DNA of 64,000 nucleotides from Shigella phage vB_SboM_Phaginator. Position numbers and translations under genes: made by a program. Below are positions 1-64,000 of the stretch, piece by piece; position 1 is the stretch's first letter; each line of letters opens with the position of its first letter. Location of the stretch: the sequence record OL615012. The stretch is one strand, 5' to 3'. The notes under the pieces are model-generated. The model saw nothing but the letters and a program-made list of their open reading frames with translations. It did not search any database and had not been told where the DNA came from.

Positions 1-2
1 AA

Positions 3-116
3 GTGTTTTCAAAAGAGCTTCAGGATATGAGCGACGACTACGCGCCAGTTATATTTGTGGATTCGGTTCATTCTGCTGAGTATGTTCCAGTATCTCATGG
101 TATGTCAATGGTATAA
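3..116 (+). CDS. 3' end of upstream gene, probably large terminase gp17 (partial, enters from window edge)
   Basis: Frame 3 open from window edge to TAA 114-116 (...SAEYVPVSHGMSMV*); assigned by position directly upstream of gene 18. Confidence 0.5.
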   Translation: MFSKELQDMSDDYAPVIFVDSVHSAEYVPVSHGMSMV

Positions 117-119
117 ATA
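112..119 (+). promoter_or_regulatory. T4-type late promoter (TATAAATA) for gene 18
   Basis: Exact TATAAATA 29 bp upstream of gene 18 ATG. Confidence 0.7.
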
Positions 120-147
120 TATTAAAGCATATTAAAGAGGATTAAAA

Positions 148-2127
148 ATGACTTTATTATCTCCGGGCATTGAGCTCAAAGAAACTACGGTTCAAAGCAC
201 CGTGGTTAATAACTCTACTGGTACAGCAGCTTTGGCCGGTAAATTCCAGTGGGGTCCTGCTTTTCAGATTAAACAGGTTACAAATGAAGTAGATTTAGTT
301 AATACTTTTGGTCAACCAACCGCTGAAACTGCTGACTATTTTATGTCTGCGATGAATTTCTTGCAGTACGGAAATGACTTACGAGTAGTTCGTGCTGTTG
401 ACAGAGATACCGCTAAAAACTCATCGCCAATTGCTGGTAATATTGAATACACAATTTCTACCCCAGGTAGTAACTATGCAGTTGGAGATAAAATCACGGT
501 CAAATATGTTTCGGATGATATTGAAACTGAAGGTAAAATTACTGAAGTAGACGCAGATGGAAAAATCAAGAAAATTAGTATTCCTACTGCAAAAATTATC
601 GCTAAAGCGAAAGAAGTCGGTGAATATCCGGAATTAGGTTCTAACTGGACTGCGGAAATTTCTTCGTCTTCCTCTGGTTTAGCTGCAGTAATAACTCTTG
701 GAAAAATTATTACTGATTCTGGTATTTTATTAGCTGAAATTGAAAATGCTGAAGCTGCTATGACAGCGGTTGACTTTCAAGCAAATCTCGAAAAATATGG
801 AATTCCAGGAGTAGTAGCTCTTTATCCAGGCGAATTAGGCGATAAAATTGAAATTGAAATCGTATCTAAAGCTGACTACGCAAAAGGAGCTTCTGCATTA
901 CTGCCAATTTATCCAGGTGGTGGTACTCGTGCATCTACTGCCAAAGCGGTGTTTGGATATGGACCACAAACTGATTCGCAATACGCTATTATAGTTCGTC
1001 GTAATGATGCTATTGTTCAAAGCGTTGTTCTTTCAACTAAGCGTGGTGAAAAAGATATTTACGATAGTAACATCTATATCGATGACTTTTTCGCAAAAGG
1101 TGGTTCAGAATATATTTTTGCAACTGCACAAAACTGGCCAGAAGGCTTCTCTGGAATTTTAACTCTGTCTGGTGGATTATCATCAAATGCTGAAGTAACA
1201 GCAGGAGATTTGATGGAAGCTTGGGACTTCTTTGCTGACCGTGAATCTGTTGATGTTCAGTTGTTTATTGCGGGTTCTTGTGCCGGTGAATCTTTAGAAA
1301 CAGCATCTACTGTCCAAAAACACGTCGTTTCAATTGGGGATGCTCGCCAAGATTGCTTAGTATTGTGCTCTCCTCCGCGTGAAACTGTAGTTGGAATTCC
1401 TGTAACCCGCGCAGTAGATAATTTAGTTAACTGGAGAACTGCCACAGGTTCATATACTGATAATAACTTTAATATTAGTTCAACCTATGCAGCAATTGAT
1501 GGTAACTACAAATATCAGTATGACAAATATAATGATGTGAATCGTTGGGTTCCATTAGCAGCTGATATTGCCGGTTTATGTGCAAGAACCGATAACGTTT
1601 CTCAGACTTGGATGTCTCCAGCTGGTTATAATCGCGGCCAGATTCTTAACGTTATTAAACTTGCTATTGAAACTCGCCAGGCTCAGCGCGACCGTTTATA
1701 CCAAGAAGCTATCAACCCAGTAACTGGTACAGGTGGCGATGGTTACGTATTGTATGGTGATAAAACAGCTACTTCTGTTCCTTCTCCATTTGATCGTATT
1801 AACGTTCGTCGTCTGTTTAATATGTTGAAAACGAATATCGGACGTAGTTCAAAATATCGTTTGTTCGAATTAAACAACGCGTTTACTCGTTCATCATTCC
1901 GCACAGAAACTGCCCAGTACTTACAGGGAATTAAAGCTCTCGGTGGAATTTATGAATATCGTGTAGTTTGCGATACAACAAATAACACTCCGTCAGTAAT
2001 TGATAGAAATGAGTTTGTTGCAACATTCTACATCCAACCGGCTAGAAGCATTAACTACATTACCTTAAACTTCGTAGCAACTGCTACTGGTGCAGACTTC
2101 GATGAGTTAACTGGTCTTGCAGGTTAA
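148..2127 (+). CDS. 18: Tail sheath protein gp18
   Basis: 659-aa ORF, same length as T4 gp18; position after gene 17 and before gene 19. Confidence 0.96.
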   Translation: MTLLSPGIELKETTVQSTVVNNSTGTAALAGKFQWGPAFQIKQVTNEVDLVNTFGQPTAETADYFMSAMNFLQYGNDLRVVRAVDRDTAKNSSPIAGNIEYTISTPGSNYAVGDKITVKYVSDDIETEGKITEVDADGKIKKISIPTAKIIAKAKEVGEYPELGSNWTAEISSSSSGLAAVITLGKIITDSGILLAEIENAEAAMTAVDFQANLEKYGIPGVVALYPGELGDKIEIEIVSKADYAKGASALLPIYPGGGTRASTAKAVFGYGPQTDSQYAIIVRRNDAIVQSVVLSTKRGEKDIYDSNIYIDDFFAKGGSEYIFATAQNWPEGFSGILTLSGGLSSNAEVTAGDLMEAWDFFADRESVDVQLFIAGSCAGESLETASTVQKHVVSIGDARQDCLVLCSPPRETVVGIPVTRAVDNLVNWRTATGSYTDNNFNISSTYAAIDGNYKYQYDKYNDVNRWVPLAADIAGLCARTDNVSQTWMSPAGYNRGQILNVIKLAIETRQAQRDRLYQEAINPVTGTGGDGYVLYGDKTATSVPSPFDRINVRRLFNMLKTNIGRSSKYRLFELNNAFTRSSFRTETAQYLQGIKALGGIYEYRVVCDTTNNTPSVIDRNEFVATFYIQPARSINYITLNFVATATGADFDELTGLAG

Positions 2128-2162
2128 TACGGTGCATTCTAAAGGCCTGTTTCGGCAGGCCA

Positions 2163-2170
2163 TATAAATA
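2163..2170 (+). promoter_or_regulatory. Late promoter motif TATAAATA upstream of gene 19
   Basis: Exact TATAAATA in 18-19 intergenic region. Confidence 0.6.
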
Positions 2171-2221
2171 CACTATATCCTTAATTCTTTAATTCTATAT
2201 GCCCTAGGTTAAACATAGGAA

Positions 2222-2229
2222 TATAAATA
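2222..2229 (+). promoter_or_regulatory. Second TATAAATA motif close to gene 19 start
   Basis: Exact motif only 15 bp upstream of ATG; may be too close to be the functional start site. Confidence 0.35.
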
Positions 2230-2243
2230 CTACAGAGGCTAAT

Positions 2244-2735
2244 ATGTTTGTAGATGATGTAACACGAGCGTTTGAATCTGGTGATTTTGCTCGACCTAAC
2301 TTATTCCAAGTAGAAATTTCTTATCTTGGACAAAATTTTACGTTCCAATGTAAAGCCACTGCTTTACCAGCTGGTATTGTAGAAAAAATTCCAGTCGGAT
2401 TTATGAACCGTAAAATTAACGTAGCAGGTGATCGTACATTCGATGATTGGACTGTTACAGTAATGAATGATGAAGCTCATGATGCTCGTCAGAAGTTTGT
2501 TGATTGGCAAAGCATTGCTGCGGGGCAAGGAAACGAAATTACTGGTGGAAAACCTGCAGAGTATAAAAAGAGCGCTATCGTTCGTCAATATGCTCGTGAC
2601 GCTAAAACAGTAACAAAAGAAATTGAAATTAAAGGTCTGTGGCCTACTAACGTGGGTGAACTTCAATTAGATTGGGATTCAAACAATGAAATTCAAACCT
2701 TTGAAGTAACTCTTGCTCTCGATTATTGGGAATAA
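2244..2735 (+). CDS. 19: Tail tube protein gp19
   Basis: 163-aa ORF, matches T4 gp19 length and position. Confidence 0.95.
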   Translation: MFVDDVTRAFESGDFARPNLFQVEISYLGQNFTFQCKATALPAGIVEKIPVGFMNRKINVAGDRTFDDWTVTVMNDEAHDARQKFVDWQSIAAGQGNEITGGKPAEYKKSAIVRQYARDAKTVTKEIEIKGLWPTNVGELQLDWDSNNEIQTFEVTLALDYWE

Positions 2736-2740
2736 AATGA

Positions 2741-2758
2741 ATGGGGAGAAATCCCCAT
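2741..2758 (+). terminator. Stem-loop after gene 19 (GGGGAGAAATCCCC), no U-tract
   Basis: Perfect short inverted repeat directly after stop codon; likely RNA stability element rather than strong terminator. Confidence 0.35.
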
Positions 2759-2767
2759 CCTGCTTAA

Positions 2768-4392
<1,625 letters not shown>

Positions 4393-4393
<1 letters not shown>

Positions 4394-4635
4394 TGGAAGG
4401 TTTAATTGAAGCTATTAAATCAAACGACCTCGTAGCCGCTCGTAAATTATTTGCTGAAGCCATGGCTGCAAGAACGATTGATTTAATTAAAGAAGAAAAA
4501 ATCGCTATCGCTCGTAATTTCTTAATCGAAGGTGAAGAACCTGAAGACGAGGATGATGACGAAGATGGTGATGATAAAGACGATAAAAAAGACAAAGACT
4601 CTGACGAAGATGACGAAGACGAGGATGATGAATAA
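4393..4635 (+). CDS. 67: Prohead core protein gp67 with acidic C-terminal tail
   Basis: 80-aa ORF, TAATG overlap with gene 20; C-terminal run of D/E/K residues; position as in T4. Confidence 0.85.
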
Positions 4636-5060
4636 TGCTTCTGATCCCTGAAACTCATGAATTAGTTCTCGAGAATGTCGAAGCACTTATTCCTGAAGCA
4701 CAGGGTCGCTTTGACGAATTGTCTTCTGCTTTAAATAAAGACGATATAAATACAATTGTCGAGAATATGCTTGATGATGAAACTGATTTAGCGGTTGCAT
4801 TAGCTTCTATTAATGAAAATATGCCATTAAATGAATTCATCGTTAAACATGTTTCCGCCCGTGGTGAAATTACTCGCACTAAAGATCGCAAAACCCGCGA
4901 ACGTAATGCATTTCAAACCACTGGGCTGTCTAAAGCAAAACGTAGACAAATTGCTCGCAAAGCTACCAAAACGAAGATTGCCAATCCAGCAGGTCAATCT
5001 CGTGCTCAGCGTAAGCGTAAAAAAGCTCTTAAACGCCGTAAAGCATTAGGATTAAGCTAA
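4635..5060 (+). CDS. 68: Prohead core protein gp68
   Basis: 141-aa ORF coupled by overlapping stop/start to genes 67 and 21. Confidence 0.85.
4745..4752 (+). promoter_or_regulatory. TATAAATA motif inside gene 68, possible late promoter for gene 21
   Basis: Exact motif about 310 bp upstream of gene 21 start; function uncertain. Confidence 0.3.
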
Positions 5061-5698
5061 TGAATGAACCCCAATTACTAATTGAAACTTGGGGTCAACC
5101 TGGCGAAATTATTGATGGCGTGCCAATGCTTGAATCTCATGATGGAAAAGACCTAGGTTTAAAACCTGGTTTATACATCGAAGGAATATTCATGCAAGCG
5201 GAAGTCGTCAATAGAAATAAACGTCTTTATCCAAAACGCATATTAGAAAAAGCGGTAAAAGACTATATCAATGAGCAAGTTTTAACTAAACAAGCTCTCG
5301 GAGAATTAAATCATCCTCCACGCGCTAATGTTGACCCGATGCAAGCCGCTATCATTATAGAAGATATGTGGTGGAAAGGAAATGACGTATACGGACGAGC
5401 TCGTGTTATTGAAGGTGACCATGGTCCTGGAGATAAATTAGCAGCTAATATTCGTGCCGGATGGATTCCAGGAGTTTCTTCTCGTGGATTAGGTTCATTG
5501 ACTGACACAAATAAAGGTTATCGTATCGTAAACGAAGGATTCAAATTAACTGTAGGTGTTGATGCAGTATGGGGTCCAAGTGCTCCAGATGCATGGGTAA
5601 CTCCTAAGGAAATTACCGAATCACAGACGGCGGAAGCCGATACAAGTGCCGATGACGCCTATATGGCTCTCGCAGAGGCCATGAAAAAAGCGTTATAA
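5060..5698 (+). CDS. 21: Prohead core protease gp21
   Basis: 212-aa ORF, T4 gp21 length and position. Confidence 0.95.
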   Translation: MNEPQLLIETWGQPGEIIDGVPMLESHDGKDLGLKPGLYIEGIFMQAEVVNRNKRLYPKRILEKAVKDYINEQVLTKQALGELNHPPRANVDPMQAAIIIEDMWWKGNDVYGRARVIEGDHGPGDKLAANIRAGWIPGVSSRGLGSLTDTNKGYRIVNEGFKLTVGVDAVWGPSAPDAWVTPKEITESQTAEADTSADDAYMALAEAMKKAL

Positions 5699-5701
5699 AT
5701 A
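5694..5701 (+). promoter_or_regulatory. Late promoter TATAAATA for gene 22 (overlaps gene 21 stop codon)
   Basis: Exact motif 28 bp upstream of gene 22 ATG. Confidence 0.65.
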
Positions 5702-5728
5702 TTATTATCTAAACAACAGGACTACAAA

Positions 5729-6538
5729 ATGCTTAAAGAACAACTGATTGCTGAAGCGCAAAAAATTGATGCTTCCGTTGCTCTTGATAGTATTTTCGAA
5801 TCAGTTAATATTTCTCCGGAAGCAAAAGAAACTTTCGGCACTGTATTCGAAGCTACCGTCAAGCAGCACGCCGTTAAATTAGCTGAATCTCATATCGCTA
5901 AAATTGCTGAAAAAGCAGAAGAAGAAGTAGAAAAAAATAAAGAAGAAGCCGAAGAAAAAGCTGAGAAGAAAATCGCTGAGCAAGCTTCTAAATTCATCGA
6001 CCATCTTGCGAAAGAATGGCTCGCTGAAAATAAATTAGCAGTTGATAAAGGTATCAAAGCCGAACTGTTTGAATCCATGCTTGGTGGATTAAAAGAGCTC
6101 TTTGTTGAACACAACGTTGTTGTTCCAGAAGAATCAGTTGATGTTGTAGCTGAAATGGAAGAAGAGCTGCAAGAACATAAAGAAGAATCAGCTCGTCTGT
6201 TCGAAGAACTCAATAAGCGTGACGCATATATCAATTATGTGCAGCGTGAAGTGGCATTGAGCGAAAGTACTAAAGATCTGACTGAGTCTCAAAAAGAAAA
6301 AGTCTCTGCTCTGGTCGAAGGTATGGATTATTCAGATGAATTCTCAAGTAAATTGAGTGCCATCGTAGAAATGGTGAAGAAGTCTAATAAAGATGAAAGC
6401 ACTATTACTGAGAGTATAAATACTCCTGATACTGAAGCAGCCGGACTGAATTTCGTCACTGAAGCTGTAGAAGATAAAGCTGCACAGGGTGCAGAAGATA
6501 TTGTAAGTGTATATGCGAAAGTCGCATCTCGTTTCTAA
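5729..6538 (+). CDS. 22: Prohead core scaffold protein gp22
   Basis: 269-aa highly charged, helix-prone ORF at the T4 gene 22 position. Confidence 0.93.
   Translation: MLKEQLIAEAQKIDASVALDSIFESVNISPEAKETFGTVFEATVKQHAVKLAESHIAKIAEKAEEEVEKNKEEAEEKAEKKIAEQASKFIDHLAKEWLAENKLAVDKGIKAELFESMLGGLKELFVEHNVVVPEESVDVVAEMEEELQEHKEESARLFEELNKRDAYINYVQREVALSESTKDLTESQKEKVSALVEGMDYSDEFSSKLSAIVEMVKKSNKDESTITESINTPDTEAAGLNFVTEAVEDKAAQGAEDIVSVYAKVASRF
6415..6422 (+). promoter_or_regulatory. Late promoter TATAAATA for gene 23 located inside gene 22
   Basis: Exact motif about 135 bp upstream of gene 23 ATG, as for T4 P23. Confidence 0.6.
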
Positions 6539-6556
6539 TTTTAAAGGTTAACACAA

Positions 6557-8122
6557 ATGACTATCAAAACTAAAGCTGAACTTTTGAACAAATGGAAGCC
6601 ATTACTGGAAGGTGAAGGTTTACCGGAAATTGCTAATAGCAAACAAGCGATTATCGCTAAAATCTTTGAAAACCAGGAAAAAGATTTCCAGACAGCTCCG
6701 GAATATAAAGACGAAAAAATTGCTCAGGCATTCGGTTCTTTCTTAACAGAAGCTGAAATCGGTGGTGACCACGGTTACAATGCTACCAACATCGCCGCAG
6801 GTCAGACTTCTGGCGCAGTAACTCAGATTGGCCCAGCTGTTATGGGTATGGTACGTCGTGCTATTCCTAACCTGATTGCTTTCGATATTTGCGGTGTTCA
6901 AGCGATGAGCAGCCCAACCGGTCAGGTATTCGCACTCCGCGCGGTATATGGTAAAGATCCGATCGCTGCCGGTGCTAAAGAAGCATTCCACCCAATGTAT
7001 GGTCCAGATGCAATGTTCTCTGGTCAGGGTGCTGCTAAGAAATTCGCTGCTTTGAAAGCAAGTGATACTCTTGAAGTCGGAACTATTTACACCCACTTCT
7101 TCCAGGAAACTGGTACTGTATATCTGCAAGCTACAGAAGTTAAACAAATTGATACTAGTGCAACTGATGCAGCTAAATTAGATGCTGAAATTAAGAAACA
7201 AATGGAAGCTGGTGTACTGGTAGAAATCGCTGAAGGTATGGCTACTTCTATCGCTGAACTTCAGGAAGGTTTCAACGGTTCTACCGATAACCCATGGAAT
7301 GAAATGGGCTTCCGTATCGATAAACAAGTTATCGAAGCTAAATCTCGCCAGCTGAAAGCTGCTTACTCTATTGAATTAGCACAAGACCTCCGCGCTGTTC
7401 ATGGTATGGATGCTGATGCTGAACTGTCTGGTATTCTGGCTACCGAAATCATGCTGGAAATCAACCGCGAAGTTGTTGATTGGATTAACTACTCAGCACA
7501 GGTTGGTAAATCTGGTATGACCCTGACTCCGGGTTCTAAAGCTGGTGTATTTGACTTCCAGGATCCGATTGATATTCGTGGTGCTCGCTGGGCTGGTGAA
7601 TCATTTAAAGCTCTGTTGTTCCAGATTGACAAAGAAGCAGTTGAAATTGCTCGTCAAACCGGTCGCGGCGAAGGTAACTTCATTATCGCTTCCCGTAACG
7701 TAGTTAACGTTCTGGCTTCAGTTGATACCGGCATTTCTTATGCTGCACAAGGTCTGGCTACCGGCTTTAACACTGATACTACCAAGTCAGTATTTGCTGG
7801 TGTTCTGGGTGGTAAATACCGCGTATATATCGACCAGTATGCTAAACAGGATTACTTCACTGTAGGTTATAAAGGTCCGAACGAAATGGATGCTGGTATT
7901 TACTATGCTCCATATGTAGCTCTGACTCCGCTGCGCGGTTCCGATCCGAAGAACTTCCAACCAGTAATGGGATTCAAAACTCGTTACGGTATCGGTATCA
8001 ACCCATTTGCAGAATCCGCTGCTCAGGCTCCGGCTTCTCGCATCCAGAGCGGTATGCCTTCTATCCTGAACAGCCTTGGTAAAAACGCTTACTTCCGCCG
8101 TGTATATGTTAAAGGTATCTAA
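6557..8122 (+). CDS. 23: Major capsid protein gp23
   Basis: 521-aa ORF; length, position and sequence recalled as T4 gp23. Confidence 0.97.
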   Translation: MTIKTKAELLNKWKPLLEGEGLPEIANSKQAIIAKIFENQEKDFQTAPEYKDEKIAQAFGSFLTEAEIGGDHGYNATNIAAGQTSGAVTQIGPAVMGMVRRAIPNLIAFDICGVQAMSSPTGQVFALRAVYGKDPIAAGAKEAFHPMYGPDAMFSGQGAAKKFAALKASDTLEVGTIYTHFFQETGTVYLQATEVKQIDTSATDAAKLDAEIKKQMEAGVLVEIAEGMATSIAELQEGFNGSTDNPWNEMGFRIDKQVIEAKSRQLKAAYSIELAQDLRAVHGMDADAELSGILATEIMLEINREVVDWINYSAQVGKSGMTLTPGSKAGVFDFQDPIDIRGARWAGESFKALLFQIDKEAVEIARQTGRGEGNFIIASRNVVNVLASVDTGISYAAQGLATGFNTDTTKSVFAGVLGGKYRVYIDQYAKQDYFTVGYKGPNEMDAGIYYAPYVALTPLRGSDPKNFQPVMGFKTRYGIGINPFAESAAQAPASRIQSGMPSILNSLGKNAYFRRVYVKGI

Positions 8123-8137
8123 TCTTTGACGATTTAA

Positions 8138-8166
8138 GGGACCTTCGGGTCCCTTTAGTTGTTTTT
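8138..8166 (+). terminator. Rho-independent terminator after gene 23
   Basis: GGGACC-UUCG-GGUCCC hairpin followed by T-rich tract. Confidence 0.75.
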
Positions 8167-8170
8167 ATGG

Positions 8171-8178
8171 TATAAATA
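8171..8178 (+). promoter_or_regulatory. Late promoter TATAAATA for gene 24
   Basis: Exact motif 28 bp upstream of ATG. Confidence 0.65.
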
Positions 8179-8205
8179 AATCATATAAACCAAAAGGAAA
8201 GCGCA

Positions 8206-9489
8206 ATGGCTAAAATCAACGAACTTCTGCGCGAATCAACCACAACGAATAGCAACTCAATCGGTCGCCCAAATCTCGTTGCTTTGACTCGCGCTACCAC
8301 TAAATTAATATATTCTGACATTGTAGCAACGCAAAGAACTAATCAACCTGTTGCTGCTTTTTATGGTATCAAATACCTTAACCCAGACAATGAATTTACA
8401 TTTAAAACTGGTGCTACTTATGCTGGCGAAGCTGGATATGTAGACCGAGAACAAATCACAGAATTAACAGAAGAGTCTAAATTAACTCTCAATAAAGGCG
8501 ATTTATTCAAATATAATAATATCGTTTATAAAGTATTAGAAGATACACCATTTGCTGATATTGAAGAAAGCGATTTAGAATTAGCTCTTCAGATTGCAAT
8601 TGTTCTTTTAAAGGTTCGTCTATTTTCTGACGCAGCGTCAACAAGCAAATTTGAAAGCTCTGATAGTGAAATTGCGGATGCTAGATTCCAGATTAATAAA
8701 TGGCAAACCGCAGTTAAATCTCGTAAACTTAAAACCGGTATCACAGTTGAATTAGCACAAGATTTAGAAGCAAATGGATTCGATGCTCCTAATTTCTTGG
8801 AAGATTTGCTTGCAACCGAAATGGCGGATGAAATCAATAAAGATATTTTACAATCTTTGATTACCGTATCAAAACGCTATAAAGTTACAGGAATTACTGA
8901 TACTGGATTCATTGATTTGAGTTATGCATCTGCACCTGAAGCTGGTCGTTCATTATACCGAATGGTATGCGAAATGGTTTCGCATATCCAAAAAGAATCA
9001 ACTTATACAGCAACGTTCTGTGTTGCTTCTGCTCGTGCCGCTGCGATTCTTGCTGCATCAGGTTGGTTAAAACATAAACCAGAAGATGATAAATATCTTT
9101 CACAAAATGCCTATGGGTTCTTAGCTAATGGTTTACCGCTTTATTGCGATACTAACAGCCCATTAGATTATGTAATCGTTGGCGTAGTAGAAAATATCGG
9201 TGAAAAAGAAATTGTCGGATCAATTTTCTATGCTCCGTATACAGAAGGTCTTGACTTAGATGACCCTGAACATGTAGGTGCATTTAAAGTTGTAGTTGAC
9301 CCAGAAAGCTTACAACCATCTATCGGTTTATTGGTTAGATATGCTTTATCTGCAAATCCTTACACTGTAGCAAAAGATGAAAAAGAAGCAAGAATAATTG
9401 ATGGTGGAGACATGGATAAAATGGCGGGTCGTTCAGATTTGTCTGTTTTATTAGGTGTTAAACTACCAAAAATTATTGTTGATGAATAA
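8206..9489 (+). CDS. 24: Capsid vertex protein gp24
   Basis: 427-aa ORF, gp23 paralog position and length as in T4. Confidence 0.95.
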   Translation: MAKINELLRESTTTNSNSIGRPNLVALTRATTKLIYSDIVATQRTNQPVAAFYGIKYLNPDNEFTFKTGATYAGEAGYVDREQITELTEESKLTLNKGDLFKYNNIVYKVLEDTPFADIEESDLELALQIAIVLLKVRLFSDAASTSKFESSDSEIADARFQINKWQTAVKSRKLKTGITVELAQDLEANGFDAPNFLEDLLATEMADEINKDILQSLITVSKRYKVTGITDTGFIDLSYASAPEAGRSLYRMVCEMVSHIQKESTYTATFCVASARAAAILAASGWLKHKPEDDKYLSQNAYGFLANGLPLYCDTNSPLDYVIVGVVENIGEKEIVGSIFYAPYTEGLDLDDPEHVGAFKVVVDPESLQPSIGLLVRYALSANPYTVAKDEKEARIIDGGDMDKMAGRSDLSVLLGVKLPKIIVDE

Positions 9490-9494
9490 AGCAA

Positions 9495-9516
9495 AGGGAC
9501 CGAAAGGTCCCTTTTT
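9495..9516. terminator. Bidirectional terminator between convergent genes 24 and rnlB
   Basis: GGGACC-GAAA-GGUCCC hairpin flanked by A-run and T-run. Confidence 0.7.
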
Positions 9517-9518
9517 AT

Positions 9519-10523
9519 TTAACTTACCAATTCAATCCAAGCCGGACGAAGTACATCTTGTACCATTTTAACTAATTCCTTTTTAATCAAAGAAGGATTA
9601 TCCGCTTGAGTTAGAGTAATACCTTCACGAGAAGTTTCTTCCAAAATATCTTGAACAGTTAGTCCCATCACCTTTCCAAAATCTTTTGGACCAATTTCGC
9701 CAATTTTAGAAATAACGTTATTTACTCGGTTCAGTGTAACGTAGCAAGCTAAAATTCCCAGCAATTTATTATCAGCTTCTGACAGCTCAACTTTAGCTTT
9801 AATAGGCTTATCAGACTTTTTCTTTTCACTAAATTTGGAATTCTTGCATTTAATAGCTACACGATTGCGATTAGGCAGCCAAGAAGGATAACAAGGTTTC
9901 AATACATATCCTTCAGCGGTAAATACTTCGCCTTTGGCTTCGGCATTCCAAACGCATTTATTTGCATCAACTAATCCAGCATGGTCTACTGTAAAATTAT
10001 AATCTTGGACGACAGAATCTAAATCATTTGGCAATTTAATAAGCTCTTCAAATTTACCGCGGCCTAAAAGTGGAGCCATTTTAAACCCAAATGAATTACA
10101 AAACGATTCCATCATGTAATCATCAACATAAGTTACATCACCACTTTCTGTAGTAACAATAATGTCAAATACATAAAAATCTTTATCGCCATAATCAACA
10201 TTCTTCTGAATGCCAGGTCCAGCGAATTCGCCAAAAACTTGATAAGATACAACCGCTGAAGTTTCCATAATATCTTGTACTGCTTTAATGGAATCAGCGT
10301 AATTCTTCAAAATAATTTCATACCCAAAGAAATCTTCAGCAGGAAGAATAGGACCAGTGCGTTTAGCGCAAGTTACTTTATCACGCTCAATAATTAATGA
10401 GAAATTTGTGCCGTGAATCTTTTCACGAGCCACCCATTCGCCGCCAGTCAATCCTAAACTGTAAAGTTTTTCAATAAATTTAGAGTTGTAATGATTTTCA
10501 AGACTGCTATACTTTTTAAACAT
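9519..10523 (-). CDS. rnlB: RNA ligase 2
   Basis: 334-aa ORF with nucleotidyltransferase KxHG motif (KIHGTN); T4 Rnl2 length and position. Confidence 0.9.
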
Positions 10524-10532
10524 AATTAATCC

Positions 10533-10811
10533 TCAGAATGTAATTTCTAACCAATCACCATCACGTTGATCACTATTGACTTTAAAATTAAATCCTTCTT
10601 TTCTCAGCCAATCACCAATTTCTTCAGTAATCAATTTATCGCGAGCAGTACAATAATAACTAAAATATGTTTTACCTTGTTCAGCTGCTTTATTAGCAAG
10701 TTCTGAAAAATCTTTAATAAAACACTCTAGCTTAAACTGTTTACTTTTAAGTGCTTTTTCGCGTAATTGATTAGCAAAAGATTCATTTTCATAAAGATCA
10801 TACTGTTCCAT
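10533..10811 (-). CDS. Hypothetical protein (T4 24.2 position)
   Basis: 92-aa ORF packed between rnlB and next ORF. Confidence 0.6.
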   Translation of the reverse strand: MEQYDLYENESFANQLREKALKSKQFKLECFIKDFSELANKAAEQGKTYFSYYCTARDKLITEEIGDWLRKEGFNFKVNSDQRDGDWLEITF

Positions 10812-11013
10812 TTTTCACCTTTTTATTGATATGTCTTTTTCTATAGACAACTTTTTCTCGAGTTTCAAATTTATTCTTAGCAGTCATAGCTCGAGCCCAT
10901 AATACAGCCACTTCTTTCGCCTGTAAGTTTAATTCACGAGCAATTTCAATGAATGACTTTCCAGACTCATGAAGAGTAAACACCACAACCTCAGTTCTCA
11001 TAATCAATCTCAT
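10798..11013 (-). CDS. Hypothetical protein (T4 24.3 position)
   Basis: 71-aa ORF; start codon uncertain. Confidence 0.5.
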   Translation of the reverse strand: MRLIMRTEVVVFTLHESGKSFIEIARELNLQAKEVAVLWARAMTAKNKFETREKVVYRKRHINKKVKNGTV

Positions 11014-11081
11014 GTTATCGAGTTGGTGCCATTATATACATCATTTTCTGAGTGTGTTTTGTGTGCTTTCAAAATGAAGAA

Positions 11082-11098
11082 AGGGGCCGAAGCCCCTT
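11082..11098 (-). terminator. Hairpin downstream of hoc
   Basis: GGGGC-CGAA-GCCCC stem-loop just after hoc stop; weak U-tract. Confidence 0.45.
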
Positions 11099-11102
11099 AC
11101 GA

Positions 11103-12521
11103 TTATGGATAGGTATAGATGATACCAGTTTCTAAAGCAGTTTTGTGAATGATGTATCCATTACGCGATTCTTGAACATCAACTTCTGGATAATCTTTCA
11201 TCATTTTCTGAAGAGTGTAACGATGCAAGTAGTATTTACTATCTGGATCTTCAGTTTTCCAATCTTTACCTTCTTCAGTCATTTTTTGTATTTCATCCAT
11301 AACCCACCAACCGCACCAGATGTAAGCTGAAGTACGATGTGGAAGAGGATGAACATAAGGTAATTCACCTTCTGGTTCCGGAGCAACTTTATCAGTCACT
11401 TGAACTTGACCTTCTGCTGTAATAGTTTTGCTATCATAATCAGTAGCAGTAACAATTGCCGTAACTTCAATAGTTTGACTTCCAATAGATGAGGTATCAA
11501 CGGTATATACATTAGTTGACCCTTCTACAGGAGAAGAATCTTTCTTCCATGAATAAGCAATTTGTGCTTCTTCTGGTGCATCAGTGACATTAGCAGTAAA
11601 TGTGGCCGAAGCATCTTGCTGAACATTAATAGAAGGAGGAGTCAATGTAACCTGTGGATTCATTGTCTTCTTATTAACTGTTAATGATACTTCATTAGAA
11701 GTAACTTCCTTTTCATTGTAATTTTCAGCAGTTACTTGAGCTACACATTTAATTCTTTTTACTCCACTTGTAGTTGGAGTATAGCTAAATGTAGAGTTAG
11801 TTTCTCCACCAACTTGTGAATCATCTACATACCACTGATACGTAGCAGATGCTCCATCAGGTTGAGAAGCTAAGGCAGCAGTAAATTGAACTGGGGTTCC
11901 AATTACTCCAGCTGAAGGACTATCGGGAGTTACTGCCAAAGTAGTTGTCTGCGTCTTTTTATTAACAGTCAGTGATACTTCATTAGAAGTAACGCTCAGT
12001 GCATCATAATTTGTCGCGGTTACTTGAGCTATGCACTTGATTTTTTTAACTCCGCTTGTGTCAGGAGTGTAATTGAATGTAGCGCTAGTCGCTTCGCTCA
12101 CAGGAGAATCGTCAACGTACCATTGATACGTAGCGTTTGCGCCCGATGGCTGCGAAGCTAAAGCGGCAGTAAATTCAACAGCTGTTCCGATTACTCCAGC
12201 GTCAGGGTTATTAGGAGTTACAGCTAAGGTAGTCGTTTGTGTCTTATTTTGAACTGTGATAGTTGTTGTCGCTTCAGCCGTTTCCGGGCCTCCTTCAGAA
12301 AGTGTATTTGTTGCAACTACTTTAATAGTCTTTTGACCGGCAGGTCCTTTTAGTACATAACTAAAAGTTGCTTCAGCTCCATCTTGTGGAACATCATCTA
12401 CAGTCCAAGCATAGGTAATAGTTCCACCTCCAGTTTCACCACTGGGTGTAGCAGTAAACTGCTGAGTCTGATCTATAACTCCAGTAGGTGTTTTAGGAGT
12501 TATATCAACTGTAAAAGCCAT
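11103..12521 (-). CDS. hoc: Head outer capsid protein Hoc, with four tandem Ig-like domains
   Basis: 472-aa ORF; N-terminus and C-terminal capsid-binding region match T4 Hoc (376 aa) as recalled; contains an internal 96-aa tandem repeat. Confidence 0.9.
   Translation of the reverse strand: MAFTVDITPKTPTGVIDQTQQFTATPSGETGGGTITYAWTVDDVPQDGAEATFSYVLKGPAGQKTIKVVATNTLSEGGPETAEATTTITVQNKTQTTTLAVTPNNPDAGVIGTAVEFTAALASQPSGANATYQWYVDDSPVSEATSATFNYTPDTSGVKKIKCIAQVTATNYDALSVTSNEVSLTVNKKTQTTTLAVTPDSPSAGVIGTPVQFTAALASQPDGASATYQWYVDDSQVGGETNSTFSYTPTTSGVKRIKCVAQVTAENYNEKEVTSNEVSLTVNKKTMNPQVTLTPPSINVQQDASATFTANVTDAPEEAQIAYSWKKDSSPVEGSTNVYTVDTSSIGSQTIEVTAIVTATDYDSKTITAEGQVQVTDKVAPEPEGELPYVHPLPHRTSAYIWCGWWVMDEIQKMTEEGKDWKTEDPDSKYYLHRYTLQKMMKDYPEVDVQESRNGYIIHKTALETGIIYTYP
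11670..12245 (-). repeat. Tandem in-frame duplication of a 288-bp Ig-like domain unit within hoc
   Basis: Two consecutive 96-aa units (KTQTTTLAVTP...SNEVSLTVNK) nearly identical at protein and DNA level. Confidence 0.85.
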
Positions 12522-12530
12522 AAGTTATCC

Positions 12531-13211
12531 TTATTTTAATGTTACGAAAGAAGAATTGCGTGTTTCACGAATTAAAACTGATCCGTCACGGTTAATGTAA
12601 TAAATTAAGCTAAATAAAGTTTGGTGTGCAGAAGCATGCTCAAAACTAGTTGGGTGAGATTTCCAATCAGGAGTTTCAGCAATCCATTGATAAATCCACC
12701 AAGGAACGGTACAAAATCCTGGATTTTTTCCTAATAGTTGAAGATTTGGACTAAAGTTTTCCGGAAGAGTAAATACAGACGGCTTTTCAGATTCAATAAT
12801 CTCAGCTACAGCCTGTTCGAATTTTTCTTCAACAAAAGGAGTATCTTCAATCAAAACTGAGGTATTTTCAGGAATTTTATCAGTTTCTACTACTTCAATT
12901 TTAATGTCAGATTTAACCGGAGAATCAATCAGAAGTGCTGCTTCTGGATTGACTTCTTCATCGTCATATTTTAACCCCTCTGCAGCATCAGCAGCATTGA
13001 TTAAGTCTTTAATAGATAACCCATCAGTCTCTGGCATAGGTTCACTAGCGAGCTTCTGGAGGGCTTCTTCAATATCAACAACGATATTATCAAAAGATTT
13101 ATTCTTTTTGACCTTTATACCAAACTGTTCAGCATATTCAGCTAATTTAGCTTTAGCTTCTTTGTTATCATCAAGAGCCTTCAGCTCTGCAATATAATCT
13201 TTATCTATCAT
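12531..13211 (-). CDS. inh: Inh, inhibitor of prohead protease (hoc.1)
   Basis: 226-aa ORF immediately downstream of hoc on same strand, as in T4. Confidence 0.75.
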   Translation of the reverse strand: MIDKDYIAELKALDDNKEAKAKLAEYAEQFGIKVKKNKSFDNIVVDIEEALQKLASEPMPETDGLSIKDLINAADAAEGLKYDDEEVNPEAALLIDSPVKSDIKIEVVETDKIPENTSVLIEDTPFVEEKFEQAVAEIIESEKPSVFTLPENFSPNLQLLGKNPGFCTVPWWIYQWIAETPDWKSHPTSFEHASAHQTLFSLIYYINRDGSVLIRETRNSSFVTLK

Positions 13212-13224
13212 AATATTTCCTCAG

Positions 13225-13232
13225 TATAAATA
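13225..13232 (+). promoter_or_regulatory. Late promoter TATAAATA for uvsW
   Basis: Exact motif 30 bp upstream of uvsW ATG. Confidence 0.65.
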
Positions 13233-13261
13233 TAGATATATTTATTACATGGTATTTAGAC

Positions 13262-14773
13262 ATGACTGACATTAAAGTACATTTTTATGATTTTAGTCAC
13301 GTGAGAATTGATTGTGAAGAAAGTACATTTCATGAACTCCGTGATTTCTTTAGCTTTGAAGCTGATGGGTATCGTTTTAATCCGAAGTACAGATATGGCC
13401 ACTGGGATGGACGAATCCGTCTGTTAGATTATAATCGTCTTCTTCCATTCGGCTTAGTCGGGCAAATTAAAAAGTTCTGTGATAACTTTGGCTATAAAGC
13501 CTGGATTGACCCACAAATTAACGAAAAAGAAGAATTATCAAGAAAAGATTTTGATGAATGGCTTTCTAAATTAGAAATCTATTCAGGAAATAAAAGAATT
13601 GAACCGCACTGGTATCAAAAAGATGCAGTGTTCGAAGGATTAGTTAATCGTCGTAGAATTCTTAATCTTCCAACATCCGCTGGTAAATCGTTAATTCAAG
13701 CTTTGCTTGCGCGATATTATTTGGAAAATTATGAAGGTAAAATTCTTATCATTGTTCCAACAACTGCTCTAACAACTCAGATGGCTGATGACTTCGTTGA
13801 CTATCGTTTATTCAGTCATGCAATGATAAAGAAAATTGGTGGCGGAGCATCAAAAGATGATAAATATAAAAATGATGCACCAGTCGTTGTTGGTACATGG
13901 CAAACTGTAGTAAAACAACCAAAAGAATGGTTCTCACAGTTTGGAATGATGATGAATGATGAATGTCATCTTGCTACAGGAAAAAGTATTTCATCTATCA
14001 TATCAGGTTTAAATAACTGCATGTTTAAATTTGGTCTATCAGGTTCATTACGTGATGGCAAAGCTAATATCATGCAGTATGTTGGAATGTTTGGTGAAAT
14101 ATTTAAGCCAGTAACGACTTCTAAATTAATGGAAGATGGACAAGTAACTGAGCTAAAAATTAATAGTATTTTTCTTCGCTATCCAGATGAGTTCACTACT
14201 AAATTAAAGGGAAAAACTTACCAAGAAGAAATAAAAATTATTACTGGGCTCAGTAAAAGAAATAAATGGATCGCTAAATTAGCTATTAAGCTTGCGCAAA
14301 AAGATGAAAACGCTTTTGTCATGTTTAAACACGTATCGCACGGTAAAGCTATTTTCGATTTAATTAAAAATGAATACGATAAAGTTTATTACGTATCAGG
14401 GGAAGTTGATACCGAAACACGCAACGTAATGAAAACCTTAGCTGAAAACGGTAAAGGAATAATTATAGTAGCTAGTTATGGTGTATTTTCTACCGGTATT
14501 TCAGTTAAAAATCTGCATCACGTTGTTTTAGCACACGGTGTTAAATCTAAAATTATTGTATTGCAAACAATAGGTCGCGTATTACGTAAGCATGGTTCCA
14601 AAACAATCGCAACAGTCTGGGACCTCATAGATGATTGTGGTGTTAAGCCAAAATCTGCTAATACGAAAAAGAAATACGTTCATTTGAACTATCTTTTAAA
14701 ACACGGCATTGATCGTATTCAGCGCTACGCAGATGAAAAATTTAATTACGTAATGAAAACAGTTAATTTATAA
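13262..14773 (+). CDS. uvsW: UvsW DNA/RNA helicase (SF2)
   Basis: 503-aa ORF with helicase Walker A (PTSAGKS) and DECH box; T4 UvsW. Confidence 0.93.
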   Translation: MTDIKVHFYDFSHVRIDCEESTFHELRDFFSFEADGYRFNPKYRYGHWDGRIRLLDYNRLLPFGLVGQIKKFCDNFGYKAWIDPQINEKEELSRKDFDEWLSKLEIYSGNKRIEPHWYQKDAVFEGLVNRRRILNLPTSAGKSLIQALLARYYLENYEGKILIIVPTTALTTQMADDFVDYRLFSHAMIKKIGGGASKDDKYKNDAPVVVGTWQTVVKQPKEWFSQFGMMMNDECHLATGKSISSIISGLNNCMFKFGLSGSLRDGKANIMQYVGMFGEIFKPVTTSKLMEDGQVTELKINSIFLRYPDEFTTKLKGKTYQEEIKIITGLSKRNKWIAKLAIKLAQKDENAFVMFKHVSHGKAIFDLIKNEYDKVYYVSGEVDTETRNVMKTLAENGKGIIIVASYGVFSTGISVKNLHHVVLAHGVKSKIIVLQTIGRVLRKHGSKTIATVWDLIDDCGVKPKSANTKKKYVHLNYLLKHGIDRIQRYADEKFNYVMKTVNL

Positions 14774-14785
14774 GGGCTTCGGCCC
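14774..14785 (+). terminator. UUCG-tetraloop hairpin between uvsW and uvsW.1
   Basis: GGGC-UUCG-GCCC directly after uvsW stop, followed by GGAG ribosome-binding site of next ORF; weak U-tract. Confidence 0.4.
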
Positions 14786-14798
14786 TTTGGAGAAAAAG

Positions 14799-15029
14799 AT
14801 GTTACTAGAATTTAAACAATTTCTTTATGAAGCTTCTATTGATGAATTTATGGGTAAAATTGCCTCTTGTCAAACGATAGAAGGTCTAGAAGAACTTGAA
14901 GCTTATTATAAGAAAAGAGTTAAAGAAACTGAATTAAAAGATACTGATGACATCTCAGTCAGAGATGCTTTGGCAGGAAAAAGAGCTGAATTAGAAGATT
15001 CAGATGATGAAGTAGAAGAAAGCTTTTAA
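14799..15029 (+). CDS. uvsW.1: UvsW.1
   Basis: ORF track starts at TTG (14787); ATG at 14799 gives 76 aa, the size I recall for T4 UvsW.1. Confidence 0.75.
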   Translation: MLLEFKQFLYEASIDEFMGKIASCQTIEGLEELEAYYKKRVKETELKDTDDISVRDALAGKRAELEDSDDEVEESF

Positions 15030-15084
15030 ATTAAAAAAGGCCCAACCAAAAAGGAAGGGCCAAAACTATAGACTAAAGGTCACA

Positions 15085-15252
15085 CTATAGCAAAAGTTGT
15101 GTTTCATTTAATTGTTCTTCCGAACTTTCTGAAACTGGTAGTTCTTTAATGTAATTATAGCAAGGCCCAGGATGTACAGGACCTTTGTCTGTTTCAACAA
15201 CCAATGCAGAATCGATTGGAGTTTTACAGACAACACAAATCTTATCTGACAT
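15085..15252 (-). CDS. Small Cys-containing protein (55 aa; T4 uvsY.-2 position), missing from ORF track
   Basis: My translation: MSDKICVVCKTPIDSALVVETDKGPVHPGPCYNYIKELPVSESSEEQLNETQLLL; GAGGAG 6 nt upstream of ATG; fills an otherwise empty gap. Confidence 0.55.
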   Translation of the reverse strand: MSDKICVVCKTPIDSALVVETDKGPVHPGPCYNYIKELPVSESSEEQLNETQLLL

Positions 15253-15280
15253 GATTGTCTCCTCTGAATTATATATCTAT

Positions 15281-15505
15281 TTATACAACTCTCATATGCA
15301 TATCAATGCCCATATCTTTAGAATAAAAATATTCATCAAGATATCCGGCAAATTTTCCTTTAATATAAAGGACATCTTCACCACACGGGTGGTCGGCCAG
15401 GATACGAATATCCTGACGCTTAAGATTATACTTTTTCATTAAGAATTGAATTTCCGTTTCAAATTCTTCTTCATAATTAAAAGCATCATCAATGTTATAT
15501 CTCAT
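15281..15505 (-). CDS. Hypothetical protein (T4 uvsY.-1 position)
   Basis: 74-aa ORF with ATGA-type overlap with uvsY stop. Confidence 0.6.
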   Translation of the reverse strand: MRYNIDDAFNYEEEFETEIQFLMKKYNLKRQDIRILADHPCGEDVLYIKGKFAGYLDEYFYSKDMGIDMHMRVV

Positions 15506-15918
15506 TATTTTCCAGCCTCAAATGCTCGCATGTCTTGAATATGCTTAATAGCAAATCCGCGTGATTTAATAGCATCAAGAGCTCCGCTACAGAAATCTAA
15601 TAAAATCCCCCAATACTGTAACGAGGTATCAACCTTTAAAACATCCTTATCAGCTGATAGAACTGTCTTCATTTCTGATTTCTCGTAACGATCCATACTA
15701 AATTCATCACCATCTCCTCGTCCCGAGTAGTAGTCTAATTTAGCTTTAAGAGCAACTTTTTTCTGTGCATCAATTCTAAGCATTTCCTTTTTAATACTTG
15801 AATGCTTATTAAGCCATTTACTATATAACATCACATTATTAGCTGCTTCATACTGCAATTTAGTCGAATCTATAAACACATCTTTCTTCAATTCTTCTTG
15901 AAGATCTTCTAATCTCAT
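15505..15918 (-). CDS. uvsY: UvsY recombination mediator
   Basis: 137-aa ORF, T4 UvsY length and position. Confidence 0.9.
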   Translation of the reverse strand: MRLEDLQEELKKDVFIDSTKLQYEAANNVMLYSKWLNKHSSIKKEMLRIDAQKKVALKAKLDYYSGRGDGDEFSMDRYEKSEMKTVLSADKDVLKVDTSLQYWGILLDFCSGALDAIKSRGFAIKHIQDMRAFEAGK

Positions 15919-15984
15919 ATTGTTCTCTATTCAATTGTTATTGGATGGACTTAGATTCATTATACCACGTTTATACGTGAAGCA

Positions 15985-16383
15985 TTATACTCTATTACTG
16001 GAAGCCAGCTGCAGTTTTATCTGCTCAATATCATCAGGATTATCGATGACCGAAAAGCGTATTTCTACTATCAGAGTATAATCATCATAAACTGGTATCA
16101 CATTAACTGATAATTTATCAATACGTGGCTCATAGTTTCTTACTGCGCTTTCGATATTGCGCTCAACCGTGTCAGCAGTAAGAGGAGTCATATTTTCAAA
16201 AAGCTGGTCTGATAAATCACATCCAAATTCAGGGTCAAACGGTCTTGAACCTTTTCTTGTTGTAATAATTCCCAAAAGACTGTTTTTAATTGACCTTAAT
16301 CCAAGCGATCTGGAAACGTCTTTGTCCCAGTCCATTTTCATTTCTGGGTCGATGTCAGAATAAAGCTTATTAATATTTGCCAT
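15985..16383 (-). CDS. 25: Baseplate wedge protein gp25
   Basis: 132-aa ORF, T4 gp25 length; TAATG overlap with gene 26. Confidence 0.93.
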   Translation of the reverse strand: MANINKLYSDIDPEMKMDWDKDVSRSLGLRSIKNSLLGIITTRKGSRPFDPEFGCDLSDQLFENMTPLTADTVERNIESAVRNYEPRIDKLSVNVIPVYDDYTLIVEIRFSVIDNPDDIEQIKLQLASSNRV

Positions 16384-17009
16384 TATAGTAACTCAAAGAA
16401 CTCTTTGAGGCCTCTTATTACATGAGCATGGGTTTTTCCACACTCTGGACATTTAATTGGAACAGCCAAATAAACGGTAGGCTTTAAAAGCATATCTTTT
16501 ATAGCTACAATATCTGACTCTGTGATGATAGAATATAAATCTTCTAGTTCCTTTTCATTTAAGTCTTCAACTGGAATGCTTTCCCCGTTAGCATGAATCG
16601 TTTCTATGCATGATACTATCATGTGGGCTATATTTTTATCATCAAAAATTTTAGGGTATCGGAATTTAATTTTAATGTCACCCAGTGTATACCAGAGGTC
16701 TTCTGGTGCATCTATTTGTGTATGTAATAGATTTATATGGGTTGGTATTTCAGTTCCACAGGTGCACTTCCAGGAGTTTTCGTGATTAACTTCACCGAGA
16801 GAATGTGCCCATAAATGAATCAACAATAGTTCTGATTCTTGGCGGTTTAAATCTTTTGCATTTGTGCAGTCTTTGATTATCTTTTTAACAATTACTTCTA
16901 CGGAACCATTATTTTTGGCAGTAATAAGTTCTAGATATTCTTTAAGCGTGAATGCGCGACAATTGATTATTTTAGAACCAACTCGCACATCAAATTTGTA
17001 TTCATACAT
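16383..17009 (-). CDS. 26: Baseplate hub protein gp26
   Basis: 208-aa ORF at T4 gene 26 position, divergent from gene 51. Confidence 0.88.
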
Positions 17010-17030
17010 ATTTAGCTCCTTTATTTATCA

Positions 17031-17038
17031 TATTTATA
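17031..17038 (-). promoter_or_regulatory. Late promoter (TATAAATA on minus strand) for genes 26-25
   Basis: Minus-strand TATAAATA 22 bp upstream of gene 26 ATG; part of palindromic TATTTATAAATA. Confidence 0.6.
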
Positions 17039-17042
17039 AATA
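17035..17042 (+). promoter_or_regulatory. Late promoter TATAAATA for gene 51
   Basis: Plus-strand TATAAATA 18 bp upstream of gene 51 ATG. Confidence 0.6.
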
Positions 17043-17059
17043 GAATAAAAGGAGCATCT

Positions 17060-17812
17060 ATGGCAAACATTATTCGTTGTAAATTACCAGATGGTGTTCA
17101 TCGTTTTAAACCATTTACGGTAGAAGATTATCGAGATTTTTTGTTAGTTCGAAACGATATAGAACATCGGTCACCACAAGAACAAAAAGAAGTAATTGCT
17201 GATTTAATTGCTGATTATTTTGGAGACTATCCAAAGACTTGGCAACCATTTATATTTTTGCAGGTATTTGTAGGGTCAATAGGTAAAACTAAAGTACCAG
17301 TCACATTTGTATGTCCAAAATGTAAAAAAGAAAAGACAGTTCCATTTGAAATATATCAAAAAGAATTAAAGGAACCTGTTTTTGATGTAGCTAATGTTAA
17401 AATTAAATTAAAGTTTCCTTCTGAGTTTTATGAAAATAAAGCAAAGATGATTACTGAAAATATTCATTCCGTCCAAGTAGATGAAATTTGGTATGATTGG
17501 AAGGAAATTAGTGAATCAAGTCAAATAGAACTTGTTGATGCTATCGAGATAGAAACATTAGAAAAAATTCTCGATTCAATGAATCCTATTAATTTAACAT
17601 TGCATATGTCATGCTGTAATAAGTATGTAAAAAAATACACTGATATAGTAGATGTGTTTAAGCTATTAGTTAACCCAGATGAAATATTTACTTTTTATCA
17701 AATCAATCACACGCTCGTAAAAAGTAATTATAGCTTAAATTCAATAATGAAAATGATTCCTGCCGAGCGCGGATTCGTATTAAAACTGATTGAGAAGGAT
17801 AAACATCAATGA
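17060..17812 (+). CDS. 51: Baseplate hub assembly catalyst gp51
   Basis: 250-aa ORF at T4 gene 51 position. Confidence 0.88.
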
Positions 17813-18984
17813 GTATGTTACAACGCCCTGGATATCCAAATCTCAGCGTTAAATTATTTGATAGCTACGACGCTTGGAGTAATAATAGATTTGTTGAATT
17901 AGCTGCTACTATTACCACATTAACTATGCGGGATTCTCTTTATGGACGAAATGAAGGAATGCTGCAGTTTTATGATTCTAAAAATATCCACACAAAAATG
18001 GATGGAAATGAAATAATTCAAATTTCTGTAGCTAATGCAAACGATATTAATAATGTTAAAACACGAATTTATGGATGTAAGCATTTTTCCGTGTCAGTAG
18101 ATTCAAAAGGCGATAACATTATTGCTATTGAATTGGGAACTATTCATTCTATAGAAAATCTTAAATTTGGTAGACCATTTTTCCCTGATGCAGGTGAATC
18201 TATAAAAGAAATGCTTGGTGTCATTTATCAGGACCGCACATTATTAACTCCAGCAATAAATGCTATAAATGCTTATGTTCCTGATATTCCATGGACTAGC
18301 ACATTTGAAAACTATTTGTCATATGTCAGAGAAGTTGCTCTAGCTGTAGGAAGTGACAAATTTGTATTTGTGTGGCAAGACATCATGGGAGTTAACATGA
18401 TGGACTATGATATGATGATAAATCAAGAACCATATCCAATGATTGTCGGTGAGCCATCTTTAATAGGTCAATTCATTCAAGAATTAAAATATCCATTAGC
18501 ATATGATTTTGTTTGGTTGACTAAATCGAATCCTCACAAACGTGACCCAATGAAAAATGCTACTATCTATGCGCATTCATTTTTAGATTCTTCATTACCG
18601 ATGATTACTACAGGAAAGGGTGAAAACTCTATTGTAGTGTCAAGGTCAGGTGCTTATTCTGAAATGACTTATAGGAATGGATATGAAGAAGCTATTCGTC
18701 TTCAAACTATGGCGCAATATGACGGATATGCTAAATGTTCTACTGTCGGTAATTTTAACTTGACTCCTGGTGTTAAAATTATTTTTAATGATAGTAAAAA
18801 CCAATTTAAAACAGAATTTTACGTTGATGAAGTTATCCATGAATTATCCAATAATAACTCAGTAACACATCTATATATGTTCACTAATGCAACGAAACTG
18901 GAAACAATAGACCCAGTTAAGGTTAAAAATGAATTTAAATCTGATACTACCACTGAAGAAAGTAGTTCTTCCAATAAGCAATAA
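17809..18984 (+). CDS. 27: Baseplate hub protein gp27
   Basis: 391-aa ORF, T4 gp27 length. Confidence 0.93.
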
Positions 18985-19462
18985 AGAAGTTTCTATTCCT
19001 AAAATGGGTCTTAAACATTATAATATTTTAAAAGATGTTAAAGGTCCTGATGAAAATTTAAAACTTCTTATTGATTCTATTTGTCCGAATTTATCACCGG
19101 CAGAAGTTGATTTCGTTTCTATTCATTTATTGGAATTTAATGGAAAGATTAAATCTCGTAAAGAAATAGATGGCTATACTTATGACATAAATGATGTTTA
19201 TGTATGCCAAAGATTAGAGTTTCAATACCAAGGAAATACATTTTATTTTAGACCTCCTGGAAAATTTGAACAATTTTTAACTGTAAGCGATATGTTATCC
19301 AAATGCTTGCTTAAGGTCAATGATGAAGTTAAAGAAATTAATTTTCTTGAGATGCCAGCATTCGTTTTAAAATGGGCAAATGATATTTTTACAACTTTAG
19401 CAATTCCTGGCCCTAATGGTCCAATAACCGGAATTGGCAATATTATTGGATTATTTGAATGA
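18929..19462 (+). CDS. 28: Baseplate hub distal subunit gp28
   Basis: 177-aa ORF overlapping gene 27 end; true start may be internal. Confidence 0.85.
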
Positions 19463-21231
19463 AAAAGCCACAAGAAATGCAAACGATGCGTAGAAAAGTT
19501 ATTTCAGATAATAAACCAACACAGGAAGCGGCTAAATCCGCTTCTAACACTTTATCTGGACTTAACGATATATCTACGAAATTGGATGATGCTCAAGCTG
19601 CCTCTGAATTAATAGCTCAAACTGTCGAAGAAAAATCGAATGAAATAGTTGGAGCAATTGACAACGTAGAAAGCGCAGTGAGTGATACTACCGCAGGTTC
19701 TGAGTTAATTGCTGAAACTGTTGAAATTGGCAACAATATTAATAAAGAAATCGGTGAATCACTCGGAAGCAAATTAGATAAATTAACGAGTTTATTAGAA
19801 CAAAAAATTCAGACAGCTGGAATTCAACAAACAGGAACCAGTTTAGCTACGGTTGAAAGTGCTATTCCTGTTAAAGTTGTTGAGGATGATACAGCTGAAT
19901 CTGTGGGTCCTTTATTACCGGCTCCTGAAGCAGTTAATAATGATCCTGATGCTGATTTTTTCCCTACCCCTCAGCCAGTTGAACCCAAACAAGAATCACC
20001 AGAAGAAAAACAGAAAAAAGACGCATTTAACTTAAAATTATCTCAAGCTTTAGATAAATTAACAAAGACAGTTGATTTTGGATTTAAGAAATCCATTTCA
20101 ATTACTGATAAAATATCAAGCATGCTATTTAAGTATACTGTCAGTGCTGCTATTGAAGCTGCTAAAATGACTGCAATGATATTGGCTGTTGTTGTTGGAA
20201 TAGACCTGTTGATGGTTCATTTTAAATACTGGTCAGATAAATTTTCAAAAGCCTGGGATTTATTTAATACTGACTTTACTAAATTCTCTAGCGAAACCGG
20301 AACATGGGGTCCTTTATTACAGAGCATCTTTGATTCTATTGATAAAATTAAACAACTTTGGGAAGCGGGAGATTGGGGTGGATTGACAGCAGCTATTGTT
20401 GAAGGACTCGGAAGTGTTCTTTTTAATTTAGGTGAACTTATTCAATTAGGTATGGCTAAATTATCTGCAGCAATTCTTCGAGTCATTCCTGGTATGAAGG
20501 ATACTGCTGATGAAGTAGAAGGAAGAGCATTAGAAAATTTCCAAAATTCTACTGGAGCATCTCTCAATAAAGAAGACCAGGAAAAAGTTGCAAATTATCA
20601 AGATAAACGAATGAATGGAGACCTTGGTCCGATAGCAAAAGGATTAGATAAAATTGCTAATTGGAAAACTCGTGCATCTAATTGGATTCGTGGGGTTGAT
20701 AATAAAGAAGCACTAACTACCGACGAAGAACGCGCAGCAGAAGAAGAAAAATTAAAGCAACTTTCACCTGAAGAAAGAAAAAATGCTTTAATGAAGGCTA
20801 ATGAAGCCCGTGCCGCAATGATTCGCTTTGAAAAATATGCTGATTCAGCTGATATGAGTAAAGACTCAACGGTTAAATCAGTTGAAGCTGCCTATGAAGA
20901 CCTTAAAAAACGGATGGATGACCCGGATTTAAATAATTCACCGGCAGTTAAAAAAGAACTTGCTGCTAGATTTTCTAAAATTGATGCTACTTATCAAGAG
21001 CTCAAGAAAAATCAGCCTAATGCCAAACCTGAAACTTCTGCTAAATCGCCAGAAGCAAAACAAGTCCAGGTAATAGAAAAGAACAAAGCACAGCAAGCTC
21101 CTGTTCAACAAGCATCTCCTTCAATCAATAATACTAATAATGTTATTAAGAAAAATACTGTCGTTCATAATATGACACCTGTCACAAGCACAACTGCTCC
21201 TGGTGTATTTGATGCGACTGGAGTTAATTAA
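19459..21231 (+). CDS. 29: Tail length determinant / baseplate hub gp29
   Basis: 590-aa ORF, T4 gp29 length. Confidence 0.92.
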   Translation: MKKPQEMQTMRRKVISDNKPTQEAAKSASNTLSGLNDISTKLDDAQAASELIAQTVEEKSNEIVGAIDNVESAVSDTTAGSELIAETVEIGNNINKEIGESLGSKLDKLTSLLEQKIQTAGIQQTGTSLATVESAIPVKVVEDDTAESVGPLLPAPEAVNNDPDADFFPTPQPVEPKQESPEEKQKKDAFNLKLSQALDKLTKTVDFGFKKSISITDKISSMLFKYTVSAAIEAAKMTAMILAVVVGIDLLMVHFKYWSDKFSKAWDLFNTDFTKFSSETGTWGPLLQSIFDSIDKIKQLWEAGDWGGLTAAIVEGLGSVLFNLGELIQLGMAKLSAAILRVIPGMKDTADEVEGRALENFQNSTGASLNKEDQEKVANYQDKRMNGDLGPIAKGLDKIANWKTRASNWIRGVDNKEALTTDEERAAEEEKLKQLSPEERKNALMKANEARAAMIRFEKYADSADMSKDSTVKSVEAAYEDLKKRMDDPDLNNSPAVKKELAARFSKIDATYQELKKNQPNAKPETSAKSPEAKQVQVIEKNKAQQAPVQQASPSINNTNNVIKKNTVVHNMTPVTSTTAPGVFDATGVN

Positions 21232-21239
21232 GGAATAAT

Positions 21240-22334
21240 ATGGCAATTGTTAAAGAAATAACTACTGATTTAATTAAAAAGTCCGGTGAGAAAATTTCAG
21301 CTGGACAGAGCACTAAATCAGAAGTAGTAACTAAAACATACACTGCCCAGTTTCCAACTGGGCGTGCTAGTGGTAATGACACTACAGGGGACTTCCAGGT
21401 AACAGATCTATATAAGAATGGATTATTATTTACTGCATACAATATGTCATCTAGGGATTCTGGAAGTCTTAGATCGATGAGATCTAACTACTCTTCTTCA
21501 TCTTCGAGTATTTTACGTACAGCCAGAAACACTATTAGTAGTACAGTATCAAAACTATCAAATGGATTAATATCAAATAATAATTCAGGAACAATAAGTA
21601 AAGCTCCTGTCGCAAACATTCTTTTACCGAGATCTAAATCTGATGTTGACACATCATCGCATAGATTTAACGATGTTCAAGAAAGCCTTATCAGTAGAGG
21701 CGGAGGTACTGCTACTGGTGTGCTAAGTAATATTGCTTCAACTGCAGTATTTGGTGCACTGGAAAGTATAACACAAGGTATAATGGCTGATAATAATGAA
21801 CAGATTTATACGACAGCCAGAAGTATGTACGGCGGTGCTGAAAATAGAACTAAAGTGTTTACATGGGATTTGACTCCACGTTCAACAGAAGATTTAATGG
21901 CTATTATTAATATCTATCAGTATTTTAACTATTTTTCTTATGGTGAAACAGGTAAATCTCAATATGCTGCTGAAATAAAGGGGTATTTAGATGATTGGTA
22001 TCGTTCTACATTAATTGAACCTTTATCTCCGGAAGACGCAGCTAAAAATAAAACACTATTTGAGAAAATGACAGCAAGTTTAACGAACGTTCTTGTAGTT
22101 TCAAACCCGACAATTTGGATGGTGAAAAACTTTGGTGCAACATCTAAGTTTGATGGAAAAACGGAAATATTTGGTCCATGCCAAATACAAAGCATTAGAT
22201 TTGATAAAACACCTAATGGTAACTTTAACGGATTAGCTATTGCTCCAAACCTCCCTAGTACATTTACTCTCGAGATTACTATGAGAGAAATTATCACGTT
22301 AAACCGTGCTTCTTTATATGCGGGGACTTTTTAA
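21240..22334 (+). CDS. 48: Baseplate tail-tube initiator gp48
   Basis: 364-aa ORF, T4 gp48 length. Confidence 0.9.
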   Translation: MAIVKEITTDLIKKSGEKISAGQSTKSEVVTKTYTAQFPTGRASGNDTTGDFQVTDLYKNGLLFTAYNMSSRDSGSLRSMRSNYSSSSSSILRTARNTISSTVSKLSNGLISNNNSGTISKAPVANILLPRSKSDVDTSSHRFNDVQESLISRGGGTATGVLSNIASTAVFGALESITQGIMADNNEQIYTTARSMYGGAENRTKVFTWDLTPRSTEDLMAIINIYQYFNYFSYGETGKSQYAAEIKGYLDDWYRSTLIEPLSPEDAAKNKTLFEKMTASLTNVLVVSNPTIWMVKNFGATSKFDGKTEIFGPCQIQSIRFDKTPNGNFNGLAIAPNLPSTFTLEITMREIITLNRASLYAGTF

Positions 22335-23299
22335 TGTATTCTTTAGAGGAATTTAATAATCAAGCAATAAACGCAGATTTCCAACGTAATAATATGTTTA
22401 GCTGCGTTTTCGCAACAACTCCATCAACTAAAAGCTCTTCGTTGATAAGTTCAATTAGCAACTTTTCTTATAATAACTTGGGTCTAAATTCAGATTGGTT
22501 AGGATTAACTCAAGGTGATATTAATCAGGGAATTACTACGCTAATTACAGCTGGCACACAAAAACTGATAAGAAAATCAGGGGTTAGTAAATATCTTATT
22601 GGTGCCATGAGTCAACGTACAGTTCAAAGTTTATTAGGCTCATTTACAGTTGGTACATATTTAATTGACTTCTTTAACATGGCATATAACTCATCTGGAT
22701 TGATGATATATTCTGTAAAAATGCCAGAGAATAGATTATCCTATGAAACTGACTGGAACTATAATTCTCCTAATATTCGTATAACCGGAAGAGAATTAGA
22801 CCCTTTGGTTATTTCATTTAGAATGGATTCAGAAGCTTGTAACTATCGTGCAATGCAAGACTGGGTTAACTCTGTTCAAGACCCAGTAACTGGATTACGT
22901 GCTTTGCCACAAGATGTCGAGGCAGATATTCAGGTTAATCTTCATGCTCGTAATGGATTACCTCATACTGCGGTGATGTTCACCGGATGCATTCCAATAT
23001 CAGTGAGCGCTCCTGAGTTATCATATGATGGAGATAACCAAATAACTACATTTGATGTTACTTTTGCGTATAGAGTCATGCAGGCTGGGTCGGTTGATAG
23101 ACAAGCTGCGCTTGAGTGGCTTGAATCTGCTGCTATAAATGGCATTCAAAGTGTTCTCGGAAATAGTGGAGGTGTTACTGGATTATCTAATTCGCTTTCA
23201 CGACTTAGTAGATTAGGAGGAACTGCTGGAAGCATTTCAAACATTAATACTATGACGGGAATTGTCAACTCGCAAAGTAAAATATTAGGAGCAATATAA
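22334..23299 (+). CDS. 54: Baseplate tail-tube initiator gp54
   Basis: 321-aa ORF, T4 gp54 about 320 aa. Confidence 0.9.
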   Translation: MYSLEEFNNQAINADFQRNNMFSCVFATTPSTKSSSLISSISNFSYNNLGLNSDWLGLTQGDINQGITTLITAGTQKLIRKSGVSKYLIGAMSQRTVQSLLGSFTVGTYLIDFFNMAYNSSGLMIYSVKMPENRLSYETDWNYNSPNIRITGRELDPLVISFRMDSEACNYRAMQDWVNSVQDPVTGLRALPQDVEADIQVNLHARNGLPHTAVMFTGCIPISVSAPELSYDGDNQITTFDVTFAYRVMQAGSVDRQAALEWLESAAINGIQSVLGNSGGVTGLSNSLSRLSRLGGTAGSISNINTMTGIVNSQSKILGAI

Positions 23300-23302
23300 C
23301 AA

Positions 23303-23330
23303 TGGGGACCGAAAGGTCCCCATATTTTTT
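23303..23330. terminator. Bidirectional terminator between gene 54 and convergent early ORF
   Basis: GGGGACC-GAAA-GGUCCCC hairpin followed by ATATTTTTT. Confidence 0.7.
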
Positions 23331-23619
23331 ATTTACGGAATGAAATAAAAGCAGCAACTGAAGCAACTAAACTGTCTTCAATATAAACTTCAATTTTTAC
23401 CGGAGCTTCTGATTCAAATTTACCTGTTACTACACCCTGAAAAATACTTTCAGTCTGTTCTGGCTTTGAAAAATTTTCAGAAGGAAAAATTCCGAACTTT
23501 TTATCTGTTCCAAAAATTTTGATAAATTCATCGTAAACTGCTTCATTAAAAGCATTATCAGCAGGAATAACGCCTTCAACTACAAGTTCTTGACCTAAAA
23601 AGCGCAAAGAAGATTTCAT
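23329..23619 (-). CDS. Hypothetical protein downstream of alt
   Basis: 96-aa ORF with GAGGA ribosome-binding site and early-promoter-like cassette upstream. Confidence 0.6.
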   Translation of the reverse strand: MKSSLRFLGQELVVEGVIPADNAFNEAVYDEFIKIFGTDKKFGIFPSENFSKPEQTESIFQGVVTGKFESEAPVKIEVYIEDSLVASVAAFISFRK

Positions 23620-23680
23620 TTTGTGTTCCTCATGTTATGTCAGTAAGATTACTATAACACAACACGAGGGACTTGTAAAC
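23620..23680 (-). promoter_or_regulatory. Early-promoter-like cassette (GTTTAC -35, 18 bp spacer, TGnTATAGT -10) with inverted repeat covering the ribosome-binding site
   Basis: Minus-strand GTTTAC (23675-23680), TATAGT (23651-23656); inverted repeat CCUCAUGUU / AACACGAGG; near-identical copy upstream of alc. Confidence 0.5.
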
Positions 23681-25737
23681 TACATTTTGAACTTTTTAGA
23701 CATTCCGTTAATGTTAACCAAAGAAGCTAAGATTTGAGAAACTTCGTTTTCCTCTTCTTTTGATTCTTCTACAAGGAATTGATTAAATCCAGTCATTGGA
23801 CGAACTTCACCAGTTTCCATCAAATGGTCGCCATCATATACTGATTCCTCTAATTGTTCAGAAGGAGGAACGATTGTACCTTCGATTAGATACTTGTTAT
23901 AAGCAGTTTCTTTCATAAAGTACGTACTTACTTTATTAATCTTCAGTAAAATTCCACGTGGTAGAATAACTTCAGCTTCTGATGGAAATCCTGATAAATG
24001 ACCTGGAACGATAACTTTGATTCGCTCAGCTCCTTTAATTACCATACCCACGCTAGTTTCAGCATCTTCATTAGCATATGTAGAATGACTACCCATATGC
24101 ATCAAATCTTCTGCATCAACGGAACCTTCTCCTTCACCAGAAAATACTGCGCCGGAATCATCTAGAGCCATATAGTTTTTACCATGCTCACCGAAGATAT
24201 TTGGTTTAAGCGATGTGGATACGAAGTTCTTGAAATAGAACATTTTGTTTTCAATGTTATGACGCAAAGTTTTAAAGGTAACTTCTTGACCACGGTAAAG
24301 TGTAGTTCCTGGAGGAAGAACTGAACCTTTAGCGAATGCAGAATCAAGCGTCTCAATATGTTTAATAGCTCGTTCCATATATTCTTCACGGGTAGAATCT
24401 GGTTTACCCAAAAGGAACGAGTTCATTTCAACATATGAATCTGCGCAATAATCTTCAATTACATCAGATTCAGCTTGAGTTAATCCTTTTGGAGTTACTT
24501 CGGTGCTCGCGTATTCATATGCCTGAGCGGCAGATTCATTAATCAATTTATAAATGCCATTCATGACAAATTGAATAATAGCTGTCTTTTCATCTGGTGT
24601 AGCTTTAGAACCTTTAACTAAATCATTGATAATTTTCTTAATAACATCAAAGCTATTAGAAATATTAATGTCAGCAAGATCGCTTAAAATTTTATCAGTT
24701 TTATAATCAAAGAATTCTTTATTCTTTAAATATTCTTGAGAACCTTGATATGTTATATCGCTCTGCAACTTGATAGATGGATCACGTAAACGCGCATGGG
24801 CTAATGCAATATGATTTCGGAAACTTTCTAGTTCATAATCATTAGATTTAAAACGAGAAGCACTTCTCATACCACCGATAGCTCCTTTGCTGAAGTTTGA
24901 ACCAATCTGAATAACGCCAGAGTTCATTGGTCCTTCTGCTTTATATACCGGAACTTTAGATTCAAACTCTTGATATTTCTTAGCAGCGAAGCTATCACCC
25001 TGAAGTGAAGCATCAACAGTAGAATATTGAGCTTGTGCTGCTAATCGACGACTAATTTTAGTTTTCTGAATAACAGCTTGATCAGTGCGCTTATCATTTT
25101 CTAAAGCAATAGAAGCAGCAACAGCAACAGCTTTAGGAACAGCATTTCCTGTTTTAACGTCTACATAAACATCACCAACCTTTGATTCAACTTTTGTGAA
25201 TAACTCAGTTGAAATAGGAGGTATACCTGGAATGTCTTCTAAATTGGCATTTTTACGGTAAACCATAATATATGCATATTTCTTATCATAGTCCCAGATT
25301 TCCTTTAAAAGAACATACCGACCTGCTCCTTTAGTACGTACTAAACGGTCAGCAATAACTTGCATTTGACGGGCTGCGCCATTTGTTTTACTTTTTAGTA
25401 CGCGGAATAGGCATGCATCAATTTTATACTGTTTCATTGTTTGAAGAGCAGTATCAAAAACAGCATTAATGACGCCAATTGGATTTCCACCCAAGTTTTT
25501 AAGCTTGACTAACGATAATTTCTCGTTGACACCTATCATTACGATATGCATCATTTTGTCGCCCGGCTTAACGTTTTTATTCGTATCGCCGCCAGAGGTG
25601 TATGTACAAAATCTAAATCCAGGAAGCACGCTTTCTTCGCCGACTTGGATAGCAAAAATTTGTGGTATTTTATGCTTAGGATTTAAGTTAACAACCGGCG
25701 CCGAAGCGCCGTCAAATAATTCTGTAATAAGTTCCAT
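23680..25737 (-). CDS. alt: Alt ADP-ribosyltransferase (packaged, modifies host RNA polymerase), copy 1
   Basis: 685-aa ORF (T4 Alt 682 aa); R-S-E motifs (YRGQ, FVSTSL, EAEVILPRG); N-terminal MELITE resembles a gp21 cleavage/capsid-targeting signal. Confidence 0.9.
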   Translation of the reverse strand: MELITELFDGASAPVVNLNPKHKIPQIFAIQVGEESVLPGFRFCTYTSGGDTNKNVKPGDKMMHIVMIGVNEKLSLVKLKNLGGNPIGVINAVFDTALQTMKQYKIDACLFRVLKSKTNGAARQMQVIADRLVRTKGAGRYVLLKEIWDYDKKYAYIMVYRKNANLEDIPGIPPISTELFTKVESKVGDVYVDVKTGNAVPKAVAVAASIALENDKRTDQAVIQKTKISRRLAAQAQYSTVDASLQGDSFAAKKYQEFESKVPVYKAEGPMNSGVIQIGSNFSKGAIGGMRSASRFKSNDYELESFRNHIALAHARLRDPSIKLQSDITYQGSQEYLKNKEFFDYKTDKILSDLADINISNSFDVIKKIINDLVKGSKATPDEKTAIIQFVMNGIYKLINESAAQAYEYASTEVTPKGLTQAESDVIEDYCADSYVEMNSFLLGKPDSTREEYMERAIKHIETLDSAFAKGSVLPPGTTLYRGQEVTFKTLRHNIENKMFYFKNFVSTSLKPNIFGEHGKNYMALDDSGAVFSGEGEGSVDAEDLMHMGSHSTYANEDAETSVGMVIKGAERIKVIVPGHLSGFPSEAEVILPRGILLKINKVSTYFMKETAYNKYLIEGTIVPPSEQLEESVYDGDHLMETGEVRPMTGFNQFLVEESKEEENEVSQILASLVNINGMSKKFKM

Positions 25738-25740
25738 GAT

Positions 25741-27834
25741 TTATCCTTGAACGAACTTGTAAGGCATGTTTGTAATATCTATGCAAGACGCAATAATTCC
25801 AAGAGATGATTCTACTTTCTGTTTAACATTTGATGAAACAAATGATGCAAAGTCAACTCTGTCTTCTATTTCAATATCATCTGTCATTGCAACTACTTCG
25901 CCGGTTTCCATTAAATGGTCTCCGTCATAGATTACCGATTCGGTGAGTTCTTCTGTGGTCATAACTTCAGCTTGAATGAGTTTTGTATTATTAGATGTTG
26001 TTCCGTCATTATTAGAAGCATCAGTTATTTTATTAACTTTGACCATCAATCCGCGCGGTAGAATAACTTCAGCTTCTGTTGCTATTCCGAGACTTCCTGG
26101 ATATACAACATTAACTTTATGAGCTCCATCAATTGCCCATCCTATTTGAACTTTAACGTATTCAGGATTTTCTTTATACGCTCTTATTTCGCTTGGATTA
26201 ATAGTTATTCCTTCTTCATTTTTATCAACTGTCAATTCATTACGAGCTTCTGGTTCTAAAAGACCAATACCAGCATGTGTAATTCCAAAACGTCCAAAAA
26301 TGATAGGAGTTAAAGAAGTAGATACAAAATTTCTGAAATAGAACACTTTATTTTTAACTAGTGCTTCGTATATAGGAGCAGTCATACTTTGAGCACGATA
26401 AACTGTGATGCCTTCCGGTATGCGGTCACCATTTTCAAAAGCTGAATCTAAGTTATTTATAGCAGATTCAATTTCTTTTTCACTCATTACATCATATCGT
26501 TCTGGATTGTAACGACCTAAAAGAAGATTATTGATGTCAGTATATCCTGAACCGCAATATTCTCTAATGCCACGCTTTTGTGATGGAGTATATTTAGAAC
26601 CATCACGGGCAATAGTAATATCAATCATTGGACCAGCACCAATTCCAGAAAAACTGTAAATCATTCGTTTGAGGAATTTAGTTTTTGCTGCGTTCCAGGA
26701 ATTTTTAGTTATTTCTTCCCAGACTTCATCTGGTTGTCCTTTACGAGTTTTATTATGTTTATCAAGCCAATTATCTTTATATTCTTCAAAGAATTTATTA
26801 ACAGCTGCTGCGTATTTCTCTAAACATTTTATTGAAGTAGTTGGTTCATTTTTGATTGCGTTAAAAATTACATCTTTAATTTTTTCTGAAACTTCATCAA
26901 CCTCACTTTTTGAAAAGAATTTATAGTCATAGTGAAGTTCATTCGCAGTTCCTTCGGCAATAATTTTTGCTGCCTTAGTTTTAGAAGCTAATGAATTAAT
27001 TCCAAGCTTCATTTCTTCTGCTTCGGGAATTAAAGGAGCGGTAGCAGGTTTATTGAAATTAGCTGCGGTAGATTCATACTTCTGGAATAATTCACTTTCA
27101 AATCTAGAAGATTCCAATGATTGACTTTGTGCAATTGCTCTACGGGAAATTTTAACTTTAACGATTACCGCTTGGTCAGAACGTTTATCATTTTCTTGCG
27201 CAATAGATGCTGCAATTGCCTCATTTTTAGTTACTTGGGCTCCAGTATCTTTATTGATATAAACATCACCGACCTTTGATTCAACTTTAGTAAATAGCTC
27301 GGTACTAATTTCCGGAACTCCTGGAATGTCTTCTAGTGATACATTTTTGCGATGTATAAGAATATATGCATACTTTTTATCGTAATCCCAGAGTTCCTTA
27401 AGAAGGACGTATCTGCCACCTGAACGACTACGGATAAGTCTATCAGCAATAACTTGAATTTGTCGAGCTTGGCCAGCAGTTTTAGACTTAAGAATACGAA
27501 GCATACAAGCATCAATTTTATATTGACGCATAGTTTGCATTGCAACAGTAAAAACTGAATTGATATAATTAATTGGGCTTGGACCAAGACCTTTTAATTT
27601 AGCAATTGAACCTTTAGCAGTTAATGTAAAAGGAACAATATGCATCATTTTATCGCCCATCTTTAAATCGCGATTAGTATCACCTCCAGATGTATAGGTA
27701 CATAAACGAAAGCCTGGTTGTTCAATTGCATCATCAACATGAACTGAAAAAATTTGTGGTATTTTCTTCTTTGGATTTAAGTTTGTAATCGGAAGAGTAG
27801 TATCTTCGTCAAATAATTCTGTAATAAGTTCCAT
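25741..27834 (-). CDS. Alt-like ADP-ribosyltransferase paralog, copy 2
   Basis: 697-aa ORF; same N-terminal MELITELFD, conserved first ~230 aa and same R-S-E motifs (YRAQ, FVSTSL, EAEVILPRG), divergent middle region. Confidence 0.85.
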   Translation of the reverse strand: MELITELFDEDTTLPITNLNPKKKIPQIFSVHVDDAIEQPGFRLCTYTSGGDTNRDLKMGDKMMHIVPFTLTAKGSIAKLKGLGPSPINYINSVFTVAMQTMRQYKIDACMLRILKSKTAGQARQIQVIADRLIRSRSGGRYVLLKELWDYDKKYAYILIHRKNVSLEDIPGVPEISTELFTKVESKVGDVYINKDTGAQVTKNEAIAASIAQENDKRSDQAVIVKVKISRRAIAQSQSLESSRFESELFQKYESTAANFNKPATAPLIPEAEEMKLGINSLASKTKAAKIIAEGTANELHYDYKFFSKSEVDEVSEKIKDVIFNAIKNEPTTSIKCLEKYAAAVNKFFEEYKDNWLDKHNKTRKGQPDEVWEEITKNSWNAAKTKFLKRMIYSFSGIGAGPMIDITIARDGSKYTPSQKRGIREYCGSGYTDINNLLLGRYNPERYDVMSEKEIESAINNLDSAFENGDRIPEGITVYRAQSMTAPIYEALVKNKVFYFRNFVSTSLTPIIFGRFGITHAGIGLLEPEARNELTVDKNEEGITINPSEIRAYKENPEYVKVQIGWAIDGAHKVNVVYPGSLGIATEAEVILPRGLMVKVNKITDASNNDGTTSNNTKLIQAEVMTTEELTESVIYDGDHLMETGEVVAMTDDIEIEDRVDFASFVSSNVKQKVESSLGIIASCIDITNMPYKFVQG

Positions 27835-27857
27835 TATAGCCTCTCTAGTGTTTATTC

Positions 27858-27865
27858 TATTTATA
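27858..27865 (-). promoter_or_regulatory. Late promoter (TATAAATA, minus strand) for alt paralog
   Basis: Minus-strand TATAAATA 24 bp upstream of ATG at 27834. Confidence 0.55.
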
Positions 27866-27870
27866 AAATT

Positions 27871-27888
27871 AAAGGCCCGAAGGCCTTT
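27871..27888 (-). terminator. Hairpin terminator at end of the gene 30 transcription unit
   Basis: AAAGGCC-CGAA-GGCCUUU hairpin overlapping stop codon of 62-aa ORF. Confidence 0.5.
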
Positions 27889-28075
27889 AGTAATCTAGTG
27901 GTAAGAGAGTACGATATATTTCAAACTTTGGTCCTTTTTCATAGGCATCAAATGTTTCTGTAAATTTATTATAAGCGTATGCATCTACAAATTCGAGAAT
28001 GACTTGTGATACAGAAGTAGAAACATCTCCACCTTCTTTTTGAGCAATGACAATTGTTTCTAAGTAAGCTTTCAT
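27887..28075 (-). CDS. Hypothetical protein
   Basis: 62-aa ORF with 4-nt overlap with ligase start. Confidence 0.5.
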   Translation of the reverse strand: MKAYLETIVIAQKEGGDVSTSVSQVILEFVDAYAYNKFTETFDAYEKGPKFEIYRTLLPLDY

Positions 28076-29535
28076 AAACCAGTTACCTCATGAAAATCGC
28101 CAAATACATCTTCAAACGTATTAGCTTTAGTTTTATCTTCACGTAAACGAATCGCAATCGGAAGAAATAATTTAACGTAATCAGTGCGGCCATCAGATTT
28201 TAACCAACCGTTGCATTCGCACTCTAGAATTTTTCCAATATAATAATTTTGGTTTTCCATAATGCGAGTACGGTCAAGTTCATGCGATTTTACACCGGCT
28301 TTATCTTTTAAGCCTGAACCAGCATTTACTTTAATTTTTCCACACTCTGACTCAAGAATAAATCCACCCGCTTTAGTAGGGTCTTTACGGTGAGGATAAA
28401 TTCCTACAATTTTTAAATCAACATCAATTACTTCTTTAAATTTATAAAGATTTTTTGAACGAGCATTTTCCCATAATCCATCGATATTTTTGAGAATAAT
28501 ACCTTCAAGACCTTGGTCAATATACTTTTTGTAAATTACCTTAGCTTCATCTAGGTTATTTACTACTTGGTTTTCAATTAAAATTACTTTATCATAGCCT
28601 GATGTCATTTGTTCTAGTTTAGAAAAACGTACATCATACTTTAAACGAAATGCAGGAAGACCATATATTTCTACTAATGGAACATAGTCCCAGACCTGAA
28701 ACTTCATGCATTGTGCTTCTTTTTCGGAAATGGTTCCCTTTAAAGATTTATTAGCGATTCCATTAGAAGTAGTACGTGATTCAGCTACTTCGGCGAATTC
28801 TTTAGCTTTACTAATTTCAGGATAAGCATCAAAAAGAAAATCTAGGCCTTCTGGCTCCTTTTCAACTTGCTCGTGGTATACCAATTCGCCATCAATTAAC
28901 ACACCTTCTGGATGAATCTGGCGGGCTTCAGCGGTCATTTTGATTAACTCTTCCTTAAGAAGATCTAATCCTAGGTATTCATTACCAGCTCGTGATAAAA
29001 GACGAACATCATCTAATTCATCACCTCTGACTTCGGCAAAGCACCGAGCTCCATCAGCCTTTAACTGGGCAAAAGCTGGAAATTTGATATTCTTATTAAT
29101 GCCTTTTTCATCATAAGAACTTGCCAGCATTTGAGGTTGTTCAGGAATTAAACCTGGCCAAACTTTGTTTGCAATAGATATTGAAGCACCGCATTCAAGG
29201 TCTCGCATCATCACTCGACGCAAAACTTCAACATCATCCTTTTTACCATCGGTGATATATCCAGTCAATTCCTCAATTGCAGCATTTCCGGTCAATTTCC
29301 GAGTAGCTAACGTGAATTCAATGAAGTCAAGCATATCGGTAATAGTCAGCATTCCAAAACTCTGGGTAGCAATACCAGGTTTAGGCCATTTCTTGATATA
29401 ATACTGCAACCCACGAGAATAAGTCAGACGATATACTCGTTTAAGCAATTCATTATCTTTATTCTTTTCAAGAATTGCTTGCTTCTGCTTAGTTGAACCA
29501 ATAGATGCTATTTCGTTCAGAATTTTAAGAATCAT
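28072..29535 (-). CDS. 30: DNA ligase gp30 (ATP-dependent)
   Basis: 487-aa ORF, N-terminus MILKILNEIASIGSTKQKQAILEK as in T4 DNA ligase; adenylation motif KADGAR. Confidence 0.96.
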   Translation of the reverse strand: MILKILNEIASIGSTKQKQAILEKNKDNELLKRVYRLTYSRGLQYYIKKWPKPGIATQSFGMLTITDMLDFIEFTLATRKLTGNAAIEELTGYITDGKKDDVEVLRRVMMRDLECGASISIANKVWPGLIPEQPQMLASSYDEKGINKNIKFPAFAQLKADGARCFAEVRGDELDDVRLLSRAGNEYLGLDLLKEELIKMTAEARQIHPEGVLIDGELVYHEQVEKEPEGLDFLFDAYPEISKAKEFAEVAESRTTSNGIANKSLKGTISEKEAQCMKFQVWDYVPLVEIYGLPAFRLKYDVRFSKLEQMTSGYDKVILIENQVVNNLDEAKVIYKKYIDQGLEGIILKNIDGLWENARSKNLYKFKEVIDVDLKIVGIYPHRKDPTKAGGFILESECGKIKVNAGSGLKDKAGVKSHELDRTRIMENQNYYIGKILECECNGWLKSDGRTDYVKLFLPIAIRLREDKTKANTFEDVFGDFHEVTGL

Positions 29536-29801
29536 TGTTCATCCTTTAGAGTTTGGTTTACAGCTCTATTATAAATCAATTCATCATTAAGCTCAGGCAA
29601 AGACTTATGATATGTAGTTCTAACTTTATTTCCTTGCATCCAGTGCTTGACGTAAATGAAACCTTGCTCTACACATTTTTTAAAAATTCGTTCGTCTTTT
29701 TGAGCTCGGAATTCTGGATTGCATCTAAAAAATTGATTTACGTGACCGTAATCACGTGTAGTATTACCTTCATTTTCATAAATAGTATGAACAACAAACA
29801 T
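29532..29801 (-). CDS. Hypothetical protein (30.1 position)
   Basis: 89-aa ORF overlapping stop/start with neighbours. Confidence 0.6.
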   Translation of the reverse strand: MFVVHTIYENEGNTTRDYGHVNQFFRCNPEFRAQKDERIFKKCVEQGFIYVKHWMQGNKVRTTYHKSLPELNDELIYNRAVNQTLKDEQ

Positions 29802-30661
29802 TAGAATGCTCCTTGGAAAATATTATCACCACTACCACTAGTAAGTCTATTAAAATACCCTGCATCGCCAGGCTTAATATAACTCCATGTATGGAATGGA
29901 TGGAATGGATTCTGATATGAGTGTGTATAATATGGATGATATGGATTATAAGGATTAAATCCAGGAGTTCTCCAAGTAGTGTTCCAACGAAAAGAATCGT
30001 TTTTAATCATCTTTTCAACTACATCTTTTATAGCTTTTTCACTATCAAAACTTTCTTTATTTTCCTTCGATGGAAAAAGCTTATTCTCTACATCATTCCA
30101 TGTATAAACTCGCTGTGCAGTTTTTGGAATACTGTCACGTTCCCCTCGAGCCATCCAATAAACAGGCACATTTAATATTTCACTCGCGTGATCGCAGTGG
30201 TGAGCGAGATCGTCAATATAACAAATTACGTTATATTTCTCTTTTGCCTTTTTGAACAACTCTTCTTTTGAAGAATCATGACCACACATCAATACTTCTG
30301 AGAAGGCACCAGGAAAAAGAGCATTCAAATTAAATTGACGATTCAGCAGAGCGTCAATAGAATCACCCAATGCTGTAACAGCTACAAAATTATAATCTTC
30401 TTTTAATTTGTTAATTACACACAGGGCATCTTTATATGGAGACAAGTAACGAATAAAATCTGAACGATTGTATTTTTCAATTAACTTGACGCCAAGTTCT
30501 TCATCACAATTAAAGAGTTTACCAGGAGAAATAAATTTCTCATCTTGGATCATTTTTAAAATATGTTCTAACGGAAGATTATATTTTTGGGCAAAATAAG
30601 GAAGACCTGATTGCCAGCTTAAACATACACCATCAATATCAGTCAAAATAGTAGGCTTCAT
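29801..30661 (-). CDS. HAD-like phosphatase/nucleotidase-family protein with aromatic His/Pro/Tyr-rich C-terminal tail
   Basis: 286-aa ORF; N-terminal DxDG motif (TDIDGV) typical of HAD hydrolases; unusual C-terminal low-complexity tail. Confidence 0.6.
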   Translation of the reverse strand: MKPTILTDIDGVCLSWQSGLPYFAQKYNLPLEHILKMIQDEKFISPGKLFNCDEELGVKLIEKYNRSDFIRYLSPYKDALCVINKLKEDYNFVAVTALGDSIDALLNRQFNLNALFPGAFSEVLMCGHDSSKEELFKKAKEKYNVICYIDDLAHHCDHASEILNVPVYWMARGERDSIPKTAQRVYTWNDVENKLFPSKENKESFDSEKAIKDVVEKMIKNDSFRWNTTWRTPGFNPYNPYHPYYTHSYQNPFHPFHTWSYIKPGDAGYFNRLTSGSGDNIFQGAF

Positions 30662-31122
30662 AGAGAGTCTCTTAATAGGTTTAACACATCAATAAATTCA
30701 GCTTCGGTTAGTATTGTATCATCTTTTGTTAGACCACTAGCCATGCTGTGCTTCAAAACTTTTCCTTTCGAGGCTTGTAATGCATCACGAAAGCCCTTGT
30801 TTTGGATCGCTGTTTCAAAATATGCATTTGTGTATAATTCTTTCCACGCCGGGGAGTATCTTGAAAACGGAACTCCGAGCCAGAAGAGGGTCCCACGGTC
30901 CTGAGCTCTAGCATAAGACCTTCCAGCTTGTTGGGCGGCAAGCCCGGATAACCCAAATACACGACGTTGTTGTTCAACATTTTTCACCTTGCACCCTTGG
31001 AGGAATCCTTCAAGACCTCCAAATTGAATACCATCCATAACGAAAGGCCATTGGGCGAAATTACTTAATGCACATGATGGCCACCTAAAATTGCTTCTAA
31101 TCTCTAACTCAGACATTTTCAA
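30658..31122 (-). CDS. NADAR/YbiA-like (DUF1768-type) protein, putative ADP-ribose or N-glycoside hydrolase
   Basis: 154-aa ORF; LSNFAQWP...DG...EGFLQGCK pattern resembles the YbiA/NADAR signature as I recall it; not verified by profile search. Confidence 0.5.
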   Translation of the reverse strand: MKMSELEIRSNFRWPSCALSNFAQWPFVMDGIQFGGLEGFLQGCKVKNVEQQRRVFGLSGLAAQQAGRSYARAQDRGTLFWLGVPFSRYSPAWKELYTNAYFETAIQNKGFRDALQASKGKVLKHSMASGLTKDDTILTEAEFIDVLNLLRDSL

Positions 31123-31315
31123 TACTTATAATTTCAACATCAGCCCAATGACCATAGCAAGGAAGACGAAATTCAACTGGCCAGTTAGGGTCCTTTTCTA
31201 ATATAACAGACTCAACTCGTGGTTCTTCATGTTCATCAGTATATGGATTTTTATCTGTTACTTTATATGTGACCTTAATGTACTGAATTCCAAAAATCTT
31301 ATTAATTATATTCAT
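31109..31315 (-). CDS. Hypothetical protein
   Basis: 68-aa ORF in packed early array. Confidence 0.5.
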   Translation of the reverse strand: MNIINKIFGIQYIKVTYKVTDKNPYTDEHEEPRVESVILEKDPNWPVEFRLPCYGHWADVEIISIENV

Positions 31316-31509
31316 ACTAATTCCTTTAATCCGTAAATAGGAGATAATTCATCACCCATACGAAGGTCTTCATTTCCATCTACCCAGGAAACAATATAAG
31401 CCTCTTTTATTTGAATACCACTCCATTTAAATGGAGGTAGAACCTTAGAAATTAATCCAGGTATACCAACTACCTTTAATTCAACAGTTTGACCTAAAAA
31501 GAATTTCAT
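31312..31509 (-). CDS. Hypothetical protein
   Basis: 65-aa ORF in packed early array. Confidence 0.5.
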   Translation of the reverse strand: MKFFLGQTVELKVVGIPGLISKVLPPFKWSGIQIKEAYIVSWVDGNEDLRMGDELSPIYGLKELV

Positions 31510-31796
31510 TAGAACCTCATCTGAAAACCGTGCGATTTAACATTACCACCGCCAATATCAGAAATGTTAATTTCACTCGCAATCGAAGGATCGATGTCAA
31601 TTTCACGATTAAGTTTAGTGATAGCTAAAGTATCACGCCCATTTACTGTACGGAATTCTAAAGGACAAACCACATCAACGTAATTTTTAATCGATTCACT
31701 GGTAGGTTGCAAATGAGCAGGAAGGTCTTTAGGCGCCTTTGAGAAAACAACTTCACAGAAATTTTTGCGGGTATCAAAATAAGTAGTCATAAACAT
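31509..31796 (-). CDS. Hypothetical protein
   Basis: 95-aa ORF. Confidence 0.55.
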   Translation of the reverse strand: MFMTTYFDTRKNFCEVVFSKAPKDLPAHLQPTSESIKNYVDVVCPLEFRTVNGRDTLAITKLNREIDIDPSIASEINISDIGGGNVKSHGFQMRF

Positions 31797-31812
31797 AATA
31801 TTTTCCTCAGTA

Positions 31813-31828
31813 AGGGGCCGAAGCCCCT
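31813..31828. terminator. UUCG-type hairpin between 30.x ORFs
   Basis: AGGGGC-CGAA-GCCCCU; T-tract lies on plus strand side, so orientation is ambiguous. Confidence 0.35.
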
Positions 31829-31837
31829 CATTTATTT

Positions 31838-32203
31838 TTAAATATCAAATTCGTTGAGAACTACATCAAAGATTGCTTCAAGATGTTCAGGTTTAGCTCT
31901 GTTACTCAGAATATGACGAATCCAAGTTTTAACCAGAAGCTTGCGATTAACACCATTCCAGCAAGGATGAGTCCCTAAATCGCGTTGACGAAAATCATCA
32001 TCCAAAGCGATTTTGAAGTTGGAACCTTCCATTGTGATTGAAACCGTGATGCCATTTTCAAATCGCATATAAACGTAGTTAGAAGTCATATACTGTTCAA
32101 TTTCGCATACTGATCCATTTTGATGTTTCCAAAGGCAAATAGTATCAATAGAACCTGCAATACCATTAGAAACATATTTACGTTCAAAGTTGATGTAGTT
32201 CAT
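31838..32203 (-). CDS. Hypothetical protein
   Basis: 121-aa ORF with GGAG ribosome-binding site. Confidence 0.6.
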   Translation of the reverse strand: MNYINFERKYVSNGIAGSIDTICLWKHQNGSVCEIEQYMTSNYVYMRFENGITVSITMEGSNFKIALDDDFRQRDLGTHPCWNGVNRKLLVKTWIRHILSNRAKPEHLEAIFDVVLNEFDI

Positions 32204-32269
32204 TTTTATTCTCCAAGATGTTTAATTGCGGTACAGGTATATAATATCATATCCTGTACCAAAGTAAAC
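32204..32269 (-). promoter_or_regulatory. Early-promoter-like cassette with inverted repeat around the -10
   Basis: Minus-strand GTTTAC (32264-32269), 17 bp spacer, TATTAT; inverted repeat GGTACAGG / CCTGTACC flanks the -10. Confidence 0.45.
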
Positions 32270-32271
32270 AA

Positions 32272-32604
32272 TTATTTTACTACTTTCCAGTGCTTCATGT
32301 CAAGTTTACCAACTTTTTTCATCTTCTCAATCAAACGTTCGGCACGTTGGCGAGCTGTAACATAATACCATTCACCTAATTCATTTTGTTCAATTTTTCC
32401 AACGATTACTGTATTCAATTCATAAATCCAACCAGTAAAGAAATTATGAACTTGAATTGTAAAAGTGAAATCTGTTCCCATACCTTCTGTTGTTTCTACT
32501 TCAATAATATCACCTTCAACTGCCATTAAGAACCACATAGTTTCATCATATTTACCATTGAAGCATTTAGTTTTAACTGTAGCGTTCAGATTAATCGTTT
32601 TCAT
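32272..32604 (-). CDS. Hypothetical protein
   Basis: 110-aa ORF with AGGAG ribosome-binding site. Confidence 0.6.
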   Translation of the reverse strand: MKTINLNATVKTKCFNGKYDETMWFLMAVEGDIIEVETTEGMGTDFTFTIQVHNFFTGWIYELNTVIVGKIEQNELGEWYYVTARQRAERLIEKMKKVGKLDMKHWKVVK

Positions 32605-32661
32605 TTTATTCTCCTTTGTTTGTGTAAGATAATACTATCACAAAGGAGCTATACTGTAAAC
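32605..32661 (-). promoter_or_regulatory. Early-promoter-like cassette; inverted repeat 3' arm contains the Shine-Dalgarno sequence
   Basis: Minus-strand GTTTAC (32656-32661), 18 bp spacer, TAGTAT; inverted repeat CUCCUUUGU / ACAAAGGAG with AGGAG 6 nt from ATG. Confidence 0.45.
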
Positions 32662-32680
32662 AACTTTATGCAATCTTTGG

Positions 32681-32710
32681 AAAATAAAAAAGGACTCCCG
32701 AAGGAGTCCT
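32681..32710 (-). terminator. Rho-independent terminator downstream of 30.9-like ORF
   Basis: GGACUCC-UUCG-GGAGUCC hairpin followed on minus strand by UUUUUUAUUUU. Confidence 0.7.
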
Positions 32711-32714
32711 CAAC

Positions 32715-32891
32715 TTATGCTTTCTGCTTACCAAAACGAGAAGCATCATCTCGAAGAACCGCACGTGCTCGGCGCATGATCTTCTCAACAGTTTGATTGA
32801 TACGAGAGTTCGACCCACGCTTGTAGCCAGCGCGTTTAGAATCACCAACTTTCTTTTCAACTGCTTTCTTTGCTTTAACTTGTTTTGCCAT
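32715..32891 (-). CDS. Small basic protein (30.9 position)
   Basis: ORF track gives 72 aa from 32933 with no ribosome-binding site; internal ATG at 32891 gives 58-aa Lys/Arg-rich product (MAKQVKAKK...). Confidence 0.5.
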   Translation of the reverse strand: MAKQVKAKKAVEKKVGDSKRAGYKRGSNSRINQTVEKIMRRARAVLRDDASRFGKQKA

Positions 32892-33135
32892 TATAAATTC
32901 TCTTTTAAATGAAAATGCAGGACTTATTGGCATTGCCTGCGCAAGCCCTCAAGGGGAACATAGGTTTTTGGATATTTAACGACCAGGATAACCATAAACC
33001 CGTCATCATTCACATTCAAGAGGTACACCGTAAAACTGCCGGGGTCTTAAAACTATAATGATTCGCAAATCATTAATCAGACAGTTCGACGGCTCCTCGA
33101 TTTAGCTCACACTAAGGCAGTGAATCTCCAATAAA

Positions 33136-33384
33136 TTACTTCAATGTTACCACAAAGTGACGAACTGCTTTTCGTGCAGCAGAAGCCAGAGGCTTAGCAT
33201 ACTTAAGTTCATCTTTTTCCTGAAGCTCAGCAGCTAATGCAGTTTGAGCAGGATTCAGATGTTTGAAATAACGCAGGATTTCAAGAGCTTCGGCTTCAAC
33301 ATCAATAGATGCGCCATAGTTTTCGTGACCATTATTCCATGCGTTTCGTTGCAGTTCAAGAGCGTGTTGTAATTGTTTAATCAT
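33136..33384 (-). CDS. rIII: rIII lysis-inhibition accessory protein
   Basis: 82-aa ORF, T4 RIII length and position next to gene 31. Confidence 0.88.
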   Translation of the reverse strand: MIKQLQHALELQRNAWNNGHENYGASIDVEAEALEILRYFKHLNPAQTALAAELQEKDELKYAKPLASAARKAVRHFVVTLK

Positions 33385-33532
33385 TTAAAAATTCTCGTTA
33401 GAGATTAAAAACTCGGTAGTCACGTTCTTCTGAATTTCATCTTCTTTCGACAGATCTCTCAGTTGTAGACTACCACATAGAATTGTTCGGTTAACTTATT
33501 ATTCCGACACCCAATTCATATTATTATTTATA

Positions 33533-33868
33533 TCACTTATAAAGACACGGAATAGCTTTATAGTGACAAGTAACGAATTTTTGTTTAATTTCTTTTGGCT
33601 GCTTAAGACCCAGAGCTACAAAAGGATGCGGAACATTTCGAATTTGACCAACTGGAAGAGAAGTCAAATCACCAACTTCGCAGAAACCTTCAGGAACATC
33701 AGGACCAACAGAGTGAACTACACACAGTTCAGGAACTTCACCTTGAACACGTTTACCGATAATAAGTCCTGATTCTGTAACTTCTTCATCACCGGCTTGT
33801 GCAGGTTCAGAAACTAAAATAACATATTCACCGACAGCACGAATTGGTAGCTGTTGTACTTCAGACAT
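33533..33868 (-). CDS. 31: Co-chaperonin gp31 (GroES analogue for capsid protein folding)
   Basis: 111-aa ORF starting [19 protein letters not shown] as in T4 gp31. Confidence 0.95.
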
Positions 33869-33924
33869 CGTTTTTCCTTTTTGTTAACAGATGAATTAAT
33901 AATAACAAATAATTCTTAAAGCAT

Positions 33925-34233
33925 TTATTTACCAATAAATTGGAGTAAATGCTCAACTTTCATACCATTAACAGAAATCAATTTGTCAATAGAAAAACCT
34001 CGCCATGCACCAAGTTCAACATCAAATACTGGAATCATGTCAGTAGATTCTTTCCAAGTAGATTCAGTCAATTTACCAGTTTGCATGGTTGGCATAAAGT
34101 CTGCATCACGAGTACCTTTCATAGTACGAATAGTACCATCAGACTTTTCAAAAACTACGTTTGAAATACCCATGGACAATTTAGTTTTCAAAATTTCACG
34201 AATTGCTACTTTCTGCTCAGTTGTCAGTTTCAT
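33925..34233 (-). CDS. Hypothetical protein (31.1 position)
   Basis: 102-aa ORF. Confidence 0.6.
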   Translation of the reverse strand: MKLTTEQKVAIREILKTKLSMGISNVVFEKSDGTIRTMKGTRDADFMPTMQTGKLTESTWKESTDMIPVFDVELGAWRGFSIDKLISVNGMKVEHLLQFIGK

Positions 34234-34470
34234 TTATTTACCTATTACAGTTTTAATATGGGTTGTTCCACGTTCTTTAAGAGTGGAAAGCAATTTTTGG
34301 CATTTTTCTAAATCAGATTTCCAACTATATGGTCTATCAATACAAACCCATTCTGACTTATAATACTGCTTCCATTTAGAGAAAAAATATTTCTTATACT
34401 CTACAGCAAATGAAATATTCTCATTAGAATAAGAACTAATTGCTGTGAGCTGTACCAAACGAAATTTCAT
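34234..34470 (-). CDS. Hypothetical protein (31.2 position)
   Basis: 78-aa ORF. Confidence 0.6.
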   Translation of the reverse strand: MKFRLVQLTAISSYSNENISFAVEYKKYFFSKWKQYYKSEWVCIDRPYSWKSDLEKCQKLLSTLKERGTTHIKTVIGK

Positions 34471-35051
34471 TATTCACCACAGAATTCGTTGATATTTTCC
34501 CAGTTTAACTTATTCAAGTTTTTCTTAGGAACATTAAACACTTCAATACCTGCATTTCGCAGAATATCATCCCAACCAGGTTTATTTTTATCGTATGTTT
34601 CGCAATAAACCAGCTTTTTAATACCAGATTGAGCTATCGCTTTTGCGCAATCTGGACAAGGAGAAAGTGTTACATACATAGTAGCACCTTCAATAGAAGA
34701 ACCATTTCGTGCAGCAAACAAAATTGCATTTAGTTCAGCATGAATTTCATTTTTAGACGACCATTCAGAGTGAGCGCTACGGTGTTCTTTCGCCAAAACA
34801 AAGCGATCAGTTGAACCGAATGATATGCATTCAGGCTTATGGCCTTGAATGATAGTATGTTTAGGCTTATTCAACAACCAACCTTGCTCAGCAGCATAAT
34901 CACAACAGTTCACACCTCCTGCGGGTGAACCATTATACCCAGTAGAAATAATACGTCCATTCTTTTCAATTACTGCTCCTACCTTCCAGGAGCAACATTT
35001 TGATTCTTGTGATACTAAATATGCAATTTGAAGTACTGTACTCGCTTTCAT
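34470..35051 (-). CDS. cd: dCMP deaminase
   Basis: 193-aa ORF (T4 Cd 193 aa) with cytidine/dCMP deaminase zinc motifs (HAE...PCxxC). Confidence 0.95.
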   Translation of the reverse strand: MKASTVLQIAYLVSQESKCCSWKVGAVIEKNGRIISTGYNGSPAGGVNCCDYAAEQGWLLNKPKHTIIQGHKPECISFGSTDRFVLAKEHRSAHSEWSSKNEIHAELNAILFAARNGSSIEGATMYVTLSPCPDCAKAIAQSGIKKLVYCETYDKNKPGWDDILRNAGIEVFNVPKKNLNKLNWENINEFCGE

Positions 35052-35386
35052 TTCATAATCACCAGATAAGCAGATTTAGCAGTTTCAACACGATAAATTT
35101 CGTGACGAAGTTTAGTTATACTTTTAATAACAGAACTAATTATATTCTGCCCATCTTTAAAGCGGTTTTTCTTATCAATAAAAACTGCGCCAGTCATCTT
35201 TTTGTGAAGCTCAACTGGATACTTCGTCACAATAATAGCATCATACACAGAAGGATGAATACTATTCACCAGAGTATCATTCATTAAAGTTATTCTAATG
35301 AACTGTGCTGTTTCAGAATCAAGCGCTCTATGATCGCCAGTATCATTTTCAAGACAATTATCAATTATATCAGTTAAATTCATCAT
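35048..35386 (-). CDS. Hypothetical protein (cd.x)
   Basis: 112-aa ORF, overlapping stop/start. Confidence 0.6.
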   Translation of the reverse strand: MMNLTDIIDNCLENDTGDHRALDSETAQFIRITLMNDTLVNSIHPSVYDAIIVTKYPVELHKKMTGAVFIDKKNRFKDGQNIISSVIKSITKLRHEIYRVETAKSAYLVIMK

Positions 35387-35622
35387 AGTACGCCATACAC
35401 CCTTTGTGCTTCAACTAATCCATCAAAATCCAGTTTAAGATGCGATATTTGATCGCCATCGCCTGGATTCACAATTACTAATACTGAACGAGGAGTTTCG
35501 GTAATAACACGAACCGATGTTTCAGGAAATCGTTCAGAAACCTTATTTACCAATTCCTGTGCAAATAGCTTAACTTTTTCTTGGAATTCTTTAACAGTAA
35601 TCGGTTTTTCACTTAGCAGCAT
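35383..35622 (-). CDS. Hypothetical protein (cd.x)
   Basis: 79-aa ORF. Confidence 0.6.
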   Translation of the reverse strand: MLLSEKPITVKEFQEKVKLFAQELVNKVSERFPETSVRVITETPRSVLVIVNPGDGDQISHLKLDFDGLVEAQRVYGVL

Positions 35623-35681
35623 TTTGTTTTCCTCATTTGTTTGGTAGAGCTATAATATCACAACTCTACCGTAAAGTAAAC
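35623..35681 (-). promoter_or_regulatory. Early-promoter-like cassette with inverted repeat around the -10
   Basis: Minus-strand GTTTAC (35676-35681), 18 bp spacer, TATTAT; inverted repeat GGTAGAG / CTCTACC. Confidence 0.45.
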
Positions 35682-35683
35682 TA

Positions 35684-35989
35684 TTAAATCGCTTTGAATT
35701 CCGCAGTTTGAGATTCAAAACGAATATCGCCTTTGATGACTAGCTCAGCATCAAGACCGAATACAACAATGATATGCGCGGAACCTGGATACAGCGTAAT
35801 GGCAACAGAATCCACCTGGTCTGGAAGCAAAGTGTTCAATACATGAGTCACTTGAGCGTGGATTCGAAGCTCGGCTGCGTTATCAAGCTTTTCAAACATA
35901 TTATTAGCGATAATTTGACTAAACACTACTTCTACGATTTTAGAATAAGTCGGAAACATATTTACCTCACATAATTTTCTTCGAGCCAA
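35684..35989 (-). CDS. Hypothetical protein (cd.x)
   Basis: 101-aa ORF. Confidence 0.55.
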   Translation of the reverse strand: MARRKLCEVNMFPTYSKIVEVVFSQIIANNMFEKLDNAAELRIHAQVTHVLNTLLPDQVDSVAITLYPGSAHIIVVFGLDAELVIKGDIRFESQTAEFKAI

Positions 35990-36162
35990 TCAATAACATC
36001 CAACGCATTATCAAAAGTTGAACCATCTACTTTGTCTTCTGTTTCATAATCAAGAACATCTAAACCTACTCTTCCATCAACAATAGGCCATAAACAAAAT
36101 AGATATTTCTTTTCTTTTTCAATTTTATCACAAAGACGATAAATCTTTTCTATGTTATTCAT
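35962..36162 (-). CDS. Hypothetical protein (cd.x)
   Basis: 66-aa ORF. Confidence 0.5.
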   Translation of the reverse strand: MNNIEKIYRLCDKIEKEKKYLFCLWPIVDGRVGLDVLDYETEDKVDGSTFDNALDVIDWLEENYVR

Positions 36163-36351
36163 AAGTTTTCCATGGTAAAGGCAGTTTAGTTTTCTTTACT
36201 GTTAGTTCAATATCAGGATTCTTTTCTCTTAATTTAAGGCATTCCTCCCAAGCTCTGATTTCACTAGTGAATACACAAAATTGCCCATTACTAGTACCGA
36301 CTAAACCACTATTTACAATAATAATAGCCCAAGTTTCATGATGCCACGCCA

Positions 36352-36352
<1 letters not shown>
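36155..36352 (-). CDS. Hypothetical protein (cd.x)
   Basis: 65-aa ORF. Confidence 0.5.
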
Positions 36353-37555
<1,203 letters not shown>

Positions 37556-37559
<4 letters not shown>

Positions 37560-37786
37560 TTATTTTTCTCAACCAATGATTGAATATAATCATGCAGGTC
37601 TTTAGATGCTTTACCCCACTTATTTTGGTATTCATTTTTAAGATTAGCCCGAGATTGAGCTAATAAAACATCATTAGTTGGAGGTAAAGATTCTAATCGT
37701 TGAATCTGGCGTCCATAAATCATTGCAGCCATCTCGGATTCATAAATCAATCCTTTGAGATGTTCAAATTGATGCCATGAAATCAT
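37556..37786 (-). CDS. Hypothetical protein (pseT.x)
   Basis: 76-aa ORF. Confidence 0.55.
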
Positions 37787-38082
37787 TTACATTTATCCTC
37801 TTTTAGCTCTTGACGATAATAACATATCATAGTTTTTTGGTCATGTACATATCGTTTTACATCATTAAGCCAAATACGAAATTCCTGAGAATCTTCAAAT
37901 GGCATACCGACCCAAGCTTTACCATCAATAACTTTAACTTGCCAAGATAGTTTAGCTTCATCATATGACTTTATTTGTACAGGCCAATTAGGATGAACTG
38001 TTTCTTTCTTTACTTCTAGAGGCTTTGTCGAACAACCAACTAGAAGACCAATAGATAATATTACTGCTGATAGTTTAATCAT
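37783..38082 (-). CDS. Outer-membrane spanin (o-spanin lipoprotein)
   Basis: 99-aa ORF with signal peptide and lipobox (LLVGC|S); immediately follows i-spanin-like ORF. Confidence 0.7.
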   Translation of the reverse strand: MIKLSAVILSIGLLVGCSTKPLEVKKETVHPNWPVQIKSYDEAKLSWQVKVIDGKAWVGMPFEDSQEFRIWLNDVKRYVHDQKTMICYYRQELKEDKCK

Positions 38083-38432
38083 TTAGAAAGGTCCTGGATG
38101 TCTTCTGCGAACTTGTTGAAGGAGTTGTTGATTTGTTTTTCAACCAATCCTGGCTTATGAGCCACCACATCCGCCTTCTTTGCGTCTTTGCGCAGTTTTT
38201 CATTTTCACGCTCAATAGCAGCAATTGCCTCACGATTTTTATTATTCATCGCATCAATATAATTATACTGAATTCGCAAATTATTTAATGCTAAGGCGTT
38301 TTCATTGGCTGTTTTTGTAATTTCAGTAACTGATGTTTCTAATCTTTCTACCTTATTTTTTAAAATAATAGATGTTCCGCCAAATGCTATTACAAGTAAT
38401 AGCAATCCAGCTGTAAAATTACTTACATGCAT
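38079..38432 (-). CDS. Inner-membrane spanin (i-spanin)
   Basis: 117-aa ORF with single N-terminal transmembrane helix (AGLLLLVIAFGGTSIIL) then charged helical periplasmic region. Confidence 0.7.
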   Translation of the reverse strand: MHVSNFTAGLLLLVIAFGGTSIILKNKVERLETSVTEITKTANENALALNNLRIQYNYIDAMNNKNREAIAAIERENEKLRKDAKKADVVAHKPGLVEKQINNSFNKFAEDIQDLSK

Positions 38433-38929
38433 AAAGTTTTAATAACCTCTATAATATCGTCTTGAGAAAGACCGTTAATTAAAATATGATGTTCAGCCGG
38501 AGATTTAGAAATTTTAAAGCATGCCTCAACATCTTCTGCCATATCCGATGCGCTACGATTTGGATTACTAATTCCAAGACGATGTTTTCCCGTCAAAGGA
38601 TTAACGATGATATAGCATTTACAGCTATTGATATGAACATTAGGCTGAGTCTGATTAATGAATACTTCGCACTCATACTTAGCGAGTTGATTTTCTAAAA
38701 AGACTTTCATCTCTTCAACCGCATCAGGAAGCATATCACGGGCTTGCTCAAGACGACGATTTCGATATTCTTTAATGGTCGTTTTCCGCTTAACTTGCTT
38801 AGCTAAATCTTTCTTAAGATCGGTGATATATCCAACTCGACGATTTCCTTTGAATACAGAAATCCCATCTGTAGTATCACCGTATGCTTCAACGACCATT
38901 TCAGTAGTAATGAGCTGCAAATCCATCAT
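38423..38929 (-). CDS. alc: Alc, inhibitor of host (cytosine-DNA) transcription
   Basis: 168-aa ORF at the T4 alc position between pseT.3 and rnlA. Confidence 0.75.
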   Translation of the reverse strand: MMDLQLITTEMVVEAYGDTTDGISVFKGNRRVGYITDLKKDLAKQVKRKTTIKEYRNRRLEQARDMLPDAVEEMKVFLENQLAKYECEVFINQTQPNVHINSCKCYIIVNPLTGKHRLGISNPNRSASDMAEDVEACFKISKSPAEHHILINGLSQDDIIEVIKTLCM

Positions 38930-38987
38930 AAAGTCCTCATGTTATGTCAGTAAGACTACTATAACACAACATGAGGGACTTGTAAAC
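38930..38987 (-). promoter_or_regulatory. Early-promoter-like cassette upstream of alc (second copy of the 23620-23680 element)
   Basis: Minus-strand GTTTAC (38982-38987), 18 bp spacer, TGnTATAGT; perfect inverted repeat CCUCAUGUU / AACAUGAGG covering GAGG ribosome-binding site. Confidence 0.5.
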
Positions 38988-38990
38988 AGC

Positions 38991-40578
<1,588 letters not shown>

Positions 40579-40585
40579 AATAAAA

Positions 40586-40601
40586 TGGGCCTTGCGGCCC
40601 A
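40586..40601 (-). terminator. Hairpin between nrdB stop and denA start
   Basis: GGGCC-GCAA-GGCCC stem-loop followed by UUUUAUU then denA AUG; AGGAG lies just upstream of the hairpin. Confidence 0.45.
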
Positions 40602-40605
40602 CTCC

Positions 40606-41784
40606 TTAAAAGTATTTTTTAAAACTCATCATAACTTTATCATCAACATCATTATCAATCTGTGCAACAAGGTAAGATGACAGTTCTACTTCTTGTGGCG
40701 CGGATTGAACATTATCAGAATTAAGATATTCACGAATCCAAGGATATGGATGTTTAACCGGGGCATCGGTAATTGGGCATGGAAGACCACACTGTTTCAT
40801 ACGAGATACAGTTAAGTAATCAATAAAGCTCCACATGCTATTTGTATTTAATCCGGGAACGTCTCCATCTTTAAATAAATGAACTGCCCAATCTTTTTCT
40901 TGGCGGTTAACTTCCATGAAAATATCAACTGCTTCTTGTTCACACTCTTGAGCAATTTTAACCCATTCATCACCATCAGTGCCAAGCTGAAGTTGACGAA
41001 TAATATATTGAGTGCCTTTAAGGTGAAGTTGTTCATCACGTGCAATGAACTTCATAATCTTGGCATTACCTTCCATGATTTCCATGTTCTTATGGAAGTT
41101 AAAGGTACATGCGAAAGATACATAAAAACGAATAGCTTCAAGGGCATTAATAACATGCAGACACAGATAAAGCGACTTCATTAGCTCACGCTTCCAATAT
41201 GTCTCATGCTCAATAGCATCTTCAATAACGTCTTCGTCTGCATTAATTTCTTTTTGGTATTCGATATCAGCTTTAGCGTTTTCCCAATAACGAGTTTTAA
41301 TCAGAACGTCATCATAATAACGTCCAATGGATTCAGCGCGTTTCATAATAGCTTCATCTAATACAATCTCATCAAATACCTTTGACGGATCAGTATAAAG
41401 ATTTCGCATGATATGAGTATATGAACGACTGTGAATAGTTTCACTAAAAGTCCATGTAGCAACCCATGTATCAAGACTTGGGTCTGAAATTAATGACATA
41501 AGTACAGCAGATGGTGCACGACCCTGAATGCTATCCAAAAGTGATTGATACTTCAGATTATTAGTAAAAATATTCTGCTGATACTGAGGAAGCTTATTAA
41601 ACTGTGCAGCATCCATCATCAAGTTTACTTCTTCAGGACGCCAGAAAAATGATAATTGCTTTTCGGTTAAATCTTCAAAAACTTTATGGCGTTGAATATC
41701 ATAACGCGCAATACCAAGACCTGAACCAAAAAACATGGGTTCTTTTAAAACATCAACTGGATTTGTGTTAAAAACTGTGCTCAT
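40606..41784 (-). CDS. nrdB: Ribonucleotide reductase small subunit (uninterrupted, no intron)
   Basis: 392-aa continuous ORF starting MSTVFNTNPVDVL; full-length R2 in one frame. Confidence 0.96.
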   Translation of the reverse strand: MSTVFNTNPVDVLKEPMFFGSGLGIARYDIQRHKVFEDLTEKQLSFFWRPEEVNLMMDAAQFNKLPQYQQNIFTNNLKYQSLLDSIQGRAPSAVLMSLISDPSLDTWVATWTFSETIHSRSYTHIMRNLYTDPSKVFDEIVLDEAIMKRAESIGRYYDDVLIKTRYWENAKADIEYQKEINADEDVIEDAIEHETYWKRELMKSLYLCLHVINALEAIRFYVSFACTFNFHKNMEIMEGNAKIMKFIARDEQLHLKGTQYIIRQLQLGTDGDEWVKIAQECEQEAVDIFMEVNRQEKDWAVHLFKDGDVPGLNTNSMWSFIDYLTVSRMKQCGLPCPITDAPVKHPYPWIREYLNSDNVQSAPQEVELSSYLVAQIDNDVDDKVMMSFKKYF

Positions 41785-41810
41785 AAATTTTCCACTTAGT
41801 TAATAGATAG

Positions 41811-41828
41811 TGACTCGTCCATGAGTCA
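41811..41828. repeat. Inverted repeat in the nrdA-nrdB intergenic spacer
   Basis: TGACTC-GTCCAT-GAGTCA in a 51-bp spacer. Confidence 0.5.
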
Positions 41829-41835
41829 AATTATA

Positions 41836-44100
41836 TCATAATTTACAGGATGAACAATCTTCAGCTTTTGGAGTTTCTATTTCATAATCATCAGTACCAG
41901 AACCATCACGGGTATTATGATAATAGAAATTTTTTCCGCCAAAATACCAAAAATACAAAAGGTCATCAATCATTATTGACATTGGAACCTTTCCTTTTGG
42001 AAAAATCTGTGGGTCATAATATGTATTCGCTGAAGCTGATTGACATACCCATTTCAGCATAATAGCTACCTGAGTAAGATAAGGTTTATTACCTTTCTTA
42101 GCTAATTTCCATGTATAATCATAGAGGTCTATGTTATGCTCAATATTGGGCACGACTTGATTAAAGGAGCCCTCTTTTGATTCTTTAACACTTACCGGTC
42201 CACGTGGAGGCTCGATACCGTTTGTACTGTTAGAAACTTGGGAAGATGACTCACATGGCATAAGTGCTGATAATGTGCTATTACGGATGCCAAAGAGCTT
42301 AAGGTCTTCCCGCAGCGACGACCAGTCACAAACGTATTTTGGAGCTGCGATTTGGTCAATCTTTTTATTGTACCAGTCGATAGGTAATTCGCCTCGAGAC
42401 CAACGAGTGTCTGAATAATATTCGCAAGGTCCTTTTTCTTTGGCGAGCTTAATGGATGCTTTAATGAGTCCATACTGTAATCTCTCAAATAGTTCATGTG
42501 TTAAATCGTTAGCATCTTCATAAGAAGCAAAGTTACTTGCCAGCCAAGCTGCATAGTTGGTAACACCTACACCAAGGTTACGACGCTTTTTAGCTTTTTC
42601 TGCTTCAGGAACTGGATATCCTTGGTAATCCAAAAGATTATCAAGAGCACGAACTTGAACTTCTGCCAATTCATTAATTTTATCTTGGTCTTGCCAGTCA
42701 AAATTATCCAGTACGAATGCAGAGAGAGTACACAATCCAATTTCAGCATCAGGACTATTCACATCATTTGTTGGAATAGCAATTTCACAACACAAGTTAC
42801 TCTGACGAATAGGTGCCTTTTCACGAATAAACGGAGTGTAGTTATTCGTATTATCAATGAACTGCACATAAATCCTTGCTGTTCCTGAACGTTCAGTCAT
42901 GAGCAATTCAAATAGTTCACGAGCTTTAATACGCTTTTTACGAATATTAGGGTCTTTTTCTGCTGCTTCGTATAATTCACGGAAACGGTCTTGGTCTTTA
43001 AAATAAGAATAATAAAGCTCACCACCCATTTCATGTGGACTGAACAAAGTAATGTAATCATTCTTTCCAAAACGTTCCATCATCAGGTCATTCAGCTGAA
43101 CACCATAATCCATATGACGAATGCGGTTTTCTTCTACGCCTTTGTTATTTTTCAAAACAAGAAGATTTTCAACTTCCAAATGCCAAATAGGATAATAAGC
43201 AGTAGCAGCGCCGCCACGAATTCCACCTTGTGAGCATGATTTAACAGCAGTCTGAAAATGTTTCCAAAAAGGAATAACACCAGTATGGCGTACTTCACCC
43301 ATGCCAATCTTAGAACCTTCGGCACGAATCATACCAACGTTAATACCAATTCCAGCGCGTTTAGAGATATATTCAACAATTGAAGCGGAAGCCTTATTGA
43401 TAGACTTTAATGAATCACCTGCCTCAATAACAACGCATGAACTAAACTGCCGAGTTGGAGTACGGCAACCAGCCATAATAGGAGTTGGCAATGAAATCTG
43501 TCGAGTAGATACTGCTTCATAAAAACGGATAACATGTTTTAGTCTATCAACAGGTTCATCTTGATGCAATGCCATTCCAATAGTCATAAATGCAAACTGT
43601 GGAGTTTCATAAATTTGACCAGTGGTTTTATCTTTAACTAGATATTTTTCTTTTAATTGCATCGCCCCGGAATAAGTAAATTCCATATCCCGCTCGTGCT
43701 TAATTTTTGATTCTAAAAATGTAATTTCTTCTGCTGAATATTTTGACAATAATTCAGGGTCATATTTACCTTCATTTACACAGTAAGAAATATGGTCAAT
43801 AAATGAACGTGGTTCATATTGTCCGTAAACATGCTTACGAAGAGCGAACATTAAACAACGTGCAGCTACATATTGATAATCAGATTCTTCAACCGAAATA
43901 GAATTCGCAGCGGCCTTAATGACAATAGTCTGAATATCATCAGTTGTCATTCCATCACGGAGATAAGATTTAATATTTTCATATAATTCATAAGGATCTA
44001 CTGATGTTCCTTCAGCTGCCCAAGATAAAACTTTAATAATTTTTTGTGGGTCAAAGCTCTGAGAAACACCACTACTTTTGATAACATTAATTAATTGCAT
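41836..44100 (-). CDS. nrdA: Ribonucleotide reductase large subunit
   Basis: 754-aa ORF, same length as T4 NrdA. Confidence 0.97.
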   Translation of the reverse strand: MQLINVIKSSGVSQSFDPQKIIKVLSWAAEGTSVDPYELYENIKSYLRDGMTTDDIQTIVIKAAANSISVEESDYQYVAARCLMFALRKHVYGQYEPRSFIDHISYCVNEGKYDPELLSKYSAEEITFLESKIKHERDMEFTYSGAMQLKEKYLVKDKTTGQIYETPQFAFMTIGMALHQDEPVDRLKHVIRFYEAVSTRQISLPTPIMAGCRTPTRQFSSCVVIEAGDSLKSINKASASIVEYISKRAGIGINVGMIRAEGSKIGMGEVRHTGVIPFWKHFQTAVKSCSQGGIRGGAATAYYPIWHLEVENLLVLKNNKGVEENRIRHMDYGVQLNDLMMERFGKNDYITLFSPHEMGGELYYSYFKDQDRFRELYEAAEKDPNIRKKRIKARELFELLMTERSGTARIYVQFIDNTNNYTPFIREKAPIRQSNLCCEIAIPTNDVNSPDAEIGLCTLSAFVLDNFDWQDQDKINELAEVQVRALDNLLDYQGYPVPEAEKAKKRRNLGVGVTNYAAWLASNFASYEDANDLTHELFERLQYGLIKASIKLAKEKGPCEYYSDTRWSRGELPIDWYNKKIDQIAAPKYVCDWSSLREDLKLFGIRNSTLSALMPCESSSQVSNSTNGIEPPRGPVSVKESKEGSFNQVVPNIEHNIDLYDYTWKLAKKGNKPYLTQVAIMLKWVCQSASANTYYDPQIFPKGKVPMSIMIDDLLYFWYFGGKNFYYHNTRDGSGTDDYEIETPKAEDCSSCKL

Positions 44101-44417
44101 AAGTCCTCAACTTGAAAATCGTCTTTAAACAATCGGTTAACTATATGAGCTATTATATCACCATGACACGGCTTTGGTTTACATGTGCATCCTAGCCTCA
44201 TTCCACGTAAAGGCTCTAAATGTGCTTTAGTTATTTCTCCGGATTTAATTCGACGTATAAAATCTTTTTTGAATAATTCAATGGCAGCCTCCCGGCTGCC
44301 AGCATCTTTACCGACGTAATTTCCCCAAAATGTACCACGGTGAATATTAACATCAAAGTCGGATTTATATTTATTCACTACCCGGCATAGACGGCCCACG
44401 CTGGAATAATTCGTCAT
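44091..44417 (-). CDS. Hypothetical Cys/His-cluster protein (nrdA.1 position)
   Basis: 108-aa ORF with [11 protein letters not shown] cluster. Confidence 0.6.
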
Positions 44418-44634
44418 ATTGTTTTTCCGTTAATACAGTAATATCATAGTAACAATCGGAAGAAGTTTTAACTGTGGAAATTTTATTATCAAAATACTCA
44501 CGAGTCATTTTATGAGTATAGTATTTTTTACCATAAATGGTAATAGGCTGTTCTGGTCCTGGAACTTCTAACTCGCTTGGGTTAGGAAGTGTAAAAAGAA
44601 CAACGCCAGAAGTATCTTTAAATCGTAAAATCAT
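44371..44634 (-). CDS. Hypothetical protein (nrdA.2 position)
   Basis: 87-aa ORF. Confidence 0.55.
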
Positions 44635-45491
44635 ATTGCCATTTTCCCTTTAATTGCTGGATGCGATTCATAATTTTCAAGGATAAAATCTTTCGGTTTC
44701 ATGTATTCAGTTAACCAGTAAAGCTGTGTTTCGGTGTCACAATTTCCAAACTCTATAGGCCAATCAATTTTAAGTTCACATAGTTCTTTAGGCTCACGAC
44801 GTAAAATTTCTTTACATTGCTCAGTATGATTCATATAGATGTGAGTATTACCACCAGAAAATATCAAATCTCCTGGGATAAGATTACACATCTTAGCCAC
44901 AATATGCGTCAAGGCAGCGTACGAGGCAATGTTGAATGGCAATCCCAAGAAAACATCTACACTTCTTTGGTACCATTGTAAATCAAGATAACCATTACGC
45001 ACATTAAACTGATAGAACATATGACAGGGCGGTAATGCCATTTGATTGATTTCAGCTGGATTCCATGCTGAAACGATTTGACGTCGATCAGTTGGTAATT
45101 TTTTAATACGATCAATAGTTTCAACTAATTGATCCACACCACCGAAATCACGCCACTGTTTTCCATAAATTGGACCAAGTTCACCACTATGATATCCTAG
45201 GTCTTTAGCTTGGTTTTCATAATTGTCATCCCAGATAGTTTTACCTTGAATAAGACTACCATGAGTACGAAGACGCAAATCATTAACATTGGTAGAACCG
45301 GAAATAAACCATAGAAGCTCAGCAATACATGCGTTCCAGGCGAGCTTTTTAGTTGTTACTGCAGGAAAGCCTTTAGTTAAATCCCAACGCAATTTAGTAC
45401 CGAACAAAGCGATTGTTCCTGTGCCTGTACGATCATCGGTTTCATAACCATTTTCAAAAATGTCTTTAATTAAATCTTGGTATTGTTTCAT
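44631..45491 (-). CDS. td: Thymidylate synthase (uninterrupted, no intron)
   Basis: 286-aa continuous ORF starting [17 protein letters not shown]; equals spliced T4 Td length. Confidence 0.96.
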
Positions 45492-45506
45492 TTAACACCT
45501 ATATAA

Positions 45507-46703
<1,197 letters not shown>

Positions 46704-46713
46704 ATTATTTTCC

Positions 46714-46956
46714 TCAAATAGACTTTTTCACAATTTTCCAATCAGCTTTAAACTGCTCGACGTCAGAATGATAAATCCAGAATCCTGCGCTTTCTCCATC
46801 CTCATAAAGAGGGCATCTATCACATTCATCTTCCCATCCCATATCACGTAAAAGATGTTCAGCTTTTTCAACAAGTTCAGAATCTTTACCGATGATATTA
46901 AAATACCATTTACCTCTAACTTCCGAATCTTTGATGCTCTGACGTTGTAATCTCAT
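46714..46956 (-). CDS. Hypothetical protein (frd.2 position)
   Basis: 80-aa ORF with GAGGAG ribosome-binding site. Confidence 0.6.
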   Translation of the reverse strand: MRLQRQSIKDSEVRGKWYFNIIGKDSELVEKAEHLLRDMGWEDECDRCPLYEDGESAGFWIYHSDVEQFKADWKIVKKSI

Positions 46957-47014
46957 TTTATTCTCCTCAGTAGTTGATAAGGCTATAGTATCATTACCAT
47001 AGCCCGTTGTAAAC
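46957..47014 (-). promoter_or_regulatory. Early-promoter-like cassette with inverted repeat around the -10
   Basis: Minus-strand GTTTAC (47009-47014), 18 bp spacer, TACTAT; inverted repeat GGCTAT / ATAGCC. Confidence 0.45.
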
Positions 47015-47400
47015 TACTTTTTGAAAGTTTTTCGCAAAAGTTCAATGATTTCATCTACATTGTTTTCATCTACAATGCAGTGAATTTTTGTTACGCCAGA
47101 AACTATACCTTCATTAGCGGATTGAGGCTTTTCTAAAGTTACCTCAGTAAAGTATTTGAATTCTTCAGAGTAAATCTCAAAATACGTCTCAAGTGGGCCA
47201 CCCGCCATGTATTCAGTGCCATCTTCCATAGTTACACGTACCACACATTCACCAGCACAATCATCACTTTCCATTTCATCTACAACAAAACTAGGTCCGT
47301 GCTTCTCTATTAAATTTAGCATCATTACATTGCAACGACACTCGTTAGCAAAGTCATTTTTAAATAAAGGGTTAATGATATAAGTTTTTCCAACTTCCAT
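47014..47400 (-). CDS. Hypothetical protein (frd.3 position)
   Basis: 128-aa acidic ORF. Confidence 0.6.
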   Translation of the reverse strand: MEVGKTYIINPLFKNDFANECRCNVMMLNLIEKHGPSFVVDEMESDDCAGECVVRVTMEDGTEYMAGGPLETYFEIYSEEFKYFTEVTLEKPQSANEGIVSGVTKIHCIVDENNVDEIIELLRKTFKK

Positions 47401-47420
47401 TTTGATTTCCTCATTTTAAT

Positions 47421-47438
47421 AGGGGCTTGATAGCCCCT
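47421..47438 (-). terminator. Hairpin between small early ORFs
   Basis: AGGGGC-UUGAUA-GCCCCU. Confidence 0.4.
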
Positions 47439-47444
47439 TGATAA

Positions 47445-47675
47445 TTATTGTTCAATCAGTCCCATGTAAAATTCTGCGTCTTCAGAATCCATGCCATCGC
47501 AATATTCATTAGCCATAAAGCGGGTGAGGTCTTCAAGAGGACCTTCAATGACAATAGAAAAATTGCAATAATTGGGATCATCGTGAATACTTGTGATACT
47601 AAGTTCAGGATAACGATTACGAATAATTTCTTCAATATATTCAAAATCAACGATGTCAATATCAACTTTAGCCAT
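47445..47675 (-). CDS. Hypothetical protein downstream of gene 32 (shortened to internal start)
   Basis: ORF track start at 47738 lies upstream of the predicted promoter -10; ATG at 47675 (MAKVDIDIV...) has GAGGA ribosome-binding site and gives 76 aa. Confidence 0.5.
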
Positions 47676-47748
47676 ATTATTTTCCTCTTTAATCATCAGC
47701 AGTATTGCCGATAGTTGTATAGTACCATGGAAGGACAAGGATGTAAAC
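47676..47748 (-). promoter_or_regulatory. Early-promoter-like cassette
   Basis: Minus-strand GTTTAC (47743-47748), 18 bp spacer, TACTAT (47719-47724). Confidence 0.45.
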
Positions 47749-47770
47749 CGTTTTGTGAAAAAATTTTTGA

Positions 47771-47798
47771 AATAAAAAAGGGGACCTCTAGGGTCCCC
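47771..47798 (-). terminator. Rho-independent terminator downstream of gene 32
   Basis: GGGGACC-loop-GGUCCCC hairpin followed on minus strand by UUUUUUAUUU. Confidence 0.7.
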
Positions 47799-47820
47799 AA
47801 TTAATTAGTAATATAATCTA

Positions 47821-48729
47821 TTAAAGGTCATTCAAAAGGTCATCTAGGTCCGTGTCATCAGCACTAGATGAACTGCCAGAGCTTGAGCTCATAAAATCAT
47901 CTTCAGTTTTTGTATTGAAGTCATCAACATTGAATGCATCCAAATCATCAGCAACTTTATCAGCTTTCTTAGCGGCAGTTGCTGCGGCACCACCCATCAC
48001 AGCAGTTCCCATGACTTGACCGAATTTAGTGCTCAGTTCTTCAAACGATTTGAATTTATCTTTAGAAGTCATTTCAGAAAGGTCAACCATTTGTTCGAAC
48101 AGTTCTTTCTGGAAAGATTCATCGTCAATGTTTGGAATCGCAGATTGATTCAGGAATTTAGATTCATCGTAGTTACTAAATCCAGAAACTTGTTTAACTT
48201 TCAGTACAAAGTTAGCACCTTCCCACGGACAAGTTACATCAACCGGAGTTTCACCCATTTCAACATCAACTGCAATCATTGCGTTGATTTTATCCCAGAT
48301 TTTCTTACCGAAACGATATTTAAATACTTTACCTTCATTTTCTGGAGCAGCTGGGTCTTTTACAACAAGAATGTTAGCCCAGTAAGAAGTTTTACGTTTA
48401 ACAAGACTGTACTCTTTATTGTCAGTGTTGTACAAATCATTTTTACTGATGTACTGACATACTGGGCAAGAATCGTAATCACCGTGGGTAGATGAGCAAT
48501 TTTCGATATACCATTTACCATTTTTCTTGAAACCATGATTTACAAGAATTGCGAATGGTGCTTGTTCATCATTTTTAGACGGAAGAAAACGAATTACTGC
48601 TTGACCGTTACCCGCATTGTCGAGTTTCAGTTTCCACTCGCCTTTGTCTTCAGAAGAAAAACCACCTTTATTTCCAGCCAGTTTAGCCATTTGTGCAGCA
48701 AGTTCAGCAGTAGATTTACGTTTAAACAT
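47821..48729 (-). CDS. 32: Single-stranded DNA-binding protein gp32
   Basis: 302-aa ORF starting [17 protein letters not shown], acidic Ser/Asp-rich C-terminus, zinc-binding Cys/His cluster; T4 gp32. Confidence 0.98.
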
Positions 48730-48812
48730 TTTTATTTCCTTTTTAATTTAATTAACAGTTGGTGCTATGACGATGTATGACCTCATAGCTGGTCAGTGAG
48801 ATAATTATAATC
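48730..48812 (-). promoter_or_regulatory. Gene 32 mRNA leader (probable autoregulatory translational operator)
   Basis: AT-rich unstructured tract (AAUUAAAUUAAAAAGGAAAUAAAA) before AUG; by analogy with T4 gene 32 operator. Confidence 0.5.
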
Positions 48813-48820
48813 TATTTATA
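48813..48820 (-). promoter_or_regulatory. Late promoter (TATAAATA, minus strand) upstream of gene 32
   Basis: Minus-strand TATAAATA ~85 bp upstream of gene 32 ATG. Confidence 0.5.
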
Positions 48821-48828
48821 ATAAGCAA

Positions 48829-49482
48829 TTAATACTTACAAGATTTCACAGTTTCAATAAAAACTTTTTTAGCTTTCTGTGAATCAATATTTAAAATTTT
48901 TCTATAAGCCTTTAACTTTATAGAATAATTATTCCAGACTAAATTATCAGTCTGTTCATCATGTTTATCAATTATATTTAAAAACGAATCAAGCAAGATA
49001 AACGTCTCAAACGAAATTATATTCGATTGCAGAAGTTTAAAAATATAACTTGATTGAACCTTTGGATTATATTCAAAGATTTCTTTAAAAGCAGAAACTT
49101 CAACTTTTTTACTAAAATAATAAATGTTGCGAATATCTTCTTCAAACTTAAATTTAATTTGCTTTAAGCGTCCGATATATTCACGATAAAACACAAGTGC
49201 ATCAGCGTCAGAGATGTCGCCAATCCAAGCATCTTGGTTAGCAACCAAATTACTTATAAAAATTAAAGCAAGTTCCTTTAATTTATATTTTTCTGATAAC
49301 TTCTGGAAAAAATACTTATCCCTTCGCTTTTGATAAGCGGCATCAGACACCCGCATGCACCAATTATACTTAATAACATCATACTTTCCATTCATATGCT
49401 GTTTTATCATTAAGTATAATTTATAAACTGATTTACCATCAATGTATCTTTCACCACCAGCAGGCATGCGGAGTTTAATCAT
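48829..49482 (-). CDS. 59: Helicase loader gp59
   Basis: 217-aa ORF, T4 gp59 length and position. Confidence 0.95.
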   Translation of the reverse strand: MIKLRMPAGGERYIDGKSVYKLYLMIKQHMNGKYDVIKYNWCMRVSDAAYQKRRDKYFFQKLSEKYKLKELALIFISNLVANQDAWIGDISDADALVFYREYIGRLKQIKFKFEEDIRNIYYFSKKVEVSAFKEIFEYNPKVQSSYIFKLLQSNIISFETFILLDSFLNIIDKHDEQTDNLVWNNYSIKLKAYRKILNIDSQKAKKVFIETVKSCKY

Positions 49483-49817
49483 AGTAGAAAATCTAATGTA
49501 TTAGTTTTTTCACAACGAACAACAGAAGGACGCAAAAGATTTTCGTCAATAGCTTCTGACTGAATTTTTTCAATTATACCTGAAGGAATAAATTTAGCAA
49601 ATTGAGTTTCAGGAATAGAATTTTCTTCCAAGAATGCTGTCGTAGCTTCAAGATAACTCATTCCAAACTCTTCTACCATTTTTTCAATAATAAATCCATT
49701 TTCTTGACGATCAAGAAGCTTTGCTATTTCATCCTTTTCTTTCTTAATTGAAAGTTCTTTTTCTGAAAGACCGGTCTCATCGACCGGACGAATATCATTT
49801 AGAGAAAACTGTGTCAT
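49479..49817 (-). CDS. 33: Late transcription co-activator gp33
   Basis: Start at MTQFSLNDIRPVDETG gives 112 aa as in T4 gp33. Confidence 0.92.
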   Translation of the reverse strand: MTQFSLNDIRPVDETGLSEKELSIKKEKDEIAKLLDRQENGFIIEKMVEEFGMSYLEATTAFLEENSIPETQFAKFIPSGIIEKIQSEAIDENLLRPSVVRCEKTNTLDFLL

Positions 49818-50064
49818 AAAGTTCAACTACCTCTTCAGTTTCAGCTTCAAACACATCACGGTTATCTTTATGATACAAAGCTAATAGACGATTAAACATC
49901 TTACCATCAACGCCAAGTTCATCTTTAGCACGAATTCGAATATCTTTAATCAGTTCATTATAACCGGAAATTTTCAGTTTATGATCAGATGCTTCTTTAA
50001 TAAATTTAGCCAAGTCTTCGCCATGGATAGCTTCATCAAATTCAACCATTTCTTTTTTAGCCAT
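49795..50064 (-). CDS. dsbA: dsDNA-binding protein DsbA
   Basis: 89-aa ORF, T4 DsbA length and position, overlaps gene 33 start. Confidence 0.88.
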   Translation of the reverse strand: MAKKEMVEFDEAIHGEDLAKFIKEASDHKLKISGYNELIKDIRIRAKDELGVDGKMFNRLLALYHKDNRDVFEAETEEVVELYDTVFSK

Positions 50065-50072
50065 TATTCACC

Positions 50073-50990
50073 TCAAAATTCATTAATGCTATTAGTTAAT
50101 TTAGAAAGACCCGCTTTTACAAAATATGAATAAATTTTGCCACGCGGTGGTAATTTATATGAATTATAGTAATTCACAATGTTTGAAGCAATATTATCAG
50201 GAATATAATCAAAATCAATTAGAACTAAATTTTCTTTATAACGATTATATTCAGATTCTGTAAGAAGCACCTTAGCTTGCTCACGGTCATTAGCAATAGC
50301 TTCAACAATTGAAGTTTTCATTGAAGGAGTTCGTTCACCTTCAACTTTGGTAAACCAAAAGTCAGATCGTACTTTAACTGAAGCAACGTTATCCTTTTTG
50401 TCGCCTTTAAGGATTTTAGTCATACAGTCAATTTCAGCAGAACCGCTTTTAATTTTAACCCATTTCTTATGCATCGGTGACCATTGCTTAACATTTGGAT
50501 ATTTGTGAAGTTGAGTAAAGTCACCATCCGATGAAATGATTAAAATCTTGTGTCCTTCTAAAGAGAACTTTTTAACAAGTACTGCAATGTGGTCATCTGC
50601 TTCATACTTATCAATATCCATAACAATGTATGGCATATAAGCTTTCAATTCATCTATAACTTTGTGGCTGGATTCAAAATAACCTTCCCAGTCCCAAGTC
50701 GATTCTTCTCGTGCTTTTCCACGGTTTTTCTTGTAATAATACGCGAAATCACGACGCCAGTATCCAGATTTCGCGTTATCAATACACAGTACAATTTTAG
50801 TGTATCCAAGCGTTTTTGCTTTTTTGACATTAAACTTAATTGAGTTCAATATCAAATGACGAACCATTGATAAATTAATTTTTTCTTTATCTGGGAAGTT
50901 TACTAAAGCAGTTGAAAGCGCAATTTGACTAAAGTCAATTAAGCAGATTCCTTCTTTGTAATCTTCATCCAACATCATTTCTAAATCCAT
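50073..50990 (-). CDS. rnh: RNase H (5'-3' exonuclease, FEN-family)
   Basis: Start at MDLEMMLDEDYKEGICLIDFSQIA gives 305 aa as in T4 RNase H. Confidence 0.95.
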   Translation of the reverse strand: MDLEMMLDEDYKEGICLIDFSQIALSTALVNFPDKEKINLSMVRHLILNSIKFNVKKAKTLGYTKIVLCIDNAKSGYWRRDFAYYYKKNRGKAREESTWDWEGYFESSHKVIDELKAYMPYIVMDIDKYEADDHIAVLVKKFSLEGHKILIISSDGDFTQLHKYPNVKQWSPMHKKWVKIKSGSAEIDCMTKILKGDKKDNVASVKVRSDFWFTKVEGERTPSMKTSIVEAIANDREQAKVLLTESEYNRYKENLVLIDFDYIPDNIASNIVNYYNSYKLPPRGKIYSYFVKAGLSKLTNSINEF

Positions 50991-51052
50991 ATGAACCTCG
51001 TTCAATTAGTGAGATTTCTATTATATACCATCCAAATCTTAAAGTAAACAAG

Positions 51053-51060
51053 TATAAATA
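51053..51060 (+). promoter_or_regulatory. Late promoter TATAAATA for gene 34
   Basis: Exact motif 35 bp upstream of ATG; AGGAG ribosome-binding site follows. Confidence 0.65.
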
Positions 51061-51094
51061 CTTATTATTGAAAACACAATAGGAGCCCGGGAGA

Positions 51095-54000
51095 ATGGCC
51101 GAGATTAAAAGAAAGTTCAGAGCAGAAGATGGTCTGGACGCAGGTGGTGATAAAATAATCAACGTAGCTTTAGCTGATCGTGCCGTAGGAACTGACGGTG
51201 TTAACGTTGATTATCTAATTCAAGAAAACACAGTTCAACAATACGATCCAACTCGTGGATATTTAAAAGATTTTGTAATCATTTATGATAACCGCTTTTG
51301 GGCTGCTATAAATGATATTCCAAAACCGGCAGGAGCTTTTAATAGCGGACGCTGGAGAGCATTACGTACCGATGCTAACTGGATTACGGTTTCATCTGGT
51401 TCATATCAATTAAAATCCGGTGAAGCTATTTCGGTTAACACTGCAGCTGGTAATGACATCACGTTTACTTTACCATCTTCTCCAATTGATGGTGATACTA
51501 TCGTTCTCCAAGATATTGGAGGAAAACCTGGAGTTAACCAAGTTTTAATTGTAGCTCCAGTGCAAAGTATTGTAAACTTTAGAGGTGAACAAGTACGTTC
51601 AGTACTAATGACTCATCCAAAGTCACAGCTAGTTTTAATTTTTAGTAATCGTCTGTGGCAAATGTATGTTGCTGATTATAGTAGAGAAGCTGTCGTTGTA
51701 ACACCAGCGAATACTTATCAAGCACAATCAAACGATTTTATCGTACGTAGATTTACTTCTGCTGCACCGATAAATATTAAACTTCCAAGATTTGCTAATC
51801 ATGGCGATATTATTAATTTCGTTGATTTAGATAAACTGAATCCACTTTATCATACAATTGTTACTACATACGATGAAACTACTTCAATACAAGAAGATGG
51901 AACTCATTCTATTGAAGGCCGTACATCGATCGACGGTTTCTTGATGTTTGATGATAATGAGAAATTATGGAGATTGTTTGACGGGGATAGTAAAGCACGT
52001 TTACGCATTATAACGACTAATTCTAATATTCGTCCAAACGAAGAAGTTATGGTATTTGGTGCGAATAACGGAACAACTCAAACGATTGAACTTCAGCTTC
52101 CAACTAATATTTCTGTTGGTGATACTGTTAAAATTTCCATGAATTACATGAGAAAAGGACAAACAGTTAAAATCAAAGCTGCCGGTGAAGATAAAATTGC
52201 TTCTTCAGTTCAATTACTGCAATTCCCAAAACGTTCAGAATATCCGCCTGAGGCTGAATGGGTGACTGTCCAAGAATTAGTTTTTAATGGTGAAACTAAT
52301 TATGTTCCAGTTTTAGAGCTTGCTTATATAGAAGATTCTGATGGAAAATACTGGGTTGTACAGCAAAACGTTCCAACTGTAGAAAGAGTAGACTCTTTAA
52401 ATGATTCTACTAGAGCAAGATTAGGCGTAATTGCTTTAGCTACACAAGCTCAAGCTAACGTCGATTTAGAAAATTCTCCACAAAAAGAATTAGCAATTAC
52501 TCCAGAAACATTAGCTAACCGTACTGCTACTGAAACTCGTAGAGGTATCGCAAGAATAGCAACTACTGCTCAAGTGAATCAGAACACCACATTCTCTTTT
52601 GCTGATGATATTATCATCACTCCTAAAAAGCTGAATGAAAGAACTGCTACTGAAACTCGCAGAGGTGTTGCTGAAATTGCTACGCAGCAAGAAACTAATG
52701 CAGGTACTGATGACACTACAATCATTACTCCTAAAAAGCTTCAAGCTCGTCAAGGTTCTGAATCATTATCTGGTATTGTAACTTTTGTATCTACTGCAGG
52801 TGCTACTCCAGCTTCTAGCCGTGAATTAAATGGTACCAACGTTTATAATAAAAACACTAATAATTTAGTTGTTTCACCTAAAGCTTTGGATCAGTATAAA
52901 GCTACTCCAACGCAGCAAGGCGCAGTAATTTTAGCAGTTGAAAGTGAAGTAATTGCTGGACAAAGTCAGCAAGGATGGGCAAATGCTGTTGTAACTCCAG
53001 AAACGTTACATAAAAAGACATCAACTGATGGAAGAATTGGTTTAATTGAAATTGCTACGCAAAGTGAAGTTAATACAGGAACTGATTATACTCGTGCAGT
53101 CACTCCTAAAACTTTAAATGACCGTAGAGCAACTGAAAGTTTAAGTGGTATAGCTGAAATTGCTACGCAAGTTGAATTCGACGCAGGCGTCGACGATACT
53201 CGTATCTCTACACCATTAAAAATTAAAACCAGATTTAATAGTACTGATCGTACTTCTGTTGTTGCTCTATCTGGATTAGTTGAATCAGGAACTCTCTGGG
53301 ACCATTATACCCTTAATATTCTTGAAGCAAATGAGACACAGCGTGGCACACTTCGTGTAGCTACACAGGTTGAAGCTGCTGCTGGAAAATTGGATAATGT
53401 TTTAATAACTCCTAAAAAGCTTTTAGGTACTAAATCTACCGAATCGCAAGAAGGTGTTATTAAAGTTGCAACCCAGTCTGAAACTGTGACTGGAACGTCA
53501 GCGAACACTGCTGTATCTCCAAAAAATTTAAAATGGATTGTGCAGAGTGAACCTACTTGGGCAGCTACTACTGCAATAAGAGGTTTTGTTAAAACTTCTT
53601 CTGGTTCAATTACATTCGTTGGTAATGATACAGTCGGTTCTACCCAAGATTTAGAACTGTATGAGAAAAATAGCTATGCGGTATCACCATATGAATTAAA
53701 CCGTGTATTAGCAAATTATCTGCCGTTAAAAGCAAAAGCTGCTGACGCAAATTTATTAGATGGCCTAGATTCATCTCAGTTCATTCGTAGGGATATTGCA
53801 CAGACGGTTAATGGTTCACTAACCTTAACGAAACAAACGAATCTGAGTGCCCCTCTTGTATCATCTAGTACTGCTACGTTTGGCGGATCAGTTTCGGCAA
53901 ATAGTACATTAACTATTTCTAATACTGGAACGGCAACTCGTCTGATATTTGAGAAAGGACCTCAAACTGGAACTAACCCAGTACAAACGATGACTATCAG

Positions 54001-54964
54001 AGTTTGGGGAAATCAGTTTGGTGGCGGTTCAGATACAACACGTTCTACTGTATTTGAAGTTGGTGATGAAACGTCTAATCACTTTTATTCTCAACGTAAT
54101 AAAGCTGGGAATATAACGTTTAGCATTAATGGTACTGTGATGCCGATAAATGTTAACGCTTCAGGTTCTTTGAACGCTAACGGCGTTGCAACATTTGGTA
54201 GTTCAGTTACTGCTAATGGCGAATTCATCAGTAAATCAGCAAATGCTTTCAGAGCAATAAATGGTGACTATGGATTCTTTATTCGCAATGATGCTGCTAA
54301 CACCTATTTTATGCTTACTGCATCGGGTGATCAGACTGGTGGATTTAATGGATTACGTCCTTTAGCTATTAATAATGCATCTGGTCAAGTAACGATTGGT
54401 GAAAGCTTAATCATTGCCAAAGGTGCTACTATAAATTCTGGTGGTTTAACCGTTAACTCGAGAATTCGTTCTCAGGGTACTAAAACTGCTGATTTATACA
54501 CTCGCGCACCAACATCTGATACTGTAGGATTCTGGTCAATTGATATTAATGATTCAGCTACTTATAACCAGTTCCCGGGTTATTTTAAAATGGTTGAAAA
54601 AACTAATGAAGTGACTGGACTTCCATACTTAGAACGCGGCGAAGAAGTTAAATCTCCTGGTACACTGACTCAGTTTGGTAACACACTTGATTCGCTTTAC
54701 CAAGATTGGATTACTTATCCAACGACACCAGAAGCGCGTACCACTCGCTGGACACGTACATGGCAGAAAACCAAAAACTCTTGGTCAAGTTTTGTTCAGG
54801 TATTTGATGGAGGTAATCCTCCTCAACCATCTGATATAGGTGCTTTACCATCTGATAATGCTACAATGGGGAATCTTACTATTCGTGATTTCTTACGAAT
54901 TGGTAATGTTCGCATTATTCCTGACCCAGTGAATAAAACTGTTAAATTTGAATGGGTTGAATAA
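51095..54964 (+). CDS. 34: Long tail fibre proximal subunit gp34
   Basis: 1289-aa ORF, same length as T4 gp34; contains tail-fibre repeat array. Confidence 0.95.
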   Translation: MAEIKRKFRAEDGLDAGGDKIINVALADRAVGTDGVNVDYLIQENTVQQYDPTRGYLKDFVIIYDNRFWAAINDIPKPAGAFNSGRWRALRTDANWITVSSGSYQLKSGEAISVNTAAGNDITFTLPSSPIDGDTIVLQDIGGKPGVNQVLIVAPVQSIVNFRGEQVRSVLMTHPKSQLVLIFSNRLWQMYVADYSREAVVVTPANTYQAQSNDFIVRRFTSAAPINIKLPRFANHGDIINFVDLDKLNPLYHTIVTTYDETTSIQEDGTHSIEGRTSIDGFLMFDDNEKLWRLFDGDSKARLRIITTNSNIRPNEEVMVFGANNGTTQTIELQLPTNISVGDTVKISMNYMRKGQTVKIKAAGEDKIASSVQLLQFPKRSEYPPEAEWVTVQELVFNGETNYVPVLELAYIEDSDGKYWVVQQNVPTVERVDSLNDSTRARLGVIALATQAQANVDLENSPQKELAITPETLANRTATETRRGIARIATTAQVNQNTTFSFADDIIITPKKLNERTATETRRGVAEIATQQETNAGTDDTTIITPKKLQARQGSESLSGIVTFVSTAGATPASSRELNGTNVYNKNTNNLVVSPKALDQYKATPTQQGAVILAVESEVIAGQSQQGWANAVVTPETLHKKTSTDGRIGLIEIATQSEVNTGTDYTRAVTPKTLNDRRATESLSGIAEIATQVEFDAGVDDTRISTPLKIKTRFNSTDRTSVVALSGLVESGTLWDHYTLNILEANETQRGTLRVATQVEAAAGKLDNVLITPKKLLGTKSTESQEGVIKVATQSETVTGTSANTAVSPKNLKWIVQSEPTWAATTAIRGFVKTSSGSITFVGNDTVGSTQDLELYEKNSYAVSPYELNRVLANYLPLKAKAADANLLDGLDSSQFIRRDIAQTVNGSLTLTKQTNLSAPLVSSSTATFGGSVSANSTLTISNTGTATRLIFEKGPQTGTNPVQTMTIRVWGNQFGGGSDTTRSTVFEVGDETSNHFYSQRNKAGNITFSINGTVMPINVNASGSLNANGVATFGSSVTANGEFISKSANAFRAINGDYGFFIRNDAANTYFMLTASGDQTGGFNGLRPLAINNASGQVTIGESLIIAKGATINSGGLTVNSRIRSQGTKTADLYTRAPTSDTVGFWSIDINDSATYNQFPGYFKMVEKTNEVTGLPYLERGEEVKSPGTLTQFGNTLDSLYQDWITYPTTPEARTTRWTRTWQKTKNSWSSFVQVFDGGNPPQPSDIGALPSDNATMGNLTIRDFLRIGNVRIIPDPVNKTVKFEWVE
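52495..53610 (+). repeat. Array of degenerate phage tail-fibre repeats within gene 34
   Basis: Recurring ~40-aa units with motif TP(K/E)xL...(T/S)E(T/S)xxG(I/V)xxIAT at least 8 times. Confidence 0.7.
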
Positions 54965-54972
54965 GAGGTATT

Positions 54973-56088
54973 ATGGAAAAATTTATGGCAGAGTTTGGAC
55001 AAGGATATGTCCAAACGCCATTTTTATCGGAAAGCAATTCAGTAAGATATAAAATAAGCATAGCGGGTTCTTGCCCGCTTTCTACAGCAGGACCATACGT
55101 TAAATTTCAGGATAATCCTGTAGGAAGTCAAACATTTAGCGCAGGCCTTCATTTAAGAGTTTTTGACCCTTCTACAGGAGCATTAGTTGATAGTAAGTCA
55201 TATGCTTTTTCGACTTCAAATGATACTACATCAGCTGCCTTTGTTAGTTTCATGAATTCTTTGACGAATAATCGAATTGTTGCTATATTAACTAACGGAA
55301 AGGTTAATTTTCCTCCTGAAGTAGTATCTTGGTTAAGAACAGCAGGAACGTCTGCTTTTCCATCTGACTCTGTATTGTCAAGATTCGACGTATCATATGC
55401 TGCTTTTTATACTTCTTCTAAAAGAGCTATTGCATTAGAGCATGTTAAACTGAGTAATAGAAAAAGCACAGATGATTATCAAACTATTTTAGATGTTGTA
55501 TTTGACAGTTTAGAAGATGTAGGAGCTACCGGGTTTCCAAGAAGAACGTATGAAAGTGTTGAGCAATTTATGTCAGCCGTTGGTGGAACTAATAACGAAA
55601 TTGCGCGATTGCCAACTTCAGCTGCTATAAGTAAACTCTCTGATTATAATTTAATTCCTGGTGATGTTCTTTATCTTAAAGCCCAGTTATATGCTGATGC
55701 CGATTTACTTGCTCTTGGAACTACAAATATATCTATCCGTTTTTATAATGCATCTAATGGATATATTTCCTCGACACAAGCTGAGTTCACCGGACAAGCT
55801 GGGTCTTGGGAATTAAAGGAAGATTATGTAGTTGTTCCAGAAAATGCTGTGGGATTTACGATATACGCGCAAAGAACTGCTCAAGCGGGACAAGGCGGTA
55901 TGCGAAATTTAAGCTTTTCTGAAGTATCAAGAAATGGCGGAATTTCAAAACCCGCTGAATTTGGCATCAATGGTATTCGTGTTAATTATATCTGTGAATC
56001 TGCTTCACCTCCGGATATAATGGTACTTCCTACACAAGCATCGTCTAAAACTGGTAAAGTGTTTGGACAAGAATTTAGAGAAGTATAA
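54973..56088 (+). CDS. 35: Long tail fibre hinge protein gp35
   Basis: 371-aa ORF between genes 34 and 36. Confidence 0.9.
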   Translation: MEKFMAEFGQGYVQTPFLSESNSVRYKISIAGSCPLSTAGPYVKFQDNPVGSQTFSAGLHLRVFDPSTGALVDSKSYAFSTSNDTTSAAFVSFMNSLTNNRIVAILTNGKVNFPPEVVSWLRTAGTSAFPSDSVLSRFDVSYAAFYTSSKRAIALEHVKLSNRKSTDDYQTILDVVFDSLEDVGATGFPRRTYESVEQFMSAVGGTNNEIARLPTSAAISKLSDYNLIPGDVLYLKAQLYADADLLALGTTNISIRFYNASNGYISSTQAEFTGQAGSWELKEDYVVVPENAVGFTIYAQRTAQAGQGGMRNLSFSEVSRNGGISKPAEFGINGIRVNYICESASPPDIMVLPTQASSKTGKVFGQEFREV

Positions 56089-56093
56089 ATTGA

Positions 56094-56120
56094 GGGAGCC
56101 TTCGGGTTCCCTTTTTCTTT
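56094..56120 (+). terminator. Rho-independent terminator after gene 35
   Basis: GGGAGCC-UUCG-GGUUCCC hairpin followed by UUUUUCUUU. Confidence 0.7.
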
Positions 56121-56127
56121 ATAAATA
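56120..56127 (+). promoter_or_regulatory. Late promoter TATAAATA for genes 36-37-38
   Basis: Exact motif 24 bp upstream of gene 36 ATG, directly after terminator. Confidence 0.65.
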
Positions 56128-56150
56128 CTATTAAAATAAAGGGGCATACA

Positions 56151-56810
56151 ATGGCTGATTTAAAAGTAGGTTCAACAACTGGAGGCTCTGTCATTTGGCA
56201 TCAAGGAAATTTTCCATTGAATCCAGCCGGTGACGATGTACTCTATAAATCATTTAAAATATATTCAGAATATAATAAACCACAAGCTGCTGATAACGAT
56301 TTCGTTTCTAAAGCTAATGGCGGTATTTATCTAAACCGAGTTACCTTTAACAAGGGTATTCAAGTCCCGGGAGCTGGCAATGGTCTGACCGGGATGTTTG
56401 TTGGGCCAGGTGATGGAGCAACTTATGATAATGTTAACCTTGATATAATATCTTGGTATGGTATCGGATTTAAATCATCTCAAGGAACAGGACCCAGGAC
56501 AATTGTTTTTAACGTTCGTGACGGTGAAATTTCGGCCCGTGGTAATATAAATTCACAGCGTCAGGTGCGAGCCGAAGCCGCAGCGCCCATTGCCGCAAAT
56601 GACCTTACTAGAAAGGACTATGTTGATGGAGCAATAAATACTGTTACAGCAAATGCGAACTCTAGGGTGCTACGATCTGGTGACACCATGACAGGTAATT
56701 TAACAGCGCCAAACTTTTTCTCGCAGAATCCTGCATCTCAACCTTCACATGTTCCACGATTTGACCAAATCGTAATTAAGGATTCTGTTCAAGATTTCGG
56801 CTATTATTAA
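56151..56810 (+). CDS. 36: Long tail fibre distal connector gp36
   Basis: 219-aa ORF, T4 gp36 about 221 aa. Confidence 0.9.
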   Translation: MADLKVGSTTGGSVIWHQGNFPLNPAGDDVLYKSFKIYSEYNKPQAADNDFVSKANGGIYLNRVTFNKGIQVPGAGNGLTGMFVGPGDGATYDNVNLDIISWYGIGFKSSQGTGPRTIVFNVRDGEISARGNINSQRQVRAEAAAPIAANDLTRKDYVDGAINTVTANANSRVLRSGDTMTGNLTAPNFFSQNPASQPSHVPRFDQIVIKDSVQDFGYY

Positions 56811-56818
56811 GAGGACTT

Positions 56819-59800
56819 ATGGCTACTTTAAAACAAATACAATTTAAAAGAAGCAAAACCGCAGGTGCACGTCCTGCTGCTTCAGTATTAGCCGAAGGTG
56901 AATTGGCTATAAACTTAAAAGATAGAACAATTTTTACTAAAGATGATACAGGAAATATCATTGATCTAGGTATTGCTAAAGGCGGTCAAATTGATGGAAA
57001 TGTAACTATTGATGGAACTTTACGCGTCAATGGACCAATAAACAACTTTGGAAATTTTTCTACAAGTGGTACTATTACGGCAAGTAATATTGTTTCTGCT
57101 ACAGTATTCAGATCAACATCCGGTTCATTTTATACAAGAGCAATAAATGATACTGCAAATGCCCATCTTTGGTTTGAAAATACGAATGGATCGGAGAGAG
57201 GGGTTTTATATTCAAAACCACAGTCTGAAAATGAAGGCGTAATTACAATGCGCGTTCGCCAAGGAACCGCAGCAGGGGCTCAAAATTCAGAATTTCATTT
57301 CATTTCTACTGATGGCGGTATCTTCCAGGCACGCAAATTAACTGCTTTAACTTCTATTAGTACACCAACTATTAGTGTTAATTTAATTAATCATGATTCT
57401 AAAGCCTTTGGACAATACGATTCACAATCATTAGTTCAGTATGTTTATCCTGGAACCGGTGAAACAAATGGTGTAAACTATCTTCGTAAAGTTCGAGCTA
57501 AATCAGGTGGAACTATTTACCATGAAATTTGTACAGCTCAGACTGGGCTAGCTGATGAAGTTTCTTGGTGGACTGGTAATATACCGTTATTTAAACTATA
57601 CGGTATTCGTAACGACGGTAGAATGATTATCCGCAATAGCTTGGCCATTGGTACTGTGACTGAAGGATACCCGTCAAGCGATTATGGAAATACCGGGGTA
57701 ATGGGAGATAGGTATTTAGCTCTTGGCGATAATGCTTCTGGACTTAAATGGGTTCGTACTGGCGTTATTGACTTAATGGCTAACGGTATTTCTGCGGCGA
57801 CTATTATTAATAATGGTATTAATAGTACTAAAAAATTGATGGTTGGTTATAGTCGAGATTCTGGTTCTACTTGGGATTTCCCAAATAACAACCAAGCAAT
57901 GTTTACTGCGCGTACCGATGTTGATGGTAATAATAACGGTGATGGTCAAACTCATATCGGTTATAGCAGTAATTCTAAAATGTATCACTATTTCCGTGGT
58001 ACAGGTCGTATGTCCGTTAGTATGGGCGATGGACTTCTTGTTGAACCGGGTATTTTAGACATTAAAACTGGTTCAAATACATTAAGTTTGCGTGCTGATG
58101 GTACCGTCGCTTCTGTTCAAACATTAAAGCTTAATAATGGATTGTATTTTAATGGTGATGGAACTAATGCTTCTCTAGTTTTTAAAGCAGCTTCAGGTGT
58201 TGATGGTACTAAGCAAATTATGTGGGAAGGTGGTACTCGCCCAGGGCAGAATAAAAGCTACGTAACTGTTAAAGCATGGGGTAATTCATTTAACGCATCT
58301 GGTGATCGTAATCGTGAAACAGTCTTTGAAGTATCAGATGGGCAAGGTTACCATTTTTATTCTCAACGCGTAGCTCCTGCACCTGGTTCGACTGTCGGGC
58401 CTATTCAACTCCGAGTTAATGGTGGTTTATTAACTTCAGGTAGTATTGTTGCTTCTGGTTCTATTACAACCGAATCAAGCTTAGTTGCAAATAATGGATT
58501 ATCTGTAAATGGACAAGCTAAATTTGGTGGAACAGCAGATGCATTAAGAATTTGGAATGCTGAATATGGCGCTATTTTCCGTCGTTCAGAAAGTAGTCTT
58601 TATATTATCCCGACTCCTAAAGGTGCCGGAGAATCGGGCGGTATAAGTAATCTTAGACCATTGATAATAGAACTGAACACTGGCACAGTTAAAATGTCGC
58701 ATGATGTTCATTTAGGAGATTCTGGATCTGGTACAGGATTATTACAAGTAAGTAATAGTCTTAAAACTATTAAAATGATATGTCCAGTAACTATTAATGA
58801 ACGCAATGCAGCACTTACCCTGGATTCTCCTTCATCTTCTTCTGCTAATTATTTACAGGGTTCTAAAGCTGGAACTAGATCATGGTACGTTGGTCTTGGC
58901 GGCGCTGGAAATGATTTATCTCTTTATAGCCAATCTTATGGACATGGTCTTGTTATAAGCGATAATTTCGTGTCAATCAGTAAACCTCTTAAAGTTGGAA
59001 ATGCCCAACTAGGAACTGATGGTAATATTACTAGCGGTTCAGGAAACTTTGCCAACTTGAACACCACGCTAAACCGTAAAGTTAATTCTGGATTTATTAC
59101 TTATGGAGCAACCGCTGGATGGTATAAGTTTGCAACAGTAACAATGCCACAATCCACTTCGACGGTCTTCTTTAAAATAGCCGGTGGTTCTGGATTTAAT
59201 AGCGGATTATTCACACAATGCAATATTGCTGAAATTGTTTTACGTACTAGTAATGAAAGACCTGCTGACTTAAATGCTGTATTATATACAAGAACATCTG
59301 GACTGTATAGCGCAGCATTTAGAAATATTGCAGTTAACAATGTCTCTGGAAATACATATGACATTTATGTTTATGCCGGAACATATTGTAATCAACTAGC
59401 GTGTGAATGGTCATGTACCGAAAATGCTACTGTTAGCGTTATTGGTATTAACTCATCTACACAATCACCTGTAGATGCTCTTCCAGATACAGCAGTTAAC
59501 GGTCAAGTTGCTAATGTTCTTAATAACTTGGTTGATCGTGGTAAAGCAAAACGTTATGTAGCAGAATCTGAAATTGCTATTAATAACCAAACGGGTCTTC
59601 GTATTACGAGTAATTCTGATAAATCTGGTTCAAATTCAGTATTATTCAGAAATGACGGTGGAAGCTTCTATATTTTACTGACCGACAAAAACTCTTCAGA
59701 CGGCGATAATAAAGCAACTGAAGGTGATTGGAATGGAAAACGACCATTTTCAATTGATATGACTGCTGGTACTGTTCGTCTTGGCGAAAATACTTCTTTT

Positions 59801-60646
59801 AGTAAAGATGTTACTATTGATGGAAACATTAATTCACGAGTTAAAGTTGTCGGACAGTGGAATGTTAGCTTTTCTGATATTTCAGATGTGACTCGTGACC
59901 GTTCTGCATTTTTAGTGAATACAGGCGGCATTTCCAAGACAAGTCAATCTTATTACCCACTATTTTCTGGATACAGTTTTTTAACTGACACGGGTTATCG
60001 CCAATCGTTTGAATTTGGATGGTTAGGTGTTTCTGGTACTTGGCGTCAAGGCATTATTCGCATGCGTGGTGACAAGCCATCGGGGCAACAGGCTCGTTGG
60101 ACTTTTGATATGGACGGAACATTTTATGCTCCTAAATTGGCTTGCGGTTCTACCGGTGCCCTTGGTATTAACACATCCAACGGATGGGGTGGTAACTCAA
60201 TTGCAATAGGTGATAGCGATACCGGTTTTAGACAAGTAGGTGATGGGCTTTTAGAAGCGTGGGCTAACAATGTTAAAGTTGTTAGATTCACCTCGGGTGA
60301 AGTTTATTCCGAGAAAAACGTCAACGCTCCTAACGTTTATATTCGTTCTGATATTCGTTTGAAATCTAATTTCAAGCCTATTGAAAACGCGCTCGAAAAG
60401 GTTGAACAACTTGATGGTTTAATCTATGACAAAGCTGAATATATAGGCGGTGAGCCTGTTCAAACTGAAGCGGGTATTATAGCTCAAACGTTACAAGACG
60501 TTTTACCAGAAGCTGTCCATGAAACAGAAGACAGTAAGGGTAATAAAATACTCACTGTTTCTTCTCAAGCTCAGATTGCTCTTCTGGTTGAAGCTGTGAA
60601 AACACTTTCCGCTCGTGTAAAAGAACTTGAATCTAAACTTATGTAA
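56819..60646 (+). CDS. 37: Long tail fibre distal subunit gp37 (T2-type, with C-terminal chaperone-like module)
   Basis: 1275-aa ORF; N-terminal region conserved with T4 gp37; C-terminal ~99 aa begins SDIRLKSN, like autoproteolytic intramolecular chaperone domains. Confidence 0.92.
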   Translation: MATLKQIQFKRSKTAGARPAASVLAEGELAINLKDRTIFTKDDTGNIIDLGIAKGGQIDGNVTIDGTLRVNGPINNFGNFSTSGTITASNIVSATVFRSTSGSFYTRAINDTANAHLWFENTNGSERGVLYSKPQSENEGVITMRVRQGTAAGAQNSEFHFISTDGGIFQARKLTALTSISTPTISVNLINHDSKAFGQYDSQSLVQYVYPGTGETNGVNYLRKVRAKSGGTIYHEICTAQTGLADEVSWWTGNIPLFKLYGIRNDGRMIIRNSLAIGTVTEGYPSSDYGNTGVMGDRYLALGDNASGLKWVRTGVIDLMANGISAATIINNGINSTKKLMVGYSRDSGSTWDFPNNNQAMFTARTDVDGNNNGDGQTHIGYSSNSKMYHYFRGTGRMSVSMGDGLLVEPGILDIKTGSNTLSLRADGTVASVQTLKLNNGLYFNGDGTNASLVFKAASGVDGTKQIMWEGGTRPGQNKSYVTVKAWGNSFNASGDRNRETVFEVSDGQGYHFYSQRVAPAPGSTVGPIQLRVNGGLLTSGSIVASGSITTESSLVANNGLSVNGQAKFGGTADALRIWNAEYGAIFRRSESSLYIIPTPKGAGESGGISNLRPLIIELNTGTVKMSHDVHLGDSGSGTGLLQVSNSLKTIKMICPVTINERNAALTLDSPSSSSANYLQGSKAGTRSWYVGLGGAGNDLSLYSQSYGHGLVISDNFVSISKPLKVGNAQLGTDGNITSGSGNFANLNTTLNRKVNSGFITYGATAGWYKFATVTMPQSTSTVFFKIAGGSGFNSGLFTQCNIAEIVLRTSNERPADLNAVLYTRTSGLYSAAFRNIAVNNVSGNTYDIYVYAGTYCNQLACEWSCTENATVSVIGINSSTQSPVDALPDTAVNGQVANVLNNLVDRGKAKRYVAESEIAINNQTGLRITSNSDKSGSNSVLFRNDGGSFYILLTDKNSSDGDNKATEGDWNGKRPFSIDMTAGTVRLGENTSFSKDVTIDGNINSRVKVVGQWNVSFSDISDVTRDRSAFLVNTGGISKTSQSYYPLFSGYSFLTDTGYRQSFEFGWLGVSGTWRQGIIRMRGDKPSGQQARWTFDMDGTFYAPKLACGSTGALGINTSNGWGGNSIAIGDSDTGFRQVGDGLLEAWANNVKVVRFTSGEVYSEKNVNAPNVYIRSDIRLKSNFKPIENALEKVEQLDGLIYDKAEYIGGEPVQTEAGIIAQTLQDVLPEAVHETEDSKGNKILTVSSQAQIALLVEAVKTLSARVKELESKLM

Positions 60647-60647
60647 A

Positions 60648-60665
60648 AGAGGGCTTCGGCCCTCT
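60648..60665 (+). terminator. UUCG hairpin between genes 37 and 38
   Basis: AGAGGGC-UUCG-GCCCUCU; followed by AAGGA ribosome-binding site of gene 38, weak U-tract. Confidence 0.45.
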
Positions 60666-60676
60666 AAGGATTTTTA

Positions 60677-61468
60677 ATGGCAATTGTAGGTGTTCCTGGC
60701 TGGATTGGTGAATCTGCCGTGAATGAAACTGGACAACGCTGGATGGATGCTGCGATGAAAGCTGTTCGTGTTTCAGTTCCCGGTTGGATGAGTTCAATGG
60801 CTGGGCAATCTAAAGAAGTATATTATAGCATTGGTGCTAGCAATTCTTACAATAAAGACACACTAATAAATTGGATAAAAGCCCAAGGAAGTACTCCTGT
60901 TGTTATTACTATTACAGGAAATATTGTTTCTCAATCTACTGGTGTTCCATGCTTAGATTTTCCTAGCTCATTAACTAATGCGTATGTTACCTTAAATATT
61001 AATAGCGGGGTTCATGTATTGGGTCGGGGAGGAAATGGCGGAAGTAACTCTGCTGGTGGAGCAGGAGGAACTGCAATAAATAACGGAATTGGAACTCGTT
61101 TAAGAATAAACAATAACGGTATTATTGGTGGCGGTGGCGGTGGCGGTGCTGGTGCTAGATACCATCCTTTCCCTCAAATGGATATGATATTTGGTGGAGG
61201 CGGAGGTCGTCCATTTGGCGCAGCTGGCGCAGCAGGAGGTGGCGCAGCAGCAGCATCTGCTGGTACAATTTCTGCTCCTGGTAAAGGTACTGTTTCTGGG
61301 GTTCACTATGGAGGAAATGGTGGAGATTTGGGAGCTGCTGGCAAGTCTTCATATATTCAAGGCGGTACTGGAGGAACTGTTCACTCGGGCGGTGCGGCTG
61401 GTAAAGCTGTTACTGGTAATGCTCCAACTTGGACTAAAGTTGGCACAATATATGGTTCAAGAGTATAA
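60677..61468 (+). CDS. 38: Receptor-recognising adhesin gp38 (T2-type, glycine-rich motifs)
   Basis: 263-aa ORF with several poly-Gly blocks separated by short variable segments; unlike the 183-aa T4 gp38 chaperone. Confidence 0.85.
   Translation: MAIVGVPGWIGESAVNETGQRWMDAAMKAVRVSVPGWMSSMAGQSKEVYYSIGASNSYNKDTLINWIKAQGSTPVVITITGNIVSQSTGVPCLDFPSSLTNAYVTLNINSGVHVLGRGGNGGSNSAGGAGGTAINNGIGTRLRINNNGIIGGGGGGGAGARYHPFPQMDMIFGGGGGRPFGAAGAAGGGAAAASAGTISAPGKGTVSGVHYGGNGGDLGAAGKSSYIQGGTGGTVHSGGAAGKAVTGNAPTWTKVGTIYGSRV
61022..61406 (+). repeat. GGT/GGC-rich codon repeats encoding glycine-rich motifs of gp38
   Basis: Runs such as GGTGGCGGTGGCGGTGGCGGTGCTGGTGCT visible in DNA. Confidence 0.8.
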
Positions 61469-61500
61469 TTTTTGAATAAATATCCTTAAAAGGAGGGTCT

Positions 61501-62157
61501 ATGGCAGCACCTAGAATATCATTTTCGCCCTCTGATATTCTATTTGGTGTTCTAGATCGCTTGTTCAAAGATAACGCTACCGGGAAAGTTCTTGCTTCCC
61601 GGGTAGCTGTCGTAATTCTTTTATTTATGATGGCGATTGTTTGGTATAGGGGAGATAGTTTCTTTGAGTACTATAAGCAATCAAAGTATGAAACATACAG
61701 TGAAATTATTGAAAAGGAAAGAAATGCACGCTTTGAATCTGTCGCCCTGGAACAACTCCAGATAGTTCATATATCATCTGAGGCAGACTTTAGTGCGGTG
61801 TATTCTTTCCGCCCTAAAAACTTAAACTATTTTGTTGATATTATAGCATACGAAGGAAAATTACCTTCAACAATAAGTGAAAAATCACTTGGAGGATATC
61901 CTGTTGATAAAACTATGGATGAATATACAGTTCATTTAAATGGACGTCATTATTATTCCAACTCAAAATTTGCTTTTTTACCAACTAAAAAGCCTACTCC
62001 CGAAATAAATTACATGTACAGTTGTCCATATTTCAATTTGGATAATATCTATGCTGGAACAATAACCATGTACTGGTATAGAAATGATCATATAAGTAAT
62101 GACCGCCTTGAATCAATATGTGCTCAGGCGGCCAGAATATTAGGAAGGGCTAAATAA
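61501..62157 (+). CDS. t: Holin T
   Basis: 218-aa ORF starting MAAPRISFSPSDILFGVLDRLFKDNATGKV with one transmembrane segment and large periplasmic domain; T4 holin. Confidence 0.95.
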   Translation: MAAPRISFSPSDILFGVLDRLFKDNATGKVLASRVAVVILLFMMAIVWYRGDSFFEYYKQSKYETYSEIIEKERNARFESVALEQLQIVHISSEADFSAVYSFRPKNLNYFVDIIAYEGKLPSTISEKSLGGYPVDKTMDEYTVHLNGRHYYSNSKFAFLPTKKPTPEINYMYSCPYFNLDNIYAGTITMYWYRNDHISNDRLESICAQAARILGRAK

Positions 62158-62430
62158 TTATTTGTTCGTATACATCTCTAGATATCGATATACACCCTCA
62201 AAACCCTCGTTGAATTCGTCGATGAGGGTTTTTTTATCTTCTTGAGTTAATTCAGAAACAATTTTACGGAATGAATTCTGATTTAATTTTCTACCTTCAT
62301 GCGTTACTCCAATCTCATTCAGAAATGCAATAAAATTAGCACGATTCTCAACAATATCTTCTCTGGAAAATTTAATCAAAATAGACGCAACAGTAATAAT
62401 TTCACGAACTGTATCAATGTTTTTATTCAT
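62158..62430 (-). CDS. asiA: Anti-sigma-70 factor AsiA
   Basis: 90-aa ORF starting MNKNIDTVREIITVASILIKFSREDIVENRANF; matches T4 AsiA. Confidence 0.96.
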   Translation of the reverse strand: MNKNIDTVREIITVASILIKFSREDIVENRANFIAFLNEIGVTHEGRKLNQNSFRKIVSELTQEDKKTLIDEFNEGFEGVYRYLEMYTNK

Positions 62431-62442
62431 TAACTATACCAC

Positions 62443-62595
62443 TCAATTAGTTGACTTTATTATAATATCATCAGACGCTTGATTTGTAAACTGGTCTGTG
62501 TTATTTTCTTCAAAAATTTTTTCTACGAATTCCTTGAACGACTCACGTTCCTGAGCTACATTATGCTCGATTACCTTTTCAAGATTATGACTCAT
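62443..62595 (-). CDS. Small acidic ORF (50 aa) between arn and asiA, missing from ORF track
   Basis: My translation: MSHNLEKVIEHNVAQERESFKEFVEKIFEENNTDQFTNQASDDIIIKSTN; ATG overlaps arn TGA stop (ATGA); no clear ribosome-binding site. Confidence 0.4.
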   Translation of the reverse strand: MSHNLEKVIEHNVAQERESFKEFVEKIFEENNTDQFTNQASDDIIIKSTN

Positions 62596-62870
62596 TCGAA
62601 ATAATCTTCAATTTCATAATCATGGACATAAATCATTATAGTTTTTAATACATCATCAATACTTTTTCCTGGAGTTGGAATTACGTAAAAATATCCTGCT
62701 TTTGAGAGGTCTTTATAAGTTCCAATCAAGAAATCATTATTCTCAAGATGTAGTTCTTCAACTAATTCATTAACAATTGAGTGGTATAAATTTGGTAGAA
62801 ACTTATATAGCTTTTCTAGAATATCAATTTTGATTGTATAATGAACCACGGACTGAGAATCAATAATCAT
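62592..62870 (-). CDS. arn: Arn, anti-restriction (McrBC inhibitor) protein
   Basis: 92-aa acidic ORF at the position next to asiA where T4 arn lies. Confidence 0.75.
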   Translation of the reverse strand: MIIDSQSVVHYTIKIDILEKLYKFLPNLYHSIVNELVEELHLENNDFLIGTYKDLSKAGYFYVIPTPGKSIDDVLKTIMIYVHDYEIEDYFE

Positions 62871-62953
62871 AGACCTTCCCCTTATGTTTCTGTTTGCGAT
62901 TAGATTCTTTAAACGCTTTCTTCTTATCCTTATGAACAGAAGCTTTATTAAAA

Positions 62954-63172
62954 TTATGTTTTGCGACTAAATTGTTCATAGTGCTGAATTACCTCTCTTA
63001 AACATTTGCATGTGAATGAAAACTTTTTAGCTACACCACATTCAAATATATGTTCTCTTAAATCGCGTGTATCGGTATATCCCATCTCAACAATAAAGTG
63101 CCTTATCAGATTTTTATCTTTATCATTGAGAGAATTAAAATAGTCAGATTTTGAATTAATTTCCCTGGCCAA
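62954..63172 (-). CDS. Hypothetical protein (arn.x)
   Basis: 72-aa ORF with Cys pairs. Confidence 0.5.
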   Translation of the reverse strand: MAREINSKSDYFNSLNDKDKNLIRHFIVEMGYTDTRDLREHIFECGVAKKFSFTCKCLREVIQHYEQFSRKT

Positions 63173-63452
63173 ATTGAATCACCTTCAGTTGACGTTTTAA
63201 CTCTGTTATCATTTCTTCGTTCATCGCAATATAAAGATCGCGTAAAGCAGGTTTTAGCATGTCATTTATTATAGAACTAAATGGGCATACATATTCTTTT
63301 CCTACAAGCTTTTTGGTGAATTCCATATCACAGAACTTAAATCCCGGCTCATTGGTATAAATTCCCCAATTAGTTGACATCATTTTATTGGCATATTCTA
63401 GTGCCTGGATTTGATTCATAATTCCATCAATTTGAAACTTTTTAATATTCAT
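63156..63452 (-). CDS. Hypothetical protein (arn.x)
   Basis: 98-aa ORF. Confidence 0.55.
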   Translation of the reverse strand: MNIKKFQIDGIMNQIQALEYANKMMSTNWGIYTNEPGFKFCDMEFTKKLVGKEYVCPFSSIINDMLKPALRDLYIAMNEEMITELKRQLKVIQFGQGN

Positions 63453-63913
63453 TAGTAAAGGTCCTCAGAGTAAAGTTCTTTTTCACTACCACCACGTTCA
63501 ATACGTACTTGTCCAGCGTAAGTTGCAATAATCATTGCTTCTTCGCGAGTCCAATAATTACTATATTGGTCAATAAATCCTTGGTCATCATCACAAACTT
63601 GCTGAGTAACTAATTGGGGTTTAACTACATCTAAAACTTCGGCCATATCTTTAGAATAATGACGAGCACCTGGAATAATAAGAGTTCGTCCATCTTTTAA
63701 TTTAAAACGATTGGCTGCGCAAACAATTCGTCGTTGATATTTTTGATTTTCGTCCCAATACGCAGTCTGCCAACAGATTTCAGGAACTTCTTTCAGAATA
63801 TCTTCTTCTGTGCATTTATAACCGTGTGCTTTAAATTTTTGAACGAGACTCTCCGGAGTTTCACGAGATAAAGGAACATTCAGCATTTTTAAACGATTAA
63901 TAAATGGATTCAT
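63452..63913 (-). CDS. Hypothetical protein (arn.x)
   Basis: 153-aa ORF with ATGA overlap with upstream gene. Confidence 0.6.
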
Positions 63914-64000
63914 TTAAACCATCCTTTAATACGCTGCCACAAAGTTTTCTGTTGAGCTTTGTTAACACCAATTGAGCGAATAACTGGTTGAGATTCCTGG
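63910..64000 (-). CDS. 3' end of a further minus-strand gene (partial, continues beyond window)
   Basis: Open frame from window edge to TGA at 63910-63912 overlapping next ATG. Confidence 0.4.

Follow-up and report, generated by a model that had tools for sequence, protein, structure and literature searches.

Does the short stretch of DNA between genes 59 and 32 of Shigella phage vB_SboM_Phaginator contain an operator through which the gene 32 product controls its own translation, and, if so, is this operator new or one already known? We analysed a window of 64,000 nucleotides from sequence record OL615012, in which gene 59 ends with a TAA stop codon at 48831–48829 and gene 32 starts with an ATG at 48729–48727, both on the minus strand. 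From these ORF ends, the spacer between the two genes is exactly 48730–48828 and constitutes a complete gene 59–gene 32 intergenic leader of 99 nt on the minus strand, of the T2/T6 type and without a segG insert. An original prediction had assigned to this leader a late-promoter motif and an unstructured tract next to the AUG, and had pointed to T4, in which gp32 autoregulates translation by binding such a tract after nucleating at an upstream pseudoknot.

The genes flanking the leader identify the locus. The gene 59 product (helicase loader) has a length of 217 aa and matches the Pfam models T4_Gp59_N and T4_Gp59_C, and gene 32 (47821–48729, minus strand) encodes gp32, the presumed trans-acting repressor, which has a length of 302 aa, matches the Pfam model gp32 (PF08804, E = 3e-67) and is identical to T4 gp32 at 298 of 302 positions (99%). 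The N-terminus MFKRKST is the same as in T4, so that the cooperativity motif K3–T7 (KRKST), which is needed for lattice spreading by gp32 (PMC535899), is intact, as in members of the T-even gene 32 operator group. The differences from T4 gp32 are N18A, a one-residue Gly insertion after G22 that lies directly past the N-terminal cooperativity segment, T77N (window numbering) and N233S (window 48661–48678 and 48498–48500, minus strand). Pfam matches among the neighbours include gp33 (late-transcription co-activator), DsbA and RNase H upstream and Frd.3 downstream, and the gene order around gene 32 is the T-even order. Downstream of gene 32 we also observed a strong intrinsic terminator on the minus strand (47780–47798; GGGGACCCTAGAGGTCCCC followed by a T-run), which has a 7-bp stem with six G-C pairs and is located 23 nt past the gene 32 stop codon; beyond it lies a sigma-70-like site for frd.3 (TTTACA-17-TACTAT, TG).

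All 99 nt of the spacer are identical to the corresponding sequences of T2 (PV958097.1), T6 (AP018814.1), RB18 and RB33, and 298 phage records are at least 99% identical to it. We therefore have little doubt that what lies between the two genes is the T-even gene 32 control region in its T2/T6 allele, including middle and late promoters, pseudoknot and operator lattice. The locus is thus already known: rather than being related to the T2/T6 gene 32 operator, it is that operator, and it shows every defining feature that can be read from sequence. In what follows, the identity of the elements, their coordinates, the fold, the covariation, the structure-free tract and the motif matches were determined in this analysis, and gp32 binding, repression and RNase E cleavage are taken from the literature on T4, T2 and RB69.

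A constrained search for H-type pseudoknots identified one on the minus strand at 48764–48795 (−66 to −35 relative to the AUG), upstream of the tract. Stem 1 pairs the 5' arm UGACC (48795–48791) with the 3' arm GGUCA (48782–48778), and stem 2 pairs the 5' arm GCUAUGA (48789–48783) with the 3' arm UCAUAGC (48770–48764). Loop 1 is a single A (48790) and loop 2 is UACAUCG (48777–48771). The resulting pseudoknot of 5 + 7 bp with loops of 1 nt and 7 nt has the size known for the gene 32 operator (about 28–36 nt), and its 5' edge at −66 agrees with the known distance of ~67 nt from the AUG. The T2 RNA of which the structure was solved by NMR (PDB 2TPK) is 36 nt long, with uacaucg as loop L2 and a joint helix of 12 bp (PMC5684407 Table 1). 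Window positions 48797–48762 match this RNA, gcugaccagcuaugaggucauacaucgucauagcac, at 35 of 36 nt; the lone mismatch is the engineered 5' G of the construct, at which the natural base is A 48797, and 48796–48762 thus correspond to NMR nucleotides 2–36.

The summed stem energy of this pseudoknot is −13.1 kcal/mol compared with −0.6 ± 1.2 in shuffled sequences, among which the best reached −8.6 and none of 1,000 reached the observed value. We had also counted base pairs; however, this test was not significant, as 52 of 1,000 shuffles reach 12 bp. Base-pair count was therefore dropped as a chance test in favor of energy scoring, because in a sequence this rich in A/T about 5% of shuffles attain 12 bp, and support for the pseudoknot from the individual sequence accordingly rests on energy together with covariation. 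Nested folding with ViennaRNA, which cannot predict pseudoknots, returned the stem 2 hairpin only (−11.4 kcal/mol, z = −3.0).

To analyze covariation, we collected gp32 relatives from IMG/VR and from GenBank phages (about 2,400 phage records have a gp32 match), which yielded eight distinct leaders of the classical type, namely those of T2, T4, RB69/Mosigvirus, X20/Winklervirus, L016, L027, L019 and L022. Plain MAFFT alignments of these leaders were rejected since gaps fell within the stem 1 3' arm and the segG flank of T4, which is not homologous, was misaligned; they were replaced with a register-fixed alignment in which loop 2 is padded with N (alignment A2). Across the eight lineages in A2, 95.8% of the cells of the two-stem structure are paired and both sides have changed at 7 of the 12 pairs. 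For example, one stem 1 position occurs as A-U, G-C, U-A and G-U, and one stem 2 position as C-G, A-U, G-U and G-C. The covariation score was not reached in any of 500 column shuffles, and pairing fell to 25–46% when the 3' partners were shifted by 1–3 columns. The register of stem 2 in A2 was chosen by requiring pairing, and its 100% pairing is therefore partly by construction; the arms of stem 1 were placed by position only and are still 90% paired, which makes stem 1 the unbiased test of the two. The original prediction took an absence of conserved pseudoknot-forming segments in alignment with T4 as the observation that would speak against it. What we find is that the stem 2 arms GCUAUGA/UCAUAGC are identical in T4, as are the one-base loop 1 and the ACCAACUGUUAAUUAAAUUAAAAAGGAAAUAAAAAUG tail save for one extra UUAAA in T4, and that the change in stem 1 from UGCC/GGUA in T4 to UGACC/GGUCA here is compensated. 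The pseudoknot proposed upstream of the tract is thus present at 48795–48764, as judged by the match to 2TPK, the covariation and the energy shuffles.

The tract next to the AUG is likewise as proposed. It consists of AAUUAAAUUAAAAAGGAAAUAAAA at 48753–48730, and the 37 nt at 48763–48727 have a minimum free energy of 0 kcal/mol; all of 200 shuffles of this segment fold at least as well as the native sequence. We delimit a putative unstructured A/U-rich operator lattice at 48730–48763 on the minus strand, an assignment of function that derives from earlier work (PMC535899, PMC3014915). This A+U-rich segment contains the repeats UUAA, UUAAA and UUAAAAA (48755–48740) followed by the Shine-Dalgarno sequence AAGGA (48741–48737) and hence includes the ribosome-binding site, as in the gene 32 operator. 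In T4, T2 and RB69, gp32 nucleates on the pseudoknot and spreads cooperatively over the UUAA(A)-rich ribosome-binding segment, and self-repression sets in once single-stranded DNA is saturated (PMC535899, PMC3014915). Given that the downstream ORF encodes gp32 and that the leader is that of T2/T6, the reading of this leader as a site of gene 32 autoregulation is supported, and gp32 is expected to bind it and repress its translation by analogy with T4 and RB69, in which repression was demonstrated (PMC535899).

Applied to Phaginator, the 5'-proximal H-type pseudoknot at 48795–48764 would serve as the high-affinity nucleation site for gp32 and would be bound when free gp32 exceeds the available single-stranded DNA. 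From there gp32 would polymerise cooperatively in the 5' to 3' direction along the structure-free lattice ACCAACUGUUAAUUAAAUUAAAAAGGAAAUAAAA until it covers the Shine-Dalgarno sequence and the AUG, and binding of the 30S subunit would be blocked.

At the DNA level, the leader contains two overlapping predicted promoters. The late-promoter motif is present as an exact 8/8 match to TATAAATA at 48813–48820 on the minus strand (−91 to −84 from the AUG). Using the definition of the T4-type late promoter box and its position at −13 to −6 (PMC2988020), the start is predicted near −78/−77. The box is followed by the A/T-rich sequence GATTATAATTAT, as is characteristic of T4 late promoters, which have no −35 element, and a component of phage-encoded late-transcription machinery is found in the window in the form of the gp33 co-activator (49479–49826; Pfam Trans_coact, E = 6e-27). 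In the window, TATAAATA occurs 18 times compared with 8.7 ± 2.9 times in dinucleotide shuffles, none of 100 of which reaches 18, and at the frequency seen in the window any one 99-nt stretch would contain a copy on a chosen strand with a probability of ~1%. Six other distinct leaders, all without segG (RB69, X20, L019, L022 and L016/L027 types), also have the motif 4–22 nt ahead of the pseudoknot, and in the RB69-, X20- and L022-type leaders it lies 4–8 nt from the pseudoknot edge.

The second promoter, which the original prediction had missed, is of the MotA-dependent middle type. It comprises the MotA box AATTGCTTAT at 48821–48830 (minus strand), which matches (a/t)(a/t)(a/t)TGCTTtA at 8 of 10 positions and overlaps the gene 59 stop codon, and the sigma-70 −10 hexamer TATAAT at 48804–48809 (minus strand), which fits the −12TAtaaT−7 rule at 6 of 6 positions (PMC2988021). 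The two are separated by 11 bp, within the 12 ± 1 bp of MotA/AsiA promoters (PMC2988021). This middle promoter overlaps the late box within the same 27 bp, and transcription from it is predicted to begin at A 48797 (−68), which precedes stem 1 by 2 nt and coincides with the position of the first base of the NMR construct. The same bases in Yersinia phage fPS-90, which correspond to window 48826–48804, are annotated as "predicted middle promoter". A further MotA-type middle promoter is located inside gene 59 at 48971–48998 on the minus strand (TCTTGCTTGA), with its box at 48998–48989, a 12-bp spacing, a −10 hexamer TATAAT at 48976–48971 and a predicted start at about 48964. Its position is exactly that of PsegG in T4, for which the start is listed at 148678 (PMC2988021 Table 1), with 135 nt of gene 59 still to follow, so that a counterpart of PsegG is present even in a locus without segG. 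Transcription of gene 32 would thus start locally from a MotA/AsiA-dependent middle promoter (start at −68) and from a late promoter dependent on gp55, gp33 and gp45 (start near −78); the exact transcript starts in Phaginator are predictions.

Two RNase E-type RAUUW motifs, which the original prediction also did not include, are present at 48802–48812 on the minus strand, GAUUA at 48812–48808 and AAUUA at 48806–48802 (−77 to −73). In T4, RNase E cuts all gene 32 transcripts at −71, a site shared by five T4-related phages (PMC3014915). The T4 site lies within GCGAAUUAUGCC, 4 nt 5' of the pseudoknot, and the hexamer that holds it, AAUUAU, is found here at 48806–48801, so that the leader has a RAUUW motif just 5' of the pseudoknot as well. 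Cleavage in Phaginator, and its position, are predicted from this likeness. At the AAUUA motifs, host RNase E would shorten longer upstream transcripts, including those from the middle promoter inside gene 59, and trimming and local starts together would cause every mRNA species to begin a few bases before the pseudoknot. Overall, the late box, the tract and the idea of a pseudoknot stood up in the original prediction, to which the coordinates of the pseudoknot, the middle promoter and the RNase E-type motifs have to be added.

Part of this evidence lends itself to other explanations, one of which concerns what the pseudoknot is for. Because every predicted 5' end falls within ~2–12 nt of it, the pseudoknot could also shield the 5' end of the mRNA, which plausibly fits the unusual stability of gene 32 mRNA. 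In its strongest form, this explanation holds that the pseudoknot is mainly a 5'-terminal structure protecting the mRNA from 5'-end-dependent decay by RNase E and that repression is achieved chiefly via the unstructured lattice. The predicted starts at −68 and −78 and the AAUUA motifs at −77 to −73 are in line with this, as is the close spacing of late box and pseudoknot in the RB69-, X20- and L022-type leaders, and of all T4 mRNAs that of gene 32 is the most stable, with processing by RNase E yielding stable species (PMC3014915, PMC2988022). However, footprinting and mutations identified the pseudoknot as the nucleation site and showed that the pseudoknot and the UUAAA elements are both essential for repression (cited in PMC535899), and the Karamvirus-type relatives that have no pseudoknot indicate that it is not universally required for a working gene 32 mRNA. 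We consider protection as the main role to be a minority possibility, of perhaps one in four; it may well be an additional role rather than an exclusive one. A further explanation, in which the A/U-rich tract serves solely as a strong ribosome-binding region, that is, an S1-binding enhancer, and has no operator function here, has very little to recommend it. A/U-rich unstructured leaders generally favour 30S binding, and thus a fold of zero energy is also expected of a strong ribosome-binding site. Yet the tract is that of T2/T6 and is only one UUAAA unit short of the experimentally footprinted T4 operator, and the gp32 that would act on it is 99% identical to the T4 repressor.

The late box raises a similar question, since all of it falls within the 11 bp that separate the MotA box from the −10 hexamer. 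TATAAATA might therefore be no working late promoter but merely the A/T-rich spacer of the MotA-dependent promoter, in which case late expression of gene 32 would depend on stable earlier transcripts or on read-through. About nine copies of TATAAATA are expected by chance in 64 kb, and not every site listed as a late promoter is proven to be active (PMC2988020). Against this, the box matches perfectly at 8/8 positions and is followed by A/T-rich DNA, it recurs 4–22 nt upstream of the pseudoknot in six other leaders in which the flanks are otherwise different, and gene 32 of T4 is stated to have both middle and late promoters, relocated inside segG (PMC2988022). On balance we regard a nonfunctional late box as improbable, though less so than a tract without operator function, and retain the reading of the leader as an autogenous operator preceded by overlapping middle and late promoters.

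Between the pseudoknot and the UUAAA repeats, the leader contains an AACUGU box (48755–48760, −31 to −26, minus strand). In the first set of distinct gene 32 leaders, ACUGU is present in 26 of 30, mostly at −22 to −34 and with the last copy at −22 to −44, and the density of AACTGT is 23 per kb in the leaders compared with 0.72 per kb in the rest of the same loci. The box was found in loci L003–L027, L082–L090 and L099; it is more widely conserved than the pseudoknot and includes lineages that lack one. In Karamvirus-type phages, three copies (four in L020) are located inside the last codons of gene 59 and occur in three codon phases (caA CTG Ttc, aaA ACT GTc and AAC TGT), which argues that selection acts on the nucleotides rather than the protein. 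AACUGU is not a general upstream signal of T-even genes, as a copy at most 60 nt from the start was seen for 2 of the window's 78 crude genes compared with 2.3 expected, and it is not universal in T4-like phages: Biquartavirus, Ac42, Schizotequatrovirus, Ceceduovirus, Menderavirus, Krischvirus and Slopekvirus lack it or have it displaced. Among the marine leaders, 28 of the 31 do not have it where it usually lies. No description of it was found in PMC535899 or by a full-text search of the accessible literature. We tentatively suggest, while considering it rather doubtful, that in Tevenvirinae and some neighbouring genera the gene 32 operator includes AACUGU as a separate element that has not been described before. 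If this were true, AACUGU could be a sequence-specific determinant for the choice of mRNA by gp32 or by another factor, and the pseudoknot would be a later add-on.

The collected leaders further illustrate how variable the region upstream of gene 32 is. Karamvirus-like phages and others (L006–L012, L014, L017, L020, L021 and L084) have no 59–32 spacer, and no H-type pseudoknot of at least 12 bp was detected in them; gene 59 ends 5–15 nt before the gene 32 Shine-Dalgarno sequence in this set, and any operator there must therefore overlap the gene 59 coding sequence. Acinetobacter phage KARL-1 (L090, −79 to −28) and the IMG/VR loci L025 and L026 (−90 to −43) have pseudoknots that differ in topology. 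These have a stem 1 of 8 bp (CUCUUAUA/UAUAAGAG or ACAAUGAA/UUCAUUGU) and longer loops, and their stem 2 (GGUGUAC/GUACAUC and GGUGUAG/CUACAUC) is recognisably homologous to that of the T-even phages; in KARL-1, ACCAACUGUUAA comes directly after it, as in T-even phages. The marine T4-like contigs (L029–L081) and the Vibrio schizo-T4 phage V07 (L096) have neither the pseudoknot nor AACUGU; instead, their Shine-Dalgarno sequence is preceded by three to six repeats of the AUACA type, and many of the marine leaders share a ACACCAUCCCC..UUGGUGU hairpin further upstream. In Stenotrophomonas phage IME-SM1 (L098), two copies of AAAGCACA precede the Shine-Dalgarno sequence. Lineage-specific short repeats may thus be a general feature of gene 32 leaders.

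We also searched 47700–49000 with the Rfam models (E ≤ 10) and obtained no match above the gathering threshold; Rfam apparently does not include a gene 32 pseudoknot family. The best match was to DUF2815 RNA (window 48727–48783, minus strand; 19.1 bits against a threshold of 41.2, E = 1.5), a similarity centred on UUAAAAAGGAAAUAA..AUG. This RNA is named for DUF2815, a family of T7 gp2.5-like phage single-stranded DNA-binding proteins (PMC5686142). The parallel is curious; however, the similarity is probably due to chance and at E = 1.5 is no evidence of relatedness.

Control of gene 32 is a classic case in which a DNA-replication protein titrates its own synthesis against the amount of single-stranded DNA. 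Because the T2/T6 allele has been found again, nothing new follows for this control, and the locus is useful as a positive control in which a reading from sequence recovers a textbook regulatory region with every part placed to the base. A review describes gp32 autocontrol in diverse T4-related phages as under-studied, and the comparative by-products, that is, the AACUGU box, the Acinetobacter phage pseudoknots of different topology and the lineage-specific short repeats, are perhaps worth a small follow-up.

Among known systems, one parallel is E. coli rpsO (S15), in which an mRNA pseudoknot operator is likewise bound by its own product and has a nearby RNase E site (a parallel drawn in PMC3014915). 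Unlike gp32, S15 traps the 30S subunit on the mRNA and does not polymerise cooperatively over the ribosome-binding site, and both the RNA and the protein are unrelated. The RB69 operator (Borjac-Natour et al. 2004), for which autogenous repression was shown experimentally (PMC535899), has the same topology, no segG and a late box adjoining the pseudoknot; it differs in covarying stems (AUACC/GGUAU and GCUACGA/UCGUAGC), a longer unstructured region and different repeats.

The T4 operator (McPheeters 1988; Shamoo 1993) shares with the present one the gene, the stem 2 arms, the 1-nt loop 1, the ACCAACUGUUAA...AAGGAAAUAAAAAUG tail and the spacing between the AUG and the 5' edge of the pseudoknot (−67 in T4, −66 here). 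Its pseudoknot has a stem 1 of 4 bp that includes a G-U pair and a shorter loop 2, and its tract has one more UUAAA unit. A further difference is that in T4 the homing-endonuclease gene segG is inserted between genes 59 and 32 and its 3' end overlaps stem 1 of the pseudoknot (noted also in PMC535899), whereas the window has no segG. The boundary of T4/T2 homology is the 5' arm of stem 1 (window 48829–48830 junction compared with T4 segG, L001 2910–3542). The T4 gene 32 promoters, middle and late, are embedded in segG (PMC2988022) at about −145, with the late box moved to −158 to −151, and at −204 (P32); the listed P32 start at 148057 corresponds to −204 and agrees with this location (PMC2988021 Table 1). 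Closest of all is the T2/T6 gene 32 autoregulatory pseudoknot with its leader (PDB 2TPK; Holland et al. 1999), which has the same loop 2 (uacaucg), forms a 12-bp quasi-continuous helix and is identical over the whole spacer, with no detectable difference beyond the engineered 5' G of the NMR construct.
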